64,000 nucleotides of DNA from a virus (taxonomy: Duplodnaviria; Caudoviricetes). The stretch covers positions 35,641 through 99,640 of the IMG/VR virus record IMGVR_UViG_3300029915_001170; one strand, given 5' to 3'. Under the pieces are notes generated by a model that worked only from the letters and a program-made list of their open reading frames with translations, was not told the origin of the DNA and made no database searches. Positions within the stretch are counted from its first letter, which is position 1, and the number at the start of each line of letters is the position of its first letter. The translations under genes and the position numbers were made by a program. This document shows, piece after piece, positions 1-64,000 of the stretch.

Positions 1-384
1 ACTCCAGTAAAGTGGCAGTCCAGGAATATTGAGAAGCACTTCGATTGAGTCAAAGCTTCTGAACTTTAGATCATACCCTGCGTTAGTTTCGTTGTTTGTC
101 GCACTCGGCACCACAAAAGGATCGTTATAAATAAAGAACGAATTCACCTTTGTGACATCCAAAGGTGCATCAGCAGTGGCTAGAAAGTAACTGGGCGCAT
201 AGCTATTCTGATAAGCAACGAAGTTTGTCAGCGGCCCTGTGACTTCTAGCAGTGGGTGCTTGTAATCCGTTGTAAGCTCTAGCATAGCTTTTCGGATAGC
301 CTCATTAACTGTTCCCGTAGCCACAGGCCTATTCATCAACAAACCTTGAATACCCACATAACAATCACCGGCTTGAAAACTCAT
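1..384 (-). CDS. virion protein, possible head-tail adaptor (runs off window edge)
   Basis: ATG at 384 with GGAG upstream; open frame MSFQAGDCYVGIQG... to the edge; position in structural operon. Confidence 0.45.
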   Translation of the reverse strand, partial: MSFQAGDCYVGIQGLLMNRPVATGTVNEAIRKAMLELTTDYKHPLLEVTGPLTNFVAYQNSYAPSYFLATADAPLDVTKVNSFFIYNDPFVVPSATNNETNAGYDLKFRSFDSIEVLLNIPGLPLYWS

Positions 385-395
385 TTTGAGACTCC

Positions 396-785
396 TTAGA
401 ACACATACACAGTAGCATTTACTGTTGCATCACTCGGTGCGAGATAGATATAGGTTGCTGTTGCTGTAGTTGGTTGCCATACTTGAAGTTGCTTATCCGA
501 GTTTACAAGATGTACTCCGATTGGCTGCCGCTGAAGACCGTGATTGACTGCAATCGCTGTACCGGTAGTTGTCCATTTATTAGCTTGCGTAGAAGACGCT
601 GCTCCAATCCGTATCAATACACCTGAGCTATTTCCCTGTCCAAACTCGCTCCAGTTTCCAGTAGCATCTTTTCCAGTTGGAATACCCATATCCACATTAC
701 CATTGAGTGTTTGATGCACACTCTGCGCCCATCGAAGAGTATCTCCAGAAACACCAGCTGATACAGGATTCTGTGTCTTTGCCAT
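396..785 (-). CDS. putative virion/tail protein
   Basis: coupled to neighbours, Gly/Thr-rich, in structural operon. Confidence 0.5.
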   Translation of the reverse strand: MAKTQNPVSAGVSGDTLRWAQSVHQTLNGNVDMGIPTGKDATGNWSEFGQGNSSGVLIRIGAASSTQANKWTTTGTAIAVNHGLQRQPIGVHLVNSDKQLQVWQPTTATATYIYLAPSDATVNATVYVF

Positions 786-2926
786 TATACCGGCCTCTGT
801 GAAGGATCAAAGGATGCGTACATTTGGATCTTCGAAAAGCGAATCTGCGCAGTATCAGAATTTCCAAAAGGTTGTATCTGAATCTGCAACTGAGGAGAAT
901 GCACTGTGAAAGCTCCCGCCGTGGTCGTTGTTTGTGGATATATCTGCACCTCGATTGGATTACCAGAAAGGGTATTATAGGTTGCTGGCTGCAAAATAAG
1001 CGTAGAAAATATAATACCGTTGATGTAAAACGTCACTGTAGTATCTGCTGTGACATTTGCCCATAGCGCAATGTACAAAGCATCAACTGTGATATCTCTG
1101 CCAAAAAGAAGCTCCTCTTGAGGAAATGTAACAAATGGTGCAATTGATCTTGAGTTAACATTGGCCAATCCTTCAGTTAAACTAATAGCAACTAAAGAAG
1201 TCGGACGACCTTCCTGAAATACCAGTACCGGCGAGTAGGCTGTGAGATTGGCTACTCCTTGATCAAAAGCAAGAATATCGCAAAAGATTTCGTTTCCAGT
1301 GGGAGTACCAGTGTATGAGAACACTTGCCAAGTGTTGTTGGAAGTATTATATAAAAACGTACTTCCACCAATCATAAATAAAATAACTGGCCAGGTATCT
1401 CCACCGATTGTAACTGCACATGCAACGCTTCCAGTAAGGGCAGCTTGAGATTGAAGAAGACTGAAAAACAACGCCTTGATTTTATTACCAATCGGACTTA
1501 TCGTACTAGAAAGCTGAAAAATATTCGTGTTTCCAACATATGCACCAGTTTGATCATATGCACACACAAGTTGCGAATCCTGCGCACCTTCTCCAGAGTC
1601 ACCAAGTCCAATATGCGAAAACTGAAATGGATCAGCACCGCTTCCTAGAGCAGTTGCATAAGACAATCCCTCAGAGCGAATGATGAAAGCGGTATTGTTT
1701 GAAACTACCAGACCAGTTAAAGAATCTCCAATATCTGCAAGTTGTGTAAAGCCAGCTCCAGTAATATTCCCAGAGCCGTCTTCAGGTGACCACTCATCTA
1801 AATCTTCTGCTGCACTCCATGAAAAAATCATACTCGTATCTTGTACAACGTTATTAAGCGCTGGAATATTTCCAAGACCAATCAAAGAACCTGCGAACTT
1901 TCGAAGTATTTGAACCCCGGCATAAAGTGACGAAACTTTGAACAAACCGGGACCAGCATACTTTAAGATCATCGGTCCAAGGCCGGCCATGTATAGAGTA
2001 CCGCCTACCGAGGCAGTAGAAATATTTGACGACTTAAATACAGGTTGAGTAGTATAAGCATCTGTTCCACCTTGGAGATTCGTAGGTCCGAAAGTCACAG
2101 GAGCGGCGGGAAAATAGTACGGTATTCCGCGACTAGTACTACCATTTGTTGAAGCATCTGCCACTTGATAATTGTTTCCTGCTGCTCCATTAGCAGAAGA
2201 ATCGGCATTGGCAGTTATTACAATACCAAGACCATCAGTTGATGCAGAAGCAAAGACAGCATCGAAACCAGGCGCGCCGTTGAAAACTGTGTTAAACTGT
2301 GTAACAAATGCTGCTACGACCTCCGCTACTGTTTGGGGCGCACCAACAGCTATCGAGACAGTAGCAATAAGCCCACCTGATAGATACACACCAAGTGCCA
2401 AGGTTCCATAATAGTATGCTTTATCTCCCAAGAGAGCTATTGGACCCAGTGGACTGAGTATTGGTAGCGTAATCGAAGCCACTGTCGGTGGAAATATAGG
2501 AGGTAAAAACCGTACTGAAAAAGTATCGTTTCCGATAAGTGCCGGTGCTCCATATGTATTATAATTCCACGAGGTCATATAGAAGGTATAGACTATCCCA
2601 TTAAGAGTAGATCCATCTGGGGCCTCAGCAAATCCAAGAGCATAATTTAACTGCCCAAGTGGAGAACTGTAAAACGTTCCTACTTTAAGTAACGTGACTC
2701 CCATTGTACCAGACCAAAGAGTAGGGAATACCACCGACTGCCAGTTAGCAACGCATAGCTTGTTATCTACAACTACAAAACCATCCGAGGCAGCAAAACA
2801 TTTACCATCGATATAAGCTGGCGGCGCAGACGTATCCACGCCGCCAAAAGGAGCTTCAAGACCGCCATAGGTAATTTCGACTCCTAAATTACCATTTGCG
2901 AGTTTTTCTGTTTTCGCGTGTCCCAT
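785..2926 (-). CDS. putative tail nozzle/DNA-stabilisation protein (P22 gp10/T7 gp12-like)
   Basis: 713 aa, beta-rich; 'FGGVDTSAPP' N-terminus and 'FSWSAAEDLDEW' motif; downstream of capsid genes. Confidence 0.5.
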   Translation of the reverse strand: MGHAKTEKLANGNLGVEITYGGLEAPFGGVDTSAPPAYIDGKCFAASDGFVVVDNKLCVANWQSVVFPTLWSGTMGVTLLKVGTFYSSPLGQLNYALGFAEAPDGSTLNGIVYTFYMTSWNYNTYGAPALIGNDTFSVRFLPPIFPPTVASITLPILSPLGPIALLGDKAYYYGTLALGVYLSGGLIATVSIAVGAPQTVAEVVAAFVTQFNTVFNGAPGFDAVFASASTDGLGIVITANADSSANGAAGNNYQVADASTNGSTSRGIPYYFPAAPVTFGPTNLQGGTDAYTTQPVFKSSNISTASVGGTLYMAGLGPMILKYAGPGLFKVSSLYAGVQILRKFAGSLIGLGNIPALNNVVQDTSMIFSWSAAEDLDEWSPEDGSGNITGAGFTQLADIGDSLTGLVVSNNTAFIIRSEGLSYATALGSGADPFQFSHIGLGDSGEGAQDSQLVCAYDQTGAYVGNTNIFQLSSTISPIGNKIKALFFSLLQSQAALTGSVACAVTIGGDTWPVILFMIGGSTFLYNTSNNTWQVFSYTGTPTGNEIFCDILAFDQGVANLTAYSPVLVFQEGRPTSLVAISLTEGLANVNSRSIAPFVTFPQEELLFGRDITVDALYIALWANVTADTTVTFYINGIIFSTLILQPATYNTLSGNPIEVQIYPQTTTTAGAFTVHSPQLQIQIQPFGNSDTAQIRFSKIQMYASFDPSQRPV

Positions 2927-2949
2927 GGAAACTCCTAAGCTTTGCCCGC

Positions 2950-3225
2950 TTACTTTGTTCCGAGGTACAGATTAACTTCTCCAGTGAAGGTACCGCTAAA
3001 CGTAAGCGGCCCGCTCATCCAGCCAAGTTCTTGAAAGTTTACAGCACTTCCATCAGCCGGAAAAGTCCATTGAAATGCGCGACCAGCTACATCTGTGATG
3101 ATAAATGTCTGAGCCGCTACCGCACCGGTCCAAGTACCACCTTTAAACTTTACATTTGCTGTTCCAAAAGGAGTGGTGCCAGCACCAGTAATCTTCCAGA
3201 TACGGCCTGAGTAATCATTTGCCAT
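2950..3225 (-). CDS. small virion protein
   Basis: AGGAG RBS; structural operon context. Confidence 0.5.
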   Translation of the reverse strand: MANDYSGRIWKITGAGTTPFGTANVKFKGGTWTGAVAAQTFIITDVAGRAFQWTFPADGSAVNFQELGWMSGPLTFSGTFTGEVNLYLGTK

Positions 3226-3238
3226 CTGCTACTCCTTT

Positions 3239-3931
3239 CTAGTTCCAGTTAAAGTGGCACTTGATTACCACACCATAAAATGAAACTGTACCACCAGCTC
3301 CCGCAGTAAGGTTAACGTTTAAGACAAGCTCTGAATCCGCGGAAATGATCATAGCAGGAGAGGCGATCGGCACATTGATAACTTTCACCTGACCTGCCGT
3401 GTTTGTGGTAGTTGTAAGTCCATTTGCACCAAGAGCAATCAAATTCGATACTACTGGCGCAGCGGCATTGGAGAAGACTGTCTTAGTTAGCCCAATCGTT
3501 GCTACTGTGGCAGCCGCAGCATAGACTCCATAAATTACATCGATACTATCAATCTGTGTTCCCTTGGGTACTGGCCCACTCTGCGGTCCGATGAGGGTCG
3601 CCATAGCAGAAGCCAACGTAGGTGGAAATCCTGTAATACCTTCTGGACCGCTTGTACCTGCTACTGTCGAAGGCCCAGGAACCGAAGCAGCAGTTCCATA
3701 CTGCTCCTGATCATATGCAGTTGTAGCATAAACTCCTGTGCGAATAAAAGCTTCCAGATTCGCAAAGAAAGTTCCAGCTTGAGTAGCTGCAAGGTTAAGT
3801 GAGAAGAGTCCCGCTCCTGCCGATCCTCTAGCAGCCAGGCTGGCAGTATCAAAGAACTCCGATGCACCGATAAAAAACTGACCGTCAGGAACCGAAACAT
3901 CCTGAGTCCAGCGTCCGTCTGTCTGACTCAT
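3239..3931 (-). CDS. putative virion (head decoration-like) protein
   Basis: AGGAG RBS; Ala/Gly/Thr-rich; near MCP. Confidence 0.45.
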   Translation of the reverse strand: MSQTDGRWTQDVSVPDGQFFIGASEFFDTASLAARGSAGAGLFSLNLAATQAGTFFANLEAFIRTGVYATTAYDQEQYGTAASVPGPSTVAGTSGPEGITGFPPTLASAMATLIGPQSGPVPKGTQIDSIDVIYGVYAAAATVATIGLTKTVFSNAAAPVVSNLIALGANGLTTTTNTAGQVKVINVPIASPAMIISADSELVLNVNLTAGAGGTVSFYGVVIKCHFNWN

Positions 3932-3959
3932 TTGAAACTCCTTCAGCGCCTTGGCGCTT

Positions 3960-4247
3960 TTAGACTAGAAAATCTTCCACTTCTTCTGCAAAATCTGGTT
4001 GTCGTACCTTCTCTACCGGAACAAGCTCTTCTTTACCGTCTGTGAGAACCTGTGCAATTCGCACATCTCGCTCACCTAGAAGTCCTGGTCCACGACGAGA
4101 GTTTGAATCTTGACAATGAATGCAAAGCAGCAATCCCCGTTCCCATTTCATCTGTGCAATTTTTGTTTTCCTGTCACATCTTGCACAGTAGCGCCAAGGG
4201 CCTCGCCAGAGAGTGTGTTTCAAACCGGATTCAGCAAAGAAACTCAT
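3960..4247 (-). CDS. zinc-binding hypothetical protein
   Basis: CARC...CIHC motif; AGGAG RBS. Confidence 0.55.
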   Translation of the reverse strand: MSFFAESGLKHTLWRGPWRYCARCDRKTKIAQMKWERGLLLCIHCQDSNSRRGPGLLGERDVRIAQVLTDGKEELVPVEKVRQPDFAEEVEDFLV

Positions 4248-4268
4248 TTTAAACTCCTTTTAGTAGAC

Positions 4269-4296
4269 GGAGAGCGGGGAGCAGGATCCGCTCTCC
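4269..4296 (-). terminator. hairpin after major capsid gene
   Basis: ggagagcgg/ccgctctcc inverted repeat; no clear U-tract. Confidence 0.4.
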
Positions 4297-4335
4297 CCAT
4301 CTACCTTGCAACGATGGATTGTTGCAAACTTGAGG

Positions 4336-5295
4336 CTACGGTCCCTGAGTACCCCACACTCCCTGCCAACGAGGGCACCATGCAGCAACACGCATACGAG
4401 TTTTCTGCTTGATCGCATCCGTATCGAAGTCGTCGTCAAAGTCCGTGGAGGGTGCTTCGCGGTTGATAACCTCCAAAGCATGGTCCTGCTTCTCTGCAAC
4501 CAAGAACCAAGCGCTAGGATTATTGAGCCAAGGAACTTCGATGTTCTTGTAATCCTCGGGCAGCAGAGAGTTGATGGTGTTGTCTGCTGTGTAAGGTTTA
4601 CCCGAAGAACCAAGAATCTCACGAACAAGGAACCGAAGCTCAGGAGGCGTGATCAGATTGACCCAGCGAAGTCGAATCGGAAAGCCCATGTTATCAATCA
4701 TCCGAGAAGCATGATTGGTAGCAAGCTGTAATCCAGCAACGCTGAAGTCCACGTCCACCGGGGGCCGATTAGGATATGTGCCAGGCGCACTAATAACACC
4801 CGCCGCTCCAGGAGCAATCTGGGTAGCATAAGCACCACCGAGAAGAGCATGCTGATTGTAGAACAGCGGATTGCCGTCGAATGTGGTGACGGCACTGGTA
4901 AAGCCCTGGTTGAATACATTCCACGCAATCATCTCTTTGGTAAAGGCAGCAGAACGAGCAAGCATAGTCGGTCCCTTTTTACCTACCAACCCATACTTAT
5001 CATCGTCATACAATTCCTTCGAGGTACGAATACCCAAAGAGTATGTCAGAGGTTCAACACGCTTAGAAGCACCCTGCTTCATTTCTGTGTAAGCAGTTGA
5101 GGCGTTTTCGGGCTTTTCCTGTAGAATAGAAACGCCCGCCATTTCCAGCTCTTGTTCGTACTCAGAATCCGAATCAACTTCGTGAAACACCTTCGGATAA
5201 TCTGAAGCTTTGAGCTGGCTATCGAGGCTATCGAAGTAGATTTTACGAAGCCCCGGCTGCATAAGTTGTGGAAATTTCGCTCGTACTTGAGGCAT
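4336..5295 (-). CDS. major capsid protein
   Basis: 319 aa; motifs 'KPEN..AY', 'ELYDDDKYG', 'LITPPEL', 'WFL', C-terminal 'PRWQGVWGTQG' resemble HK97-fold MCPs; follows scaffold. Confidence 0.85.
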   Translation of the reverse strand: MPQVRAKFPQLMQPGLRKIYFDSLDSQLKASDYPKVFHEVDSDSEYEQELEMAGVSILQEKPENASTAYTEMKQGASKRVEPLTYSLGIRTSKELYDDDKYGLVGKKGPTMLARSAAFTKEMIAWNVFNQGFTSAVTTFDGNPLFYNQHALLGGAYATQIAPGAAGVISAPGTYPNRPPVDVDFSVAGLQLATNHASRMIDNMGFPIRLRWVNLITPPELRFLVREILGSSGKPYTADNTINSLLPEDYKNIEVPWLNNPSAWFLVAEKQDHALEVINREAPSTDFDDDFDTDAIKQKTRMRVAAWCPRWQGVWGTQGP

Positions 5296-5311
5296 AGAAA
5301 ATCTCCTTCGA

Positions 5312-5932
5312 TTAAGCTACCTGAATGGCAGCGGTGAGAAAAACAAAGTTAACTGGTGCGTTGACATAGGAACCAAGAGGAAGAGCAATAATCTGTACAA
5401 CTGCGGAGCCACCGGTCTTGGACTTGTCCACGTACCAGTAACCGTTAGCATCCTTGGTAAGACCGTAGGTAAGACCAATAGATGCCTGCACAGGAGTGTA
5501 ATCAGCAGAAACACTACCAGTCGCATTATCAAACAGCGCCTGGAAAATGTTATCCTGGTTCGGTTCCATATACAACGTGCGTCCATCAGAAACCGGTGTG
5601 CCAATAGCAATGTTTACACCGAGAGGCTGATTGACTACAGAACCGTAGGTTTGGATAGCAATAGTGCCAGTAACTCCACCAAACGGCGGCACCGGAGCAC
5701 CAGTTCCAACAGCTGCTAGGTTAAGGCCGAAAGATTCTGCTACTCCTAGAATCCCAGCCGATACAGTTGTGCCATCCCACTGTTGAACATAGCCGGAGCC
5801 GTTCAGTTGCACTGGGACGCCAGTAAGAAAAGTTTGCCCGGCCGCTTCAGGTTGAGAGCTAGTATAAGGTGTAGTGTTCGCCTTATTCTGTACCTGGAGA
5901 ATCGGCAGATGCGTGGTAAGATTTGCTGGCAT
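5312..5932 (-). CDS. putative capsid cement/decoration protein
   Basis: 'FLTGVPVQL..GY', 'GILGV' pattern; directly upstream of MCP. Confidence 0.55.
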   Translation of the reverse strand: MPANLTTHLPILQVQNKANTTPYTSSQPEAAGQTFLTGVPVQLNGSGYVQQWDGTTVSAGILGVAESFGLNLAAVGTGAPVPPFGGVTGTIAIQTYGSVVNQPLGVNIAIGTPVSDGRTLYMEPNQDNIFQALFDNATGSVSADYTPVQASIGLTYGLTKDANGYWYVDKSKTGGSAVVQIIALPLGSYVNAPVNFVFLTAAIQVA

Positions 5933-5985
5933 GTGCTTTACCTCATCTGAAAATGTTTAGGCGGCTCCTGCTACCGCGGTTGATG

Positions 5986-6585
5986 TTAAGCTTCCGGCTC
6001 GTAGAAGGTAGAGAATCTATCTAGCATCGGAGCCTCTCCAAGTTCAAAAGTGCCGACGATTTTAGAAGTCGGAGGTCTGTGGTTGTTACCGAGTTGACGT
6101 TTTGAAAGTTCAAGTCCCCTACGACGCTTGCCATAGAGAATTCGTTTATGAACACGCATACAGACCACATCCTGATAAGTGTAGCGTTCTTCAGAATCGA
6201 AGAGCAACGGCACCTTAAACGTAGGCTCTACATGCTCAGGCTTGAGAAACTCATAACCCTCTGCAAGAAGCTGACCAAGCCTACGCTGATCTGTAGAAGC
6301 CCAAACAATCTCATATTCGGTATCTTTGAGTTTCATGTTCATATAATCTGGAATCTCATGATCGATCACAGGAATATTGATGCGTGTATCGTACGCATCC
6401 TGCTCCTTGAGATTCTTCCAGTCCGGCTCCTTCGGAGCAGCAGCTTCTGCACGTTCTTTTTTGATGTTTGAAAGAACCTTCTTGATCTGCTCCTCAAGCT
6501 CTGTATTGTTAAGCTTTGGATCTGCAATAGCTTGTGCAACCTGTGCAGCCTGAGCGGTTTCTGTTTTATGCTCTATCGTAGGCAT
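5986..6585 (-). CDS. head-module hypothetical protein
   Basis: coupled between scaffold and cement genes. Confidence 0.55.
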   Translation of the reverse strand: MPTIEHKTETAQAAQVAQAIADPKLNNTELEEQIKKVLSNIKKERAEAAAPKEPDWKNLKEQDAYDTRINIPVIDHEIPDYMNMKLKDTEYEIVWASTDQRRLGQLLAEGYEFLKPEHVEPTFKVPLLFDSEERYTYQDVVCMRVHKRILYGKRRRGLELSKRQLGNNHRPPTSKIVGTFELGEAPMLDRFSTFYEPEA

Positions 6586-7304
6586 TAGTATCCCACCCCT
6601 TCTTTATCAAGCATCTCTGCATAATCCTCAGCAGTAAAACCAAGAAGCTTGGCCGCTTTACGAACTTCGTCTGTGGGGGTTTTGCGTTCGTGAGTACCAG
6701 AGCCAGTGTCTCCAGCAGAGCCGCCGCTTGTACCACGAGAACCGTTGTCAGAAGAGGCGAAGCGACTCTTGATCTTGCCTTCGAGAAGTTCATCGGTATG
6801 GTTACCCAGAACTGTCTTATAGCAATTTTCAACCACAGAGGCATCATTCTTGGCTTGAATGCTCTGTGCGGCAATAAGAGCATCTACCTCGCGCTTGATG
6901 TCACCGTGGTAGTATTTGAATTTCTGCTCATCCTCAAAGACCTCACGCTTAACGCGATCAGCGCGAAGAAGTAGAACCTCGTTTGTCACAGGTTGATTTG
7001 CCAAAGCAAGAGCTTGCTTGGTCTTGCCTTCGAGCATCAGAGCTTCGATCTGCTCTTCCAATGTACCTTCTGCTTCTTGACGAGAAGAAACAGCGGCTCG
7101 TGCAGCAGCGGCGTCGTCCTTTTTCTTTTGCTCTGCTGAAGCGGTCACTTGAATGTTTTTAAGCTCTTCAAGCATTTCCCGAATCTTTGGAAGCTCTGCG
7201 GAGGCCGCAGCACCATCGTCGATCTTTTTCTGAAGATCGTCAGGAAGCGTAAACCCCTCCTGTCCATCTTCAGCTACCTTTTTCTGCCAGTTAAGAAATG
7301 TCAT
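6585..7304 (-). CDS. putative scaffolding protein
   Basis: coiled-coil, charged; C-terminal 'KAAKLLGFTAEDYA' helix motif; between portal and MCP. Confidence 0.65.
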   Translation of the reverse strand: MTFLNWQKKVAEDGQEGFTLPDDLQKKIDDGAAASAELPKIREMLEELKNIQVTASAEQKKKDDAAAARAAVSSRQEAEGTLEEQIEALMLEGKTKQALALANQPVTNEVLLLRADRVKREVFEDEQKFKYYHGDIKREVDALIAAQSIQAKNDASVVENCYKTVLGNHTDELLEGKIKSRFASSDNGSRGTSGGSAGDTGSGTHERKTPTDEVRKAAKLLGFTAEDYAEMLDKEGVGY

Positions 7305-7621
7305 TAGAGATTACTCCCTTCCTGTGAAGATTTGAAAGTGGTTACTTTCCTACTCTGAGCTTCGATGTTCTCTTCAATTTCTTCAACGACTTCTGGAAGT
7401 TGAAGAAGCATATTTGCAAGGTTAAGCTGTGTTTTTAGAATCGCTATGTGAGTCTTGACCTCTTCTGCTGACTTCTGTAGATTGAGTATCCTCACACCAT
7501 CAATAGCCTCTTGCTTGAGGCTATTGAGCAGTCCCAGCACCGGCTGGAACTCCTCCCTGCCCCACAATTCCTTGAGGAACTGTCGATACGGGATTAGGTC
7601 TCCCACTTTGTTGATTTCCAT
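7304..7621 (-). CDS. hypothetical protein (start MEINKV, overlaps portal 3' end)
   Basis: GGAG RBS before ATG 7621; typical small gene after portal. Confidence 0.5.
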   Translation of the reverse strand: MEINKVGDLIPYRQFLKELWGREEFQPVLGLLNSLKQEAIDGVRILNLQKSAEEVKTHIAILKTQLNLANMLLQLPEVVEEIEENIEAQSRKVTTFKSSQEGSNL

Positions 7622-9476
7622 TTCCTGCTCCTGCTCCCGCAGCTTGCGCTGCTTGTTGCATTGCGGCTTCGATAATGTTTGAGACATTCGGTAGAAGCGT
7701 CTCAGTATTATCTTTGTTAAAATCACGCAACAGAGTCTGACCCATCACTCGTGTCGCAAGAAGCATTTCAAGATAGTACTGCTTGAGATCTTGTGGAATT
7801 TGTGGCTGAGCGATTGCTTGAATAACCTGGGCCTGGGAGTTGTATAGCCGCTCCATGCGATCGCTCAACAGAATATCATTCTGGCGTTCAAGCTCCTTGT
7901 TCATAGAAGCTGAGGCTGGCCGAAGTCTCAGGCCAAGCACGCCAGCTTTATACTGATCGAGAGCTTTTTTGAGCCTCTCTGCCTGTGTACCATACTTTTC
8001 AAGTCTCGAGCCGATACCATAGTTTGAGTACATTGTCAGAAACTTTAATCCAAGTTTTACATGTGCTGAGCGCATATCACCAGTGCGCAAGTTGTTTCGG
8101 TTATTCTGCTGCATCATAACCATGGAAGTGCCGGCAGCACTGTAGATGCCACGCTTTTGATTTACAATTCCACCGCCAGTTCCACCAGTCGCCGGATCTA
8201 CTCCAGTACGTTCCTTTGCAATAGCCATGTGAAACTGATCTGGCCCATCGCTATATCCAAGGTCCGCTGCTGATTTAATATGCTCAAGCTCTCCTTCTTT
8301 CGCTGGAAGTACAACACCAGGAAAAATATCAAGCATCGAGGTAAGCTTGGATTCCGGATCTGCTCTCCAGACACCAAGCATAGCCATGTTACGATTATTT
8401 GTGCGCCAGTTGTTATTGTTAGAAAGCTCCGTCTGGATCATATGAATCATCTCAGCAAAGCCGGTGCCGAGATAGGATTCATCGTCATATGCAAGTTTCA
8501 TGTCCTGGTATGGAAGCATGTTCTTTGGATAGTTGTTAAAGGCTATCCAAAGAATCTTCCGGCTCTTCTTGTGATACTTTGCTTGGAAAGAGTAGGTCTT
8601 TCTTTGAACATCAAACTTAAAGAACAACGTGTAAATGTACCATCGCGCCGCTCCGGCATCTACGCCAGTGGATTCAATCCCAAACTGCTCGTTAACTTCA
8701 CGCTCCATTTCAGTTTCTTGAACTGCATCTGGAGATGCGAGAAGCTTGTCAATGTCTGACTGCTTGTAATATGGACTTTTAGACTTCAAATCCTGTAAAG
8801 CCCACATATCCAGAGAGTCGATATGGCCCATCAACTTCATGTTCTCAAGCTTTGGAACAGATGGATCAAAGATAAACCTGTTGAGCGGCAGCAGCTCTGG
8901 ATGAGGACCATCTCGCTTTACAAAAACCCTGGACTCAGATCTAACCGGATTACCATCCTCTAAACCACCATCAAGATATACTCGTTCGACCTCACTCTCG
9001 TATTCATATGGTGTATAGATAATCCCTGTGCCATATTTGATAGCGCTGTGAAAAGCACTTTGCTCAACGCGGTATAAGTCCAGCTCATCTGGATCATATG
9101 CCATGTCCATAAGGAAGCTTTGCACAATTTGCTTTAACTCTTCTCCATCTTTCGAGGGAAGATCACCACTCATCGTGGCTGCCCAGAGTGGATCGTACAT
9201 ATAAATGCCACCCATAATACGGGCTAGCAACTCGTCACAAGCAGTGCCGATTATGGGAATGACTAGATTTGCTGCGCCAGGCCACGGCCAATCAGCAGAT
9301 TGATTCTTTGGCCGAGCTTTATACAAGCGCACATACTCTGGCAGTTTCTCCGTGCGAAATGTCTGGAGCCGCCGGTCAAGATGCTCAACTTTTTCCTTGA
9401 TGAACTCGCACAGCTTTTTGTAGTTGTCCGGTCCAAACTCTTTCTCGGTAACTTCTGTAGGTGGCTGATATGGCAT
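7521..9476 (-). CDS. portal protein
   Basis: 651 aa; 'WPWPGAANL', 'AIKYGTGI', 'FIFDP' motifs; Gln/Gly-rich tail; follows terminase. Confidence 0.85.
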   Translation of the reverse strand: MPYQPPTEVTEKEFGPDNYKKLCEFIKEKVEHLDRRLQTFRTEKLPEYVRLYKARPKNQSADWPWPGAANLVIPIIGTACDELLARIMGGIYMYDPLWAATMSGDLPSKDGEELKQIVQSFLMDMAYDPDELDLYRVEQSAFHSAIKYGTGIIYTPYEYESEVERVYLDGGLEDGNPVRSESRVFVKRDGPHPELLPLNRFIFDPSVPKLENMKLMGHIDSLDMWALQDLKSKSPYYKQSDIDKLLASPDAVQETEMEREVNEQFGIESTGVDAGAARWYIYTLFFKFDVQRKTYSFQAKYHKKSRKILWIAFNNYPKNMLPYQDMKLAYDDESYLGTGFAEMIHMIQTELSNNNNWRTNNRNMAMLGVWRADPESKLTSMLDIFPGVVLPAKEGELEHIKSAADLGYSDGPDQFHMAIAKERTGVDPATGGTGGGIVNQKRGIYSAAGTSMVMMQQNNRNNLRTGDMRSAHVKLGLKFLTMYSNYGIGSRLEKYGTQAERLKKALDQYKAGVLGLRLRPASASMNKELERQNDILLSDRMERLYNSQAQVIQAIAQPQIPQDLKQYYLEMLLATRVMGQTLLRDFNKDNTETLLPNVSNIIEAAMQQAAQAAGAGAGNGNQQSGRPNPVSTVPQGIVGQGGVPAGAGTAQ

Positions 9477-9805
9477 TAGAGGGCACTCGAAATGATTGTA
9501 GCATTTGTTCCAGCAACCATATTAGCTAAAGCCACTGGATCGGCCACTGTCTTTGTAACGTTAGAGGTGATTGTTTCCGTGGCACTCGTGCTTCCAGGCA
9601 CCTGCGGCGCCGAGAGAGTGTACTGAAACTGTGGCATCGGCATTTGCGCACTGAAAGTCTTAAAGTCCGCTGTTAACAAGTTTACAAACTTATAGAAAAA
9701 CTGGTACACTACATTTCCATTTGGTGCAGGTAAAGCCTGCACCAAAGCCGATGCAGCTTGATTGGCAATGTAGAATAACATAAGTTGCTGCGGATCAATT
9801 GTCAT
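9476..9805 (-). CDS. hypothetical, possibly membrane/lysis protein
   Basis: hydrophobic N-terminal half; RBS. Confidence 0.45.
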   Translation of the reverse strand: MTIDPQQLMLFYIANQAASALVQALPAPNGNVVYQFFYKFVNLLTADFKTFSAQMPMPQFQYTLSAPQVPGSTSATETITSNVTKTVADPVALANMVAGTNATIISSAL

Positions 9806-9813
9806 GCTTGCTC

Positions 9814-10062
9814 CTAACTACGTTGATGTGCCTGAGCGCCATGATCGTAGAGAGCTTTTGCCGTGGCATAACCACTCTGAAAAGCACTTATCTTTCCAAG
9901 CTCCACTGAGTGAGCATTCAGTTCTTTTGAGTGATCCTCTAGCTGAATGTCATGCTCATCCAATCGCTTTGAGTGAGTTGACTGGTTCGAATACAAAACC
10001 CCAGCAAAAAAGATACAAGTAACAATACTTACAATTGTTGGTCCCCAGGCTGCCCAATCCAT
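9814..10062 (-). CDS. single-TM coiled-coil protein (holin-like)
   Basis: N-terminal TM helix followed by heptad repeats. Confidence 0.45.
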   Translation of the reverse strand: MDWAAWGPTIVSIVTCIFFAGVLYSNQSTHSKRLDEHDIQLEDHSKELNAHSVELGKISAFQSGYATAKALYDHGAQAHQRS

Positions 10063-10070
10063 GCTGTCTC

Positions 10071-11942
10071 CTAAGCTACCGCAGAAGCTACGCGGCGACG
10101 ATATTGCGCCATTTGTTTAGCAAGAAATTCATTGATCTTTTCTTCAGAGACTGTATCAAACTTCCATACCTGCGGCCCGTAGGAGAGAACATCTAGAAGA
10201 TCAATCAAACCTTTGCGCTGGCCGTACTGCTCTGCTTCTTCTTTGGTTTCGATGCAATTGTTAGCATCAAGCCAGAGTTCGTGGCGCTCGACAATTGGAA
10301 TGAAGTTCTCAATGCGCTCAGCTTTGGCATTTGCATTCTGTGGAGTTTTCAAAGGCAGAAACTGAATTCCAGCAATCTCTGGGTGAGTATGCTTGTGCTC
10401 TTCTACGAAGTAGTTCAGATGATAGAGGAGGAACTTTTGTGCGGCGACTGCTTCCACATAGACGACGCGAAGCTTCCACTTGATTGCAAAGAAGAAAATC
10501 TTTTTTACAAACTCATCAATCGGAGCGGCTTTTGCCCATTGATCGAGGAGATAGATTCTACGGGGACTGCGACTTATACCAGTCACAGCGATAGCGTGGC
10601 GGCAGCGTCCATCCTTACCGACCTCTTGGCCCATGTGTGCACCGCCGTGGTTTGGATCAACAACCATGTAACGGTCAAGGTTTCGTGGGAAGATGTCTTT
10701 TTCTACATCGCCGGCGGCAACATGGTGTCGCACCACGATACGATATTGCTGAGGTTGCGTAGTTTCGAAGAGCCGAGACATTGTCTCAGATTCTTTTGGT
10801 ATAGCCAGAGCACCAGTTACCTTCTCGAAATGGAAGTAGCGAAAATCCGCCATGTTAAACTTAGCCTTAGACGGATCAATAGGATAATTAAGAAACTGAC
10901 AGGAGAAGTGATAGCTACCCAAACGACGCTTCCAGCGAAGGAGTTTTTCTCTTGTGAAAGCTTCCGGAAAAATCGGCTGGCCAAAAGAGTGCAAAGCACA
11001 GCAGCCACCAAGAGCACTATGCGTAGTCCAACTGAAGTATGGCTCTTCTTGGCGAATGTGCGAGTTGAGATCATCATGACTCCAGCGATTTCCTACTACT
11101 ATCTCATCAAAGTCTCTACCAGGATTATTCGGGTCATTGTCTGTTGCGCCTACGAGGATTTGGTGGTAGTCAATGGTATCAGCCATGACAATCGAACTCT
11201 TACGGGCTTCTCTTCCAACAAGATCATCCTGTACGACGACGTTGTAGTGCCGCGACTGAAGAGCAGCACCGACACCAATGAAGTCAAAGGTTCCTTCACC
11301 TTGACCACGGCCAATGGGAGTGCGCCGCTGATGGAGAGACTCATTTGTCCACGTCTCCTTTTCTGTTGGCATAATCTCAGGAAAGAGATGGCGAAAGAAG
11401 GCGTTGTTCTCGTAATGGTTTGAGATACGGATGCCGAGCTTAATGGCGTTCTTGATGGTTTCTGAGACAAGTAGAATGCGAATGTCTTGTGAATGTGTAC
11501 GGCGCATCCACTCAATATAGAGGTCGGTGTAGCCAACACTGGTAAAGAAGTCTTCCTCACGGTGGCCGAAGGGCAAAGCGCGCCAGATTGGAAAGCACTC
11601 AGAGTATACTGTGGACTTGAAGTGATCGCGCGGTATCTCAATGCCTTCTTTGAGGCCATCCTTCATGACCGTGAGACACATTTGATAATGCAGATTGTGA
11701 GCTTTATCCGGATTCTTTGAAAATCGGTCCTTGCCCATTACGATAGTGCTGAAATAGTACAAGTCCATCAAAGAATTCGCACGATAGATTTGCTTTTTCT
11801 CTGTCGGAGATTTTGCAATTTCTGTAGGTATGAGATTATATCCGAGAACTGTAGACCGCGGCACAAAGGTATCTCCGATCTCTCCTACCTCAAGAGACCG
11901 GAGTATATCCCGCACACGTTGGTTTGTTTCTCGTTCGCTCAA
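10071..11942 (-). CDS. terL: terminase large subunit
   Basis: 'IPRDHFKST' Walker A, 'VVVQDDL' Walker B, 'VGNRW..DDL', 'SCQFLNYP', nuclease 'VVDPN' and 'DLLDVL'. Confidence 0.9.
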   Translation of the reverse strand: MSERETNQRVRDILRSLEVGEIGDTFVPRSTVLGYNLIPTEIAKSPTEKKQIYRANSLMDLYYFSTIVMGKDRFSKNPDKAHNLHYQMCLTVMKDGLKEGIEIPRDHFKSTVYSECFPIWRALPFGHREEDFFTSVGYTDLYIEWMRRTHSQDIRILLVSETIKNAIKLGIRISNHYENNAFFRHLFPEIMPTEKETWTNESLHQRRTPIGRGQGEGTFDFIGVGAALQSRHYNVVVQDDLVGREARKSSIVMADTIDYHQILVGATDNDPNNPGRDFDEIVVGNRWSHDDLNSHIRQEEPYFSWTTHSALGGCCALHSFGQPIFPEAFTREKLLRWKRRLGSYHFSCQFLNYPIDPSKAKFNMADFRYFHFEKVTGALAIPKESETMSRLFETTQPQQYRIVVRHHVAAGDVEKDIFPRNLDRYMVVDPNHGGAHMGQEVGKDGRCRHAIAVTGISRSPRRIYLLDQWAKAAPIDEFVKKIFFFAIKWKLRVVYVEAVAAQKFLLYHLNYFVEEHKHTHPEIAGIQFLPLKTPQNANAKAERIENFIPIVERHELWLDANNCIETKEEAEQYGQRKGLIDLLDVLSYGPQVWKFDTVSEEKINEFLAKQMAQYRRRVASAVA

Positions 11943-11957
11943 GCAGAAACCGCTTTC

Positions 11958-12392
11958 TTAGAGAGCTGAAGAGGTAATAGGTGTAGACACAGTGGAAGCA
12001 GAGACTTTATTTGCTACTGTCGATGCTGCTGTTCCTGTGGTGGTTGATGCCGGAATCGCATTCAGCGTTGCTACTACAGCATTTGCCCAAGCTGTCACAT
12101 TGGCAGGCGTAGCAGAAATGCCGGCTGATTTTGCATAATCAGCATAATCAGATTCAATTGAGGCCACAACCAAGGCCAGTTTCTGTGCGCCGCTACCGCT
12201 TTGTGCACCTGCAGCGATTGCAGCATTCTCTGCATTGATAGCAGCGGTGACAGTGAGGTTATACAGTGAGGCGATACCAGGAAAAGCCACGTCTACAATT
12301 GGCTCTGCAACCTGAGCTACCTTGGTGGCTCCTGTGAAGAACACCTCGAAAGCATGTCCAACTTCTGAGAGAATCGTGTTAATGTTTGCCAT
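11958..12392 (-). CDS. possible holin (LL-H-like) or virion protein
   Basis: 'SGAQKLALV...ANAVVATLN' resembles LL-H holin pattern. Confidence 0.35.
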   Translation of the reverse strand: MANINTILSEVGHAFEVFFTGATKVAQVAEPIVDVAFPGIASLYNLTVTAAINAENAAIAAGAQSGSGAQKLALVVASIESDYADYAKSAGISATPANVTAWANAVVATLNAIPASTTTGTAASTVANKVSASTVSTPITSSAL

Positions 12393-12573
12393 CTCTACTC
12401 CTTGCGCAAACGCTATGGGGTTTGCAGTCGGTGAGTCCTGCGTTAGAACTGAATTGCGCGGTATTAGGGTATGTCTGTTGTCATTACTTCAGCCCAGTAT
12501 GGCCACTCAAAACAATGAGAACCAAAAACCGGACTGAAAACATCACGTCGATGTTTCATCGAAAGGCCCATTC

Positions 12574-13383
12574 TTAATTCACTGGTCCTTCCATAGAAAG
12601 TGCTTCTAGCATCGCTGCTTCGGCTTCTAGCTTATCGAGAGCTGATTGTTGATCTACCTGTGAGAGCGTGTGGGAGTTTGAGAACTCGTTGTTTACTTCT
12701 ACTGCGGCGGCCGCATGGATTGGCGTAGCAGGTGCTGCGATGCCACGAATGGTGTTAATGATACTACGAGAAGCTTCGTCCATCCGCTCAAAATCAAACG
12801 CATCAACAGGCTTGATCTCTGCACGAGATACCTTGGCGAATGTTCCTTCGCGATCCATGATATCACGAGCAACATCAACCTGATGCTTACGCTCTGTGAT
12901 TGTGGTTGCTTTCGCGTTGAGTTCATTCGCCAAAACTTGAAAAGCCGATGGGAGAAGTTGTGCTAGCATCTCCTTACGCTGGCTTTTTATGAGATCAAGC
13001 TGTGATTCGGCATCTATGATGATGCCGTGGGTGATTTGCATTCGGACTTTGAGATAGTCGGGAGAGGATTTTATGCTTTGGAGTCGCCGCAGAGAGATTG
13101 TAAGCATTGCGGCGGCAGCAATCTCGGGAATGCCAGCATTTTCCAGACGCGCCATAGTTTCGAGGCGCTTTAGAGTACGAAAGTGATGTTTAGCATCTGG
13201 CTTCCGTGCGAGCCTGTTTGTGGATGAGAGTGCGCCGCCATAGTGTAAGGTGGTCGTTGTTGAGGAAACTGGACCGGCCGGCGCCGCCGCAGACACAGTA
13301 GATGCGCTGCTCGTGGTAGCTGAGGCACTTACGGCGGCCGCGCCGCTGGCTTTTGAGAAGTTTAGTTTACTTACAAGCGTCAT
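12574..13383 (-). CDS. probable terminase small subunit
   Basis: helical HTH-like region, 'ARDIMDREG' motif; upstream of terL; start uncertain. Confidence 0.55.
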   Translation of the reverse strand: MTLVSKLNFSKASGAAAVSASATTSSASTVSAAAPAGPVSSTTTTLHYGGALSSTNRLARKPDAKHHFRTLKRLETMARLENAGIPEIAAAAMLTISLRRLQSIKSSPDYLKVRMQITHGIIIDAESQLDLIKSQRKEMLAQLLPSAFQVLANELNAKATTITERKHQVDVARDIMDREGTFAKVSRAEIKPVDAFDFERMDEASRSIINTIRGIAAPATPIHAAAAVEVNNEFSNSHTLSQVDQQSALDKLEAEAAMLEALSMEGPVN

Positions 13384-13590
13384 CTAAATATCATCCTTTT
13401 GTGCCACCGCCAGCGCGGCGCTAGCGCCTCCGGCGCTTCTCGCAGACCCAAAGGGCGACGGAGCCGCCGCTGTGAGCACGCCTGGCTGATTCTCAAAGTA
13501 CCGTCTCAGCATACGCCGAAGCGGACTTCTATCAGTACGCTCGGAGCATGTATACACTTCTGCTGCGACGCCGCTGTTGGGATTGCTCAT
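13384..13590 (-). CDS. hypothetical protein
   Basis: ORF abutting terS. Confidence 0.35.
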   Translation of the reverse strand: MSNPNSGVAAEVYTCSERTDRSPLRRMLRRYFENQPGVLTAAAPSPFGSARSAGGASAALAVAQKDDI

Positions 13591-13939
13591 GCTTCAAGGT
13601 TACACCTACTGCACGGCGCTGTCAAGCTCGAAAGTGGTATTTTCAAGGCCAAAATTACCTACTCTGTGGCAGCATACACCCACCGGCCACCGGTCCCGGC
13701 GCTCCGCCACTACTGCTGCTGTAGCCGTTGCTTGCTGCTACCGCTGCTTCGCCGCCGCTACCGCTGCTGCCGCTTGCTGCTGCTCAGCACCTTGAGAATA
13801 TTCTTATAATGTACATTGCTATTTTCAAAAAAGTTGAAAAAATTAGTAGCGGTGTCCCCCTCGTTTTCTATTCGCGTTTGAGATTTTTTAGGCGGAGCCT
13901 GTATAGACAACTAGAGGGATGGACAACTAGGGCACAAGC

Positions 13940-13969
13940 GTTATAGCATAGGCGGCTTGCGGCTGTCAA
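13940..13969 (-). promoter_or_regulatory. leftward sigma70-type promoter
   Basis: TTGACA-18-TATAAC on minus strand, facing packaging genes. Confidence 0.55.
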
Positions 13970-14413
13970 GTAGCATAGGCGTTAATAGCAAAGTAGTACA
14001 TTCAAGAAAGCATAACAGGGACTATGAAAGAGTGTAGAGTGCAAGTTGTTGATAGCATTGGAGTTAGCATGAGCAAGCGTACAGATGTGCGTAGGCGCAT
14101 ATGTTATTGCGTAGGCGCGCCTGTGAATAAGCTGTGCATAACCTAAGCGGCTGTTGATTCTAAAAGACTTAGGGCGGCCATGCCGCCGCGCGGAGTTTGG
14201 CACGTTAATTGCTATATATAGGATGTAAGGCCAAGGCCATACGGAACACACAGAGAACCTGAGTATTTGACAATTGATTCACAAGTGTAGAGTATGGCAG
14301 GGTTAGCAGTATCGCTTAGGCCGTCAGAGCTACACGCACAGTGAGTAACCCTGTGCAAGCTGTATTCAGTGTATGGCTTGCACAGGGTTAACCCTGTAAA
14401 GGAGAAACATCCA

Positions 14414-14950
14414 ATGAGTAACAACACAATCGCCGATCAATTGAGCAACACAGCCGTAACAGCAACAGCAACAGCGGTCAAGGCTCCAACCGCGCCGGTA
14501 ACACCAGCAACGTTTAATCCTATGGACACACTGAGTGAGCGGCAGCGTATAGCGCTCGCGGGCAAGTGGGCAGCAATGAAGGAATCAGAACGTGACCTTT
14601 ACGCTGAGCATATTGCCACCGGCATTACAGACAGCGCTACGCTGTACTGCATTGCCACAATCACCACTGAAGCAAACAATCGGATTTTCAGCGAGAGTCG
14701 CCCGATATACCTTGCGACGTTGCTGCAATGGTATCTGGCACTCACGTCCACCGAGGATGCAATTAAGAAGTTTGCACAGCAACAACTTCAGAAGCTAGGA
14801 GACGAGACAAGTGGTTCACAGCAACTAACGCTGCTTTCCGCCGTAAAAAGCCGCCTTCTGGAGAAACGTACATTCCTGCCAGAAGCAACAGACAAGGCAT
14901 TCCGCGCGCTGTGCAGGTTCTACGGGTTTGATGCAAACATGGTGAAGTAA
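14414..14950 (+). CDS. early hypothetical protein
   Basis: AAGGAG RBS, ATG 14414. Confidence 0.7.
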   Translation: MSNNTIADQLSNTAVTATATAVKAPTAPVTPATFNPMDTLSERQRIALAGKWAAMKESERDLYAEHIATGITDSATLYCIATITTEANNRIFSESRPIYLATLLQWYLALTSTEDAIKKFAQQQLQKLGDETSGSQQLTLLSAVKSRLLEKRTFLPEATDKAFRALCRFYGFDANMVK

Positions 14951-14971
14951 GCGGCTCCGCCGCGAAGCGCC

Positions 14972-15012
14972 AAAGCAGCATAGAGCAGCATTCTTGCTCT
15001 ATGCTGCTTTTG
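14972..15012 (+). terminator. intrinsic terminator
   Basis: 15-bp stem aaagcagcatagagc/gctctatgctgcttt followed by T-run. Confidence 0.55.
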
Positions 15013-15493
15013 CACGTTTGTTTCTTGGCGTGCAGTGCTATTTGTGGACTCTCTCTAGGACACTTCTCTCTCTCGGCGGAGGCATGGGGCCTGGGAAGAG
15101 CTAGCCCTTGGGGATGCGCTTTGTTTTCAGACACTTACGGGTTGGTTAGGTAGTGCTATGCAAGTGACAACGCCCCCGGAGGCAAGGCTTCGCGCCGCGA
15201 GGCAGGCCACTCATGCACGTCCAAAGAACATGCTTTCACGTAGCGCGAGCGAAGCTTGTAGTAGTATATTTTTATATATAATTCTCTCTTTGTTGTGTTG
15301 TTGATTAAAATATATATAATCTTATGAAGGGTGCGTATGTACCGAGAAGTGAAGAAAGTTATGCTTTGGATGTGCAAGGGCGGCGGCACAGTCGCAGGCA
15401 GGCGCCCGGCACGGTGGGTGGTGACATTTGGGTATGACTACCCAACCATGCCGTAAGTCGTTGAAAACATGCGACATGTCGCAAGGCTGAAAC

Positions 15494-15522
15494 TTGACAG
15501 GCCCCATGCCTAGGTGTATCAT
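15494..15522 (+). promoter_or_regulatory. sigma70-type promoter
   Basis: TTGACA-17-TATCAT. Confidence 0.65.
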
Positions 15523-15555
15523 ATCCCTAGTGACCAAAAGAAGGGCGAGAAAACA

Positions 15556-16038
15556 ATGAGTTTTGGAAAAGCAATACAAAACACAAATGCAACGGCGCTA
15601 GGTGAGTTTTCTCTAGCGTCGATTGAATTTAGAGCAGCATGTAAGAGATTTACAAACATACGTTTGATGATGGATAGACCAGATGCATCAGATGCTGAGC
15701 TAGCAACGTATGATCGTGCACGTAGGGTATACAAGGTAGCATGTAAAGTCTACAATGCGGCGCGAGGAAAGTATATCTCTGCGATTCGACAGGTAACAAT
15801 TGAGGCTCCGAATCCAACAAATGAAGAACTGTACTTGTTGGCTTCAGAGACAAATCGGCAGTCGTTAGCAGAAGCAGCTAAAACAGCTCTCATTGCTGAT
15901 AGCATCACCAAAGAAGAATGGGAAGAAGCAGAGAAATTCAAGCGTGAGCGCGAAGAACGTGCAAGCGCAAAACGAGAGTTTCTCGCCAACTCAGAAGATC
16001 CTACGTTTGGAGATTTTGAACCTTTAGGAGACAGCTGA
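15556..16038 (+). CDS. hypothetical protein
   Basis: ATG downstream of promoter; charged helical protein. Confidence 0.65.
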   Translation: MSFGKAIQNTNATALGEFSLASIEFRAACKRFTNIRLMMDRPDASDAELATYDRARRVYKVACKVYNAARGKYISAIRQVTIEAPNPTNEELYLLASETNRQSLAEAAKTALIADSITKEEWEEAEKFKREREERASAKREFLANSEDPTFGDFEPLGDS

Positions 16039-16228
16039 TGCAGAATCAAAAAAGGTGCTTGTGTGGTATCAATCAGCATTCTTTAGCAACCGGCAGACTT
16101 GCTCTGCCATAGCCGCTCGGATATTAGAGCCGGATAAAGACCTGATCTTTGCAGTGTGGTCACACCTCGCGAAGATTGACCGGATGAGCGGCTATGGGAG
16201 CGCAAGATGCTCCAGATTCGAGGAATCA

Positions 16229-16447
16229 ATGACAATTGTGAAGCTGAAAACCACGCCTGAGACGCACAAGAGGCTGCACGAGTTTGGCACCACAATCGTG
16301 CAGCTTCTGCTCGACGAGCTTGAGCAGATGCAAATCAAGGAAGATGCGCTGTTAGAGACGCTGAAATCCGTAGCAAACTGCATAAACGAGCGCGAGGATG
16401 TTCGGCTTGCCGATAAACTCATCCGCGAAATTGAGGAATCACGATGA
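16229..16447 (+). CDS. hypothetical protein
   Basis: GAGG RBS, MTIVKLK start. Confidence 0.55.
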   Translation: MTIVKLKTTPETHKRLHEFGTTIVQLLLDELEQMQIKEDALLETLKSVANCINEREDVRLADKLIREIEESR

Positions 16448-16778
16448 TGCTTTATAGCTTTGTACTATATCTGCTTCTCACATTCACCGGCGGCGGCGTA
16501 GCCGCAGGCGGGCACTTGAATCGGTTACAGCATCTTCCACGGCCGATTGCACATCCAATTGTGTCGGTGGGGCAGCGGTAACCAACAGCCGACGACAACA
16601 GCAACAATCAGCGTAGCTGCTGGTACGTACGCGAGAGCTTTTTATGCTCTCTAGGAAGCATCGGTAAGCCATAGCTTACTGCGCTAGTATTGAGGATATA
16701 AAGTTCCAATGCGCTATCCTTCGATGCTTCCTAGAGAGTGTAAGCAGCAAAATTAACACTCTATAAGGAGAACACACA

Positions 16779-17504
16779 ATGGCCAGATGGTTGTACAAAT
16801 TGACAGACCAGAATGGGAATACCTTTGGTGACACCCACTGGGAAGAAGGAACCAAACACTCAATCGAACCAGAGCTTAGAGATACCTCTAAACCTCTTTG
16901 CACCAAGCATTATCTTCATGCTTACGAAAACCCTTTTGTAGCTGTGTTCAGAAATTCAGCAGATGCAAATATCAAGGACCCAATTCTATGGCGTGCGTCT
17001 GGTTGGGTATCGAAACGCGCAGGGCAACTCAAATGCGGGTGCTTCTCTCTGATAACGCATGAGAAGCTTGAACTTCCAATACTCACAGTTGAACAGAGAA
17101 TCGCAATAGCGATCTATTGTGCCTTGGAAACTTACCTAGAGCAGGAGTTTGTTAGCTGGGCTAAGAGATGGTTAAGTGGCGAAGACAGAACTGCTGATGC
17201 TGCTGATGCTGCTGCTTATGCTGCTTATACTGCTGCTGCTGCTGCTGCTGATGCTGCTGATGCTTATGCTGCTTATACTGCTGCTGATATTGCTGCTGGT
17301 GCTGCTGATGCTGCTGCTTATGCTGCTTATGCTGCTTCTGCTGCTACTTATGCTGCTGATGCTAATGCTGCTTATGCTGCTTATACTACTTATGCTGTTG
17401 CTACTGCTGCTTGTGCTGCTTATGCTGCTTCTCTCGACCTTATCAAAATCATCAACAAAGTCCTAAAGACGAAAAACCTCTCTTTTTGTAAGGAGAACAC
17501 ATAA
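16779..17504 (+). CDS. phage protein with Ala-rich repeat
   Basis: AAGGAG RBS; N-terminal 'LC..HYLHAY'; (A)n-D/Y repeats. Confidence 0.75.
   Translation: MARWLYKLTDQNGNTFGDTHWEEGTKHSIEPELRDTSKPLCTKHYLHAYENPFVAVFRNSADANIKDPILWRASGWVSKRAGQLKCGCFSLITHEKLELPILTVEQRIAIAIYCALETYLEQEFVSWAKRWLSGEDRTADAADAAAYAAYTAAAAAADAADAYAAYTAADIAAGAADAAAYAAYAASAATYAADANAAYAAYTTYAVATAACAAYAASLDLIKIINKVLKTKNLSFCKENT
17190..17430 (+). repeat. degenerate (GCT)n coding microsatellite
   Basis: about 80 codons, almost all GCT/GAT/TAT/ACT. Confidence 0.9.
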
Positions 17505-17692
17505 TGCCGACACCGGGATATAGTTTCCTTGAAGACTCAGACCTACACCAGCGACGGAATGAGTTTTGCACTCTCACCTCGCTGTCAGCAAGAAACGAGG
17601 AGCTTCTAGACATGCTTCTTCAGCTAGTGTATGTTTGCGGACAAGCAAAAGCAATCACAACACTCAGAAAGGATTTCGCACAATATGAATAA
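17504..17692 (+). CDS. hypothetical protein
   Basis: AAGGAG RBS, coupled to previous gene. Confidence 0.55.
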   Translation: MPTPGYSFLEDSDLHQRRNEFCTLTSLSARNEELLDMLLQLVYVCGQAKAITTLRKDFAQYE

Positions 17693-18292
17693 CTCAGCTT
17701 CCCCAGAACCTCTCGCTAACTCCGCAATGCCATACACCGCAGGAGTACGAAAGCGCGCTTCGAGCTTAGCTCTTCTACGACCGCTTTCTTTGGAGCACCG
17801 CAATGCCTACATCGAAAGCATTCACGGAAACCTTATCCGGCGGTATGCTAAAACCTCCAAGCGCGCACGAAAACAAGCTGCTGTCGCAGCGCGAAAGGCG
17901 GCATAGCATGTTCCATCTCGATGAGGACACAATCGAGGAGCTGCAAGACTTCGCAATCGGCGCAGTGGCAATTGCGTGCAGTTTTATTGTGGGGCTGCTG
18001 CTTCTCGTAATGTTCTAGCCGGCGGCTTCACCGTCACCAAAGGTTTATAAAAGGAACCGCGGAGCCATACACGTTACGTACTTCCTACAACTCCGTGGTT
18101 CCTATATAACCTTTGCACGCGGCGGTCTTGCCGCCGGCCTGTACACGAGTAGAGTCTTAGTATAGAGAACGCGGGTTCTTTTAGCTGCTGTTAGATTGGT
18201 GACTGTGAAGGCAGTCTTAATGAGGAACGCCAATCAGCAGCAGCTAAAAGAACCAACGCTCTAACAGCAACACCATACAAGGAGAAACCAAA

Positions 18293-18871
18293 ATGCAAGA
18301 TGAGAAATCCACCTCCACCAGAGGGCCTGAAAACATGCCAACAATCGCAGAAGCTTTCAAGCCTTCAAGCTTTAACACACTCAACAGTAACGGTCGCATG
18401 ATTCATGCGATGGATGACATTTCAAATGCAATGGTCGAGTATCTAGAAAAAAGCAAGTCTCTTCTCTCTGACGAGTCAAGCTTCGATAAGGAAGAAATTG
18501 CGAAAATCTACTATCTCACAGGAGTTGAGCATGCAACTTCAATCATTGTGCGATACATGCTCAGCGAGTTAGCCTCACCAAAAACCTGCAATCCGCTAGA
18601 ACAACTCACCATAGCCACACCTTCCGAAAATCGTTTCGTAAACGCTGGTATCGTAGCGTTGAATGCGCTTCTCACGTACCACAACGCTGCGCACTTATGC
18701 TTAGGCATTGGGACTAGCGAGGACTTTTTTGATTGGCCTGACGAGAAAGTAGTAGCCTTTCTTGAACAGCACTGTCACGCTACAGAGGATGTACTTGCTA
18801 AGCTATACAAGTACATTCCAGAGGTCGTGCCTACCACGTCCACCGATGCTACTCCAGACACCGTAAACTAA
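18293..18871 (+). CDS. hypothetical protein
   Basis: AAGGAG RBS. Confidence 0.7.
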   Translation: MQDEKSTSTRGPENMPTIAEAFKPSSFNTLNSNGRMIHAMDDISNAMVEYLEKSKSLLSDESSFDKEEIAKIYYLTGVEHATSIIVRYMLSELASPKTCNPLEQLTIATPSENRFVNAGIVALNALLTYHNAAHLCLGIGTSEDFFDWPDEKVVAFLEQHCHATEDVLAKLYKYIPEVVPTTSTDATPDTVN

Positions 18872-18914
18872 CCGAAAAACCGCTCTAAGAGGTTGAATTT
18901 GGGCCTCTTAGGGC

Positions 18915-18943
18915 TTGACATCCCGGCATCGCCGGTGTATCCT
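18915..18943 (+). promoter_or_regulatory. sigma70-type promoter
   Basis: TTGACA-17-TATCCT. Confidence 0.55.
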
Positions 18944-19479
18944 AAGACTAGGAGAACCAGTCCAATGGCCATACAAACAACGCCCATCGCTACTTTAAGC
19001 TTCCCACGAGAAGTTGAAATAACAATTACACTTCGCTTGAAGATTCGAGATCAAGAAGAACTAGATGCATGGGTTGATCCGACCACCAACACACTATCTC
19101 TCGGTGCTAAAGCCGATCTTTTCAGCATTATTGAAGATGCTACAAACGCGGAGATTTTAGCTGTTAATGGCGCAACAAAGGAACAGCTTCAACTCGCTCT
19201 CTCCATAGTAGCCGACCACTACTAACTTGCACAGAAACTTCGCCGCATAGAGCCTCCACAGCATTTTTCGCAAGCTAGACTTGCGGTGCGCTCTATAGGA
19301 TAGCTCGAAGCAGGGACTCTTGGAGTATGGTTTTCTGGCGATCGCCATACTCATTCTCCTCCCTTTCCGAGCTATCCTATAGAGTACATGCGCCACCTCG
19401 GCGCTATCCCATCGGGAATACTCAACCCCTCCGTCAAGGAGAGAATGCAACACGCGCTAGCGCGCAAAAGGAGCACCAA

Positions 19480-20049
19480 ATGGCAAATGAAGTGGAGCAG
19501 GCTGGAACGATTAGCACTGAGAAGTCAACCTATCGTTCCTATGTGAAGTACGAGTCCGATGCAAGCGGCAAAACCATTGTGAAGGAGATTCAGACCAAAG
19601 CCGGCGCGCAAAAGCTGGACAAGGACACTGGCCTTCCCACCAATTGGGCAGAACTGGAAAAGGCTGGATATACGCTTTTCAACGAGAATGAATTCATCCG
19701 TTATACGGTGAAGAGCATCGAAGCGGCACAGTTGCTTGTACCGGACGAAACCCAGTTCATCTACATCTTCCAGAGCGGTTTGAACTATCTTCAGAATGCA
19801 AAGTCCAATGCCTTCATGAAGTCTCAGAAGGAAGGCGAGCCGGAGCCGACGCCGGAGTACAATCAGGATGTCATCGACCTGAAGGATGCAATCAACGAGC
19901 CTCCCACTCGCAAGTCTCTGTCGGATATTGAAAAGCTTGTCCGGCAACTTACTGCTATGGGCATTCCGGCAGACCGGCAGGAAGCTGTGCTGGCTGCGTT
20001 GCTTGCTTCTAGTCCGGTGGCGGAAGCGGAAGATCTGACCGAGGGGTAA
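19480..20049 (+). CDS. hypothetical protein
   Basis: AAGGAG RBS, MANEVEQ start, strongly biased codons. Confidence 0.7.
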   Translation: MANEVEQAGTISTEKSTYRSYVKYESDASGKTIVKEIQTKAGAQKLDKDTGLPTNWAELEKAGYTLFNENEFIRYTVKSIEAAQLLVPDETQFIYIFQSGLNYLQNAKSNAFMKSQKEGEPEPTPEYNQDVIDLKDAINEPPTRKSLSDIEKLVRQLTAMGIPADRQEAVLAALLASSPVAEAEDLTEG

Positions 20050-20660
20050 GGCGACTCTGCTATAGCATCAATCAATGTGAGTATGTGCAAACCAGCCATG
20101 CTCACACGGCTCCATAGACAAGCCTTTTCGTGGCGGAGCTATCAAGCATCGAAGCAACAAGAATCGTACTGCTATGATGCCTACTAATTGTCTATCGCGC
20201 GTCGCCACTGTAGGCGACCTCGACTGAAAACGGGATGGGCAACCAGCAAAAGCGGATCGGCTGGTTGCCCGATTTTTTCCTTCACAGACGATCTGCACAA
20301 CCAAACCAATATAAAGGAGAAAACCAAAATGCCACAGCCTAGCGAAACAATGAAGCTAATGCGAGGACTCAATAACACTGAAAAGCGCGCTGTCAAAGCA
20401 TACAGAATACTGACACATGCTTTTTATACAAGCAGAGGAGAAGCTTTGTTTCTTACGATGCGTTATGAGCTTTTTAAAAATTTGAAAGCTACCAGCAGAG
20501 CTTATACAGTAGCCTCTAAGATTGAGAGCCTAAACTGGCAGCGTTGGTGCGATGAAGCAAGAGCAGCAGGACTTCGGTAGTAACAGCACCAACAGCCACA
20601 ATCATCCAACACACCCATAAACATTCCAAATGCGGCGTTGCCGCGGGGAAGGTAGCAGAC

Positions 20661-21233
20661 GTGTACGTATACTACGAACAACACCGTGATGCAGCTGGCG
20701 CTACTGTACTTCTTGAGCTTCGTCTCTCGTCGTACAGCGACGGCAGACTCGCAATTGCATTTAGCACCAACCTTGAGAAGGTTCTTTTTGACCTTTGCAA
20801 AACCACACTCAAAGAGCCACCAATTGGTCTTCGAAGTTACGACGATAGTACAAAGTGTTGGAGCTATCTAGGAAATTGTGGCGTTGCTGTACTTGATCGC
20901 CTGCGACAAATTACCGCCGCAATGGGACACGAAGTACAGTGTGTTGAGGTAGAAGACCTTACTTCTCAAGCAGCAAACAACCGCATTGACCTTTCTGGCA
21001 AACGCGCACGTGCGCCAAGACCAGAGGATTTTTTCTACCAGCAAAGCGCTCCAGCAAAAACTCCAGCTTTGACCAAGGAAACTGTTGCTGCGAAGCTTTC
21101 TGATCTTATGGGACCGGTGCTAGACAAGCGCGCTTACCGTCAAGCGGCGCTGCGATACCATCCAGACCGTAACAACGGCGACGGTAGCAAAATGTCCGAG
21201 CTTAACATGCTCTGGAGTGTGTACAATGGCTAA
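20661..21233 (+). CDS. J-domain (DnaJ-like) protein
   Basis: C-terminal 'KRAYRQAALRYHPDRNNGDGSKMSELN' with HPD motif. Confidence 0.8.
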   Translation: MYVYYEQHRDAAGATVLLELRLSSYSDGRLAIAFSTNLEKVLFDLCKTTLKEPPIGLRSYDDSTKCWSYLGNCGVAVLDRLRQITAAMGHEVQCVEVEDLTSQAANNRIDLSGKRARAPRPEDFFYQQSAPAKTPALTKETVAAKLSDLMGPVLDKRAYRQAALRYHPDRNNGDGSKMSELNMLWSVYNG

Positions 21234-21392
21234 AGAACCTCCTTTTTCAATCTTGAAAGCTGTTTGCACTTTAAGAAAAGAATCTGACCTCTCTTTTGAA
21301 GTAGCTCTTGACAAAGCTATAAAATTTTTTCAAGCGAGAGACTGGAGAATACCAGAATCAATTTTAACCATGTACGATAGGAGAAAACCAAA

Positions 21393-22184
21393 ATGCCCTT
21401 CCAAATAGGTAGCTACAAACCACCCTCTTCGGTGGACGCAAAAGCCGCCGCTATCGCTGCCGCAAAAGCAGCTAGTGGCGCCAAGCCGGATGCGCTTGTA
21501 CGCTATATCTCGCCAGATAAGTGTACAGATCGCATCCGTGTTGTATTTGATGATAGCGGTAGCATGGATAGCCAAATCGGCAACGCCAAAGAAGGTGTTG
21601 TAGAGTTTCTACGAAACTGCATCCCCAACCAGACTGCTGTTGCTGTGCATTTTATGAATACTCACAACCAGCTTCAGAGTCTCCGCAGCGATTTGCCGCA
21701 GCTTGGACTAGATATCAAAGAAGCTGACCTCTCCAGCGGTGGCACACCGTTCTTTAACACACTCAAAAATGCGTTAAATGCCACTCCCACACTTACTCGA
21801 CTTGTAGCTTTCACCGACGGTTCTCCTACAGACCACCTGCAAGCAGAAGATGATGAAAAAGCTTCGATAGAAGACTACTACAGTGGCCAAATCGATGCTT
21901 GGAAATCCTCAGCGGATGTAATCATCAAGATCGCACACGCTGTAGCGCCAGCCAGCGGCTGTATCCCCATCGACACGGTGTACTTTGGACGTGGTTCTGA
22001 TTATAAGCATCATCAGATGGACCTGCTTCGCTATCTCAGCGAGCAAACCGGCGGATACTTCCTACACTTTGATCCGGCGAAGGTAAACTTTCGTACAGCG
22101 TTCAAGTACCTTGCGCCAATCAACCGGCTGATGCTTTCTAGCGGCAGTTTCCGTGCAGCGGTAGAAAGTGGGGAGAAAGCATGA
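21393..22184 (+). CDS. VWA-domain protein
   Basis: MIDAS 'VFDDSGSM', 'GGTP', 'FTDGSP', 'LSEQTGGYF'. Confidence 0.85.
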   Translation: MPFQIGSYKPPSSVDAKAAAIAAAKAASGAKPDALVRYISPDKCTDRIRVVFDDSGSMDSQIGNAKEGVVEFLRNCIPNQTAVAVHFMNTHNQLQSLRSDLPQLGLDIKEADLSSGGTPFFNTLKNALNATPTLTRLVAFTDGSPTDHLQAEDDEKASIEDYYSGQIDAWKSSADVIIKIAHAVAPASGCIPIDTVYFGRGSDYKHHQMDLLRYLSEQTGGYFLHFDPAKVNFRTAFKYLAPINRLMLSSGSFRAAVESGEKA

Positions 22185-22462
22185 GCAAGAAACGCGGCCC
22201 AAAGCCCGGTCAACCACGGCTAAATTCTGTAAAGACTCTCGCTCAAATCGCAGCTGAGCTTCAAATTTCCGAGCACACGGTAGCTACAGACTACAAAAAC
22301 GCAATCAAGAAGCTCAAGCAAATCCCTGGAGCTTTTGAAGTACTTTCTTTTGTAATTTGCAGACTTGTAGAAGATGACAAAGATGTTTTCCAAGCAAACT
22401 CCGTAGAATGTAACTGTGCTGTCCGTGAGCTGTTCTCCGATGGAGGTTCGAAAGATGACTGA
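22181..22462 (+). CDS. HTH protein (sigma region 4-like)
   Basis: 'TLAQIAAELQISEHTV...AIKKL'. Confidence 0.7.
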   Translation: MSKKRGPKPGQPRLNSVKTLAQIAAELQISEHTVATDYKNAIKKLKQIPGAFEVLSFVICRLVEDDKDVFQANSVECNCAVRELFSDGGSKDD

Positions 22463-22577
22463 GTTTATAGTTTTCTTTTTAATTCTTCTTGGAACATTTG
22501 GTCTGATTAAACTCTACGAGCTTGCTCTGCGTTTATGGAAAGAGCTTGTAGAACACTTCTGGGAAGGGGAGGAATAG
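22455..22577 (+). CDS. small membrane protein
   Basis: GGAGG RBS; MTEFIVFFLILLGTFGLI TM helix. Confidence 0.55.
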   Translation: MTEFIVFFLILLGTFGLIKLYELALRLWKELVEHFWEGEE

Positions 22578-22578
22578 T

Positions 22579-22725
22579 ATGAAAAGACTTCTAATAACCA
22601 TTTTCTTGGCTTTTCTTGTCGGTTTTGCAATACTTTGGACAGATGATTTTCATGAAGCTTTAGTCGGCTTTGTAACAGGAGCCGGTGCTTATGTTATTTT
22701 CATGCTAGGAAGGTATTCTCGATGA
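22579..22725 (+). CDS. small two-TM membrane protein
   Basis: GGAGG RBS; MKRLLITIFLAFLVGF...; overlaps FtsK start (ATGA). Confidence 0.55.
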   Translation: MKRLLITIFLAFLVGFAILWTDDFHEALVGFVTGAGAYVIFMLGRYSR

Positions 22726-23930
22726 GGCTTCCTTCTGAAACCGCCCGCGCACAAGCCGCTCTTCTAGCATCCTACTCACCGCTAGTACAGAAACAAGTTT
22801 CTGTCCTAACACGTAAGATGCTAGTACTCGGCTTCGGCGCGGTTTTTACACGTCTGGTAGAAGGCCCAGTTGTACGTACCTTTTACTTCCAACCTGTCGG
22901 CGAGCCGAAGTTTTCTTCCGTGCTAAACAAAGAAGAAGAAATTGCAGGCTCTCTCGCCGTGGAAAGCGTTTCCGTTGACCGCGCTCTCGGCGAAATCTCA
23001 ATTGCGGTGCCACGTGAGGATAGGCAAACTATACATTTCGATGCCTGTCTCCATAAAATGATGACTTCTACCGAAACCGCTGGAATGGCTTTGCCACTGT
23101 TGCTCGGCCAATCCACTACAGGAGAACATCTATATGCGGATCTGGCGACTCAACCTCACCTACTCATTGCGGGCGCAACGAATTCAGGTAAATCTGTCTT
23201 CACGGCCCAGCTTATATGTTCGCTTGCTTTATTTCGCAGCCCAGAAGAGCTGGAGTTTATACTCGTGGACACAAAAAACCTTGATCTCGTACTATTCAGG
23301 GGACTATCTCATGTTAAATATGTCCTCAACAACATCAGCGACCTCAGAGCAAGCCTCGTCCAGTTACTTGAAGAAGTTAGACTGAGAAACATGCAAATGA
23401 GTGGGCTGGTGAGGAACATTCGGGAGTGGAATCAAATGAATGAGGGCTATTACAATCCTGACAGACCAGAGCTTATTGATTCTCACAGAATGAAGTACAA
23501 AATCCTCATCGTAGATGAACTCGCGGATGTTTTTATGCAAGATGAAGCAGAGCTTATGCAGATGGAAAAGAAGCTTCGTTCACCGAGTATAGAATTTCTG
23601 CTTCAACAAATCAGCCAAATCTCTCGTGCTGCCGGAGTACATCTTATTCTGGCCACACAACGACCCTCGGTAGATGTTCTCCCCGGCACAATCAAAAACA
23701 ACTTTCCAGCTCGCGTGTGTTTCAAAGTCCCGGCACGTGTAGACAGTCGTGTTGTGCTGGATGCTGACGGCGCACAGAATCTTCTCGGTATGGGAGATTA
23801 CCTGTACAAGATAGCTGGCAACGACGTTGTACGGCGAGCGCATAGTGCGTTCGTTAGCATCACAGACATTGCAACTCTCATTGAGCAAAACGAACAAATA
23901 AGGAGGCAATATGCCGCAATCCCGCGATGA
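22722..23930 (+). CDS. FtsK/SpoIIIE-like DNA translocase motor domain
   Basis: 'PHLLIAGATNSGKS', 'IVDELAD', 'RAAGVHLILATQRPS', 'DSRVVLD..GAQNLLGMGD'; no TM or gamma domain. Confidence 0.9.
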   Translation: MRLPSETARAQAALLASYSPLVQKQVSVLTRKMLVLGFGAVFTRLVEGPVVRTFYFQPVGEPKFSSVLNKEEEIAGSLAVESVSVDRALGEISIAVPREDRQTIHFDACLHKMMTSTETAGMALPLLLGQSTTGEHLYADLATQPHLLIAGATNSGKSVFTAQLICSLALFRSPEELEFILVDTKNLDLVLFRGLSHVKYVLNNISDLRASLVQLLEEVRLRNMQMSGLVRNIREWNQMNEGYYNPDRPELIDSHRMKYKILIVDELADVFMQDEAELMQMEKKLRSPSIEFLLQQISQISRAAGVHLILATQRPSVDVLPGTIKNNFPARVCFKVPARVDSRVVLDADGAQNLLGMGDYLYKIAGNDVVRRAHSAFVSITDIATLIEQNEQIRRQYAAIPR

Positions 23931-24223
23931 AGCAGAACGTCTAATGGAACGTCAGCATCTTGGAACTGGTGATTATGAGCCAGCGTTCCAAGCCCACGAG
24001 CAAGACGAACCCTTCGATGAAGATGTGTATGAAGATGATGACTGGAAGGATGATATTCCAGAGGACTGGTCTGACACAGAAGACAGGCCGATTGAGACTG
24101 AAAGTTGATGCTACGGCTTGCGCCGGGGTCGCCCTTGGAGGCGGGGCGGTCCTGGCGGGTCGGAGGGATGCCAACCCTTTGTTTTCAACGTCTTGCGGCA
24201 TTTCATGGCCGTATGCACCCCTC

Positions 24224-24253
24224 TTGACAGGCGGAACTTTGCGGCTGTATACT
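24224..24253 (+). promoter_or_regulatory. sigma70-type promoter
   Basis: TTGACA-18-TATACT. Confidence 0.6.
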
Positions 24254-24298
24254 AGGGGAGTCGCCTTGGGAAAGGCAACCCTACCGCATCGAGGTACT

Positions 24299-24526
24299 AT
24301 GAGCCAGTCCGAAAGTACCACAGCAACCACAATGCGAATCCTCAAGTCACAAGCAGAAGCTCTAAAGAAAGAAGGAGCTTCTGCTTCTGCTTTGATACGA
24401 GTACTATTGCATTTGTACTTTGAAGGCAGGATTCCAGAAGCAAGGCTTCTTTTGCCGGCGGAAAAGCACCGAGCAGAGGAAGCGCTACGAAAATCCCAAT
24501 TTGGGCAGTCCACGCGAGAAGCGTAA
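24299..24526 (+). CDS. possible ribbon-helix-helix regulator
   Basis: GAGG RBS; 'TTMRI...EALKK...SALIRVLL'. Confidence 0.5.
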   Translation: MSQSESTTATTMRILKSQAEALKKEGASASALIRVLLHLYFEGRIPEARLLLPAEKHRAEEALRKSQFGQSTREA

Positions 24527-24534
24527 GGAGCAAC

Positions 24535-25287
24535 ATGCCAGAAGAAGAACAAGAGTTATTTCCAGCCGATGAGTCAGAAGATTCTGCACTTGAGGAACCC
24601 GTGCAAGAAGTATTCTTTGCACCAACAGACGAGCCGGAGGAAATCTCCGCGGAGGAAGCAATAGCTACGGATATTCCATTAGAAGCTACTCCGGTAGAAG
24701 AAGCGCATCTAACATCCACAGTGTGTGATGTGTGTTTGGAGTTGAATCTCACAACCAAGACCTGCATTTGCTGTGCACGGTGCGGCCAAGCATTCTGCTT
24801 GCACTTTGCTTCTTCGGTGGATGCGCAGTATTGCGTCAACTGCCTTAGCGACATTTCAATGTCCAAGAGTACAATCACAAAGACCTACGAACACAAGAAC
24901 GACGAAACCGGCACAACGACTTTCTACCGTCGTAAAGCGCGTGAGATCAAGATCGATGGTCTGGATTGGCTTTTCAGTCAGCGTAAGATTGTAGAACTTT
25001 CAGACATGGAGCTTGATCTTTCGATAGAATACCATCGGAACATCCTTAGCTTGATGATCGCTGAGCAGGAACGCAAACGTACAGAGTATATGCACCGATA
25101 TGCTGGAGTGAAGATACATATTCCAACGCCAGCAACAACAACTGTGCATGATTCTACAACCACGACCGTGAAGAAAACTCGCACGGTTAGTAAAAACAAG
25201 CAGCAAGAGCAGCTTGCGGCGATGTTAAAGCAGATGCAAGCTAAGGGCTTGGGGTTGAATGATATTATGAAGCTAATCAAGAAATAA
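24535..25287 (+). CDS. zinc-finger protein with acidic N-terminus
   Basis: CDVC...CARCGQAFCLH...CVNC. Confidence 0.65.
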   Translation: MPEEEQELFPADESEDSALEEPVQEVFFAPTDEPEEISAEEAIATDIPLEATPVEEAHLTSTVCDVCLELNLTTKTCICCARCGQAFCLHFASSVDAQYCVNCLSDISMSKSTITKTYEHKNDETGTTTFYRRKAREIKIDGLDWLFSQRKIVELSDMELDLSIEYHRNILSLMIAEQERKRTEYMHRYAGVKIHIPTPATTTVHDSTTTTVKKTRTVSKNKQQEQLAAMLKQMQAKGLGLNDIMKLIKK

Positions 25288-25297
25288 GGAGAAGCCG

Positions 25298-25573
25298 ATG
25301 AAAGCATTTGCACTAAGAGATAAGGTAACCGGATTGTATCTTCCTCATGGAAAGAGAGGAAAAGTGAACTCTTATAGAGACTTCACAGCAAAAAACGATC
25401 CAAGGTTATTCTCTCGCAGAAGTGCCGCCTCAAATACTTTGAATGCCTGGAAAGCCGGTAAATGGGGATGGCGAGGCTGTGGAGAGGATGTTGATCTTGA
25501 GCCACGTTCAGTTCCAGGACGCAGATCTCAAGAAATTGAGATTGTCGAATTTGAATTGATAGAGAAAGGGTGA
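25298..25573 (+). CDS. hypothetical protein
   Basis: AAGGAG RBS. Confidence 0.6.
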   Translation: MKAFALRDKVTGLYLPHGKRGKVNSYRDFTAKNDPRLFSRRSAASNTLNAWKAGKWGWRGCGEDVDLEPRSVPGRRSQEIEIVEFELIEKG

Positions 25574-25580
25574 AACCAGA

Positions 25581-25901
25581 ATGCCAAGAGGAGTGTACCT
25601 AAGACCAGCAAAAAAGGTAGAGCAGGCTTCGCATGTTAAGCCGCTGCCTTTTGTGGAAAGTGTGCTTGCAGAGCGTAGAAAGAAATACGGAAAGTTCTCA
25701 GACCACGCACAAATAGCGCAGAGTCTAAAGGCTGATATGCACGTTTGTTTTAACTGGCATAATCTTAGCCCAGACATGAGAGAAGCTCTGGACATGATAC
25801 AGCATAAGATAGCACGTATTCTTAATGGCGACCCAACCTACAAAGACTCCTGGGTTGACATCGAAGGCTACGCGCATCTTATCTCAGAAAGGTTGTCCTA
25901 A
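25581..25901 (+). CDS. DUF6378-like protein
   Basis: 'ERRKKYG.F', 'HKIARILNG', 'DSWVDIEGYA'. Confidence 0.7.
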   Translation: MPRGVYLRPAKKVEQASHVKPLPFVESVLAERRKKYGKFSDHAQIAQSLKADMHVCFNWHNLSPDMREALDMIQHKIARILNGDPTYKDSWVDIEGYAHLISERLS

Positions 25902-25902
25902 C

Positions 25903-26958
25903 ATGAAACCGAGCGTCGAGCTTTTAGAGTTTCTAACTCGGAATCCACTACCGTGGATGTACTGGGATGAGCAAAAGCAAAAGCTTATTGTGGTAGTAGA
26001 CAATCACCTTTTGCAAACTTATAGAAATTGTTCTCAGCATTTCGTGTACGGGAATGTATTTGGTTTGCAGAAGAAAGGCATACGTGTTGAGGGCGAACGT
26101 CAACGTAGCTGGTACTTAGACTTTGGTATCCTTCTACACAAGATGTTTGAAATCTACTACCAAGACTTTCGCAAACCTGGCTTTGATCTATGGCCGTGGG
26201 CGACTGATAGAGCGGTTGCTGAGTGGCACGAAGCAAAAATGGACGAGCACTGTGAGCACAAGGAGTACAAGCTCATCGGCGGTATGCATGGGTTTGTTGG
26301 ACTGCTTGCGCAGTATGGTACAGTGATGACGCCACAGAATGAGAAGCTTCGCATTCTTGGCGCTGAGGTATCTTTTGGGCGCAATGGTGAAGTTCCACTT
26401 TACATCGGCGAGGAGATTGAGATTTATCTCGCTGGACGGATGGACTTGATTGTGGATGATGGCTACTTCATTTGTCCCATGGATCATAAAACCATGGGCA
26501 CTTTCCGCGGCGATCCTGGGTTACAATTTGAAACCGAGGAAGGCCCAGTCGGATACATCTTCGCACTCTCGAAGATTCTCCCAACACTTGTACCAGAGGA
26601 GCAGCTTCTAAAACGTGATTGCTCGAAGATTCTGATGAACCTCATTCAGAAGAAACCCACAACCAATCCAGAAGAACGTTTTAAGCGTGTACCAATCAGA
26701 AAGTCTGCTGAGCAGCTTGAGGCATACAGAAACAGAATGATAAACACTGTACATCATCTTGTGGATGATATGGAGCTTGTAGCTGCACAGATGCCAGTCC
26801 CACGTAACACAACTGCATGTGTAAACTGGCATTACGGTGTATGTGACTACCGTGATGTATGTCGGCAAGGCTCCACCGATGGTGAGCTTGCCACACTCAA
26901 AAATGGTTTTGTACAGCTACCAATCTGGAACACAGAAGAAGTAGCACCTAACACATAG
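25903..26958 (+). CDS. Cas4/RecB-like PD-(D/E)XK exonuclease
   Basis: 'FGILLH', 'GRMDLI', 'DHKT', C-terminal Cys cluster C..WHYGVCDYRDVC. Confidence 0.8.
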   Translation: MKPSVELLEFLTRNPLPWMYWDEQKQKLIVVVDNHLLQTYRNCSQHFVYGNVFGLQKKGIRVEGERQRSWYLDFGILLHKMFEIYYQDFRKPGFDLWPWATDRAVAEWHEAKMDEHCEHKEYKLIGGMHGFVGLLAQYGTVMTPQNEKLRILGAEVSFGRNGEVPLYIGEEIEIYLAGRMDLIVDDGYFICPMDHKTMGTFRGDPGLQFETEEGPVGYIFALSKILPTLVPEEQLLKRDCSKILMNLIQKKPTTNPEERFKRVPIRKSAEQLEAYRNRMINTVHHLVDDMELVAAQMPVPRNTTACVNWHYGVCDYRDVCRQGSTDGELATLKNGFVQLPIWNTEEVAPNT

Positions 26959-26978
26959 GAGCAGGAGAAAGAATTAAA

Positions 26979-27323
26979 ATGTCAACCACAAAAACTTACG
27001 CAGACCTTGGGCCAGACAGTGGCACAGGAGTACCAATCGGTAAATGCTCTGGGCTTCTACCAAACCATATGCAATGCTGGAGAGCCGGAGATGTGCTTGT
27101 GTCAGCAGTTACACAAACTACGGTGCCAGCGCACACAGTAAATGAAACAGAGATTCCAGAAGCAGTGGATGAGTCTGTTACTTCTTATCAACTCTGTCGG
27201 CGTCACGCTACAATCGAGCAAGACAGAGATGCAAAACTTGCTGCGGCGGAAGCGACGTTAGCAGCAGCAGAAGTCGAAGTAGCAACGGACACACCAGTGG
27301 ATGCGCCAGTAGTTGTAACATAA
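26979..27323 (+). CDS. hypothetical protein
   Basis: RBS; Cys/His motif. Confidence 0.6.
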   Translation: MSTTKTYADLGPDSGTGVPIGKCSGLLPNHMQCWRAGDVLVSAVTQTTVPAHTVNETEIPEAVDESVTSYQLCRRHATIEQDRDAKLAAAEATLAAAEVEVATDTPVDAPVVVT

Positions 27324-27350
27324 AAGAAGTAACTCTCCAAGGAGCAGGAA

Positions 27351-28160
27351 ATGTCCACTACACCAAATCCTTTCGCTAATATGAAAGGAATACGCTCCGA
27401 GACGATCGTAGCCTCGGAGCGTCTCAAGATAGCAATCATGGGGCGTCCAAAAAGTGGCAAATCCTGGCTTGCATCCACTGCTCCCGGTCCGATCAGATAC
27501 TATGACTTCGATGATCGTGCCGAGTCGCTGGAAGGCAAGCCGAATTTGCTGGTGCTGTCCAATCCAACAATGCTAGACGTGGAATCTGATTTATCTGTCA
27601 TGAAAGCAAACAAGATAAAAAAGGTTCCGCTTCCGGCGACGATAGTTTTTGATTCTGTTACCTTTATGGTACGAGCGCTTGAGGATGAGATTCGTCGGCA
27701 GTCTCCGGGGCTTTTCAAAGGTATCAAAGTCGGAAACTCAACAACAGTCTACAAAGGAAAGGATTGGGATGTTGTCGTTAGTATCCAACGCTACGTTGAG
27801 TATCTGGTTTCCGAGCTAACCGGCCTTGGTGTTAATCTCATTTTTGTCTTTCACGAGAGAGATGAAAAAGATGCCGCAGAGTCTACATCAGAAAAGACAG
27901 CTTATACTGGACAGGTAACAGTCAATCCGCAGTATCTTGCAAACTGTCTCAGCTTGTTCAACGAAGTTTATCGTATCACAGTCAACGCACTGAGGCCAAA
28001 TCAGATAACCTACACAGTGACATGTAGGCCATCAAACGATGTAATGGCTTCTACAACTATGATGCTTGATGCTACCGAAGAACCAGACATTATGGCGATG
28101 ATTGAAAAACACCGTCAAAGGCGAGCAGCGTTAGCTAAGAACGCGCTTGTAAAAGCTTAA
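27351..28160 (+). CDS. AAA_24/Sak4-like ATPase
   Basis: 'GRPKSGKS', 'IVFDSVT', 'FVFHE'; lies between exonuclease and SSB-like gene. Confidence 0.8.
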   Translation: MSTTPNPFANMKGIRSETIVASERLKIAIMGRPKSGKSWLASTAPGPIRYYDFDDRAESLEGKPNLLVLSNPTMLDVESDLSVMKANKIKKVPLPATIVFDSVTFMVRALEDEIRRQSPGLFKGIKVGNSTTVYKGKDWDVVVSIQRYVEYLVSELTGLGVNLIFVFHERDEKDAAESTSEKTAYTGQVTVNPQYLANCLSLFNEVYRITVNALRPNQITYTVTCRPSNDVMASTTMMLDATEEPDIMAMIEKHRQRRAALAKNALVKA

Positions 28161-28202
28161 CAGCGGCGCTGCCGCACAAACACAAACAAAGGAGCAGTTC
28201 AA

Positions 28203-28703
28203 ATGCCATTCCAAATGAACTTCAGCAGAGAAGAGTTTTCCGGTTCAACACCAGCACCTGATGGCTGGTACACTTTGCAGATCAAGGGCTTTCGTCCACG
28301 CGCTGCAAAGAACGGCGAGTCCGTCTCACTCAATGCCGAGCTTGCGATCATCGGCGGCACTGATCACGACGGCAAGCGAGTATTCGTTGGCCTTAACACC
28401 AAGATGGCTTGGATGTGGGCGGACTTCATTCATGCTACCGGCTTGCAGATGGAAGTTGTACAGGATGAGTTTGCCGGCACCGAGAAGGAGAACCTCACCA
28501 TTCCCGGCGTGTTCGAAGGCAGCGACACTAACCCGGATGATCCTTCGCAGTGGAAGTATCAGGGACCGTTGCTCAACAAGACACTTGAAGCAGAGCTTGC
28601 GACCCGCGAGTACAACGGCAAGAAGTCTAATGATGTGCGGCAGTTCAAGTGTGCTGTTGCGGGATGCACTGAGAAGCACAGTACCAATCTGATCAAGAAC
28701 TAG
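28203..28703 (+). CDS. ssDNA-binding protein (DUF669-like)
   Basis: 'PDGWYTLQI', 'REYNGKKSNDV'; recombination-module position. Confidence 0.65.
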   Translation: MPFQMNFSREEFSGSTPAPDGWYTLQIKGFRPRAAKNGESVSLNAELAIIGGTDHDGKRVFVGLNTKMAWMWADFIHATGLQMEVVQDEFAGTEKENLTIPGVFEGSDTNPDDPSQWKYQGPLLNKTLEAELATREYNGKKSNDVRQFKCAVAGCTEKHSTNLIKN

Positions 28704-28909
28704 TTCAAGGAGTCCATCGTGGCACGATGGCGCTGTACCTTCACTGATGTATCTGGCAAGCGGTGTGAGAATGAAGCTCTCCACCGCTTGCACTTTTCCA
28801 ACGATCGTCCTTTTGATTTTGTAGATGCTTGCGCAGAGCACTTTGAGGAGTATAAACTCTTTTGCTGGGTCCAGCCTCTACAAAATCAAAACGGAGAGGA
28901 GGTATTTCA

Positions 28910-29185
28910 ATGACAGCGACACAGGAAGAAACAGCGCGTTTTGAGATGCTGTCAAAGCGTCTGAGACAGGTTGCCGCTTTGACAGCTTTGGGGTTTTCAA
29001 GGGAAGCGATAGGCATTACTTTGAGAATGAGTCAACATGCTGTTCATGCGGCATTTACAAGAATTCATCGTGTTCTTGGTTTCGAATCTAGTTTGAGACT
29101 TGCTATATTCATAGTGCGGCATCCAGAGATTGAGAAGATGTTGCGAGCGAGCTTAGGCAGCGAACTAGCAAATAAGCCAAACTGA
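28910..29185 (+). CDS. LuxR-type HTH protein
   Basis: 'LSKRLRQVAALTALGFSREAIG..L.MS..AV...TRI..VLG'. Confidence 0.7.
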   Translation: MTATQEETARFEMLSKRLRQVAALTALGFSREAIGITLRMSQHAVHAAFTRIHRVLGFESSLRLAIFIVRHPEIEKMLRASLGSELANKPN

Positions 29186-29203
29186 AGAGGAGGGGTCGTT
29201 TAT

Positions 29204-29437
29204 ATGCCAAGTAAAATCACTTACACTTGTGCAGTCTGCGGCGCGATCAAAGGAGAAGTTAACCACTGGTACGCATACTGCATACGAAATAGTGGAGTCT
29301 TGCTAAGTACTTTTAACACGCTTCACGAAGATGATTATGGCAATTCTGACGCTGATTGTGTCTGCGGCCAAAAGTGCCTTCACGCAATTCTGGATAAGTG
29401 GCTTGCGGTACAGAGAACACCGAAGGAGATAGCATGA
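29204..29437 (+). CDS. zinc-binding hypothetical protein
   Basis: CAVCG...NHW...CGQKC. Confidence 0.55.
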   Translation: MPSKITYTCAVCGAIKGEVNHWYAYCIRNSGVLLSTFNTLHEDDYGNSDADCVCGQKCLHAILDKWLAVQRTPKEIA

Positions 29438-29639
29438 GCTACAACGATCTAAGCCAGTCTACACTTGGCCCCGACGAGCGTAGAGAAGAAGCCCTCCGCA
29501 TAATCACAATGCTCGACGACTACCAAGACGAGCTTCGTTCGCACGAGTATGATATGATAGCACGTGTTAGAGACGGCGCGCCGGTTAGCGTGAAGATGCT
29601 GTTTTGGTTGCGTGATATAAAGGATAGGATACTTGCCTA

Positions 29640-30746
29640 ATGCCTTACATCAAACCACGCGGTAATCGCAATGCACGTATCTGGTGTATCCTAGCAAAGC
29701 CTTATAGCTCTGACTACGATCCAAAAACCGGCAAGGATACTCTCATGTCAGGAGGACTCGGGCATGTTTTTGACAAGATGCTTCGTGAAGCTGGTATTGA
29801 TCCTTACAGTGTGTATTTCACTTCTCGTGCTCCTAACACTGATGATCTGCACGCTTATACAAATTTGGAGTCTGAGCTTTCAGCTTCTAAGCCTCCGTTG
29901 ATTATTGTGATTGGCGATGTTGCTGGTTGGTTTTTGCCAGAACTTCGTACACCGAAGACCGTTGAGACAAATCCTGGCCAACTACAGAAGTATGCCGGTA
30001 GCTTGCTGCAATGCGGTGTTCTCCAATACCCGCACTACATGATGCCACTTTACGGTCCCGACAGATGTGTCGGCGATTGGAAAGAGCGAAACGTCACGGT
30101 GTACGTGGACCTGCAAAAGCTTCAGGACGAGCTGGTCTATTGGCAAAAGCATGGTACGCTGCGGCCGCTTCCAGAAAGGACAATGCGTTATGGAAATCTT
30201 GAGCTTAACGAAATACTGTCATGTTTTGAGCGATTCAGGAAAGCGCCACTCTTATCAATTGATATTGAAACAGTATACCCTCGCAAAGGAAGCGCCTTTC
30301 TTCCGCATCCTGGATACCCGATTACCGTTGGCATTGCTGACAGCCATGACTTCGGGATATCCTTCAACTTATTCCGTGACAGCCCAAGTGAGAATAGGAC
30401 TCTTTGGAGAGCGTTGGATTTATTGCTTAAAGGAAAGCCCATACTGGGGCAGAACTTCTTCAATTTTGACGCGCTTTTTTTTGAGGCTCTTGGATTCCAA
30501 ATCTCGCTGGATCGTGTACAAGACACACTTTTAAGACACCATATTCTGTGGCCAGAGCTTTCGCATAAGTTACAGTTTTTGACTCGGCAATATACGCGGG
30601 AGCCTTATTACAAGGACGAAGGCCATGGATGGAGTGTAAAGCATATGGACAAACTCCGGCGATACAATTGTTTGGATGTTTGCGTAACATATGAGGTTTG
30701 GGAGCAACAAGAACTTGAATTCCAACAACGCCCACAGTTGAAGTAG
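29640..30746 (+). CDS. degenerate UDG-like domain fused to 3'-5' exonuclease (PolA N-terminal part)
   Basis: UDG4-like 'RGNRNARI', 'MLREAGID..SVYFT', 'KPPLIIVIG'; Exo I 'DIET', Exo II 'QNFFNFD', Exo III 'YNCLD'. Confidence 0.8.
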   Translation: MPYIKPRGNRNARIWCILAKPYSSDYDPKTGKDTLMSGGLGHVFDKMLREAGIDPYSVYFTSRAPNTDDLHAYTNLESELSASKPPLIIVIGDVAGWFLPELRTPKTVETNPGQLQKYAGSLLQCGVLQYPHYMMPLYGPDRCVGDWKERNVTVYVDLQKLQDELVYWQKHGTLRPLPERTMRYGNLELNEILSCFERFRKAPLLSIDIETVYPRKGSAFLPHPGYPITVGIADSHDFGISFNLFRDSPSENRTLWRALDLLLKGKPILGQNFFNFDALFFEALGFQISLDRVQDTLLRHHILWPELSHKLQFLTRQYTREPYYKDEGHGWSVKHMDKLRRYNCLDVCVTYEVWEQQELEFQQRPQLK

Positions 30747-30754
30747 GAGAACGT

Positions 30755-30916
30755 ATGAACAACCAAGTAGAGGTCTCTCTTGTCTCAATTCGAGAATCCG
30801 TAGGAAAGATCGCACAGTTTCCAATAACACACATGCTAACAGAAGTCAAGGAAGCACTCCGCAACATTATTGCGGAGTGCTCAAAGATCGAAGCGGAGTT
30901 AAAGGAGAAGCAATGA
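30755..30916 (+). CDS. small hypothetical protein between Pol halves
   Basis: AGGAG RBS; MNNQVEVSL... Confidence 0.5.
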   Translation: MNNQVEVSLVSIRESVGKIAQFPITHMLTEVKEALRNIIAECSKIEAELKEKQ

Positions 30917-31081
30917 GCGAGCCAATCCATGCTCGCGCTGAATGCGAGCTAATCCCAGAAGGCCCATCATGCACAGAGACAGCCGCAGCGTACTATGTGT
31001 ATATAAGAAACGGCGACTTGATTTTTTCTGTTCGCGTGAGAAAACCTGATCTTCATTATAGTACACCAAAGGTGGAGGAAC

Positions 31082-32590
31082 GTGACAGATAAGGTAACCT
31101 CATCTTATGAGCACGCTCTTCAAGCAGCTTATTACCATGTCGGTAATCGTGGCATCTGCGTCAATGTCCAACGGATCGCCGAAGCTAAAGCCATTGTCAA
31201 AGCAAAGGTTGCACAGCAACTAGCAATCGCCAGCAATCAATGGGGTACAAAGGTTTTTGTCGGCGCGGCGAATGCACCGGACGAAGCTATAAAAGGCTTG
31301 AATGCCAGCGGTGCAATCAACATCAATGCTACTCAAGGAAAGTTCGCACTCCTAACCGGCCTCAAAAACCTCGGCTACGAAGTAGTAAAAATCACAAAGA
31401 AAAACTCGGAGGGAGATTATGAACAAGGATACAGCACAGGAGAGCTTGCGCTTCAGAAGATGCTCTCTAAAAATCAATTTAACTATCCGGGAGGCGATCC
31501 TGCTATTAGAGCAATTCTCAAAATTAGAGAACTCGGAAAGTTGTACTCTTCTTACCTTAGCGCTAGACTCTTGGAAAGATCCGGAGAAGCGTACTTTCTC
31601 TCTAACTACAACGTTGCCGGAACTCTCACTGGTAGACGTTCATCCAGACGCCATACTTTCGGCTTTGGAAATAACGCTCAGAACTTCCCTAAACACAGCG
31701 ACGTAGCAGCAATGTACAGGCGATGCCTTGTCGCACGTCCAGGAAACATCTTTTTAATGGTCGATCAAGTCTCCGCCGAAGACTGGCCAGTATCGGCGCT
31801 CAGCGAGAATTATCAAGCCTTGAAAGAGCTACGCGATGATACAGATGTATATGGCCGCCACACGAGACTCGCCAGTGTTATTTTTGGAATTCCGCTCGCT
31901 GCGAAAACTCCGGGGGAGTGGAAAGATTCAATGGAGAGGTATCTTGGTAAAAAAACTCGTCACGCCAGCAACTACGATATGAAGGCCGGGCGTATGAGCG
32001 ACGCCCTAGCACAAGAAGGCTTTAGCTTTAGCGAGGTCGCTTGTCAAGCATTACTCAAAAAGGTAGCAGAGCATGATCCGTCAGTAGACCTTGTCTTCCA
32101 CAAGTACGTCAAGGACCAGATCTCCAAAACCCACATGCTTGTAACGCCCTTTGGGCGAGAAAGGCAATTCCTCGATGCCAGACCAAACGACTCAAACGCG
32201 ACGGTCTTCAAGGAAGCATACGCTTACATTCCACAATCAGTCGTCGGTGATAATACCGGTTTTGCTCTCCTCAAACTCGAAAGTAACTATGGAATTCAAG
32301 AACGATTTATCGTCCAGGAAGGCCATGATAGCATTGTCCAAGATATTCGAGCAGACGCTGAAACAGTCTATAAATATCTTCTCCGAACCAACGCCGCCTT
32401 TGACAGGACTATTAAGTTTCACAATGGAATCGAAGTCAACATCCCAATCGAAGCGGAACTCGGTTACGACTTCCAAACCACAGTCAAGATCAAAGAAATC
32501 TCCAGAGCAGGAGTAGCACGAGCGATGGAAAAACTTCGAGATATTCTAGCCGCGGCGGAGCCAAAGCAGGTACTTATTCCAGTAGTGTAA
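31082..32590 (+). CDS. family A DNA polymerase, polymerase domain
   Basis: 'TGRRSS', 'NAQNFP', motif A 'DQVSAE', motif B 'RYLGKKTRHASNY', 'TPFGRER', motif C 'HDSI'. Confidence 0.9.
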   Translation: MTDKVTSSYEHALQAAYYHVGNRGICVNVQRIAEAKAIVKAKVAQQLAIASNQWGTKVFVGAANAPDEAIKGLNASGAININATQGKFALLTGLKNLGYEVVKITKKNSEGDYEQGYSTGELALQKMLSKNQFNYPGGDPAIRAILKIRELGKLYSSYLSARLLERSGEAYFLSNYNVAGTLTGRRSSRRHTFGFGNNAQNFPKHSDVAAMYRRCLVARPGNIFLMVDQVSAEDWPVSALSENYQALKELRDDTDVYGRHTRLASVIFGIPLAAKTPGEWKDSMERYLGKKTRHASNYDMKAGRMSDALAQEGFSFSEVACQALLKKVAEHDPSVDLVFHKYVKDQISKTHMLVTPFGRERQFLDARPNDSNATVFKEAYAYIPQSVVGDNTGFALLKLESNYGIQERFIVQEGHDSIVQDIRADAETVYKYLLRTNAAFDRTIKFHNGIEVNIPIEAELGYDFQTTVKIKEISRAGVARAMEKLRDILAAAEPKQVLIPVV

Positions 32591-32602
32591 GAAAGGCATC
32601 TT

Positions 32603-33832
32603 GTGGCTAGGGTTCTGAGAAAAGCATTCCACGAAGCATTTTTCGATTGCGTCTCTCCGCATACGGACACGCCGGATAATTTCATTGTCTGGAGTGCGCT
32701 TTCGCTTATTGGTGCGGCGCTGAAAAACAACGTACATTTCGAGATTGGCACGTACACACTTTATCCGAACATGTTTGTAGTGCTGGTTGCCCCGCCTGGG
32801 GTTGGCAAAGGCACAGCAATGAATATCATCGAGGATATGATCAAGGATGCTCAGCCCGCCGAGGTTGTAAACACCCTCAGTGACCGCATAACCGCTGAGC
32901 GCATTCTCGAACGCATTGCAGATGGCTGGTCAGCGCCACCGACAATTAAAAACATGCAGCTTGTGATCGGCGCAAAGGATCATAACTGCCTGCTTTTCAG
33001 CACCGAGCTGCGAGTATTGCTCGGTGCTTCTGAGTGGATGTTGGAGTTTCTGGAGGAGGCATGGAGCAAGAAAACTTATGATTACCAAACTAAAAACAAA
33101 GGCAGTGTATTTATTGATAACATGTGCTGTAGTCTATTGGCTGCTAGTGTACCTGACTTTTTGCGTAATGTCAATCGTGAAGCGCACATGGTTATTACTG
33201 GCGGTTTCTCTAGCAGATGCATGTTTATCTATGCGGAGAATCCAAGCAAGGATCTTCCATGGCCGGAGCCGCTAAAAAAGAATGCTCGCTCGAAAGCTTT
33301 ATACGATCAGCTTATAACCGACCTCAAAACTATTGCCTCGCTGAATGGTGAGTTCAAAGTTGATACTGCGGCACGTCTGATGTTTGAAAGCTTCCTAAAG
33401 CAGAACCGCGCTGCCGCATCTCAAGATGATTCTGAGGCCGTAGCAAACTTTCGTGCTAGGATGAAAGCACACGTCTTAAAGCTTGCCATGATTTTCTCCG
33501 CTTCTCGCGGCGATACCCTGCTGATTGAGGCTTTTGATATGGCCAATGCTATAGCAGAAGTCGGTAAAATCATAGCTTCTCTCCGAAAGCTTTTTCGTGG
33601 TGCTGGAGAAAGCATGGATGCAGCAGCCACTGCACGTGTACAAGACTTTATCGAAAAGTATGGCCGTGCATCCAAACGTGAAATGCTTCGAGCATTGCAT
33701 CGCCACATGACCAGCGAGACGCTTGATCGTATCCTATTCATTCTCGAAACAATGGGTTTCATAACACAAACAACCCAGAACAAGCAAACGTACTATTCAC
33801 CAGCAGCAAAAAACGGAAAGGTAGGACCGTAG
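32603..33832 (+). CDS. DUF3987-like P-loop helicase
   Basis: 'YPNMFVVLVAPPGVGKGTA', 'GGFSSRC', C-terminal winged-helix-like region. Confidence 0.7.
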   Translation: MARVLRKAFHEAFFDCVSPHTDTPDNFIVWSALSLIGAALKNNVHFEIGTYTLYPNMFVVLVAPPGVGKGTAMNIIEDMIKDAQPAEVVNTLSDRITAERILERIADGWSAPPTIKNMQLVIGAKDHNCLLFSTELRVLLGASEWMLEFLEEAWSKKTYDYQTKNKGSVFIDNMCCSLLAASVPDFLRNVNREAHMVITGGFSSRCMFIYAENPSKDLPWPEPLKKNARSKALYDQLITDLKTIASLNGEFKVDTAARLMFESFLKQNRAAASQDDSEAVANFRARMKAHVLKLAMIFSASRGDTLLIEAFDMANAIAEVGKIIASLRKLFRGAGESMDAAATARVQDFIEKYGRASKREMLRALHRHMTSETLDRILFILETMGFITQTTQNKQTYYSPAAKNGKVGP

Positions 33833-34489
33833 ATGCCCTTTGAAGGCGAAGCAGAACTTCTGAAAAAGATTGACGATGCAGGTGAGATTAGCGTAAAGGA
33901 TCTTGTGCTTGACGGATCAAACAAGGTTTCTTTTCCTGGATTTCCTTACACCTTTGAGGGTTTAGGAGAGCGGATTATTGTCAGTATTGACCTCGCTGTC
34001 ACAGGTTATGAATGCAAGACTTGCAAAGGTCGAAAGCGTATCAAGCACCAGTGTGAGTGTGTAACTTGCGGTAGATCAGGACGCAAGTACTCTCTAGAAG
34101 AGATCGCTCAAATTTCAAACACACTTGGATCAGCAGCATCAGAAGCAAGGAAAGACATTCCCTGTTCTGAATGCGGCGGCGACTACAAGTCAGTCGAGAA
34201 GGATGAGCTTTGTCCAGACTGCAAAGGCGTTGGTGCCACAATCATTATTCCAAAAACCTCCAAGAACCTCCCGCAAACAGGTGTGGTAGTCTCTATGGGT
34301 GCCGAGGCCAAAGCTAAAGCTGCTTTCAAAGTCGGCGATCGTATCCTTTTTGGCCAGTATGCTGGCGGCATGATTCCTACAAAAGCTGGCCTCATGTTTA
34401 AATACATGGACTGGCAGAATGCTTTGGTAAAGATCGAAGGCGCCGAGGAGCTTGCAGCTTTTGACTTCATTCTCAATGCTACCGAATAG
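33833..34489 (+). CDS. GroES-like co-chaperonin with inserted DnaJ-type zinc finger
   Basis: 'LGERIIV', 'IIIPKTSKNLPQTGVVVSMG', 'KVGDRILFGQYAG' plus four CxxC units. Confidence 0.75.
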   Translation: MPFEGEAELLKKIDDAGEISVKDLVLDGSNKVSFPGFPYTFEGLGERIIVSIDLAVTGYECKTCKGRKRIKHQCECVTCGRSGRKYSLEEIAQISNTLGSAASEARKDIPCSECGGDYKSVEKDELCPDCKGVGATIIIPKTSKNLPQTGVVVSMGAEAKAKAAFKVGDRILFGQYAGGMIPTKAGLMFKYMDWQNALVKIEGAEELAAFDFILNATE

Positions 34490-34553
34490 CAGAAAGGAGG
34501 TGCCATATTCCACCGATTGATCCTGGATTTTACATCAACGTTCCTGTAAAGCT

Positions 34554-34589
34554 AGAAAGCCCTCCTCGGAAGATTGAGGAGGGCTTTCT
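34554..34589. terminator. bidirectional terminator between convergent operons
   Basis: agaaagccctcctc/gaggagggctttct 14-bp stem. Confidence 0.75.
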
Positions 34590-34630
34590 CTTGCCGGTTC
34601 TTCTCAGGCACCGCAGTGCACACAACTACG

Positions 34631-34951
34631 TTACTTCTTGGGATGTTCCGCATCCGCCATTGCCCGGGCCGATCTGGCGGCCTGCTGTGCGTCCTGCACC
34701 GCCTGCTGCGCCTGCTGCCGCACTTGGTCGAGCGATGGCCCGAGCGCCGCCTTCTGCGCCAACTGAATCTGGATTTGCAATTCCGTATTGGCCTGCTTTA
34801 GCTGAACGATCTCCAGCCGAGCCTCTGCAAGTTGTGCCTGTAGCTCGACCATTGTGATAGGTTGAGGGGCTTGGGGTTTTGGCGCGGGGGACTGCGCAAA
34901 CAAAGGAAGTCCCGCCAAGATAAGTGCGCAAACATATGCAATCTTGTTCAT
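34631..34951 (-). CDS. signal-peptide coiled-coil protein
   Basis: MNKIAYVCALILAGLPLFAQ; GAGGA RBS. Confidence 0.65.
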   Translation of the reverse strand: MNKIAYVCALILAGLPLFAQSPAPKPQAPQPITMVELQAQLAEARLEIVQLKQANTELQIQIQLAQKAALGPSLDQVRQQAQQAVQDAQQAARSARAMADAEHPKK

Positions 34952-34961
34952 GGTGATCCTC

Positions 34962-37900
34962 TCAATAATACGGGATGTAATGCGGAGTGCCCGCAACGTT
35001 GATGGTAAGGCATCCGGCGGAACTGGTTAGACTACCGCAACTGGACGAAGCTGTGGTGCTATTTCCAAAACCCACCTGACTAGCGGAAACTGTTGGCGTA
35101 GCTCCGATTAAAACCGTGTTTGGCATCTGCACCTGCCACGACGCCGCCCCGCCAATCTTACTGATGTAGAAGACGCTTGTAGGCGTTGTGCCAGAACTCA
35201 GACTTTCACCAACGCTCCAAGCATCCGATACTGCCGAGCTACCATTCCAATAGCTCCCATAATAATTGGTTGACACGCTGTTGTAATTTCCAGATGACGA
35301 GGTAGCGGTGCCCAACGAAAACCATTCTACACTTGACGCTAATATCTGCGCTATGTTCTTTCCGGCGATCTGAACGTAGTAGGACCCGGAGCTTGCATTG
35401 AAAACGGTGTAACTGCCAGACTGAGTGATCCCGAACGTAGTTCCGCTCCCATTATTAAGCGTCAACTGCGGGCCTGTAGAGTTACTTATTGTTTGATTAG
35501 CCGTGAAGGTGTTGGCTGATCCCGTTCCAACTAGCCCGAGAGAGGCAAGAGACTTAGGACCGTATGAACCCCCGCTCAAGCCTGTGCCAATCAAGTAGTT
35601 GGCAGGTTGTGCGTTTCCGGAAGGTAGGAGTAGGGCCGAACCGACACCATAAAGTCCTCCACTCGTACTTGTAAGCGACTCAGACCCCCCGTAAATCCAA
35701 CTGAATGGATTAGACCCGGAGCCAAGGAAAACGGTAGCCCCGCTCGACGGAGAAAAATAGTAGTAGCTCCCGCTTGGGAAAAAGGATAATGGAGAACCAG
35801 TTGTATTCTGTAAATTTCCGAGATTCAAGGTCGCAAGGTTGGCTTGAGGAGCGTTGATGATCCCCATCCCCATGCTAATGTTACCGCTGAACCATCCTAT
35901 CTGCGCGTTGACCAGGGCGACCGGATTACCAGCACTTCCGTATTGTGACTGAGTCGTGGAGGTTGGCAAGGTGCTGGGAAGCCGCGCGGAGCCATCTGGC
36001 AAGCCTGTGAATGCGGGTGCCTGGGCGGAAGAGGGGTTATAGTTCGCGGTGACATAAGTTGCTACGGCGGTTGCTATGTATTGTCCTCCGCACCAACCAT
36101 TGGGATTGTTGGCGTTTCCTCCGGTAAGGGATGCTATGCAAGGGGTAGCCATGTGCAGGTGATCCACATTGTAAGCCGGTACGCCTGCACTGTGGGCTTC
36201 GTTGTTGCCTATGCCTAATCGGTTGACAGTATAGGTGATCGTACCTGGGCAGCTTCCGCTTGCGGCTGTGATGAATGCCAACTCCTGATTGGCTCCAGTA
36301 TCAAAAACAAGCATATCTTCATTTAGAGGAATGGAACCACCTACACAAGTCATCTGTATAGATGTGTCAGTCGCGCCAATCGCATTGGTTAGTGTCCCGT
36401 AGCCGTACACAGCGCGAAGAGAAGATGGCTCAACGAGATGAATTGTGGCGTCTTCGATGTCTACCGCCGACGTTGGGTCGTAAGCGGCCAACATCGGAGT
36501 ATTCACGTTGATAAAGTGCGATCCAAAAGTGCTTTGCTCCCAAGCATTGAGCTGCTGATTAATCGTCCAAAACTGGCCGCCAGACCAATTAACTGCGGAG
36601 TTTCCGTTGTCGTATGTGTTCGACCAGACTGCATAAAGCTCCCACGGTGGCACATTCGCTACTGATGCCAGAAGATTCTGGTAGACGTACTGCGGTGCTT
36701 GTTGCGAGACGTTGTGCCCCATGCCGAAGATCTGAGCGACGGCGTTGCGACTCGGTTGGTCCGGTATGAACTGCGCTCCATAAATATTATTCACTGAGAC
36801 AGGTGATCCCGTACCGTCCGGTACCCAAGCGCAGCAGCCTGAGCTATACGTTGCCTTCCCTGGAACTCCACCCCATGTGCCATGAAGATATTGACCCGTA
36901 GTGCTAGCATTCACTGGCTCCCAGCCAACTGTGAATGTCATGGTAGCTGTGCCGGTAATGGGAATCGTTCCCGTAGAGGATATTGCATAGGTGGGGACCG
37001 CGCCGATGCGTGCCGCGATCTGGCCTGGAGACTGGCCGGAATCCCCCAAATTGGTTACGGTGAGACCTGATGGCAATGGAGCGTATGCATTGCCTAAGAG
37101 TGGGCCATAGGTTGTTTGTGTCAGCGAGTCGCCGATGATGGCTACGGTTGCCAAAGCAGAGGGGGTAGCGCCAGCCGCGACGTTGCCTGAGAACATCGCA
37201 TTTCCTGAATCGTCAATCTTCCACATATAAGCACTGTTGCTGCTGTTCGCTCCATATACTTCTGCTCGCGTGTCATTGGCGGCAGGAACAATAGCGATAG
37301 CAGTCTGTGTGAGGCTAGGATACAAAGTAAGTGCATTAGCCTGTAAAGTATAGAAATTAAACGCATCGCTCGAATAATTCTGAATATAATCTGCCCCGAG
37401 CGTATCTATGCTTGTTCCATTTAATAGTCCTTGTACCCAGTTCACGTTTACTCTTCCGGAAACCGAACTTGACGGCACATACCAGGAATATGCCGAATCG
37501 TAAATATTGAAATTGAACGTGTTGGCATCAATATTCGCAGTAGCGGTCGTAGTTGTTGTGGCAGATATTCCAATAGATGAAGGGGTTCCATTTCCTTCAA
37601 AAAACCCCTCAAATGTATTCGCCTCGATTTGTTTTCCTGCATTTAAAAGAGTGATCCCAGTGGCGGGAATTGAGGTAGATACGGCAAGAAAAGTCAGGCC
37701 CTTAAACTCATTTGCGTTAATCCAACCACCATTCGAGGTTGAAAGAACCAATGGCCGCAAAACGCCGTTAGTGTACATTCCATTGACATGGGTATACGCC
37801 GCGCCATAGTTCAAAGTTGGGCAGTTAATAAGTAGTCCTATTCCTGGCGCTGAAGTTGCTCCATCAATAGATAAATTATCAATTTCAGGCCCTATAATTG

Positions 37901-38561
37901 GCCCCCCGGTGGTGCAGGTAAAACTTACCGCACTTCCAGAATACGTGATTGGATAATTCCCCAGCCCAACATGAAGTCCTTTGAGAATACTCCCTCCCAC
38001 TACATGCACCACGTCTGATGACACTGCTGCGGGAATAATTGTCGTTGCATCCGAGAAATCAAGCTCTTGGCCAGCAGTTAGGGAAATCGTCCCGGCAAGA
38101 ACCTGCGTAGTAGTTCCAAGGCAACTTGCATCTACCTTACCCAGAGACAATGGGAGTGATGCAAAGGCATTCGCTATTTTCACATCGGCAGTCGAGCCTG
38201 AAAAATAACAGGCTGACACACCGTTATTGACCAAAGGGGATGTAATCGCAGTGCCCGCCGCGAAGGTACCAGGAGCTGTTACAACCTGCGAACTACCACT
38301 GCCTGTTGCGGTCCATCCAGACGGCAATCCTGTAAAACTAGAGCAAGTAATTGCTCCATTAGATGCGGTTGCTAATACAGGACAGTTAGCCGCAATGCCG
38401 GCGCCAGTAAAAAGATTTGCCCAAGCTCCTGCGGCGGTTGCGGAGCCAGTTCCTCCATTTGCGATAGGCAATTGATTTTTAACATCCGATCTTAAATTAA
38501 TTTGCTGAGAATATAAACATGAAGCAAAAAGTAATAATATAAGTGCCGATATTTTTTTCAT
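34962..38561 (-). CDS. tailspike/fibre-like protein with beta-helix-like and SGNH esterase domains
   Basis: 'LPIANGGTG' fibre motif; SGNH blocks 'IIGDSLT', 'LGDSGQ', 'GMGHN', 'DHLH'; C-terminal 'INVAGTPHYIPYY'. Confidence 0.7.
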   Translation of the reverse strand: MKKISALILLLFASCLYSQQINLRSDVKNQLPIANGGTGSATAAGAWANLFTGAGIAANCPVLATASNGAITCSSFTGLPSGWTATGSGSSQVVTAPGTFAAGTAITSPLVNNGVSACYFSGSTADVKIANAFASLPLSLGKVDASCLGTTTQVLAGTISLTAGQELDFSDATTIIPAAVSSDVVHVVGGSILKGLHVGLGNYPITYSGSAVSFTCTTGGPIIGPEIDNLSIDGATSAPGIGLLINCPTLNYGAAYTHVNGMYTNGVLRPLVLSTSNGGWINANEFKGLTFLAVSTSIPATGITLLNAGKQIEANTFEGFFEGNGTPSSIGISATTTTTATANIDANTFNFNIYDSAYSWYVPSSSVSGRVNVNWVQGLLNGTSIDTLGADYIQNYSSDAFNFYTLQANALTLYPSLTQTAIAIVPAANDTRAEVYGANSSNSAYMWKIDDSGNAMFSGNVAAGATPSALATVAIIGDSLTQTTYGPLLGNAYAPLPSGLTVTNLGDSGQSPGQIAARIGAVPTYAISSTGTIPITGTATMTFTVGWEPVNASTTGQYLHGTWGGVPGKATYSSGCCAWVPDGTGSPVSVNNIYGAQFIPDQPSRNAVAQIFGMGHNVSQQAPQYVYQNLLASVANVPPWELYAVWSNTYDNGNSAVNWSGGQFWTINQQLNAWEQSTFGSHFINVNTPMLAAYDPTSAVDIEDATIHLVEPSSLRAVYGYGTLTNAIGATDTSIQMTCVGGSIPLNEDMLVFDTGANQELAFITAASGSCPGTITYTVNRLGIGNNEAHSAGVPAYNVDHLHMATPCIASLTGGNANNPNGWCGGQYIATAVATYVTANYNPSSAQAPAFTGLPDGSARLPSTLPTSTTQSQYGSAGNPVALVNAQIGWFSGNISMGMGIINAPQANLATLNLGNLQNTTGSPLSFFPSGSYYYFSPSSGATVFLGSGSNPFSWIYGGSESLTSTSGGLYGVGSALLLPSGNAQPANYLIGTGLSGGSYGPKSLASLGLVGTGSANTFTANQTISNSTGPQLTLNNGSGTTFGITQSGSYTVFNASSGSYYVQIAGKNIAQILASSVEWFSLGTATSSSGNYNSVSTNYYGSYWNGSSAVSDAWSVGESLSSGTTPTSVFYISKIGGAASWQVQMPNTVLIGATPTVSASQVGFGNSTTASSSCGSLTSSAGCLTINVAGTPHYIPYY

Positions 38562-38567
38562 AATCTC

Positions 38568-38900
38568 CTAGATGAAAACAATAGCATTGCCGGTAACCGA
38601 AGCATCGGAAGCAACAAGATTTAAATTGGTAGAATCATAAGATGGAATTTGGAACCAAATTTGACCGCCACTGGTCATTTGAATAAGAGCCGCAGAAGGA
38701 TTCCCTCCTAAATTATGTGCAACTGAAAAATTGCCGCTTGCTCCTGGAGAGAGGGTAATATTTGTTTTAATTTTACCGGACATATAATATGCTAATTGCA
38801 CGCTGGAAGCAGTTTGGGTTGCGCCTGCTTCAACTAACGGATAAATAGCTGAATCCGATACTGCCGCCGCTGTAGGAAGTTGTGAAATTTTAATCGACAT
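38568..38900 (-). CDS. putative tail fibre-associated protein
   Basis: 'IKISQLPTA...YPLV..G.T' N-terminal motif. Confidence 0.55.
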   Translation of the reverse strand: MSIKISQLPTAAAVSDSAIYPLVEAGATQTASSVQLAYYMSGKIKTNITLSPGASGNFSVAHNLGGNPSAALIQMTSGGQIWFQIPSYDSTNLNLVASDASVTGNAIVFI

Positions 38901-38912
38901 GTTATCCTCTAA

Positions 38913-39464
38913 TTATGTTGTCCAAGGGTGACCTTTAACTGGACTTGTAGTACCTGCATAAACATTAAGAATTCTGTACGAAGGAGTGCCAACTTTTTGT
39001 CGTTCTGGCGCTGCAATGTACATAAGTTTTAATAATCGTCGTTGATTTTTGGGCATTGCATTAAGAATAGCGTTCCAATTAGACCCAATTGAAAAATAAC
39101 TATCCATTTCAAAAGTAGGATTGGAAATACTGCCGGTTATTACAGTTAAATTACCATCGGTACTCATATTTATGTTATTTTCAGTAGTGAGAGCGTCACT
39201 CGCCTCATCTTCTAATGTTCCGGAAGAAGTATCATATGAACCAGATTGAATGCCGGCATTTGCAAGGGGTGTATCTTTAGTATCCGTTTCATAAATATTA
39301 AAAGATCCCGGTATGGAAACAATTATATTAATTTTAGATGATGAGACGTTAGCCGTAACCCCATAGATATTTGCAGAATTTATAGAATTGACGAACGCAG
39401 ATGCATTTGTACCCAAGATTTTTATTTGAGCGCCTAACGTCGCATTGTCATAAGTATTATTCAT
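38913..39464 (-). CDS. putative virion protein
   Basis: CTAAATA late-promoter motif upstream; C-terminal GHPW. Confidence 0.5.
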   Translation of the reverse strand: MNNTYDNATLGAQIKILGTNASAFVNSINSANIYGVTANVSSSKINIIVSIPGSFNIYETDTKDTPLANAGIQSGSYDTSSGTLEDEASDALTTENNINMSTDGNLTVITGSISNPTFEMDSYFSIGSNWNAILNAMPKNQRRLLKLMYIAAPERQKVGTPSYRILNVYAGTTSPVKGHPWTT

Positions 39465-39483
39465 ATCTATATTTAGCCAACCG

Positions 39484-40926
39484 TTAAGGAAGCGGTAATT
39501 TCTTCTTGTTGGGGGTAACCGATATTCTCGCAGCCTGTATCTCTCGAAAATATTGAACTAACGCAGATTGGCTTAATTGGCCTGCTAGATAAGCAGATAC
39601 ATATTGTGCATATTCTCGTTCTTCGGGAGTGGTTGTATATTTTGAAAGCAAAATATATAATTTTTTCAAATATTGATGCTTCATTTTTTCTGGATTGCAA
39701 GCCGCATCAAGAGCTACAATGAAACGAGCAATAGTTGCTTGCAAAACATTAATATCGGCGTGTAACCAATCCCCACCGGGACTGCGAAATTCAACATATC
39801 CGGTTTTCAAATTAATACTGGTATATTTAGGAGTATCGGCGAATATATTACTCACAACTCTTATTGCAAATCCTGACATTTTATCTTTCATATTAGACAA
39901 ATATTGATTAACAAGTGCGGGATCGGTAGCTAATTTTCCGCCGATTAATCCAATAGCGGGTTTGCAGAAAGTATTCGCCCCGCGCCCAAATTGATCGAGA
40001 ATATAATTATCACCCAACATTAGAGCTAACTTAGTATAATCGATTTTTGACTTATTAAAGTCAGGCAAACTTACATTTATATGTAAACCTGTAGAGCTAT
40101 TGGTGTAGCATCCATATTTAGATGCCCACGCAATTATTTTTGCAAGATCAACATTCATTGATAAAAATGACATTGGCGGGGAAATAAATTCTAACCCAGC
40201 ATCGGTTTCATCGTTCGCGGTTTCAATAGAGGAGTCAGGCTCAATAGAATATCCCGAATCACTTCTTCCCGTTCCATGATAGGTATCCGAAGTAAACGCG
40301 ACGTGGGCAACATTTTTTGAAAACAAAGAAGATACTCGATCTAGATCGGGTTCTAGATCACCTTCAGATTCTATATAATACGGCCATACAAGATTATATT
40401 GCTCTTCAACACCACTTAACCATCGTAATCCGACATCCACCAACCAATTGACTTCGTTAATATCTTTGTCGTCTTCCTCGTTAGAGAACCAATCATCTTT
40501 TATTTCGGTATATTCATCGCCGATTTCATCGTATAAATTTTCTTCGACTAGATCTTTTTCGTCACCTTCTAGGTTGGTAGTTGCCATGAATTTTTCAATC
40601 GAATTTTGTTTACCATAATTTTTCCAGTTTTTATCACATTCTTCTTGCCACCATGTATCAAAACTTGATTCTAACTCGGTACGAAGATTACGTATTTCTT
40701 CCCGTGAATTATACATGCCCTCATCAAAAAATTCAACGATTTGGTCGATGCTTGAACATCTTGCGTCCATAATATCATCTCGTTCACTGCTAACCTCGGG
40801 GGCCACCATTATATTCGGAACTGCCATTTCAAATTCAATACCTACTCTGGCATTAATTTTTGAGGCCAACGAAATTAAAATATTTGGGCTAGCTTTATAC
40901 TCGGTTAGTAACTCTTTAATCTTCAT
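39484..40926 (-). CDS. putative amidoligase
   Basis: 'GIEFE', 'EPDSSI', 'GLEFISPP', 'STGLHIN', 'KYTSIN', 'VEFRSPGG'. Confidence 0.85.
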   Translation of the reverse strand: MKIKELLTEYKASPNILISLASKINARVGIEFEMAVPNIMVAPEVSSERDDIMDARCSSIDQIVEFFDEGMYNSREEIRNLRTELESSFDTWWQEECDKNWKNYGKQNSIEKFMATTNLEGDEKDLVEENLYDEIGDEYTEIKDDWFSNEEDDKDINEVNWLVDVGLRWLSGVEEQYNLVWPYYIESEGDLEPDLDRVSSLFSKNVAHVAFTSDTYHGTGRSDSGYSIEPDSSIETANDETDAGLEFISPPMSFLSMNVDLAKIIAWASKYGCYTNSSTGLHINVSLPDFNKSKIDYTKLALMLGDNYILDQFGRGANTFCKPAIGLIGGKLATDPALVNQYLSNMKDKMSGFAIRVVSNIFADTPKYTSINLKTGYVEFRSPGGDWLHADINVLQATIARFIVALDAACNPEKMKHQYLKKLYILLSKYTTTPEEREYAQYVSAYLAGQLSQSALVQYFREIQAARISVTPNKKKLPLP

Positions 40927-40931
40927 AATAG

Positions 40932-40939
40932 TATTTATT
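40932..40939 (-). promoter_or_regulatory. T4-like late promoter (AATAAATA)
   Basis: TAAATA just upstream of ATG; same motif near 39471, 49374, 59047 and 60984. Confidence 0.55.
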
Positions 40940-40947
40940 TTACAGAC

Positions 40948-40987
40948 AAAAATATGAGGTGACTTTTAAAAGTCACCTCATATTTTT
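40948..40987. terminator. perfect 40-bp palindrome, likely terminator
   Basis: aaaaatatgaggtgactttt|aaaagtcacctcatattttt. Confidence 0.6.
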
Positions 40988-41188
40988 AATCTAATTCAAT
41001 TTCTAGATTATTTCGTTTTTTAAATTTCCAAATTGAAAATCTCTTTTTGCAAATTTTGTTCCATAATCTAGAAGATTGTTTTGTGATACTAAACCCATTA
41101 TTCTTCTTAAAGTATCCAGGAGAATCTTGCGGTGTAATATTTTCCTCGAGTTTACCCACTCGTTTAAATTCTCGAAATCTTCGATTTA

Positions 41189-41803
41189 CTATTCTATCGG
41201 TACGTTCCCTTCGAGTTCTTCTGTCCATTGGTTTTCTCCTTCGTCTGAATCGTAGAACAAAAACTTTCTCCAATCAGGATCATCCATACCTAGGTTGCGT
41301 AATAGATGTCGGCTTGTGTGAATACCAATCGAACGTGGCATTCTAATTAATTTCATATCGGTAAGTTCTGTTAATAATTTATTGCCTTTTTTATTGTTGC
41401 AAGAATGGCAACATGCAACAAGATTTTCCCAGGTAGATTGGCCTCCTTTAGATCTAGGCCGCACATGATCCAATGTTAACGCTTTCGGCGAGAAAACCTT
41501 ACCGCAATATTGACAGGTATTATGGTCTCTGTTGAGAATATTTCGTCGAGTAAGAATATGAAGTCTTACAGGTATAAATTTATATTCGAGCAAACGAATA
41601 ACAGACGGCAAAAATTGATCAACGAGAATAAAATCGCCGGTTATTTCATCCCACATAGTTGTGGTATAAATTTTTTCAGGCCGTGTCTTTTCAGTCTTAG
41701 CAATACCCTTATATATAAGAGTCACCGCTCTCTTTGCAGAGCAAAAAGATAACGGTTCAAATGCAGAATTCAAAACTAAGCAACTTTTTCTCGATAAATC
41801 CAT
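41189..41803 (-). CDS. HNH endonuclease
   Basis: 'LVLN..FEP', 'RDHNTCQYCG', 'TLDHVRPRSKGG..TWENLVACC..CNNKK'. Confidence 0.9.
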   Translation of the reverse strand: MDLSRKSCLVLNSAFEPLSFCSAKRAVTLIYKGIAKTEKTRPEKIYTTTMWDEITGDFILVDQFLPSVIRLLEYKFIPVRLHILTRRNILNRDHNTCQYCGKVFSPKALTLDHVRPRSKGGQSTWENLVACCHSCNNKKGNKLLTELTDMKLIRMPRSIGIHTSRHLLRNLGMDDPDWRKFLFYDSDEGENQWTEELEGNVPIE

Positions 41804-41817
41804 TTTAACCTACCCTT

Positions 41818-42024
41818 TCAATTATTTAACCTCGATATTAATTTCAATTCAATTATTTTTTTTGCTTTATTCCATGCCAATTTTTCGGTAGCTGCCCACG
41901 GTGATAAACATTGCTGCCCGGTGAGTATAATACAGGGAAGATCGAGAGGATCCGAAGACTCTGAAGTATCTACACAGACCCGAGCAGCAGGATAAACCGA
42001 TTTTACAAATTCTTTCGCGGTCAT
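41818..42024 (-). CDS. microprotein, YP-A/AW family
   Basis: 'VKSVYPAA...AWNKA...SRL'; paralogs elsewhere in window. Confidence 0.65.
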   Translation of the reverse strand: MTAKEFVKSVYPAARVCVDTSESSDPLDLPCIILTGQQCLSPWAATEKLAWNKAKKIIELKLISRLNN

Positions 42025-42392
42025 GATTCTAGCGTCCTTAATATTTTTAACGTGATGCTATTCAAGGCATCTTCCCACGCAAGATCGATACTATCGTCCC
42101 ATTTAGAAATTCGATGCGCATCTTCCATATGGGAAATTTCATACCACGTAAATAAATATTCCCGCCAATCGTTTAAAATAGTGTCGCTAGATCTATTACC
42201 AATCATTATGGTATAACTTTCTGGTAAAATTGTTTCGCGCAAATCGAACCCGGTGGCGAATCGATTAGTAACTGCAAGTGCATCCGGATATACCGACCTA
42301 ACAGAATTAATTATTCCGCCAATATCATTTGCAGCTTTTCTTGTATTCGCCTCCATGCCGTCTCCCATGCCGCTTGTTCGGTAATAGCCCAA
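42021..42392 (-). CDS. YP-A/AW family protein (start uncertain)
   Basis: 'VRSVYPDA...AWEDA...RTL'. Confidence 0.55.
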   Translation of the reverse strand: MGYYRTSGMGDGMEANTRKAANDIGGIINSVRSVYPDALAVTNRFATGFDLRETILPESYTIMIGNRSSDTILNDWREYLFTWYEISHMEDAHRISKWDDSIDLAWEDALNSITLKILRTLES

Positions 42393-42601
42393 ATACCTAA
42401 CGGTTTCATTTTAATATTATCCCGTCTTTGCTGAAAATCCCATGTTACAATTCCATTTTTAACTACATCTTTAAGTTCACACGGAAGTTGATGCAAAACA
42501 ATATAAATTTGCTCTCCTCCTCGTTGTTTTCCATAATTATGAGTGTCTTTACACAGCACCGCATCTGGATATAATTTTAATATTTGTTCTTTATGAGTCA
42601 T
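42311..42601 (-). CDS. YP-A/AW family protein
   Basis: 'ILKLYPDA...AAWETAW'. Confidence 0.6.
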   Translation of the reverse strand: MTHKEQILKLYPDAVLCKDTHNYGKQRGGEQIYIVLHQLPCELKDVVKNGIVTWDFQQRRDNIKMKPLGIWAITEQAAWETAWRRIQEKLQMILAE

Positions 42602-42794
42602 TTGATTAACTTTAAATAGAATTCTGCTTCTTTCCTGGAATTTAAAATACCTAACGATTCAACTTTAGTTTTTCTAAATTCGATTTCGATCCACTTCCCC
42701 GGTGGCGGAAAATATAAATCCTGAAATTTTTAGAACTTCAATTTTTCGAAATAAAAAGCCAACTCGTTTAAATTTTAAAAATGAACGGGGAAAA

Positions 42795-43568
42795 TCATTC
42801 ATATTTTTTCTCGATTGCAGTAACTATCTTACTAATGTCGGCGTTATAAAAGCCGCTAGAGTTAATGCTGTTAAATTCAACAATTTTAAATTCGCCGGTT
42901 GTTAATTGCGCAGCATCCATCACAACGGTGTCTGATGGTACCCAGTTTTTTAATAATTGTTCGGCGGCTTTCCAAATATCAACACCAATAGGCTCTCTAA
43001 TAGTAAGATACCCATACTTCTTGTATAAAGAGCCGGTTATGATTTTTCCATCAATGATCCAGAATCTCCACTCACGTTCAATTTTTTGAATAGGTGAACA
43101 GCAAATTTTTAAATCACCGGATAGTTCGTTATACTCTTCATTAAACCAATCTCTATCTGGGCCTTCCAATACCATACCGGTAAATTCTTTTACAGCAACA
43201 GGCTTTACAAATACCGGTTGAGTGATCCAATCTTCTCTTAACTGTGATAGGGTAATAGTGTTAACCGATTGATTTAACATATCTTTTCGATGAGTAGCCC
43301 AAATGTTGGGATTCCACCAGCCATCTTCCCAGAATATTCCGGTAGAACAATTTAGTTTTTTTGCTAAAATTGGTAATACCGTACCACCATAAAACATTGT
43401 CGGAATTGAAAAATTAACCTGTTCAATACCGGTAATTGTATGCTCAAATGGAATTACGCCGCATAATGTAAACGGAATACCCATTTTTTGCAAAGTGCTA
43501 ATTAACGGACTACAATTGTTTTGCAGAGCGGTCCAATTTAACGAATCCTGAACAATCCATTGTGTCAT
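42795..43568 (-). CDS. ATP-grasp protein (DUF4343/R2K-like)
   Basis: 'FVKP..KEFTG', 'EWRFWI', 'VMD', 'IVEFNSINSSGFY'. Confidence 0.8.
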   Translation of the reverse strand: MTQWIVQDSLNWTALQNNCSPLISTLQKMGIPFTLCGVIPFEHTITGIEQVNFSIPTMFYGGTVLPILAKKLNCSTGIFWEDGWWNPNIWATHRKDMLNQSVNTITLSQLREDWITQPVFVKPVAVKEFTGMVLEGPDRDWFNEEYNELSGDLKICCSPIQKIEREWRFWIIDGKIITGSLYKKYGYLTIREPIGVDIWKAAEQLLKNWVPSDTVVMDAAQLTTGEFKIVEFNSINSSGFYNADISKIVTAIEKKYE

Positions 43569-43859
43569 TGCATTAGCCTTAGCAAAAATTCGGTATCTTT
43601 ATCTGGTGTGAACGCAATCTTGGTTGGAAAAATATGATCGATCATATAGGCATGCGTTAATCCATGTATTAGACTTCTACCATATCTAGAAAACTCCCAA
43701 CCTTTTTTATGCGCCCATAGTAATTCTTCTCGAGTAAACTCGCCCATCCAATGATAATAGTCTTCTTCATATGGATCCCAAAGTATTGCTTTTTCACAGT
43801 ATCAATGCGTTTGGATACATCTTTTTCACTCGAGATTTAAATGAAGCGGCCATGCTTTA

Positions 43860-43888
43860 ATGATAGCATGGCCAATGGAAAAAAGCAA
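43860..43888 (-). promoter_or_regulatory. sigma70-type promoter
   Basis: TTGCTT-17-TATCAT. Confidence 0.45.
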
Positions 43889-43895
43889 GTATTTT

Positions 43896-44198
43896 TTATA
43901 GCGGTACCGAAGATACCAATTTTTCCAAAATACCAAGCGTATTATTAACCTGGTTGGCATATTCAATATCATCTTTAATCGAATTAACCAGATTCTGAAT
44001 CGAAATAATTATGGATTTATCGAACATTGCAGCAAGATTGGAAAAATTTTCGGTTCGATTCGAAATGTCCATCGCAAGAGCCGAATCGGATAATCTATTT
44101 ACATCATGTTTAATTTGGGTAATTTGATCCCGAATAGGTCCAGGCTTGCTTGACCAATATAAGGTTGTTAATTGAATTTGGACGTCGTCTATTGTCAT
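43896..44198 (-). CDS. hypothetical protein
   Basis: coupled ORF. Confidence 0.55.
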   Translation of the reverse strand: MTIDDVQIQLTTLYWSSKPGPIRDQITQIKHDVNRLSDSALAMDISNRTENFSNLAAMFDKSIIISIQNLVNSIKDDIEYANQVNNTLGILEKLVSSVPL

Positions 44199-44199
44199 T

Positions 44200-44982
44200 T
44201 TATTTTTCCCCGGCTAACTGATGATGAATTACCGCTAATTTTTGTATATTATTAATTGCAGAATCAAGATTTGCTTGGGCTGTTAATGCATCTTTTTCGA
44301 TTTGCGCTAATTTTTCAATTTCCGTTCGTTTTTCAACAGCCGACATTTTATCCTGATTATTTTGAATAAATTGACTTTGATAAATTAACACCGATTCATA
44401 ATCATTTTTTTCTTGCTGCTTGAGATCAGTAAGATCTAATACAAATAAAACAACAAACTGTTGAACTAACGGATCTGCGGTTTTAATAATTTTGGGCAAA
44501 TCATGCCTTGCCCGTTTATGTAGGAATTGAGTAGTAATGTTGTTTAGTTGCCCGGCAGCAATTCCTAACTCTTGACCAGTGTTCTTTTGCGCCGTTGAAA
44601 TAGTGGGTTCAACAATAGAAGAAGGTAAGGCTGGAATTGCAACGGTTGGATTAACAATTGACTCTAACGCGGCTGCATAGGTTTTTAGGCTTGCAAGAGA
44701 ATTTGTACGAATTAATAAATCTTTATCTGATATAAAATTTGTAATTTGGTTGGGTTTAAAATTTGAAACGGAGTATTGATCCACCAAAACAGCCTGCTCT
44801 TGCATAATATGAATGCTGTTGCTAGTCGTGTATAAGGTTGAAATTGAATCAAATGTAGCTGGCGCGGTCGCAGAAAACGATACAATAGGTTGGGACCATT
44901 TATTATAGCCGCACCCAGAGATTAATACAAGCGAAGTGAAAAGAAGGGTTTTCATAAAAAATATGTTACTTTTTAATGTCAT
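44200..44982 (-). CDS. putative lipoprotein
   Basis: 'LLFTSLVLISGC' lipobox. Confidence 0.6.
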   Translation of the reverse strand: MTLKSNIFFMKTLLFTSLVLISGCGYNKWSQPIVSFSATAPATFDSISTLYTTSNSIHIMQEQAVLVDQYSVSNFKPNQITNFISDKDLLIRTNSLASLKTYAAALESIVNPTVAIPALPSSIVEPTISTAQKNTGQELGIAAGQLNNITTQFLHKRARHDLPKIIKTADPLVQQFVVLFVLDLTDLKQQEKNDYESVLIYQSQFIQNNQDKMSAVEKRTEIEKLAQIEKDALTAQANLDSAINNIQKLAVIHHQLAGEK

Positions 44983-45556
44983 TGTATCCCGCCAAATCTC
45001 GTATTTGTTGAATGTCGAAAAAATTTTTTGTTTCCCACAACGTTGAGGATTCGGTTAACACGAATCGAATATTTTTTGCAGTATCGTTATAATTATCGAT
45101 CAGTTCATTTTCGGTGTGTAATATACGATAATTATAACCATCATACGCGAGAATTTTATGACCCGACCTTAATAATCGTTTCCATACCAATAATCCTGAA
45201 TCAGGTACCTGATCATCGCTAAATAATCGAATACCTTTTTTTGAATCCTTAAGAATAGCATCGTATAATTCATCGGCATACGGTCCAATTCCCTTATCTT
45301 TTTTGCCGAGTAAATGAACTACTAATCCTTGCGGCTTTTTTTCTAATTCTATTGCAAGCTGAATATCGCCATTGACCTCAAACCAATAATATATCATTGA
45401 ATCTAGATCAATTTTTCTAAGATTTCTATTAGATATCGGTTTTATACCAAGCGCGAGTAATTCATCTATATTTCTCTTCAGAAACTCGTAATAATCGGCT
45501 AAGCCGATTGGTTTCGGCGATTCAGCGATCCAAGTTTCATAGAAGTTCGATTTCAT
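44966..45556 (-). CDS. GNAT-like paralog family protein
   Basis: 'PYADELY..IL', 'SDDQVPDSGLLVWKRL'. Confidence 0.6.
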   Translation of the reverse strand: MKSNFYETWIAESPKPIGLADYYEFLKRNIDELLALGIKPISNRNLRKIDLDSMIYYWFEVNGDIQLAIELEKKPQGLVVHLLGKKDKGIGPYADELYDAILKDSKKGIRLFSDDQVPDSGLLVWKRLLRSGHKILAYDGYNYRILHTENELIDNYNDTAKNIRFVLTESSTLWETKNFFDIQQIRDLAGYNDIKK

Positions 45557-45999
45557 ATTAGATGAATTCCTTCGACAATATCTTGTTTTAATTTCTCACG
45601 TCGTTTACGTTTTTCTTTAAAATATTTTTTGAAGTGGCACATAGTACAGCCACAATTCATATTCCATTTCGAATACTTACCCCATTCGGGTAATAATTCT
45701 ATGTTCCACCAGTGTGGACGCCAAATATTTTTATACCTTTCGATCGGAAAACCAGGGCGTTCAGGCCCTGGATTAGATCGAGTTAATTCTTAGGCATAGT
45801 TTCTTCCTTATCCGCGAAATACCTTTTAATTGCTGCTGAATATTTTTGGTTTGCGATTGCTTGCTGCATTCCTAAACCGCCGAGCATTATAGATTTCTTA
45901 ATTCCGTTAAGTGGATCATCTTCGGCTAGCACACAATCATTTTCTTGTGGATGATCGAAATTAGCGGTCGTTATGTGATATTGTTTCATATTACCTACT

Positions 46000-46088
46000 T
46001 GGGGTGGCCGACGGAAGTCGAATCCGCGATGTTCTTTTGAACCCAGGGTCACAACCTGGCGCAACAAACCGACAGTTGCCTCAGCCAC
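46000..46088 (-). tRNA. tRNA-His(GUG) with long variable arm
   Basis: cloverleaf; ccagg-ttGTGac-cctgg; C73; CCA. Confidence 0.85.
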
Positions 46089-46122
46089 ACTTGACGAGAC
46101 GGAAAATCACATCTCTAAACTT

Positions 46123-46197
46123 TGGCTCCGACTAGATGATTCGAACACCTATTGCGTGGTTCAGCGCCACGAGCCTTAACCATTAGACGAAGTCGGA
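46123..46197 (-). tRNA. tRNA-Gln(CUG), G33
   Basis: cgtgg-cgCTGaa-ccacg; U1-A72, G73; CCA. Confidence 0.85.
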
Positions 46198-46205
46198 ACA
46201 TACAA

Positions 46206-46388
46206 CTATTTACCTTTGTAATCAGATTCATACCATCCAGTGCCTTTAAAATTCAATGTAGCTGAACATATTACTCGAATCATTTTTTCATTGCACTCGG
46301 GACATTTGATAAGAGATTCATCTGAGAATCTCTGTATTTTTTCTAATTCGAAATTACATTGCTCACAACGATATAGATATAATGGCAT
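46206..46388 (-). CDS. FmdB-family zinc ribbon protein
   Basis: 'MPLY.YRCEQC...CPEC...FKGTGWY..DY'. Confidence 0.85.
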   Translation of the reverse strand: MPLYLYRCEQCNFELEKIQRFSDESLIKCPECNEKMIRVICSATLNFKGTGWYESDYKGK

Positions 46389-46557
46389 TATAAAATTCCA
46401 GCCTCGTTTCTATTTTTAAAAGTTCTTATATCCTCATCTATTTCTTTTTGAGTCGGATAATATTTTTTTGCGCAATCGTCGCATAAAAGATTTTCGGATC
46501 CCGGAAAATAAGTAAGTGGCTTATTATATTCATCGCAGCCGAAACATGGATAATAAT

Positions 46558-47337
46558 TTAAGTCCATAGAGAATTCCTCACTTTAATTAGTCGAATCAAC
46601 ATTTCGGTATCTTCTTTTTCGTATGTTGCGTCTATTCGGCGCATACCAGCAAGCATCTTTTTAACTCGTTTGCGATCTTCCGGTGCGGTTTCACCTAATA
46701 GTTCAGGCTTATTATTACAATAATCAGTCCACCCAGTGGAATCCATTGGATCTAATCTCGCTGAATATATTTTTTTCCACCAATTATATAATGATAGGAT
46801 TTCGATAGCATTCTTTGCCTGCTCCATAGGTTTTCCATATAACTTATTGGCCGGATCAATTCCAGAATTATTATCATAAATCAATTTCGATTCCCAAGTA
46901 AGATGGGCAATTCCCGCCTCAGCGCTACGCCACGTTCTCCAACGAAATATTCCATGACTCCACCAAGGCGCAGAATATTTCTTTTTTGCTTCATCATCGC
47001 AATTGATACAAAGCCATGCTTTTTCGATTTCAACAAAATCTACTAATTCATCAAATAGACAAGGTAGAAATCTATTGTCAACATCCACCCATTGACCTCT
47101 CTTAAGATGCGATGCCTTTGCTGTTAGTTGATGAGTTTTTGTAACCCATCTATTATTGATGTAATATTTAATATCGTATAATCTTCGGAAAGGCCAATAA
47201 ATAAAATCTTGTATTGCATCTAACGCGGTTTCCGCGATCCAACATCTAATGTTCCATTTGCTGGATGACAATACATATGGTTTACTTTTACCACGAATTA
47301 AATTTGCAATTTTAGAACAACTCCAATAGGTAGTCAT
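46558..47337 (-). CDS. phage hypothetical protein
   Basis: Trp-rich ORF ending 'DTEMLIRLIKVRNSLWT'. Confidence 0.7.
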   Translation of the reverse strand: MTTYWSCSKIANLIRGKSKPYVLSSSKWNIRCWIAETALDAIQDFIYWPFRRLYDIKYYINNRWVTKTHQLTAKASHLKRGQWVDVDNRFLPCLFDELVDFVEIEKAWLCINCDDEAKKKYSAPWWSHGIFRWRTWRSAEAGIAHLTWESKLIYDNNSGIDPANKLYGKPMEQAKNAIEILSLYNWWKKIYSARLDPMDSTGWTDYCNNKPELLGETAPEDRKRVKKMLAGMRRIDATYEKEDTEMLIRLIKVRNSLWT

Positions 47338-47741
47338 TAATTCTCTCCAAAAATTTTTCGAAGTACAAATTCATTTTCATTATTTTGTTCTTCGGATATA
47401 CTATAGTCGCTAAGAACCAAAAACTTTGAAACCTTTGCGGCTCCATTGAGTTCAAAAGTTTTATCAATACTATCATAATGCCGTTGATCTAAAACACCTT
47501 TTAAACTTTCACACCAGGTAACCGCCGTGCAATTTCGAATTTTTCCACCCATTTTAATATACGTGTAATAAAAATCCTCGCCGTCATCCATAATTCCAAC
47601 GAATCTTCCAACTTCGTCATTGACAATAACAATGTCGTTAAGCATTGTATAAGTTTCTTCGATTAATTTGTTAAGAGTTAGATAATTATCCATTGGCAAC
47701 CTTCGAATATTTTTTGTAGTAATCAAAAAGAAATTGTCCAC
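47337..47741 (-). CDS. hypothetical protein (start probably MDNYL)
   Basis: coupled ORF. Confidence 0.55.
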   Translation of the reverse strand: MDNFFLITTKNIRRLPMDNYLTLNKLIEETYTMLNDIVIVNDEVGRFVGIMDDGEDFYYTYIKMGGKIRNCTAVTWCESLKGVLDQRHYDSIDKTFELNGAAKVSKFLVLSDYSISEEQNNENEFVLRKIFGEN

Positions 47742-47934
47742 ATGATGCGCCTACATCTCTACCGGGAGGGTCATAAAATTCACATTCAATTCCTTGCGAG
47801 TCCAATTCGCCCATCATATGCTTACCATCATCTTTATCGATATACGCAATTTCAACAATTTGATTATTGTCGTTAGTATAGATAAATTTTTGGGTATTAT
47901 CGATTTCACTTTTAATCGTAGTTTTAAAAATCAT
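47686..47934 (-). pseudogene. internally deleted RlmN-like radical SAM gene
   Basis: RlmN-like N-terminus 'SEIDNTQKF..D...VE' joined to C-terminal 'GRDVGASCGQ'; no CxxxCxxC. Confidence 0.5.
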
Positions 47935-48122
47935 TTATTGAAGACTTCTTGTTCATAATCTAGGGGAAAAATTGTTTTGCCGCATATACAACATTCTTGG
48001 CCGTAATCATAACAAGAACAATGATACCCCACATCACTTTTATCGCAGGCCTTTTCGTCACTATATTCCGCAGCTACACTAATATCATTATTGAAATCTT
48101 CTAGCTTGCTCATACAAGATCC

Positions 48123-49175
48123 TTAATCTATTTTGTTTCCTAACTTTTCATAGATCGTATTGTGTGTATGGTTTACTCTAACAAAGATTGCCATATCAGA
48201 AAGTTCCTTTAAATTTTCGGAGCCGACATAAGTTAACGTGCTTCTTAAGCCACCCAGAATATCTAAAACTGTCTTTTCGACTGGTCCTTTTGCAGGTAAC
48301 ATAACGTGGCGACCTTCAGTTGTGCGATATTTTGCCATACCGTTATTGAATTCCTGCATAGCCTTCTCGCTGCTCATTCCATAAAATTCAACAAATGAAT
48401 TACCGGTTGAATCGGTAATTTTTTTCGCTTCTACTTCGTCATGCCCCGCTAACATAGATCCGAGCATTACAAAATCTGCGCCGGCGCCGAATGCTTTTGC
48501 AATATCACCAGGATTTTTACATCCGCCATCCGCGCAAATAAATGCATTAAGATCATAGGCAACTTCTGAACATTCTGAAATTGCGCTTATCATTGGATAC
48601 CCGACTCCGGTTTTCAATCGAGTCAAACATCCTGCTCCCCCTCCGATCCCAATCTTTACAACATCGGCTCCGGCTTTGATAAGAGATTCGGTTTGATCCG
48701 GGGTAACAACATTGCCGGCCATAATAATTGCTTCTGGATTTTCATCGCGTAATCTTGAAACTGTATCAAGAAAAGTATTGCGATATCCATTGGCAACATC
48801 AATACATACTTTGTCTATAGTTTTATTATAGTTTACTCTTTTAAATTTGTCAAGATCTTCTTTATTTGATCCGACCGTATACCAACATAAATTTTTTGCT
48901 AGATTAGTTTCAAAAAAGGCTGTTAACTCATCTTCATTATAATACTTATGCAGTGCGGTCATTAACCGATGCCTGCCCAATTCTTTAGCCATCTTGAAAC
49001 TAGATACGGTTGTCATATTAGCCGCAATAATAGGAATGCACGGCAATGATTTGTTAACCCGGGGAAAATAAAACGTTCTCGATAGATCAACCTCTGATCT
49101 CGAATTAATATTATTGGGTTGTGGCACGATTAATACATCATCAAAATCTAATTTAATGTCGTTTGATATTTTCAT
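48123..49175 (-). CDS. guaC: GMP reductase
   Basis: 'KLDFDDVLIVP', 'PIIAANM', 'IDVANGY', 'KIGIGGGAGCLTR..TGVGYP', 'FYGMSS', 'EG'. Confidence 0.9.
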   Translation of the reverse strand: MKISNDIKLDFDDVLIVPQPNNINSRSEVDLSRTFYFPRVNKSLPCIPIIAANMTTVSSFKMAKELGRHRLMTALHKYYNEDELTAFFETNLAKNLCWYTVGSNKEDLDKFKRVNYNKTIDKVCIDVANGYRNTFLDTVSRLRDENPEAIIMAGNVVTPDQTESLIKAGADVVKIGIGGGAGCLTRLKTGVGYPMISAISECSEVAYDLNAFICADGGCKNPGDIAKAFGAGADFVMLGSMLAGHDEVEAKKITDSTGNSFVEFYGMSSEKAMQEFNNGMAKYRTTEGRHVMLPAKGPVEKTVLDILGGLRSTLTYVGSENLKELSDMAIFVRVNHTHNTIYEKLGNKID

Positions 49176-49197
49176 TTTTATCCGATTTGTTAAGAAA

Positions 49198-49281
49198 TGG
49201 AGCGGGCTGCGAGGTTCGAACTCGCATGTCTTACGACAGTGGTTTGGAAGACCACCGGGCAACCAATTACCCAAAGCCCGC
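49198..49281 (-). tRNA. tRNA-Gly(UCC) with long variable arm
   Basis: GCGGGCT/AGCCCGC, U73; gtggt-ctTCCaa-accac; tgtc-gtaa-gaca arm. Confidence 0.9.
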
Positions 49282-49290
49282 TTAAAATTG

Positions 49291-49365
49291 TGGAGCCCCG
49301 AACCGGAATTGAACCGGTGACCTTTCGCTTACAAGGCGAGCGCTCTACAACTGAGCTACCAGGGC
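49291..49365 (-). tRNA. tRNA-Thr(UGU)
   Basis: cloverleaf, ctTGTaa loop, CCA. Confidence 0.9.
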
Positions 49366-49391
49366 CTATTACTATTTATGCTATTTTAATT

Positions 49392-49467
49392 TGGCGCTCC
49401 CGAACGAATTTGAATCGTTATTTCTAGCTTAGGAGGCAAGTGCCCTATCCAGTTGGACGACGGGAGC
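49392..49467 (-). tRNA. tRNA-Arg(CCU)
   Basis: ctCCTaa loop, CCA. Confidence 0.85.
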
Positions 49468-49474
49468 ATGTTAG

Positions 49475-49548
49475 TGGAGCCGAAGCTGGGAGTCGGACCC
49501 AGAACTAGACTATACCAAAGTCTTGTTATACCGTTTAACTATTTCGGC
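49475..49548 (-). tRNA. tRNA-Thr(GGU)
   Basis: agact-ttGGTat-agtct, CCA. Confidence 0.85.
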
Positions 49549-49848
49549 TAGCAGCGTGTCTATCTTCGCACCAGCAATATTCATCCTGATCAATAAGTAC
49601 CTTGCATTGCTCATAATGATTATGGCCGCAATCAGGACATTTTGATGAAGATATCTTCTCCTGTGACTCTGTACAAGCGGCGCATCTAATAATTCGTTTA
49701 TTGATTATCTCGTGACCAGGTACTATATCTAGTATCGTTTCGAATATATTACATACATCGATAATTCTCCACTTACAATTACCGCAATGAATATTATCGC
49801 TATCCGGAGTAATCGTTATCATGTGATCAAAATTCATATTTTTCCTTT

Positions 49849-50514
49849 CTACTCCAAAGGTAAATTATTTTCTTCCCGAGCTTTACGTATTTTAAATGAC
49901 GGCCAAATATTAATTTGATCATCCGTAGATTCCGATAAAATATATCGATAATTCTGATAATTACGATCTTTGCCGAAGAATGATTTTAATTCGTCTTCCG
50001 TTTCGCATCGAGTAAAACTTGCGCCGGGTTTGGTTCGATCATACACAGAAACTACATGGCCATCCGAAAATAATCTGTGCCAAATCTTAAAACCGGATGT
50101 ACTAAGAGTTTTATCACTTACGACTAAATTTTTTGCAGAGCCGGTTAAATTTTTCAAATCTTTTAAAATGGCAATATACAGGTCACTTGCATACGGGGCA
50201 CCAGACGCCTCAGGATTTTTTCCGGTCATTAACACCGCGACATTTCTTGAGGTCTTTTCTAATGATGTTCCTACCCAGAATATTCCATTTTTTTCATACC
50301 AGTAATAGACCTCTCTATCGAAATCCATCCTGTATAAATCGGCACCTATCTTTTTAACTGATTGCGGCCGAGCTTTTCGTAAATCATTAATATCGTTTTT
50401 AACGGTTGGCCAGGCGGCGAATTCCATCTGTTCTGGCTCTTCATAAAGCCAGGATTCATTGAAAGAGAGCCTATCGTCAATATCAGATTCAGCTAAAATA
50501 TCTTGTATTTTCAT
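49849..50514 (-). CDS. GNAT-like paralog family protein
   Basis: MKIQDILAE start; 'PYASDLY', 'SDKTLSTSGFKIWHRL'. Confidence 0.7.
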   Translation of the reverse strand: MKIQDILAESDIDDRLSFNESWLYEEPEQMEFAAWPTVKNDINDLRKARPQSVKKIGADLYRMDFDREVYYWYEKNGIFWVGTSLEKTSRNVAVLMTGKNPEASGAPYASDLYIAILKDLKNLTGSAKNLVVSDKTLSTSGFKIWHRLFSDGHVVSVYDRTKPGASFTRCETEDELKSFFGKDRNYQNYRYILSESTDDQINIWPSFKIRKAREENNLPLE

Positions 50515-50571
50515 CTTTCCGACCACTAATCCAATTTTTATCTTCATTAATTTTCATATTTTTTCTTAAAT

Positions 50572-50647
50572 TGGTGCTCCCCACGGGATTTGAACCCGTA
50601 TACTCGGTTTAGAAGACCGAGGCCCTATCCGGTTGGACGAAAGGAGC
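50572..50647 (-). tRNA. tRNA-Arg(UCU)
   Basis: tcggt-ctTCTaa-accga, CCA. Confidence 0.9.
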
Positions 50648-50655
50648 AAAAACTT

Positions 50656-50729
50656 TGGAGCCGATGACAGTACTTGAAACTGCATTACCCGATTACGAAA
50701 CGGGTTTTCTACCTTTGAAATACATCGGC
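50656..50729 (-). tRNA. tRNA-Thr(CGU) copy 1
   Basis: ttCGTaa loop, CCA. Confidence 0.85.
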
Positions 50730-50737
50730 AAAAACTA

Positions 50738-50904
50738 TTTGCATTGACGGGTTAATTATCAACCGCTAAGTTGACCTCTCACCGCTATTCAGTTGCTCTC
50801 AAAGAGCATCCCATTATATTGCCGTGATCGCAACATAATATCGACTGATTTAAGACCACATCACCTGCGTAATCTCTCGTGTCCGCTCCACGATGCAATG
50901 CAAA
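50738..50904 (-). ncRNA. structured ncRNA candidate (long form)
   Basis: 9-bp terminal stem and several internal hairpins; homolog at 53223. Confidence 0.55.
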
Positions 50905-50908
50905 TTTT

Positions 50909-50963
50909 TGAGCCCCCGAAAAGATTTGAACCTTTTCCATCCTGAACCGACGAGTTACGGGGC
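50909..50963 (-). ncRNA. mini tRNA-like RNA (acceptor plus T arm only)
   Basis: GCCCCG...aaagg-TTCAAAT-ctttt-CGGGGGC. Confidence 0.45.
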
Positions 50964-50974
50964 AAAACTTATCC

Positions 50975-51116
50975 TGGACTTACGGTGGAGAATGATAGTA
51001 GCATCAACCATCAAGAAGGAGAGCAGCATCCTAGTTCTTATGCGCATTATCACCTAGGCCCTCGCTCTTAGTGCGACCTCTTCCCGCTATAGCTGCGGTT
51101 CTCTCCCGTAAATCCA
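50975..51116 (-). ncRNA. multibranch structured ncRNA candidate
   Basis: terminal stem plus four hairpins; GC-rich in an AT-rich background. Confidence 0.5.
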
Positions 51117-51394
51117 CGATATTAAAATCTTATAATCTTATATCGTTTTTTTGAATGAATATTATTATAGGCCCATTTTTCAAAACGCTTCGTCGCAGAA
51201 ATTATTTCCGGAGTTGTAAAATCCGGGGTAAAACCTGCGAGTAGTTCGCCTATAGGTTTATAAATCTTTCTCATGCGATTGATTAAATTTATTTTTACAG
51301 CTTTTGGCAATTTTTTATATTGCGTCAAAATACATACCGATACGCTTTCGATTTCGTTTAATCTAATTGGCATTCTAATATCCTATAAATTCTT

Positions 51395-51614
51395 CAATCT
51401 TCTGTTCCCAATGGTGATTTCTCTCAAAATTTTCGTATTCCGAAATTACTAATCACTTCGACTAGCATAAAATTTGACTCACACAGAACATACTGATAAT
51501 CTTAATATTTATGATCGGCGTGAAAATATTTCTTCATATCATTTAGTGTTGGAAATTTAGCGAACGATGAACCAGGAGCGGTTTTATCATTTAACCCAAC
51601 TTTATGACCGGATA
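51395..51614 (-). pseudogene. truncated C-terminal fragment of GNAT-like family gene
   Basis: 'SGHKVGLNDKTAPGSSF..DMKKYF..DYQYVL' with two in-frame stops. Confidence 0.7.
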
Positions 51615-51620
51615 TATAAT

Positions 51621-51696
51621 TGGTAATCCCGAGCAAATTTGAATCGTTATTTCTAGCTTAGGAGGCAAGTGCCCTATCCAGTTGGACGACGGGAGC
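51621..51696 (-). pseudogene. chimeric tRNA-Arg (CCU 5' part, ACG-gene 3' part)
   Basis: 5' part identical to 49392 gene, 3' end identical to 53464 gene; broken T and acceptor stems. Confidence 0.85.
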
Positions 51697-51700
51697 AATA

Positions 51701-52381
51701 TTAATCTAATGGTAAATTATTTTCTTCTCTAGCTTTACGAATTTTAAATGATGGCCAAATATTTATCTGGTCGTCCGGCGTCTCTGATAAAATATATCGA
51801 TAGTTTTGATAATTTCGATCCTTACCGAAAAAAGATTTTAATTCATTTTCTGTTTCACACCGAGTAAAACTTTCTCCAGGTTTTGTTCTATCATATACCG
51901 AAACAACATGTCCATCGGAAAATAATCTATGCCATATCTTAAAACCGGATGCACTCAATGTTTTATCACTTACTACCAAATTCTTTGGCGATCCAGATAA
52001 ATTTTTTAAATCGTTTATGATTGCAAGATACAAATCGCTGGCATATGGACTTCCGGACGCATCGGGATTTTTTCCCGTCATTAAAACAGCAACATTTCTA
52101 GGTTTCTTTTCTAAAATCGATCCAATCCAAAGTATTCCATCTTTTTCATACCAATAATATACATCATTTTCAAAATCCATTTTATACAAATTGTTATTGA
52201 TTTTTTGCACGGCATTTGGCCGGGCTTTTTTAAGATCATTAATATCGTTTTTAACCGCCGGCCACGCTGCAAATTCCATCTGTCCTGGCTCTATGAAGAG
52301 CCAGGATTCGTTGAAGTCAATTCTTCCGTCAATTCCATCGCCCCAATTTTTATCTTCATTTATTAATTCATTGACCTTCAT
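51701..52381 (-). CDS. GNAT-like paralog family protein
   Basis: close paralog of 49849-50514. Confidence 0.75.
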   Translation of the reverse strand: MKVNELINEDKNWGDGIDGRIDFNESWLFIEPGQMEFAAWPAVKNDINDLKKARPNAVQKINNNLYKMDFENDVYYWYEKDGILWIGSILEKKPRNVAVLMTGKNPDASGSPYASDLYLAIINDLKNLSGSPKNLVVSDKTLSASGFKIWHRLFSDGHVVSVYDRTKPGESFTRCETENELKSFFGKDRNYQNYRYILSETPDDQINIWPSFKIRKAREENNLPLD

Positions 52382-52394
52382 ACAGCTTTTTCAC

Positions 52395-53042
52395 CTAATC
52401 TAATGGTAAATTATTTTCCTCTCTCACTTTCCGTAGGCTAAAATATGAAAATGCTTCAGCAAAATTCTTAGCTGATTCAGATAACACATATTGATAATCT
52501 TGATAATTTTTACCAACACCAAAATATTTTTTCATTTCGTCGAATGATTTAAAATGTTTAAATGTCTGCCCCGGATTATTTTTATCGTAAAGACTAATTT
52601 TATGGCCCGTATCAAATAATTTTTCCCAAATTTTAAAACCGTCTTCACTTAATGTTTTATCGCTTCTTAAACAAATATTATGCATACAGTCTTTTAGAAT
52701 AGATAGATATAAATCACTTGAAAACGGTGGGACCCCGAATAAATTAGGATCTTTTCCAACCATTCTAACAATATAGGCATACTTTTGTTTTTCTAGTGTA
52801 ACCGCTAATACAATTTTATCATTCTTTTCTACCCAATAGTAAATGTTATTGGGTAATTCTAACTTTTTTAAATCCATATTCAATACAATAACATTTTCTG
52901 GATAAATTTTTATTATTTCCAACACAATATTTTTAATACCGGGCCATGAATTAAACTGCATTTTTTCGGGAGACTCGTATAAAAATGCCCTATTAAAACT
53001 CGTTCTATCTGATTCTTCATTGCATATATCATTAATTTTCAT
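52395..53042 (-). CDS. GNAT-like paralog family protein
   Basis: MKINDICNEE start; 'SDKTLSEDGFKIWEKL'. Confidence 0.75.
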   Translation of the reverse strand: MKINDICNEESDRTSFNRAFLYESPEKMQFNSWPGIKNIVLEIIKIYPENVIVLNMDLKKLELPNNIYYWVEKNDKIVLAVTLEKQKYAYIVRMVGKDPNLFGVPPFSSDLYLSILKDCMHNICLRSDKTLSEDGFKIWEKLFDTGHKISLYDKNNPGQTFKHFKSFDEMKKYFGVGKNYQDYQYVLSESAKNFAEAFSYFSLRKVREENNLPLD

Positions 53043-53056
53043 ATTTTTCCTTAAAT

Positions 53057-53132
53057 TGATGCTCACTGCGGGATATGACCACGCATACTTGGTTTCGAAA
53101 ATTGAGGCCCTATCCAGTTGGACAAACTGAGC
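53057..53132 (-). pseudogene. degenerate tRNA-Arg copy of 50572
   Basis: same flanks; damaged T-loop, anticodon stem and CCA. Confidence 0.75.
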
Positions 53133-53140
53133 AAAAACTT

Positions 53141-53214
53141 TGGAGCCGATGGCAGAAATTGAATCCGCATCTCCCGATTACGAAACGGGCACTCTACCAT
53201 TGAGATACATCGGC
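53141..53214 (-). tRNA. tRNA-Thr(CGU) copy 2
   Basis: ttCGTaa loop, CCA. Confidence 0.85.
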
Positions 53215-53222
53215 ATACTTAT

Positions 53223-53305
53223 TTTCACTGACAGGTTACTTACAAACCGCGTGAGTGCGTATATTATTGCTCAATCCCTCGCGTCTACTCTATGCTGCAA
53301 TGAAA
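53223..53305 (-). ncRNA. structured ncRNA candidate (short homolog of 50738)
   Basis: tttcattg/cagtgaaa stem, ggtt-N7-aacc hairpin. Confidence 0.5.
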
Positions 53306-53463
53306 TTTTAAACTCTTCTTAAACTTTTTGCTAATTTTTTAGCTTCTTTTCCTAATCGATTTGTTAATTTTCGTCTTTGTTTTTCGGAAGGTTGTTTGGA
53401 TAAAAATGCTAAAATTGCTGCTTCCGTAATGGTAATGGTTGTCATATTACTCCAGTATATAAT

Positions 53464-53539
53464 TGGTAATCCCGAGCAAATTTGAATTGCTATCTCAAGC
53501 TTCGTAGACTAGTGTCCTATCCATTTGGACGACGGGATC
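53464..53539 (-). tRNA. tRNA-Arg(ACG)
   Basis: ctACGaa loop, weak anticodon stem, CCA. Confidence 0.8.
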
Positions 53540-53556
53540 GTAATTATTAATAAAAT

Positions 53557-53636
53557 TGGTGCGTTCGGAAGGACTCGAACCTTCGATCATTTCCGATTTG
53601 TAAGAACGGTGTCTTGGCCACTCGACGCACGAACGC
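53557..53636 (-). tRNA. tRNA-Val(UAC)
   Basis: ctTACaa loop, 8-nt variable region, CCA. Confidence 0.85.
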
Positions 53637-53996
53637 ACTGTGTAAATCTATATATTTTACGCATTAATCTTTCTATTTAGATCATTTATTATTTTTGATA
53701 ATTGCTTTCGTAACTGGCGGAGGCAAGTTTCTGGTTCCCATCCTCGGGCAATTAAGTCAAGATAATTATCTAATGCAATCGTGACTGGATCTATTGGTTT
53801 AAGCATATTTTCCTCGTATATGAACTACCGCATTTCAGTGTGCTACCACGTCAAAAGCAGCGGCTCCTTGGGCAATTTGCCACGGGACCTATTATTGTAA
53901 TACATATCTAGAAATTAATTTCCCAAAGAAACTTCAATTTTTAATGCAAATGAGTTCATTCGCTAATATTTATTCAAAATTCGGTGTTAGAATCAT

Positions 53997-54069
53997 TAGC
54001 CCCAGTAGGAGTCGAACCTACACTAAATTTCGTTCGAAGCGAAATTGACTATCCATTGCCGATGGGGCC
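53997..54069 (-). tRNA. tRNA-Arg(UCG), no encoded CCA
   Basis: tttcg-ctTCGaa-cgaaa; canonical T arm. Confidence 0.75.
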
Positions 54070-54113
54070 TTATTAATTATAAGATACTCTATCCAGTTGA
54101 GTTACAGGACCAG

Positions 54114-54314
54114 TTAACTTGATATTTTATTAACAAACATTTTATCAATTTCTTCTTCTGCACTAGCCCATGCTTCCTTTTCATTTCGAACAACACGACT
54201 AATAAGCATATAATAAGGAGTGTCCAGAGTATCAATCGATAATGCACATTCATTTCGGCAAAATTTAATTAATTTTGGAAAAGGATAAATCGATAAAACT
54301 TTTTCTTGGTTCAT
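54114..54314 (-). CDS. YP-A/AW family microprotein
   Basis: 'VLSIYP...EAWASA'. Confidence 0.55.
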   Translation of the reverse strand: MNQEKVLSIYPFPKLIKFCRNECALSIDTLDTPYYMLISRVVRNEKEAWASAEEEIDKMFVNKISS

Positions 54315-54319
54315 AATTT

Positions 54320-54394
54320 TGGTAGACCCTCAGAGAATCGAACTCTTGTATTTCCCTAATCGGGGGAATGTCCTAGCCACTGGACGAAGGGTCT
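54320..54394 (-). tRNA. tRNA-Ile(GAU), atypical loop
   Basis: ttccc-ccGATta-gggaa; CCA. Confidence 0.75.
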
Positions 54395-55325
54395 ATAAAC
54401 CTTTCTTTTCATTCTGCTGCCGTTGTAACTTATTGGCAACAGCCGTTCTTTCTTCTTCACTTAACTGATCAACATCAATTCTTGCATCTAATAATTCTTT
54501 AATAAGTGAATCTACATCTTTATTTATGCGAGCTTTTTTCTTATGTTTAATCGGCGCATCAATAATTTTCGATGTATTGTGAAGATCAAATGCAAGTAGC
54601 ATAGATAATGCCAATGGATCAAAAACAATAACGAGTAAAATAATCATCCAACGTACGGCATGATCTAATAAATCCTGACTTGGGTTATCTCCATACATCA
54701 TTGCAGCAATATATTTAATTGGCCCTACATCAACGTTATTTTTCTGCAATTCTAATTTTAAAGGTGCTTCTTTTTGCTGTAACTGATCAATCTGTTTCTG
54801 TTTATCTTGCATATCAGAATTGATTTGCGCTCGTTCTTTTTGCTGGCCGTTTCGAACTGTTAGTGCCTTTGTTGCACCAGTTTCATTTGTGCTGCTCGAA
54901 ATTACTTGTGTTATTGCGGTATCTAATTGTTTAAGTGTGCCTTCATCGGATTGTTTTTCTGCTTGTAAGGTTGTAATTTGGCTATCGTAAATTCCAATAT
55001 TCGATTGAATTGCATCGCCAGTTAAACTTTGTGCTACGTGAGCCTTTGAAAGAAAACCAAAAATACCGATTGAGGTAATCGTCATTAAAATTATAATTGC
55101 GGCTGATAGATAAATTCTTAATAAGAATTTGGTTCGACCCCAATTTTCGTGAAGAAATAGTGTAAGAACTACCTTCGCAATTTCTAGTACCGTGCCCATT
55201 GTTATTACAGCAGTAAATGCTCCAGAAAAAATACTTGTTAAACCATTAATTGAATAAAAAGCTGCGGTACAACTTATCGATAATGCAGCCAAAAGGAGTG
55301 CATAATCTAAAAATTTGTTCTTCAA
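54393..55325 (-). CDS. membrane coiled-coil protein (DUF4407-like)
   Basis: three N-terminal TMs, coiled coil, 'VGPIKYIA', 'IVFDPLA'. Confidence 0.75.
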   Translation of the reverse strand: MKNKFLDYALLLAALSISCTAAFYSINGLTSIFSGAFTAVITMGTVLEIAKVVLTLFLHENWGRTKFLLRIYLSAAIIILMTITSIGIFGFLSKAHVAQSLTGDAIQSNIGIYDSQITTLQAEKQSDEGTLKQLDTAITQVISSSTNETGATKALTVRNGQQKERAQINSDMQDKQKQIDQLQQKEAPLKLELQKNNVDVGPIKYIAAMMYGDNPSQDLLDHAVRWMIILLVIVFDPLALSMLLAFDLHNTSKIIDAPIKHKKKARINKDVDSLIKELLDARIDVDQLSEEERTAVANKLQRQQNEKKGL

Positions 55326-55363
55326 ATCACTGTCCTATGATTTAATTATATTACAGATCTGCG

Positions 55364-55981
55364 CTACCACAGATCTTTCGAATTTAAAAAAGTGAACGCA
55401 GGTTTAATAATTGAAGGTGAATTCCACTTTTTAGTATTTTCTGAAATTTTTTGTAATCGATCCGCCGCACAATTATTTTCAATTAAAATTGCGGTTTTTG
55501 CATTATGCAACGTATTTGCACGAAGACTTATTTCGGCGTCCAAATGTTCTTTGGATAAATCGGAGAAATTAATTGGGTTGCCATTTTGATCTTTAAAAAT
55601 TAACCCTCGACCACCGTTCGTTAATAACTTTCCTAGCCATTTTAATCCGTCAGGCGTTAATTCCTCGGTATGTTGTATGATTAATTTAATTTTATGTGCG
55701 GTTAATGAAAATATAATTATAGAAATGAGGCCTTTAATTTGTGCGATATTTTCAATTCTTACCAATGGATAATAATCATCGATTGGTGAATCTAAAATAG
55801 TTACATATGCCTGCACCTCTTTATTTTCATCACAGATTAGATAAAAAATTTCATTACCGAATCGAAGCTGTAAAATATTTTTTCCATCTATAGAATCAAA
55901 AGGTATTGCTGCGGATATATCAACCGTATTCCAACTAATTGACGGAATTGCATCTGCATATAAAATTTCATTTATTTTCAT
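55364..55981 (-). CDS. divergent GNAT-like family protein
   Basis: MKINEIL start; 'LTPDGLKWL'. Confidence 0.55.
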   Translation of the reverse strand: MKINEILYADAIPSISWNTVDISAAIPFDSIDGKNILQLRFGNEIFYLICDENKEVQAYVTILDSPIDDYYPLVRIENIAQIKGLISIIIFSLTAHKIKLIIQHTEELTPDGLKWLGKLLTNGGRGLIFKDQNGNPINFSDLSKEHLDAEISLRANTLHNAKTAILIENNCAADRLQKISENTKKWNSPSIIKPAFTFLNSKDLW

Positions 55982-55984
55982 ACT

Positions 55985-56287
55985 CTATAGATATGTCTTT
56001 TCGTCTACTACGGTTAATACTCGTATCGATTCAATAGTATGGACGCCGTTGCTGTACGGACAGTATGAATTAAAATTCTCGATTTGATTTTCTGTTAGAA
56101 TGTCTTCATATGTTTCCCGCACAGTAGAATCTGACGATTGCCCGTGAGGCCAATCACCATCCTTATCTTTGATAGCCTTAAAAATCGGCTTTAATTTTTC
56201 CAGCACATCGGTAGTGATCTCTTTAATCGACATTATATAATCGGCATCATTTGTGTCTGCCTTAATTACCAACAGTAGTTTTTCCAA
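55985..56287 (-). CDS. hypothetical protein
   Basis: 'ADTNDADY', 'VHTIESI'. Confidence 0.6.
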   Translation of the reverse strand: MEKLLLVIKADTNDADYIMSIKEITTDVLEKLKPIFKAIKDKDGDWPHGQSSDSTVRETYEDILTENQIENFNSYCPYSNGVHTIESIRVLTVVDEKTYL

Positions 56288-56298
56288 AAACCCTTTCC

Positions 56299-56490
56299 TT
56301 ATTTTGCTAATCTTGCAAGTACCGCACGATCTATAATCTTAGCTGCATTAGCCCAGGCAGTTTCTTCTCGATAACAAAAGCTGCTAATTTTTCGATAGCC
56401 ATCCTGTATGTAACATCTACCATCTGCTCTAATCACTCGAGCCGTAGGATAAATCGACTTTACTTTTTTAATAGCTTCTTCTAGTATCAT
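56299..56490 (-). CDS. YP-A/AW family microprotein
   Basis: 'VKSIYPTA...AWANA...ARL'. Confidence 0.6.
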   Translation of the reverse strand: MILEEAIKKVKSIYPTARVIRADGRCYIQDGYRKISSFCYREETAWANAAKIIDRAVLARLAK

Positions 56491-56495
56491 AATTT

Positions 56496-56570
56496 TGGTA
56501 GGGAATCGGAAAGTTGAATTCCGGTCTCATGATTGAGAATCATGCATCCTAACCACTGGACGAATTCCCC
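56496..56570 (-). tRNA. tRNA-Glu(CUC)
   Basis: catga-ttCTCaa-tcatg, CCA. Confidence 0.85.
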
Positions 56571-56577
56571 ATAATTT

Positions 56578-56652
56578 TGGTAGGGCGTATCGAATTCGAA
56601 TCGATGCTCCGAGATTGAAGGTCTCGTAACCTAACCGCTAGTTGAACGCCCC
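56578..56652 (-). tRNA. tRNA-Glu(UUC), C33
   Basis: cgaga-ccTTCaa-tctcg, CCA. Confidence 0.8.
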
Positions 56653-56856
56653 ATAATTTCTAATACTTTCCGAACCCAATATTAAATAGATCGTCGATGG
56701 ATTTCAAATGAGTATGTTTCAAAAAGTATTTATTCTTACATTCATCAGAACAAAACGAATAAAATCCAGGAACTGGGCCATAACATTTGTGACACATAGT
56801 TGTGGGCTTTTCGGTTCCATTAATAGGAGCAACTTTCCCGTTTAGACAATCTGCCA

Positions 56857-57228
56857 TCAAAAAGCCCTCCCATAATGATGTCGTATTACCTGTTCCATTC
56901 TAGCCTTACCAACGGGATTCATACTATGCACTCGAACACCCTTGACCGGCCAAATATTTTTTTCTTCCATATAACAAATAATGTCATACCCGGACTTTAC
57001 ATGTGGACAACGATTAAAAAATGTTGTTTCAGCCGTTTTCATATCACCGATATGATAATTTGAATTTGTGCATTCTAGGCAAGCGCCGATATCGTGATCG
57101 AGACTTGCAAATATGACTTCGCCCGTTTCTAACGCCGCGATTGCTTCCTCATAGCTCTTGGCCCAATCCCATCCGATGCATCCGAATTTTGCTGGATCGC
57201 GTACATCATCTAACCAAAGATATATCAT
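56857..57228 (-). CDS. cyclic-phosphate-processing receiver-like domain protein
   Basis: 'LWLDDVR', 'SLDHDIG', 'SGYD', 'VHSMNPVG'. Confidence 0.75.
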   Translation of the reverse strand: MIYLWLDDVRDPAKFGCIGWDWAKSYEEAIAALETGEVIFASLDHDIGACLECTNSNYHIGDMKTAETTFFNRCPHVKSGYDIICYMEEKNIWPVKGVRVHSMNPVGKARMEQVIRHHYGRAF

Positions 57229-57229
57229 T

Positions 57230-57460
57230 TTATTGTCCCAAAATATAGATTAATTTTTCATCTTTTGGAAGAACACGAATTATTTCACTTTCTATTATAA
57301 TTCCCCCGTTATCGATGATGTATGCAGGCCCATTTCCAAGACTAGCTCTTCCTATCAGTATAGTTCGGTTAATCGGATACCCATTAGCCGAATATTCAAC
57401 TAAATCATAAATATCGTACTTATAATCAAAATCAAAATTTCCTAAAACAGATTGTCGCAT
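57230..57460 (-). CDS. 'ESEIIR' family microprotein
   Basis: 'YKYDIYDLVEY...ESEIIRVL..DEKLIY'. Confidence 0.6.
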   Translation of the reverse strand: MRQSVLGNFDFDYKYDIYDLVEYSANGYPINRTILIGRASLGNGPAYIIDNGGIIIESEIIRVLPKDEKLIYILGQ

Positions 57461-57473
57461 CGCATATCCAATC

Positions 57474-57683
57474 TCATTGTCCCAAAATATAGATTAATTT
57501 TTCATCTTCTGTCAAATACCGAATTATTTCACTTTGCAGTACAACTGTTTGATGGTCAGTCCAATATGCCGATCTACTTAGATAGTATGTAGGTATCGTT
57601 AATTTAACAATATCCGACCAATCCCCATCTACATGACATTTGACGTAATCGCCGACATGATACTTGAATATTTCATCGCTCAT
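57474..57683 (-). CDS. 'ESEIIR' family microprotein
   Basis: paralog of 57230. Confidence 0.6.
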   Translation of the reverse strand: MSDEIFKYHVGDYVKCHVDGDWSDIVKLTIPTYYLSRSAYWTDHQTVVLQSEIIRYLTEDEKLIYILGQ

Positions 57684-57763
57684 GAAAATTATACCTGTTT
57701 CGTATATTATCCCTTGTTGAAACTATAGGGCGTCCAGAGAATTGAATATTTAATTCTAAAACT

Positions 57764-57840
57764 TGGTCGGAATGGTGGAATTCGAATCCACGTCGTCCTG
57801 TTCCCGAAACAGGTGCCTCAAACCACTAGGCTACATTCCG
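57764..57840 (-). tRNA. tRNA-Pro(CGG)
   Basis: cctgt-ttCGGga-acagg, CCA. Confidence 0.9.
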
Positions 57841-57915
57841 AAATAGCAAACTACTCGGGGTCGAATTTGGTTGGTTTTCCTTCCTTCGACAGTTTGCTGG
57901 GTAAACTTATTTTAT

Positions 57916-57991
57916 TGGCTACCAGAGAGGAACTCGAATCCCCATCACCAGGATCAAAACCTAGGGTCCTAACCAATTGAACGATCTGGCA
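57916..57991 (-). tRNA. tRNA-Gln(UUG)
   Basis: ttTTGat loop, G73, CCA. Confidence 0.85.
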
Positions 57992-58531
57992 TCAAAATTT
58001 GTAATTCTTATAAATCTTCCAAAAATCAGCTCGATTTTCAGCAGGAATAACTTTTAATCCCAGTGCCGAAAAAACATCCTCTTCTGTTTCACTTGCTATA
58101 ATATGGCCATCTTTGAAAAGACCATATTGATTCAACTTATCGAAACCTTTATTCTTGCAATATGTTCGCATTGCAATATTGAACTGAGCATTGCCGGTAG
58201 CGTGAAGGCGCGCGGATCCAAAACTTTCCTTTGGCACGGTAATGAACTCAACTTGAATTTCCTTACCATAACACAATACCTTAAGGCTGAGTAAAGAACC
58301 GCCAGACCGATGTACTGCGCTAGGAAAAACGTCACCTACGACATCGAGTAATTTGCTAATAGCGCAATCAGTTATTACAAAATCTAAATCTCCGATTTCA
58401 GTTTTTCCGCGCCGCCAAGAACCACAGATTTCGAAATTAATATTTCGATCGGTTAACACATCTAGATAGGCTGAAATAATGCCATAGGCCTGAGATCGTG
58501 TAATTTTGTTTTCAACCGCAGTGCTAGACAT
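57992..58531 (-). CDS. minimal family X DNA polymerase
   Basis: 'CGSWRRGK.EIGDLDFV', 'HATG..FNIAMR', 'LNQYGLF', 'EEDVF.ALGL'. Confidence 0.85.
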   Translation of the reverse strand: MSSTAVENKITRSQAYGIISAYLDVLTDRNINFEICGSWRRGKTEIGDLDFVITDCAISKLLDVVGDVFPSAVHRSGGSLLSLKVLCYGKEIQVEFITVPKESFGSARLHATGNAQFNIAMRTYCKNKGFDKLNQYGLFKDGHIIASETEEDVFSALGLKVIPAENRADFWKIYKNYKF

Positions 58532-58569
58532 ATATCCAATTTCGCTCTACTGAATTTAACAACAAATAT

Positions 58570-58598
58570 AGTATAGCAAAATTGGATATGAATGTCAA
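58570..58598 (-). promoter_or_regulatory. sigma70 promoter
   Basis: TTGACA-17-TATACT. Confidence 0.7.
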
Positions 58599-58634
58599 GA
58601 GAAATTAAACTCTTTGTTTTTAATAATCTAAAAA

Positions 58635-58715
58635 TGGCGGGACTGATGGGATTCGAACCCACGTTAAATAACTTAATCGACAATTAAGCGCCTTAAACCA
58701 CTTGGCTACAGTCCC
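58635..58715 (-). tRNA. tRNA-Asp(GUC)
   Basis: cttaa-ttGTCga-ttaag, G73, 9-nt variable region. Confidence 0.85.
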
Positions 58716-58723
58716 ATTAAAAA

Positions 58724-59038
58724 TTATCGTCTGCCTCTTTTAATGCTGCGGGTAAAGCCATATCCACGTAACGATCTCGGTTTGGGACCGTAAGGATGCG
58801 GGCCACGCCACGCTCGCCATGGGCCAATTCCAATAAATATTCCGCGTACAAACCACGCCGAATCGTAATATCCATATGGAGCGCAATCATACGGAGCATA
58901 TGAATAATATCCCCATAGACAAACCGGTTCTTCTACGACAGCAGGCTGTGGCTGTTGAACAATAACCTGTACTCCGGCCTGCCCCTCCGCCACTAAACTG
59001 CATAATATTAATGCTACTGCGAAAATTAAATTTTTCAT
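58724..59038 (-). CDS. secreted Tyr/Pro/Gly-rich protein
   Basis: signal peptide; 'PVCLWGYYSYAPYDCAPYGYY..WF.RGIFIGIGPW'. Confidence 0.7.
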   Translation of the reverse strand: MKNLIFAVALILCSLVAEGQAGVQVIVQQPQPAVVEEPVCLWGYYSYAPYDCAPYGYYDSAWFVRGIFIGIGPWRAWRGPHPYGPKPRSLRGYGFTRSIKRGRR

Positions 59039-59054
59039 TGCGTCCTTATTTATG

Positions 59055-59215
59055 TCGATTATTCTGAGGATGGGATCAAACCATCTCCGCCGGACTCCGC
59101 GCCCGGTGTTCAAACACTTTATTGGTTTCGAAAATCATAAGTGTCGCGACACTTTGATTATATCCTGCCAATTGGTCCTGGGATCTGTAACCGCGCAGCT
59201 ACTCTTCACCCAATC
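59055..59215 (-). ncRNA. structured ncRNA candidate
   Basis: GC-rich intergenic stretch with 5-6 hairpins. Confidence 0.4.
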
Positions 59216-59237
59216 TTTTAAACTACTCAGAAACTTT

Positions 59238-59759
59238 TTATTTTTCTACTTGCTCCGCCAAGTTTTCTAATTCTTGTGCAATTGTCTGTTCGATAAATTT
59301 ATTTAGAGTAATATCTTGTTCGTGAGCCATTAGCATAATTGTATGTAATGTTTCTTTATCGAATTCTAAAGGAATTTCAACTCTTTCATCATAAGAAGTA
59401 TGATTAACAATTGCCGTCAATTTGTCAAGAAAATCTGCGGTGGTTTCTAGTTCCGTAAAGTTTACGCCGTCGTATGCTTCATGACTATCGACGCCATACG
59501 CTTCATTTTCTTTTAAAAATTCGTCCAAATATTCAGGATTAGACAATCGGTACGCATGACCAGTTGAATAATCAAAAACCTCCGCGGAAAAAACAACCTG
59601 GGTTACATTATCAAAAATAATTGATGCCTGCACACCATCGACTTCACCGTCCCAGTAATCTAATAAATAAGCGTTCTCACCGTAACAGCTCCAACCGTAT
59701 TTTTCTCCGCTTGTAATCTGGTACTTAATTCCAACTAACCATTCACTTAGAGTAATCAT
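59238..59759 (-). CDS. phage protein with C-terminal RHH-like region
   Basis: 'LMAHEQDITLNKFIE'. Confidence 0.65.
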   Translation of the reverse strand: MITLSEWLVGIKYQITSGEKYGWSCYGENAYLLDYWDGEVDGVQASIIFDNVTQVVFSAEVFDYSTGHAYRLSNPEYLDEFLKENEAYGVDSHEAYDGVNFTELETTADFLDKLTAIVNHTSYDERVEIPLEFDKETLHTIMLMAHEQDITLNKFIEQTIAQELENLAEQVEK

Positions 59760-59865
59760 TATTTTTCCTTTTAATGTGGGTTATCCTACATATAATTCGG
59801 TAGTACCCTGTATTCCTAGATGCTTGTGATGCAAGGATTTCGAAAATGCCTTTCATCACTCTTTT

Positions 59866-59894
59866 ATTATAGCAACTATATTATTGCCTGTCAA
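59866..59894 (-). promoter_or_regulatory. consensus sigma70 promoter
   Basis: TTGACA-17-TATAAT. Confidence 0.8.
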
Positions 59895-60486
59895 GAGATA
59901 AGTTATTAACGATATCGGAAAATTCTTGGAAGGAGTAAACTCGAGTATACGGAACCTTAATCTTTTCATCGGCATCTTGATTCCATTCTCTATCGCGTAG
60001 AAATAAAACTGTATCCGTACTTTTTTCTGAAACCTCGATCAAATTTTCTGGCCTATCATCAATTATTGCATCCAATCGTAATGCTCTTGCAATTTCGCCT
60101 TTTTGTTTTTCAACCAATACCGTGGGATATTTGATTCCGCAACACGATAACCATTTTGCGGTCTGAATTTCTATTGGGTCTCCCTCGGTTATTACCCGTG
60201 TAGTAATGAAATATAATCGATATTTCTTTGAAAATGCAGTCATATCAAAATTTAAGATATCCGAAAACGGCATATTATGTAAATAAAAATTTTTGGTGTT
60301 TGAAATCACATCCCATGCCTGCTTATGAATTTCCGGAGTTAAATTCCAATTTGATTGAAACCAATCTTTAACTTCGGCGGGCAATACCTTTCCAGTTAAT
60401 TGTTCGCAAATCGTATGATAAGGTGTGGTGAAATCCGATAATACTCCATCAATATCAATGCCTAATCGTAATCTAGTATCTTTCAT
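59881..60486 (-). CDS. HAD 5'(3')-deoxyribonucleotidase-like
   Basis: 'IDIDGVL', 'ITTR', 'IDDRPEN', 'WNQ'. Confidence 0.85.
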   Translation of the reverse strand: MKDTRLRLGIDIDGVLSDFTTPYHTICEQLTGKVLPAEVKDWFQSNWNLTPEIHKQAWDVISNTKNFYLHNMPFSDILNFDMTAFSKKYRLYFITTRVITEGDPIEIQTAKWLSCCGIKYPTVLVEKQKGEIARALRLDAIIDDRPENLIEVSEKSTDTVLFLRDREWNQDADEKIKVPYTRVYSFQEFSDIVNNLSLDRQ

Positions 60487-60496
60487 CTAATCCTTT

Positions 60497-60573
60497 TGGT
60501 GTCGCCGATCTGATTTGAACAGATGGCATCTTCCATATGAGAGAAGCGTTCTACCGAGCTGAACTACGGCGAC
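60497..60573 (-). tRNA. tRNA-Met/Ile2(CAU)
   Basis: ctCATat loop, CCA. Confidence 0.85.
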
Positions 60574-60890
60574 ACATATAATTTGTGAAGTTTAATAAGA
60601 ACATCACCGTGACAGCGATGTCTAGGTCTGCAAAAGCATCCTAAAATATCAGAATCTTTTAAACATGGTATTAATTCGAGTATCTGTATTCTTCTGATTT
60701 GTTCAACATGTGACCATTTTGGATTCCCCAATAACCATTCTTCATAGGCATCGACAGATTCATCAATGGATCCTACTTGTACAGACGCCTTTGTATTTTT
60801 AATCGGAAGATGGGTGAATGGATTGCCGTAAATGCTACCACGCCCAATATAAATTGTGAATGGCTCGAATCTTTTATCTACAACTTGCAT
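60564..60890 (-). CDS. DUF4326-like protein
   Basis: 'YIGRGSIYGNPF', 'LGCFC.P..CHGDVL'. Confidence 0.8.
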   Translation of the reverse strand: MQVVDKRFEPFTIYIGRGSIYGNPFTHLPIKNTKASVQVGSIDESVDAYEEWLLGNPKWSHVEQIRRIQILELIPCLKDSDILGCFCRPRHRCHGDVLIKLHKLYVSP

Positions 60891-60908
60891 AACTATCCCT
60901 AGTTAATT

Positions 60909-60979
60909 TGGTTGCGGGGCTGGGAATTGAACCCAGAAGGCCGAGTTTATGAGGCTGGCCGGCAACCTCGCTCCCCGCA
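60909..60979 (-). tRNA. initiator-like tRNA(CAU) with reduced D arm
   Basis: TGCGGGG/CCCCGCA-ACCA acceptor, ctCATaa loop. Confidence 0.65.
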
Positions 60980-61502
60980 GTGGTATTTATAATTATCTGG
61001 AACGCTATAATAAACTCTAATCACGGTCCTTCGGCAATCAGTTAGCTAATGAACGACGCGTGCATATTGATAATTCTATGAGATCGATTAATCGCTATAA
61101 ACTAGGCAGCTTTAGGAAAATAATTAAACGTAAAACATGGGTAATAATCGTCATAATTATCGGTACCTAGTGTTAGCCAAACATGCCCATCCGAAACGTC
61201 AACTAAATTTTATCCAGAGAAATCGTAATTATCTTCGATTTTAACTCTAGCAAAAGGAATCGCATAAAAGATAAGGCCCACAGGATCTTCAACAATTGCG
61301 ACATCGTGCATCATACTACGATATCCATCTGATTCATCTTCAACAGCTTCGAACACCGTCCCGTTTAATTTAAATCTATTGCAGTCAACGCCATAAAAAT
61401 CTGCTTCTTGTCCAACTTCAAATTTCATAATTACTAGACCTCTTCAATGCGATCGTTTTAAAGTATGAGAGCATGACTACATTAGCCGTACTCTACGAAT
61501 TA

Positions 61503-61588
61503 TGGCGGATGGTTGAGAAATCGAATCCCCTTCCTTTCGGAAGCCTCCTGCTTTCAAAACAGGCTGAACACCTTGTTCGGAACCATCC
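61503..61588 (-). tRNA. tRNA-Ser(UGA)
   Basis: ttTGAaa loop, long V arm, G73. Confidence 0.9.
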
Positions 61589-61591
61589 TTC

Positions 61592-61679
61592 TGGCGGCTA
61601 GCAGACCACTCGAAGGCCAATCCTTGTGAGATCGCAGTGCTTTCCAAGCACGCTCGGAATCCTATCCAATTTACTAGCC
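61592..61679 (-). tRNA. tRNA-Ser(GGA)
   Basis: ttGGAaa loop, long V arm, G73. Confidence 0.85.
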
Positions 61680-61907
61680 CCTAGTTAAACCCACAGGTAA
61701 TCTAGGCAAAATTCAACAGCAAACTTATTTTTCAATCTTCATCAACTGATGCTTCTTTGTATCACAATCACCATTACGATGCATTTCTTCAAATTGTTTT
61801 CGATTCTTTGCCCACCATTGTTTCCAATCTGAAGTTCTTTTATTGTTGAGCAAGGGGAGTAGATGCTTACAATTATTGCACCAAAATTTCATATGACTCC
61901 TTAAAAT

Positions 61908-62003
61908 TTTGCGCTTATCCGGTGCGGACCCGGCTTCTCTCTTTTAACAATCACATGCATATGACCAACAAAGTGTCCTAAACCCGTTAGACGATCGCGC
62001 AAA
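61908..62003 (-). ncRNA. tRNA-like RNA with extended central arm
   Basis: D arm gtct..tagga, T-like ccgg-N7-ccgg, terminal stem tttgcgc/gcgcaaa. Confidence 0.5.
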
Positions 62004-62503
62004 TTTCATTAATTTTTCTTTCACATTGTATTAATAGCATTTATTAAAAATATTGCCGTTCCTATTTCGGGCGAAATTTTAATATCTGTTAAATCAATTG
62101 TTTTAACGACCTTATCACCGGTATCAAATTCTTTTGAAATAATAATACCAATAGCCTTATTATTTTTACGAATAATTTGCTCGATATTATATTTCATTAA
62201 TCTTTCTTTCGATCCTTAAACTGTTTAAAGCAATCTTCAAAATTCTTATCCGAAGAATATCCTATTCCAAATAATGTAATCGTAAACAGCGTCTTAGCAT
62301 GTTGATATAGCGCTGCCATTGGATCAATTTTTTTTGCCTTTTGCAATGCAACTTCAAATTTCATTCTACCCCTTATTAGTTCTTTCGATTTGTAAAAATA
62401 TATTTAATTGCATTAACCAACGTTTTGATTCCACCAATAAACCCTGGTTGCGGGGCTTCGATTGGGTTTTGCTCATTAATTGGATTCTGTTTTTGTGCCA
62501 TAT

Positions 62504-62716
62504 TTACTCCGTTAATCTAAAAATTAATTGCTCACCGGTCGTAAGTTCTCGAATAATTTCACTTTCAAGAATAATTTCAATATGCGTGGGTTGAATAACA
62601 TACGCCAGCCGGCCTACTCAAAGGCTGCGACCGGTAATTCTAGCGACGTGTGTCTGACCGCCGTCGCCAAACGAATATTCGACATAAGAACCAACTTCGT
62701 ATTTATAGATTCCCAT
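62504..62716 (-). pseudogene. 'ESEIIR' family gene with in-frame TGA at codon 33
   Basis: MGIYKYEVGSYVEY...SL*VGRLAY...ESEIIRELT. Confidence 0.7.
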
Positions 62717-62727
62717 TGAATCCTTTC

Positions 62728-62958
62728 TTATTCGGCTAACCTTAAAATTAGAGCTTCATCTTTTGTTAACTCACGAATAATTTCGTCTTCAAAAACATAA
62801 TCTCGATTAGACATGTGGTAACCAGGCAAGCTAGGCAAGCCTTCATTCCACACTTCAGAATATACAATTAACGATGTGCGTATCGAATTAACCGCGACGC
62901 CCAGTTCGTCGTTCATTTGGTATTCAACATATGCGCCAATTTCATATTTGTTTTTCAT
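62728..62958 (-). CDS. 'ESEIIR' family microprotein
   Basis: 'KYEIGAYVEY...EDEIIRELT'. Confidence 0.65.
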   Translation of the reverse strand: MKNKYEIGAYVEYQMNDELGVAVNSIRTSLIVYSEVWNEGLPSLPGYHMSNRDYVFEDEIIRELTKDEALILRLAE

Positions 62959-63179
62959 TCGGCTAGTCGATTAATTAAAACTTCAACCGGAGTTAACTCA
63001 CGAATTATTTCGCTTTCTAAAAGTATGTTTCCCATTTCGCTAGGCGTGATATAATATGCCGGCGACTCAGCCCAATCAGTGAGTCCCCAAATTGATACTA
63101 TCCGAGATGCCGGAGCATCGACATTTTTGTAATCGAATAAATATTCAATATATGCGCCGATTTCATATTTCCATTTCAT
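62955..63179 (-). CDS. 'ESEIIR' family microprotein
   Basis: 'KYEIGAYIEY...ESEIIRELT'. Confidence 0.65.
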   Translation of the reverse strand: MKWKYEIGAYIEYLFDYKNVDAPASRIVSIWGLTDWAESPAYYITPSEMGNILLESEIIRELTPVEVLINRLAE

Positions 63180-63203
63180 AGCGCCCCTTCGTTTGAAAAA
63201 AAA

Positions 63204-63280
63204 TGGTAGGCGAGGTCGGGTTCGAACCGACGACCTTTCGATTATAAATCGAAGGCTCTATCCAACTGAGCTACTCGCCT
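63204..63280 (-). tRNA. tRNA-Ile(UAU)
   Basis: ttcga-ttTATaa-tcgaa, A73, CCA. Confidence 0.9.
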
Positions 63281-63284
63281 ACAT

Positions 63285-63830
63285 TTAAATGATGGTGTGA
63301 TTTAATTTTTGATTAGGAATATGGTATTCACTCCTAAGAAGTCGTATAATACTTTCTGAATCATCGAATTTAATCCATTCACCATTTTCGATATTTACAT
63401 TAAATTTATTTAATAATGCATTTTCAACTTTTCGTCTATCTAAAACAAATTCATAATGCTTAACTTTATATTGTTTAAATGGATCGCAAGTTTGATATGC
63501 GAGAAGTCTCTTATTTAAATCCATCGTCATACCAATTTTTAAATGATCTGGCCATATTGGATTCCAAATTAAATAAACAATGCCTTCTTTACAAGTTTTA
63601 ACATCGCCACCGCGCGAAATTAACAGTTTTAAAAATTCTAGCCCTCCCATTTTTCTTGCATAATTTTTACTGAATTTATTATTATGCTTGGGCCGACAGT
63701 CTCCATAAATCTCGATATATGCCTGCATAATATTTTCATTAAGAGAAAATAAACCTTTTTCAGGAATAATACGGTTATTTATCATTATATCAAATGTTTG
63801 CTTAATTCTTGATAATTTATCTTGATTCAT
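63285..63830 (-). CDS. GIY-YIG superfamily (T5orf172/MUG113-like) nuclease
   Basis: 'GIVYLI', 'LKIGMT.DL.KRL..YQT', 'E..L', 'GEW'. Confidence 0.75.
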   Translation of the reverse strand: MNQDKLSRIKQTFDIMINNRIIPEKGLFSLNENIMQAYIEIYGDCRPKHNNKFSKNYARKMGGLEFLKLLISRGGDVKTCKEGIVYLIWNPIWPDHLKIGMTMDLNKRLLAYQTCDPFKQYKVKHYEFVLDRRKVENALLNKFNVNIENGEWIKFDDSESIIRLLRSEYHIPNQKLNHTII

Positions 63831-63857
63831 TTTCCTATTCTTTAATTATATAACTTT

Positions 63858-63994
63858 TGGTGGGTCCAGCGGGACTTGAACCCGCCACCAACCGGTTACC
63901 CGTGTCCATTCGGTAAACGCCCTCGCCAGATTCGAACTGGCATCATTCCTTTAAGGACCAAAGCCGGTTGCTCTACCAGATGAGCTATAGACCC
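63858..63994 (-). tRNA. tRNA-Lys(UUU) interrupted by 61-nt anticodon-loop insert
   Basis: removing 63899-63959 gives a 76-nt cloverleaf: GGGTC acceptor, accgg-ctTTTaa-ccggt, A73, CCA. Confidence 0.8.
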
Positions 63995-64000
63995 ATAAAA

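What the first reader, a model, noticed from the sequence alone, without database searches (positions are those of the whole stretch)
63285..63994. tRNA-Lys with a 61-nt anticodon insert resembling a circularly permuted tRNA elbow, beside a GIY-YIG nuclease
Seen: excising 63899-63959 (between positions 35 and 36) restores a 76-nt tRNA-Lys(UUU). The insert reads ggtcc-ttaaa-gga hairpin, a perfect T arm GCCAG-TTCGAAT-CTGGC, a short GAGGGCGTTT segment, then a D-arm-like CCG-AATGGACA-CGG. Established: T, acceptor, D order is that of bacterial YrlA Y RNAs; 61 nt is far too short for a group I intron; tRNA-Lys(UUU) is the target of PrrC and PARIS; T4 SegB is a GIY-YIG homing nuclease in a tRNA cluster. 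Inference: a new mini-intron class or a double-elbow tRNA decoy that hides the anticodon, possibly mobilised by, or immune to, the adjacent nuclease.
Basis: partly seen in the sequence, partly recalled or inferred. Interest (0 to 1): 0.85.

Follow-up and report, generated by a model that had tools for sequence, protein, structure and literature searches.

The report
Phage lysine tRNA split by tRNA-like insert
A peat bacteriophage carries its only lysine tRNA gene interrupted in the anticodon by a real, inherited 61-base insert shaped like the top half of a tRNA, a rare and unexplained kind of phage tRNA intron that suggests a testable cut-and-reseal route using ordinary tRNA-processing enzymes.

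Summary
On the minus strand at 63858-63994 lies a tRNA-Lys(UUU) gene. Removing 63899-63959 (61 nt, between nt 35 and 36) gives a clean 76-nt cloverleaf with encoded CCA. The gene sits 6 nt from the contig end, but it is not an assembly artefact. An independent 12.3-kb contig from a wood-decay metagenome carries it unchanged. A diverged copy with a 57-nt insert occurs in a peat RNA library.

The insert has a canonical T arm (chance about 1 in 10,000). A 6-bp acceptor-like helix stacks on it, and its first base is the 5' junction. A hairpin pairs with U36-A38 across the 3' junction. The "D-arm-like" hairpin is lost in the variant.

It is not a group I intron, not an archaeal BHB intron, not YrlA, and matches no Rfam ribozyme. 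The closest known things are the unexplained tRNA-containing introns of Lak megaphages, which I found to be built as a mirror image.

The phage encodes T4-type Pnkp, Rnl1-like and Rnl2-like ligases. The best guess (0.35) is protein-dependent splicing: RNase P cuts the 5' junction, an unknown nuclease cuts the 3' one, and phage ligase reseals. Decoy and dead-gene readings remain open. No spliced product was seen.

The parts
63960..63994 (-). tRNA-Lys(UUU) exon 1: acceptor 5' strand, D arm, anticodon-stem 5' strand, C32 U33 U34 U35
   Evidence: ARAGORN -i; Rfam tRNA 52.7 bits
63899..63959 (-). 61-nt intervening sequence between nt 35 and 36 (intron nt k = window 63960-k)
   Evidence: ARAGORN -i. 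Present unchanged in independent DNA contigs, and present as a 57-nt variant in an RNA library. Single copy in the genome.
63917..63959 (-). Acceptor/T-arm minihelix mimic. Intron nt 2-7 pair with nt 36-41 (6 bp; G1 faces G42 unpaired). They stack on the T arm at nt 19-35 (GCCAG/UUCGAAU/CUGGC). U43 sits in the discriminator place, and nt 8-18 form an unpaired linker.
   Evidence: It appears in the unconstrained MFE fold of the precursor. The T arm arose in 211 of 2,000,000 shuffles, and >=6 of 7 pairs in this exact register arose in 6,385 of 500,000. Both listed substitutions of the variant (A9>U, A17>C) fall in the linker.
63896..63916 (-). Hairpin H3. Intron U44 U45 A46 C47 C48 pair with G60 G61 plus exon U36 A37 A38. 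The loop holds UGGAC. The 3' junction lies inside the 3' strand of this helix.
   Evidence: It emerges as the best completion when the minihelix is enforced, and the reverse also holds. It is kept in the variant as UUACU/GGUAA with a 7-nt loop (aligned by eye).
63858..63898 (-). tRNA-Lys exon 2: U36 A37 A38, anticodon-stem 3' strand, variable loop, T arm, acceptor 3' strand, A73 and encoded CCA
63285..63830 (-). 181-aa T5orf172/MUG113-domain protein, starting 28 nt downstream of the tRNA on the same strand
   Evidence: Pfam; phrog_5032 at 5.4e-31. No terminator-like site lies between it and the tRNA. An RNA-library contig spans the tRNA-ORF junction (record 8).

Best explanation
This is a genuine, inherited intervening sequence in the anticodon loop of the phage's only tRNA-Lys(UUU) gene. 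Most likely it is removed from the transcript by proteins, not by itself. The first 43 nt fold as the top half of a tRNA: a 6-bp acceptor-like helix stacked on a canonical T arm. The first nucleotide of that mimic is the first nucleotide of the insert. Host RNase P, which cuts at the 5' end of any acceptor/T-arm stack, would therefore cut exactly at the 5' junction (U35 | G1), leaving a 3'-OH on exon 1. The last 18 nt form a hairpin that pairs with U36-A38 and holds the 3' junction. A second nuclease, not identified, must cut there. The two exons stay held together by the acceptor and anticodon stems. The phage's own T4-type end-healing and sealing enzymes (Pnkp, Rnl1-like ligase) would then join them in the anticodon loop. 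Shown: the gene, the insert, its conservation, the T arm, the possible helices, and the phage repair genes. Inferred: both cuts, the ligation, and that splicing happens at all.
For: (1) The exons are intact. Excision gives a 76-nt cloverleaf with A73 and CCA, and this is the only tRNA-Lys among 25 tRNAs.
(2) The insert is inherited. A diverged copy in an RNA library keeps both exons and a 57-nt insert: 9 differences over 63913-63995, then 5 more and a 4-nt gap in the next 30 letters. The sequence just upstream of the tRNA does not align at all.
(3) The T arm is non-random, arising in 211 of 2,000,000 shuffles. The acceptor-like pairing in the one register that puts intron nt 1 at the RNase P position arose in 6,385 of 500,000 shuffles. 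N-1 is U and N+1 is G, which are the preferred RNase P context (recalled).
(4) The model with tRNA stems, minihelix and H3 lies 2.4 kcal/mol above the best constrained fold (-48.9 against -51.3). Each of the two elements brings up the other when enforced.
(5) The variant's two listed substitutions lie in the unpaired linker, and H3 is kept with C>U giving a U.G pair.
(6) The phage encodes an Rnl1-like ligase (PF09511, 61.5-63 bits), an Rnl2-like ligase (PF09414, 55.8 bits) and a kinase-phosphatase Pnkp (HAD_PNKP 100.4 bits, AAA_33 58.7 bits). It also encodes a cyclic-phosphate-processing receiver domain protein.
(7) There is a mirror-image precedent. In Lak-A1 tRNA-Thr(UGU), a nested 82-nt tRNA ends, discriminator included, exactly at the 3' junction, and a hairpin spacer lies at the other side. 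Lak-A1 also has ligase-family genes: 4 PF09414 matches over the cut-off.
Against: No spliced product was seen. The only RNA-library contigs over the junctions are unspliced (records 8 and 9), and they may be precursor or carried-over DNA. No enzyme is proposed for the 3' cut, which lies inside a helix strand where neither RNase P nor RNase Z cuts. Nearest-neighbour folding prefers a rod in which intron nt 1-5 pair with nt 53-58 (p about 0.97) and the T arm has only p = 0.3. The acceptor-like helix has a G.G mismatch at its end and two G.U pairs. There is only one diverged copy, only part of it was visible, and no compensatory change could be scored. No other homologue turned up in IMG/VR, JGI metagenomes or GTDB genomes. 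Pnkp and Rnl1 are explained well enough by repair of nuclease-broken tRNA.
Confidence: 0.35

Rival explanations
1. Dead gene. A tRNA-derived fragment was inserted into the anticodon loop, for example during repair of a nuclease cut in the tRNA cluster. The interrupted gene is carried along without function.
For: No splicing route for such an insert is known in bacteria. The insert contains a plain tRNA piece: a 5-nt spacer, a T arm and 7 nt in the acceptor place. Nuclease-like genes (T5orf172, HNH) sit in the cluster. Homologues are almost absent from the collections searched. Exons and insert differ from the variant at similar rates, as neutral drift of a whole dead gene would give.
Against: Both exons are still perfect, with no broken pair in four stems (pair list). 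It is the only tRNA-Lys of an A+T-rich phage. The insert is not a copy of any other tRNA in the genome. The gene and insert align between two lineages whose upstream flank does not align. The insert keeps 54% G+C in a 37% G+C arm.
Confidence: 0.25
2. Unspliced tRNA-shaped RNA. The transcript works as it is, with the anticodon loop replaced by a three-way junction. It could act as a decoy or inhibitor for an anticodon nuclease or another tRNA-Lys-binding defence protein, or as a handle for tRNA enzymes.
For: tRNA-Lys(UUU) is a target of PARIS AriB (PMC12409363, passages) and of PrrC (recalled). Here U36-A38 are paired away in H3, and nt 39-41 read CCG where the E. coli AriB site has UCA. Only unspliced forms were seen in RNA libraries. 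Earlier notes of this scan describe phage tRNA-shaped RNAs with structured domains in place of the anticodon loop (unchecked leads).
Against: Excision restores a flawless CUUUUAA loop at a single possible position, and the boundaries cannot be slid. A non-decoding RNA has no reason to keep that. The phage would then have no tRNA-Lys among at least 25 tRNAs.
Confidence: 0.2
3. A small self-cleaving or self-splicing RNA of an undescribed kind removes itself.
For: The order 5' strand, hairpin, 3' strand, second hairpin resembles the layout of HDV-like ribozymes, which cut at their own first nucleotide. Minimal HDV-like ribozymes are known next to phage tRNAs (PMC10879173, listing and abstract start only).
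Against: No Rfam ribozyme or intron family matches, even at E<=10 on 151 nt. I could find no P2-type pairing by eye. The hairpin is a textbook T arm rather than a 3-bp P3. The fold z-scores are weak: -1.90 for the precursor and -0.75 for the insert alone.
Confidence: 0.07
4. An archaeal-type intron cut at a bulge-helix-bulge motif by a splicing endonuclease.
For: Its length and anticodon-loop position are typical of archaeal tRNA introns. The constrained fold shows a 3-nt UAA bulge next to a 4-bp helix.
Against: Writing out the motif for junctions 35/36 gives 1 of 4 central pairs. For 37/38 it gives 3 of 4 central pairs (two of them G.U) and no second bulge (by hand). No tRNA_int_endo domain is found in the phage. 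ClpX, ClpS, FtsK-like and T4-type repair genes point to a bacterial host.
Confidence: 0.02
5. Assembly artefact at a contig end.
For: The gene lies 6 nt from the end of a contig about twice as long as its relatives' complete genomes.
Against: An independently assembled 12.3-kb contig from another habitat spans it without a gap and runs on into a further tRNA. A second run's contig agrees, and a diverged copy exists.
Confidence: 0.01

Closest known systems
'Enigmatic' introns of Lak megaphage tRNAs (Devoto et al. 2019, PMC6784885; passages read)
   Same: A short non-group-I insert in the anticodon loop of a phage tRNA that itself contains a tRNA-like module with a canonical T loop. The module is flush with one splice junction, and a small hairpin lies towards the other. 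In Lak-A1 tRNA-Thr(UGU) the nested tRNA's discriminator is the last intron base. The mechanism is unknown in both cases. Both phages carry ATP-dependent RNA-ligase-family genes.
   Different: Mirror order: here the mimic is flush with the 5' junction, which is the RNase P side, and not the 3' junction. Here it is only an acceptor/T-arm minihelix of 43 nt, whereas Lak has a full 82-nt cloverleaf. The insert is 61 nt against 93-114 nt. No sequence is shared beyond the 9-nt T loop. The phage is about 100 kb, from peat, with a different host. I could not see Devoto's supplementary intron table.
Group I introns in bacterial and phage tRNA anticodon loops (review PMC3984707, passages)
   Same: The place of insertion, and a nuclease-like gene beside it, as in 'collaborative homing' of an ORF-less intron with a free-standing endonuclease.
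   Different: 61 nt cannot hold the P3-P9 core (recalled size range). No Rfam intron match.
T4 PrrC / Pnkp / Rnl1 tRNA-Lys break-and-repair (recalled; no paper read here)
   Same: The same tRNA species and the same loop. The same enzyme set is encoded by the phage.
   Different: In T4 the break is made by a host defence nuclease in a continuous tRNA. Here a 61-nt piece would have to be removed.
Archaeal/eukaryal protein-spliced tRNA introns (BHB, EndA, ligase)
   Same: Short, anticodon-loop, and protein-dependent by inference. Healing and sealing chemistry matches that of fungal Trl1 (recalled).
   Different: No BHB in register, no endonuclease gene, and a bacterial-type phage.
YrlA-type Y RNAs with a tRNA-like module (PMC4201824, listing and abstract start only)
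   Same: Use of a T-arm-bearing tRNA mimic inside a larger RNA.
   Different: Rfam YrlA scores 11.7 bits against a cut-off of 69, and that match does not cover the insert's T arm. The D-arm-like hairpin is not conserved.

Membership tests
tRNA-Lys(UUU) gene | Cloverleaf with a CUUUUAA loop, A73 and a Lys-type body once the insert is removed | tested here: met
   ARAGORN gives 76 nt, anticodon ttt. Rfam tRNA matches end to end at 52.7 bits. All 21 enforced stem pairs are standard pairs.
Group I intron | Conserved P3-P9 catalytic core, detectable by the Rfam intron models | tested here: not met
   No intron family at E<=1 on 4 kb or at E<=10 on 151 nt. The insert is only 61 nt.
Archaeal BHB intron | Two 3-nt bulges separated by a 4-bp helix, with the cuts in register with the exon junctions | tested here: not met
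   Written out by hand on the structure: 1 of 4 central pairs for junctions 35/36. For 37/38, 3 of 4 (two G.U) and no second bulge.
Archaeal BHB intron | A splicing endonuclease available in the virus or host | tested here: not met
   PF01974 is absent from the phage while the control rings in 4 archaea. A bacterial host is inferred from ClpX and ClpS. The host itself is not identified.
Small self-cleaving ribozymes in Rfam (HDV-like, hammerhead, twister, pistol, hatchet, hairpin) | A match to a family covariance model | tested here: not met
   None listed at E<=10. An undescribed ribozyme cannot be excluded this way.
YrlA / bacterial Y RNA | A match to RF02553 at or above 69 bits | tested here: not met
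   11.7 bits, E 8.7, over 63850-63916 and cut off at the 3' end.
Lak-type tRNA-containing phage tRNA intron | An insert in the anticodon loop of a phage tRNA | tested here: met
Lak-type tRNA-containing phage tRNA intron | A nested complete tRNA cloverleaf | tested here: not met
   Only an acceptor-like helix and a T arm are present here, with no D or anticodon arm. ARAGORN calls a nested tRNA in Lak-A1 tRNA-Thr.
Lak-type tRNA-containing phage tRNA intron | The nested module ends at the 3' junction | tested here: not met
   Here the module starts at the 5' junction (register). In Lak-A1 tRNA-Thr(UGU) it ends at the 3' junction.
Lak-type tRNA-containing phage tRNA intron | Sequence similarity of the inserts | tested here: not met
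   blastn-short finds only the 9-nt GTTCGAATC.
RNase P substrate (minihelix type) | A 12-bp acceptor/T-stem stack with a T loop; cleavage 5' of the first stem nucleotide | tested here: inconclusive
   5 + 6 bp with a terminal G.G mismatch, a canonical T loop, and U at -1. Cleavage itself is not testable with these tools.
T5orf172 / GIY-YIG-clan nuclease-like protein | Pfam domain match over the curated cut-off | tested here: met
   MUG113 38.4 bits (cut-off 22.3) and T5orf172 34.4 bits (cut-off 20). GIVY...KIG...R...E motifs were read by eye. Nuclease activity is not testable here.
T4-type tRNA repair set | Rnl1-family ligase plus a bifunctional kinase/phosphatase | tested here: met
   PF09511 at 61.5 bits; HAD_PNKP at 100.4 bits with AAA_33 at 58.7 bits. 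Activities not tested.

The most novel reading that the evidence does not exclude
Bacterial viruses have a protein-only tRNA splicing route of their own. The intron carries a built-in mimic of the acceptor/T-arm half of a tRNA, so the host's tRNA end-processing enzymes cut it out: RNase P at the 5' junction here, and the 3'-end enzyme at the 3' junction in Lak phages. The phage's T4-type Pnkp and Rnl1, until now seen only as repair enzymes, reseal the anticodon loop. The interruption could at the same time shield the tRNA-Lys anticodon loop from anticodon nucleases and shield the gene from the tRNA-cluster homing nuclease beside it.
Probability: 0.25. Interest if true: 0.9.

Novelty: new variant of a known kind. 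Interest (0 to 1): 0.62.

Why it matters
Outside self-splicing group I introns, bacteria and their viruses are not supposed to have tRNA introns. The few short introns reported in Lak megaphages have stayed unexplained since 2019. This case is small (61 nt) and lies in a different phage lineage and habitat. It has a legible build: a tRNA top-half mimic whose first base is the splice junction. It also sits in a genome that encodes the enzymes needed to reseal an anticodon loop. That turns the open question of how these inserts are removed, if they are removed at all, into a few bench experiments with a 137-nt transcript, RNase P and three recombinant phage proteins. It concerns tRNA-Lys(UUU), the tRNA at the centre of the PrrC and PARIS conflicts. 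The answer therefore bears on how phages protect or disguise their tRNAs.

Tried and rejected
**Searches for homologues of the insert**
- Exact 24-mer of the insert core in IMG/VR: 0 hits.
- Exact 25-mer of exon 2 in IMG/VR: 0 hits.
- Degenerate junction patterns fitting both the window and the variant: 0 in IMG/VR and 0 in JGI metagenomes.
- Generic pattern for a tRNA-Lys-like body with a 35-65-nt insert: 13 stretches. 6 are a truncated tRNA followed by a second tRNA. 7 are single bodies with unrelated 36-46-nt inserts. 0 of 13 inserts hold a T arm.
- Two exon-2 strings in GTDB genomes: 0 hits each, so there is no host clue.
- blastn against GenBank phages matched only the neighbouring tRNA-Ile.

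**Protein-anchored searches for relatives of the tRNA arm**
- The 181-aa protein found none.
- A 310-aa ORF found none.
- TerL relatives number 96, with 80 kept. All are contigs of 49.9 kb or less. Of 5 records searched, 1 has a tRNA. None helps with this gene.

**Sequencing runs**
- No spliced joint appeared in the 4 of 22 listed runs that I laid. All four are contig sets, which cannot show absence.
- The one 'letters between' entry, in X9, is by my reading a different tRNA (anticodon UGU) that shares the D and T arms. It is not a spliced form.

**Readings considered and dropped**
- HDV-like and hammerhead layouts were checked by eye and dropped.
- An alternative tRNA built from exon 1 plus the insert, or from the insert plus exon 2, was checked by eye and dropped.
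- RNase III on the rod form gives a 3-nt overhang instead of 2, and the rod near the junctions is weakened in the variant, so I kept it only as a thought.
- The 135-nt 'tRNA-Phe(aaa)' annotated in T5-like phage JLBYU43 looks like a poor prediction and was not pursued.

**Literature**
- Three searches found no description of an RNase P-defined or ligase-sealed phage tRNA intron.
- A virus-wide tRNA survey (PMC6409571) has 0 occurrences of 'intron'.
Full report
**What is there.** The window is the last 64 kb of a 99,640-bp IMG/VR virus contig. On the minus strand, 6 nt from the contig end, lies a tRNA gene that plain ARAGORN misses; it finds 20 genes in the window. With introns allowed, ARAGORN finds 25 genes in the record, and 1 of the 25 is split. 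That one is tRNA-Lys(ttt), 76 nt, with a 61-nt intron between nt 35 and 36.

Rfam's tRNA model matches 63861-63994 from first to last position at 52.7 bits, with one 64-nt insertion in the anticodon loop. Among 20 tRNA matches in 38000-64000, it is the only one longer than 81 nt. The boundaries cannot be slid: exon 1 ends in U, the insert starts with G and ends with G, and exon 2 starts with U. A CUUUUAA loop therefore fixes the insert at 63899-63959. CCA is encoded at 63858-63860.

**It is not an artefact.** Of 22 public runs listed for 62500-64000, 14 hold half or more of the sampled words. I laid 4 of them.
- A 12,334-nt contig of a wood-decay DNA run, from a different habitat and study, covers 63100-63997 with no gap. 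It has 3 substitutions (63202, 63280, 63678), none in the tRNA. It runs on past the window's end into what reads as the 3' end of another tRNA.
- A 212-nt contig of a peat DNA run covers 63783-63994 without a difference.
- The insert is single-copy and is not a copy of another tRNA of the genome.

**A diverged copy exists.** In a peat RNA library, a 151-nt contig aligns to 63913-63995 with 9 differences. Two of them are listed: 63943 T>G and 63951 T>A, which are intron A17>C and A9>U.

The contig's 30 printed letters before 63913 align by eye to 63879-63908. They carry five substitutions: exon G41>C, G48>C and C50>U, and intron C58>U and G59>C. This alignment implies that four nucleotides (intron 48-51) are missing, so this copy has a 57-nt insert at the same place. 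The letters upstream of the tRNA do not align at all.

The gene with its insert is therefore inherited across lineages that differ by roughly 10-15% in it. The caveat is that phage mosaic boundaries often fall at tRNA gene ends, so the unalignable flank may be a swapped module and not evidence of faster drift. I could not see the other 7 differences. In particular I could not see whether nt 29 compensates for G41>C.

**Anatomy of the insert.** Intron nt 19-35 are a textbook T arm, GCCAG/UUCGAAU/CUGGC. Such an arm arose in 211 of 2,000,000 shuffles of the insert.

The 7 nt after the T arm (nt 36-42) face nt 1-7. They form 6 pairs (G2-C41 to U7.G36), with G1 opposite G42. Six or more of 7 pairs in this one register arose in 6,385 of 500,000 shuffles. 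Together this is an acceptor/T-arm minihelix with an 11-nt unpaired linker (nt 8-18) and U43 in the discriminator place. Its first nucleotide is the first nucleotide of the insert. The unconstrained MFE fold of the precursor contains this minihelix.

Nt 44-48 (UUACC) pair with G60 G61 and the exon's U36 A37 A38. This hairpin (H3) stacks on the anticodon stem and contains the 3' junction.

With the four tRNA stems enforced, ViennaRNA prefers a rod at -51.3 kcal/mol. In the rod, nt 1-5 pair with nt 53-58 at p about 0.97 and the T arm has only p = 0.3. The three-way-junction model is 2.4 kcal/mol worse at -48.9. Enforcing either the minihelix or H3 brings up the other. T-loop tertiary contacts are not scored by such folding.

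The variant fits the junction model somewhat better.
- Its two listed substitutions lie in the linker.
- H3 is kept, with C48 replaced by a U that pairs with G60 and a loop of 7 nt instead of 11.
- The rod loses U35.G59, and G1-C58 becomes G.U.
- The UGGAC in the H3 loop is kept.

No compensatory change could be scored, so none of the helices is proven.

**What it is not.**
- No Rfam family other than tRNA reaches significance on 4 kb at E<=1 or on 151 nt at E<=10. That covers group I and II introns and all self-cleaving ribozymes.
- YrlA scores 11.7 bits against a cut-off of 69, and the match does not cover the insert's T arm.
- A bulge-helix-bulge motif written out for junctions 35/36 gives 1 of 4 central pairs. 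For a canonical 37/38 intron, which would make anticodon UUG, it gives 3 of 4 with no second bulge (by hand).
- The phage has no splicing-endonuclease domain.
- Its ClpX, ClpS, FtsK-like, PP2C and T4-type repair genes point to a bacterial host.

**Context.** TerL relatives are abundant in peat viromes: 96 relatives, 80 kept, all on contigs of 49.9 kb or less. Two of the five longest I searched have terminal repeats at about 49-50 kb, and 1 of the 5 has a tRNA. This contig is a 50-kb core at about 47% G+C, flanked by arms at about 37% G+C that hold all 25 tRNAs and many small ORFs.

The arms also encode an Rnl1-like ligase (C1:4672-5772), an Rnl2-like ligase (7377-8477), a kinase-phosphatase Pnkp (8542-9510) and a cyclic-phosphate-processing receiver domain protein (window 56857-57228). 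There is no RtcB. This is the T4 set that repairs tRNA-Lys broken in the anticodon loop (recalled).

**The neighbour.** The 181-aa ORF starts 28 nt downstream on the same strand and has a T5orf172/MUG113 domain. No terminator-like site separates it from the tRNA. An RNA-library contig spans the tRNA-ORF junction and the unspliced 3' junction (record 8).

Its homologues are in 448 GenBank phage records, mostly T5-like. In the 3 loci I opened, the homologue abuts or overlaps a tRNA gene: tRNA-Lys(ttt) in JLBYU43, and tRNA-Asn in T5 and S131. It is thus an ordinary resident of phage tRNA clusters.

The idea that the insert interrupts its target, as in 'collaborative homing' (PMC3984707, passages), is attractive but untested.

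**Closest known.** Notes of this scan (leads only) pointed to Devoto et al. 2019. That paper reports 'enigmatic', highly conserved introns in Lak megaphage tRNAs, one of which 'itself may encode a tRNA' (PMC6784885, passages; supplements closed).

I fetched Lak-A1 and looked myself.
- In its tRNA-Thr(UGU), exon 1 ends CUUGU.
- A 31-nt A+U-rich spacer with a small hairpin follows.
- Then comes an 82-nt nested tRNA. Its acceptor 3' strand plus one discriminator base is followed directly by AA and the anticodon-stem 3' strand.
- A second Lak-A1 insert ends in the same way.

The build is therefore the mirror image of the one here. In Lak the tRNA module is flush with the 3' junction. Here a reduced module is flush with the 5' junction, and in both a hairpin lies on the other side. 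Only the 9-nt T loop is shared in sequence. Lak-A1 also has ligase-family genes: 4 PF09414 matches over the cut-off, and no Rnl1 or RtcB.

**Most likely mechanism (0.35).** I think the insert is spliced by proteins.
- RNase P recognises acceptor/T-arm stacks and cuts at their 5' end. It would cut U35|G1 and leave a 3'-OH.
- A second nuclease must cut G61|U36 within H3. I cannot name it. RNase Z would cut after U43, which is exactly where H3 begins, and that would leave an 18-nt leader on exon 2.
- The exons stay paired through two stems. Pnkp would heal the ends if needed, and the Rnl1-like ligase would seal the loop.

Every enzymatic step is inference.

**Rivals.** The rivals are a dead gene (0.25), an unspliced tRNA-shaped decoy or regulator (0.20), an undescribed self-cleaving RNA (0.07), an archaeal-type intron (0.02) and an artefact (0.01). 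No spliced product was seen, and contigs cannot show its absence.

**Verdict.** This is a new variant of a rare, published but unexplained kind: tRNA-like introns in phage tRNAs. It has a clear, testable cutting rule, and it lies in the tRNA most contested between phages and bacterial defences.

Noticed in passing
G000:C1 4672-9510 (outside the window, minus strand; loci L082-L085): A T4-type RNA repair cluster: an Rnl1-like ligase (PF09511), an Rnl2-like ligase with a PHA02142 OB domain (PF09414), and a Pnkp with kinase and HAD phosphatase domains. An HNH endonuclease ORF lies next to them.
   Followed up: partly
window 56857-57228 (-) and 57992-58531 (-): A 123-aa cyclic-phosphate-processing receiver domain protein (PF20274, 72.9 bits) and a 179-aa protein with DNA polymerase beta palm and thumb domains. 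Both sit among tRNA-Glu, tRNA-Pro and tRNA-Gln genes. They may belong to RNA end processing.
   Followed up: no
window 46000-46088, 49198-49281, 53557-53636, 58635-58715; G000:C1 23146-23237: Five tRNAs that should have short variable loops are over-long (His 89 nt, Gly 84, Val 80, Asp 81, Trp 92). In ARAGORN's drawings they have 8-24 extra nucleotides in the variable region.
   Followed up: no
whole contig G000:C1: The genome is built as a core of about 50 kb (about 47% G+C) homologous to 49-50-kb peat phages with terminal repeats. Arms at about 37% G+C add some 45 kb and carry 25 tRNAs, ClpX, ClpS, PP2C, an HD-domain protein, R2K ATP-grasp, amidoligase, a GMP-reductase-like protein and nuclease genes. 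The contig starts inside an ORF and ends 6 nt before a tRNA, so it is probably not complete despite the 100% estimate.
   Followed up: partly
beyond window 64000 (run X14 loose end): The independent contig continues upstream of tRNA-Lys into sequence that reads as the CCA end, acceptor strand and T arm of a further tRNA. The tRNA cluster therefore goes on past the contig end.
   Followed up: no
window 63857-63891 (run X14 records 4 and 5): Short, three-fold deeper contigs match the T arm, variable loop and acceptor 3' strand of exon 2 with at most 1 difference. They then continue into an uninterrupted CUUUUAA loop with a different anticodon stem. This is possibly the host's own tRNA-Lys. Exact searches of GTDB genomes found nothing.
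   Followed up: partly
window 62728-62958 (-) and 62955-63179 (-): Two adjacent, overlapping small ORFs (76 and 74 aa) are visibly paralogous at both ends (MK.KYEIGAY.EY ... EIIRELT ... RLAE). They have no Pfam or PHROG match.
   Followed up: no
L098 2076-2357 (IMG/VR contig of 101,564 bp), L087 2140-2249, L096 5424-5540, L088/L094, L097: Other environmental tRNA genes carry unrelated 36-46-nt inserts in or beside the anticodon loop. One case is two tandem copies next to an intact tRNA-Lys on a 24% G+C viral contig. Another sits in a 14-tRNA cluster on a brine contig. Some may be ordinary archaeal introns.
   Followed up: partly
L104 4717-4851 (Escherichia phage JLBYU43): A 135-nt feature is annotated tRNA-Phe(aaa) beside an HNH endonuclease gene in a T5-like tRNA cluster. 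ARAGORN needs a 41-nt intron and a long variable arm to call it. It is probably not a true tRNA.
   Followed up: partly
L110 3983-4147 (Lak-A1): For this Lak-A1 insert, ARAGORN's junction gives Ser(GCU). Placing the 3' junction after the nested tRNA's discriminator gives an Asn(GUU) loop, with the insert at 35/36, the same position as here.
   Followed up: partly
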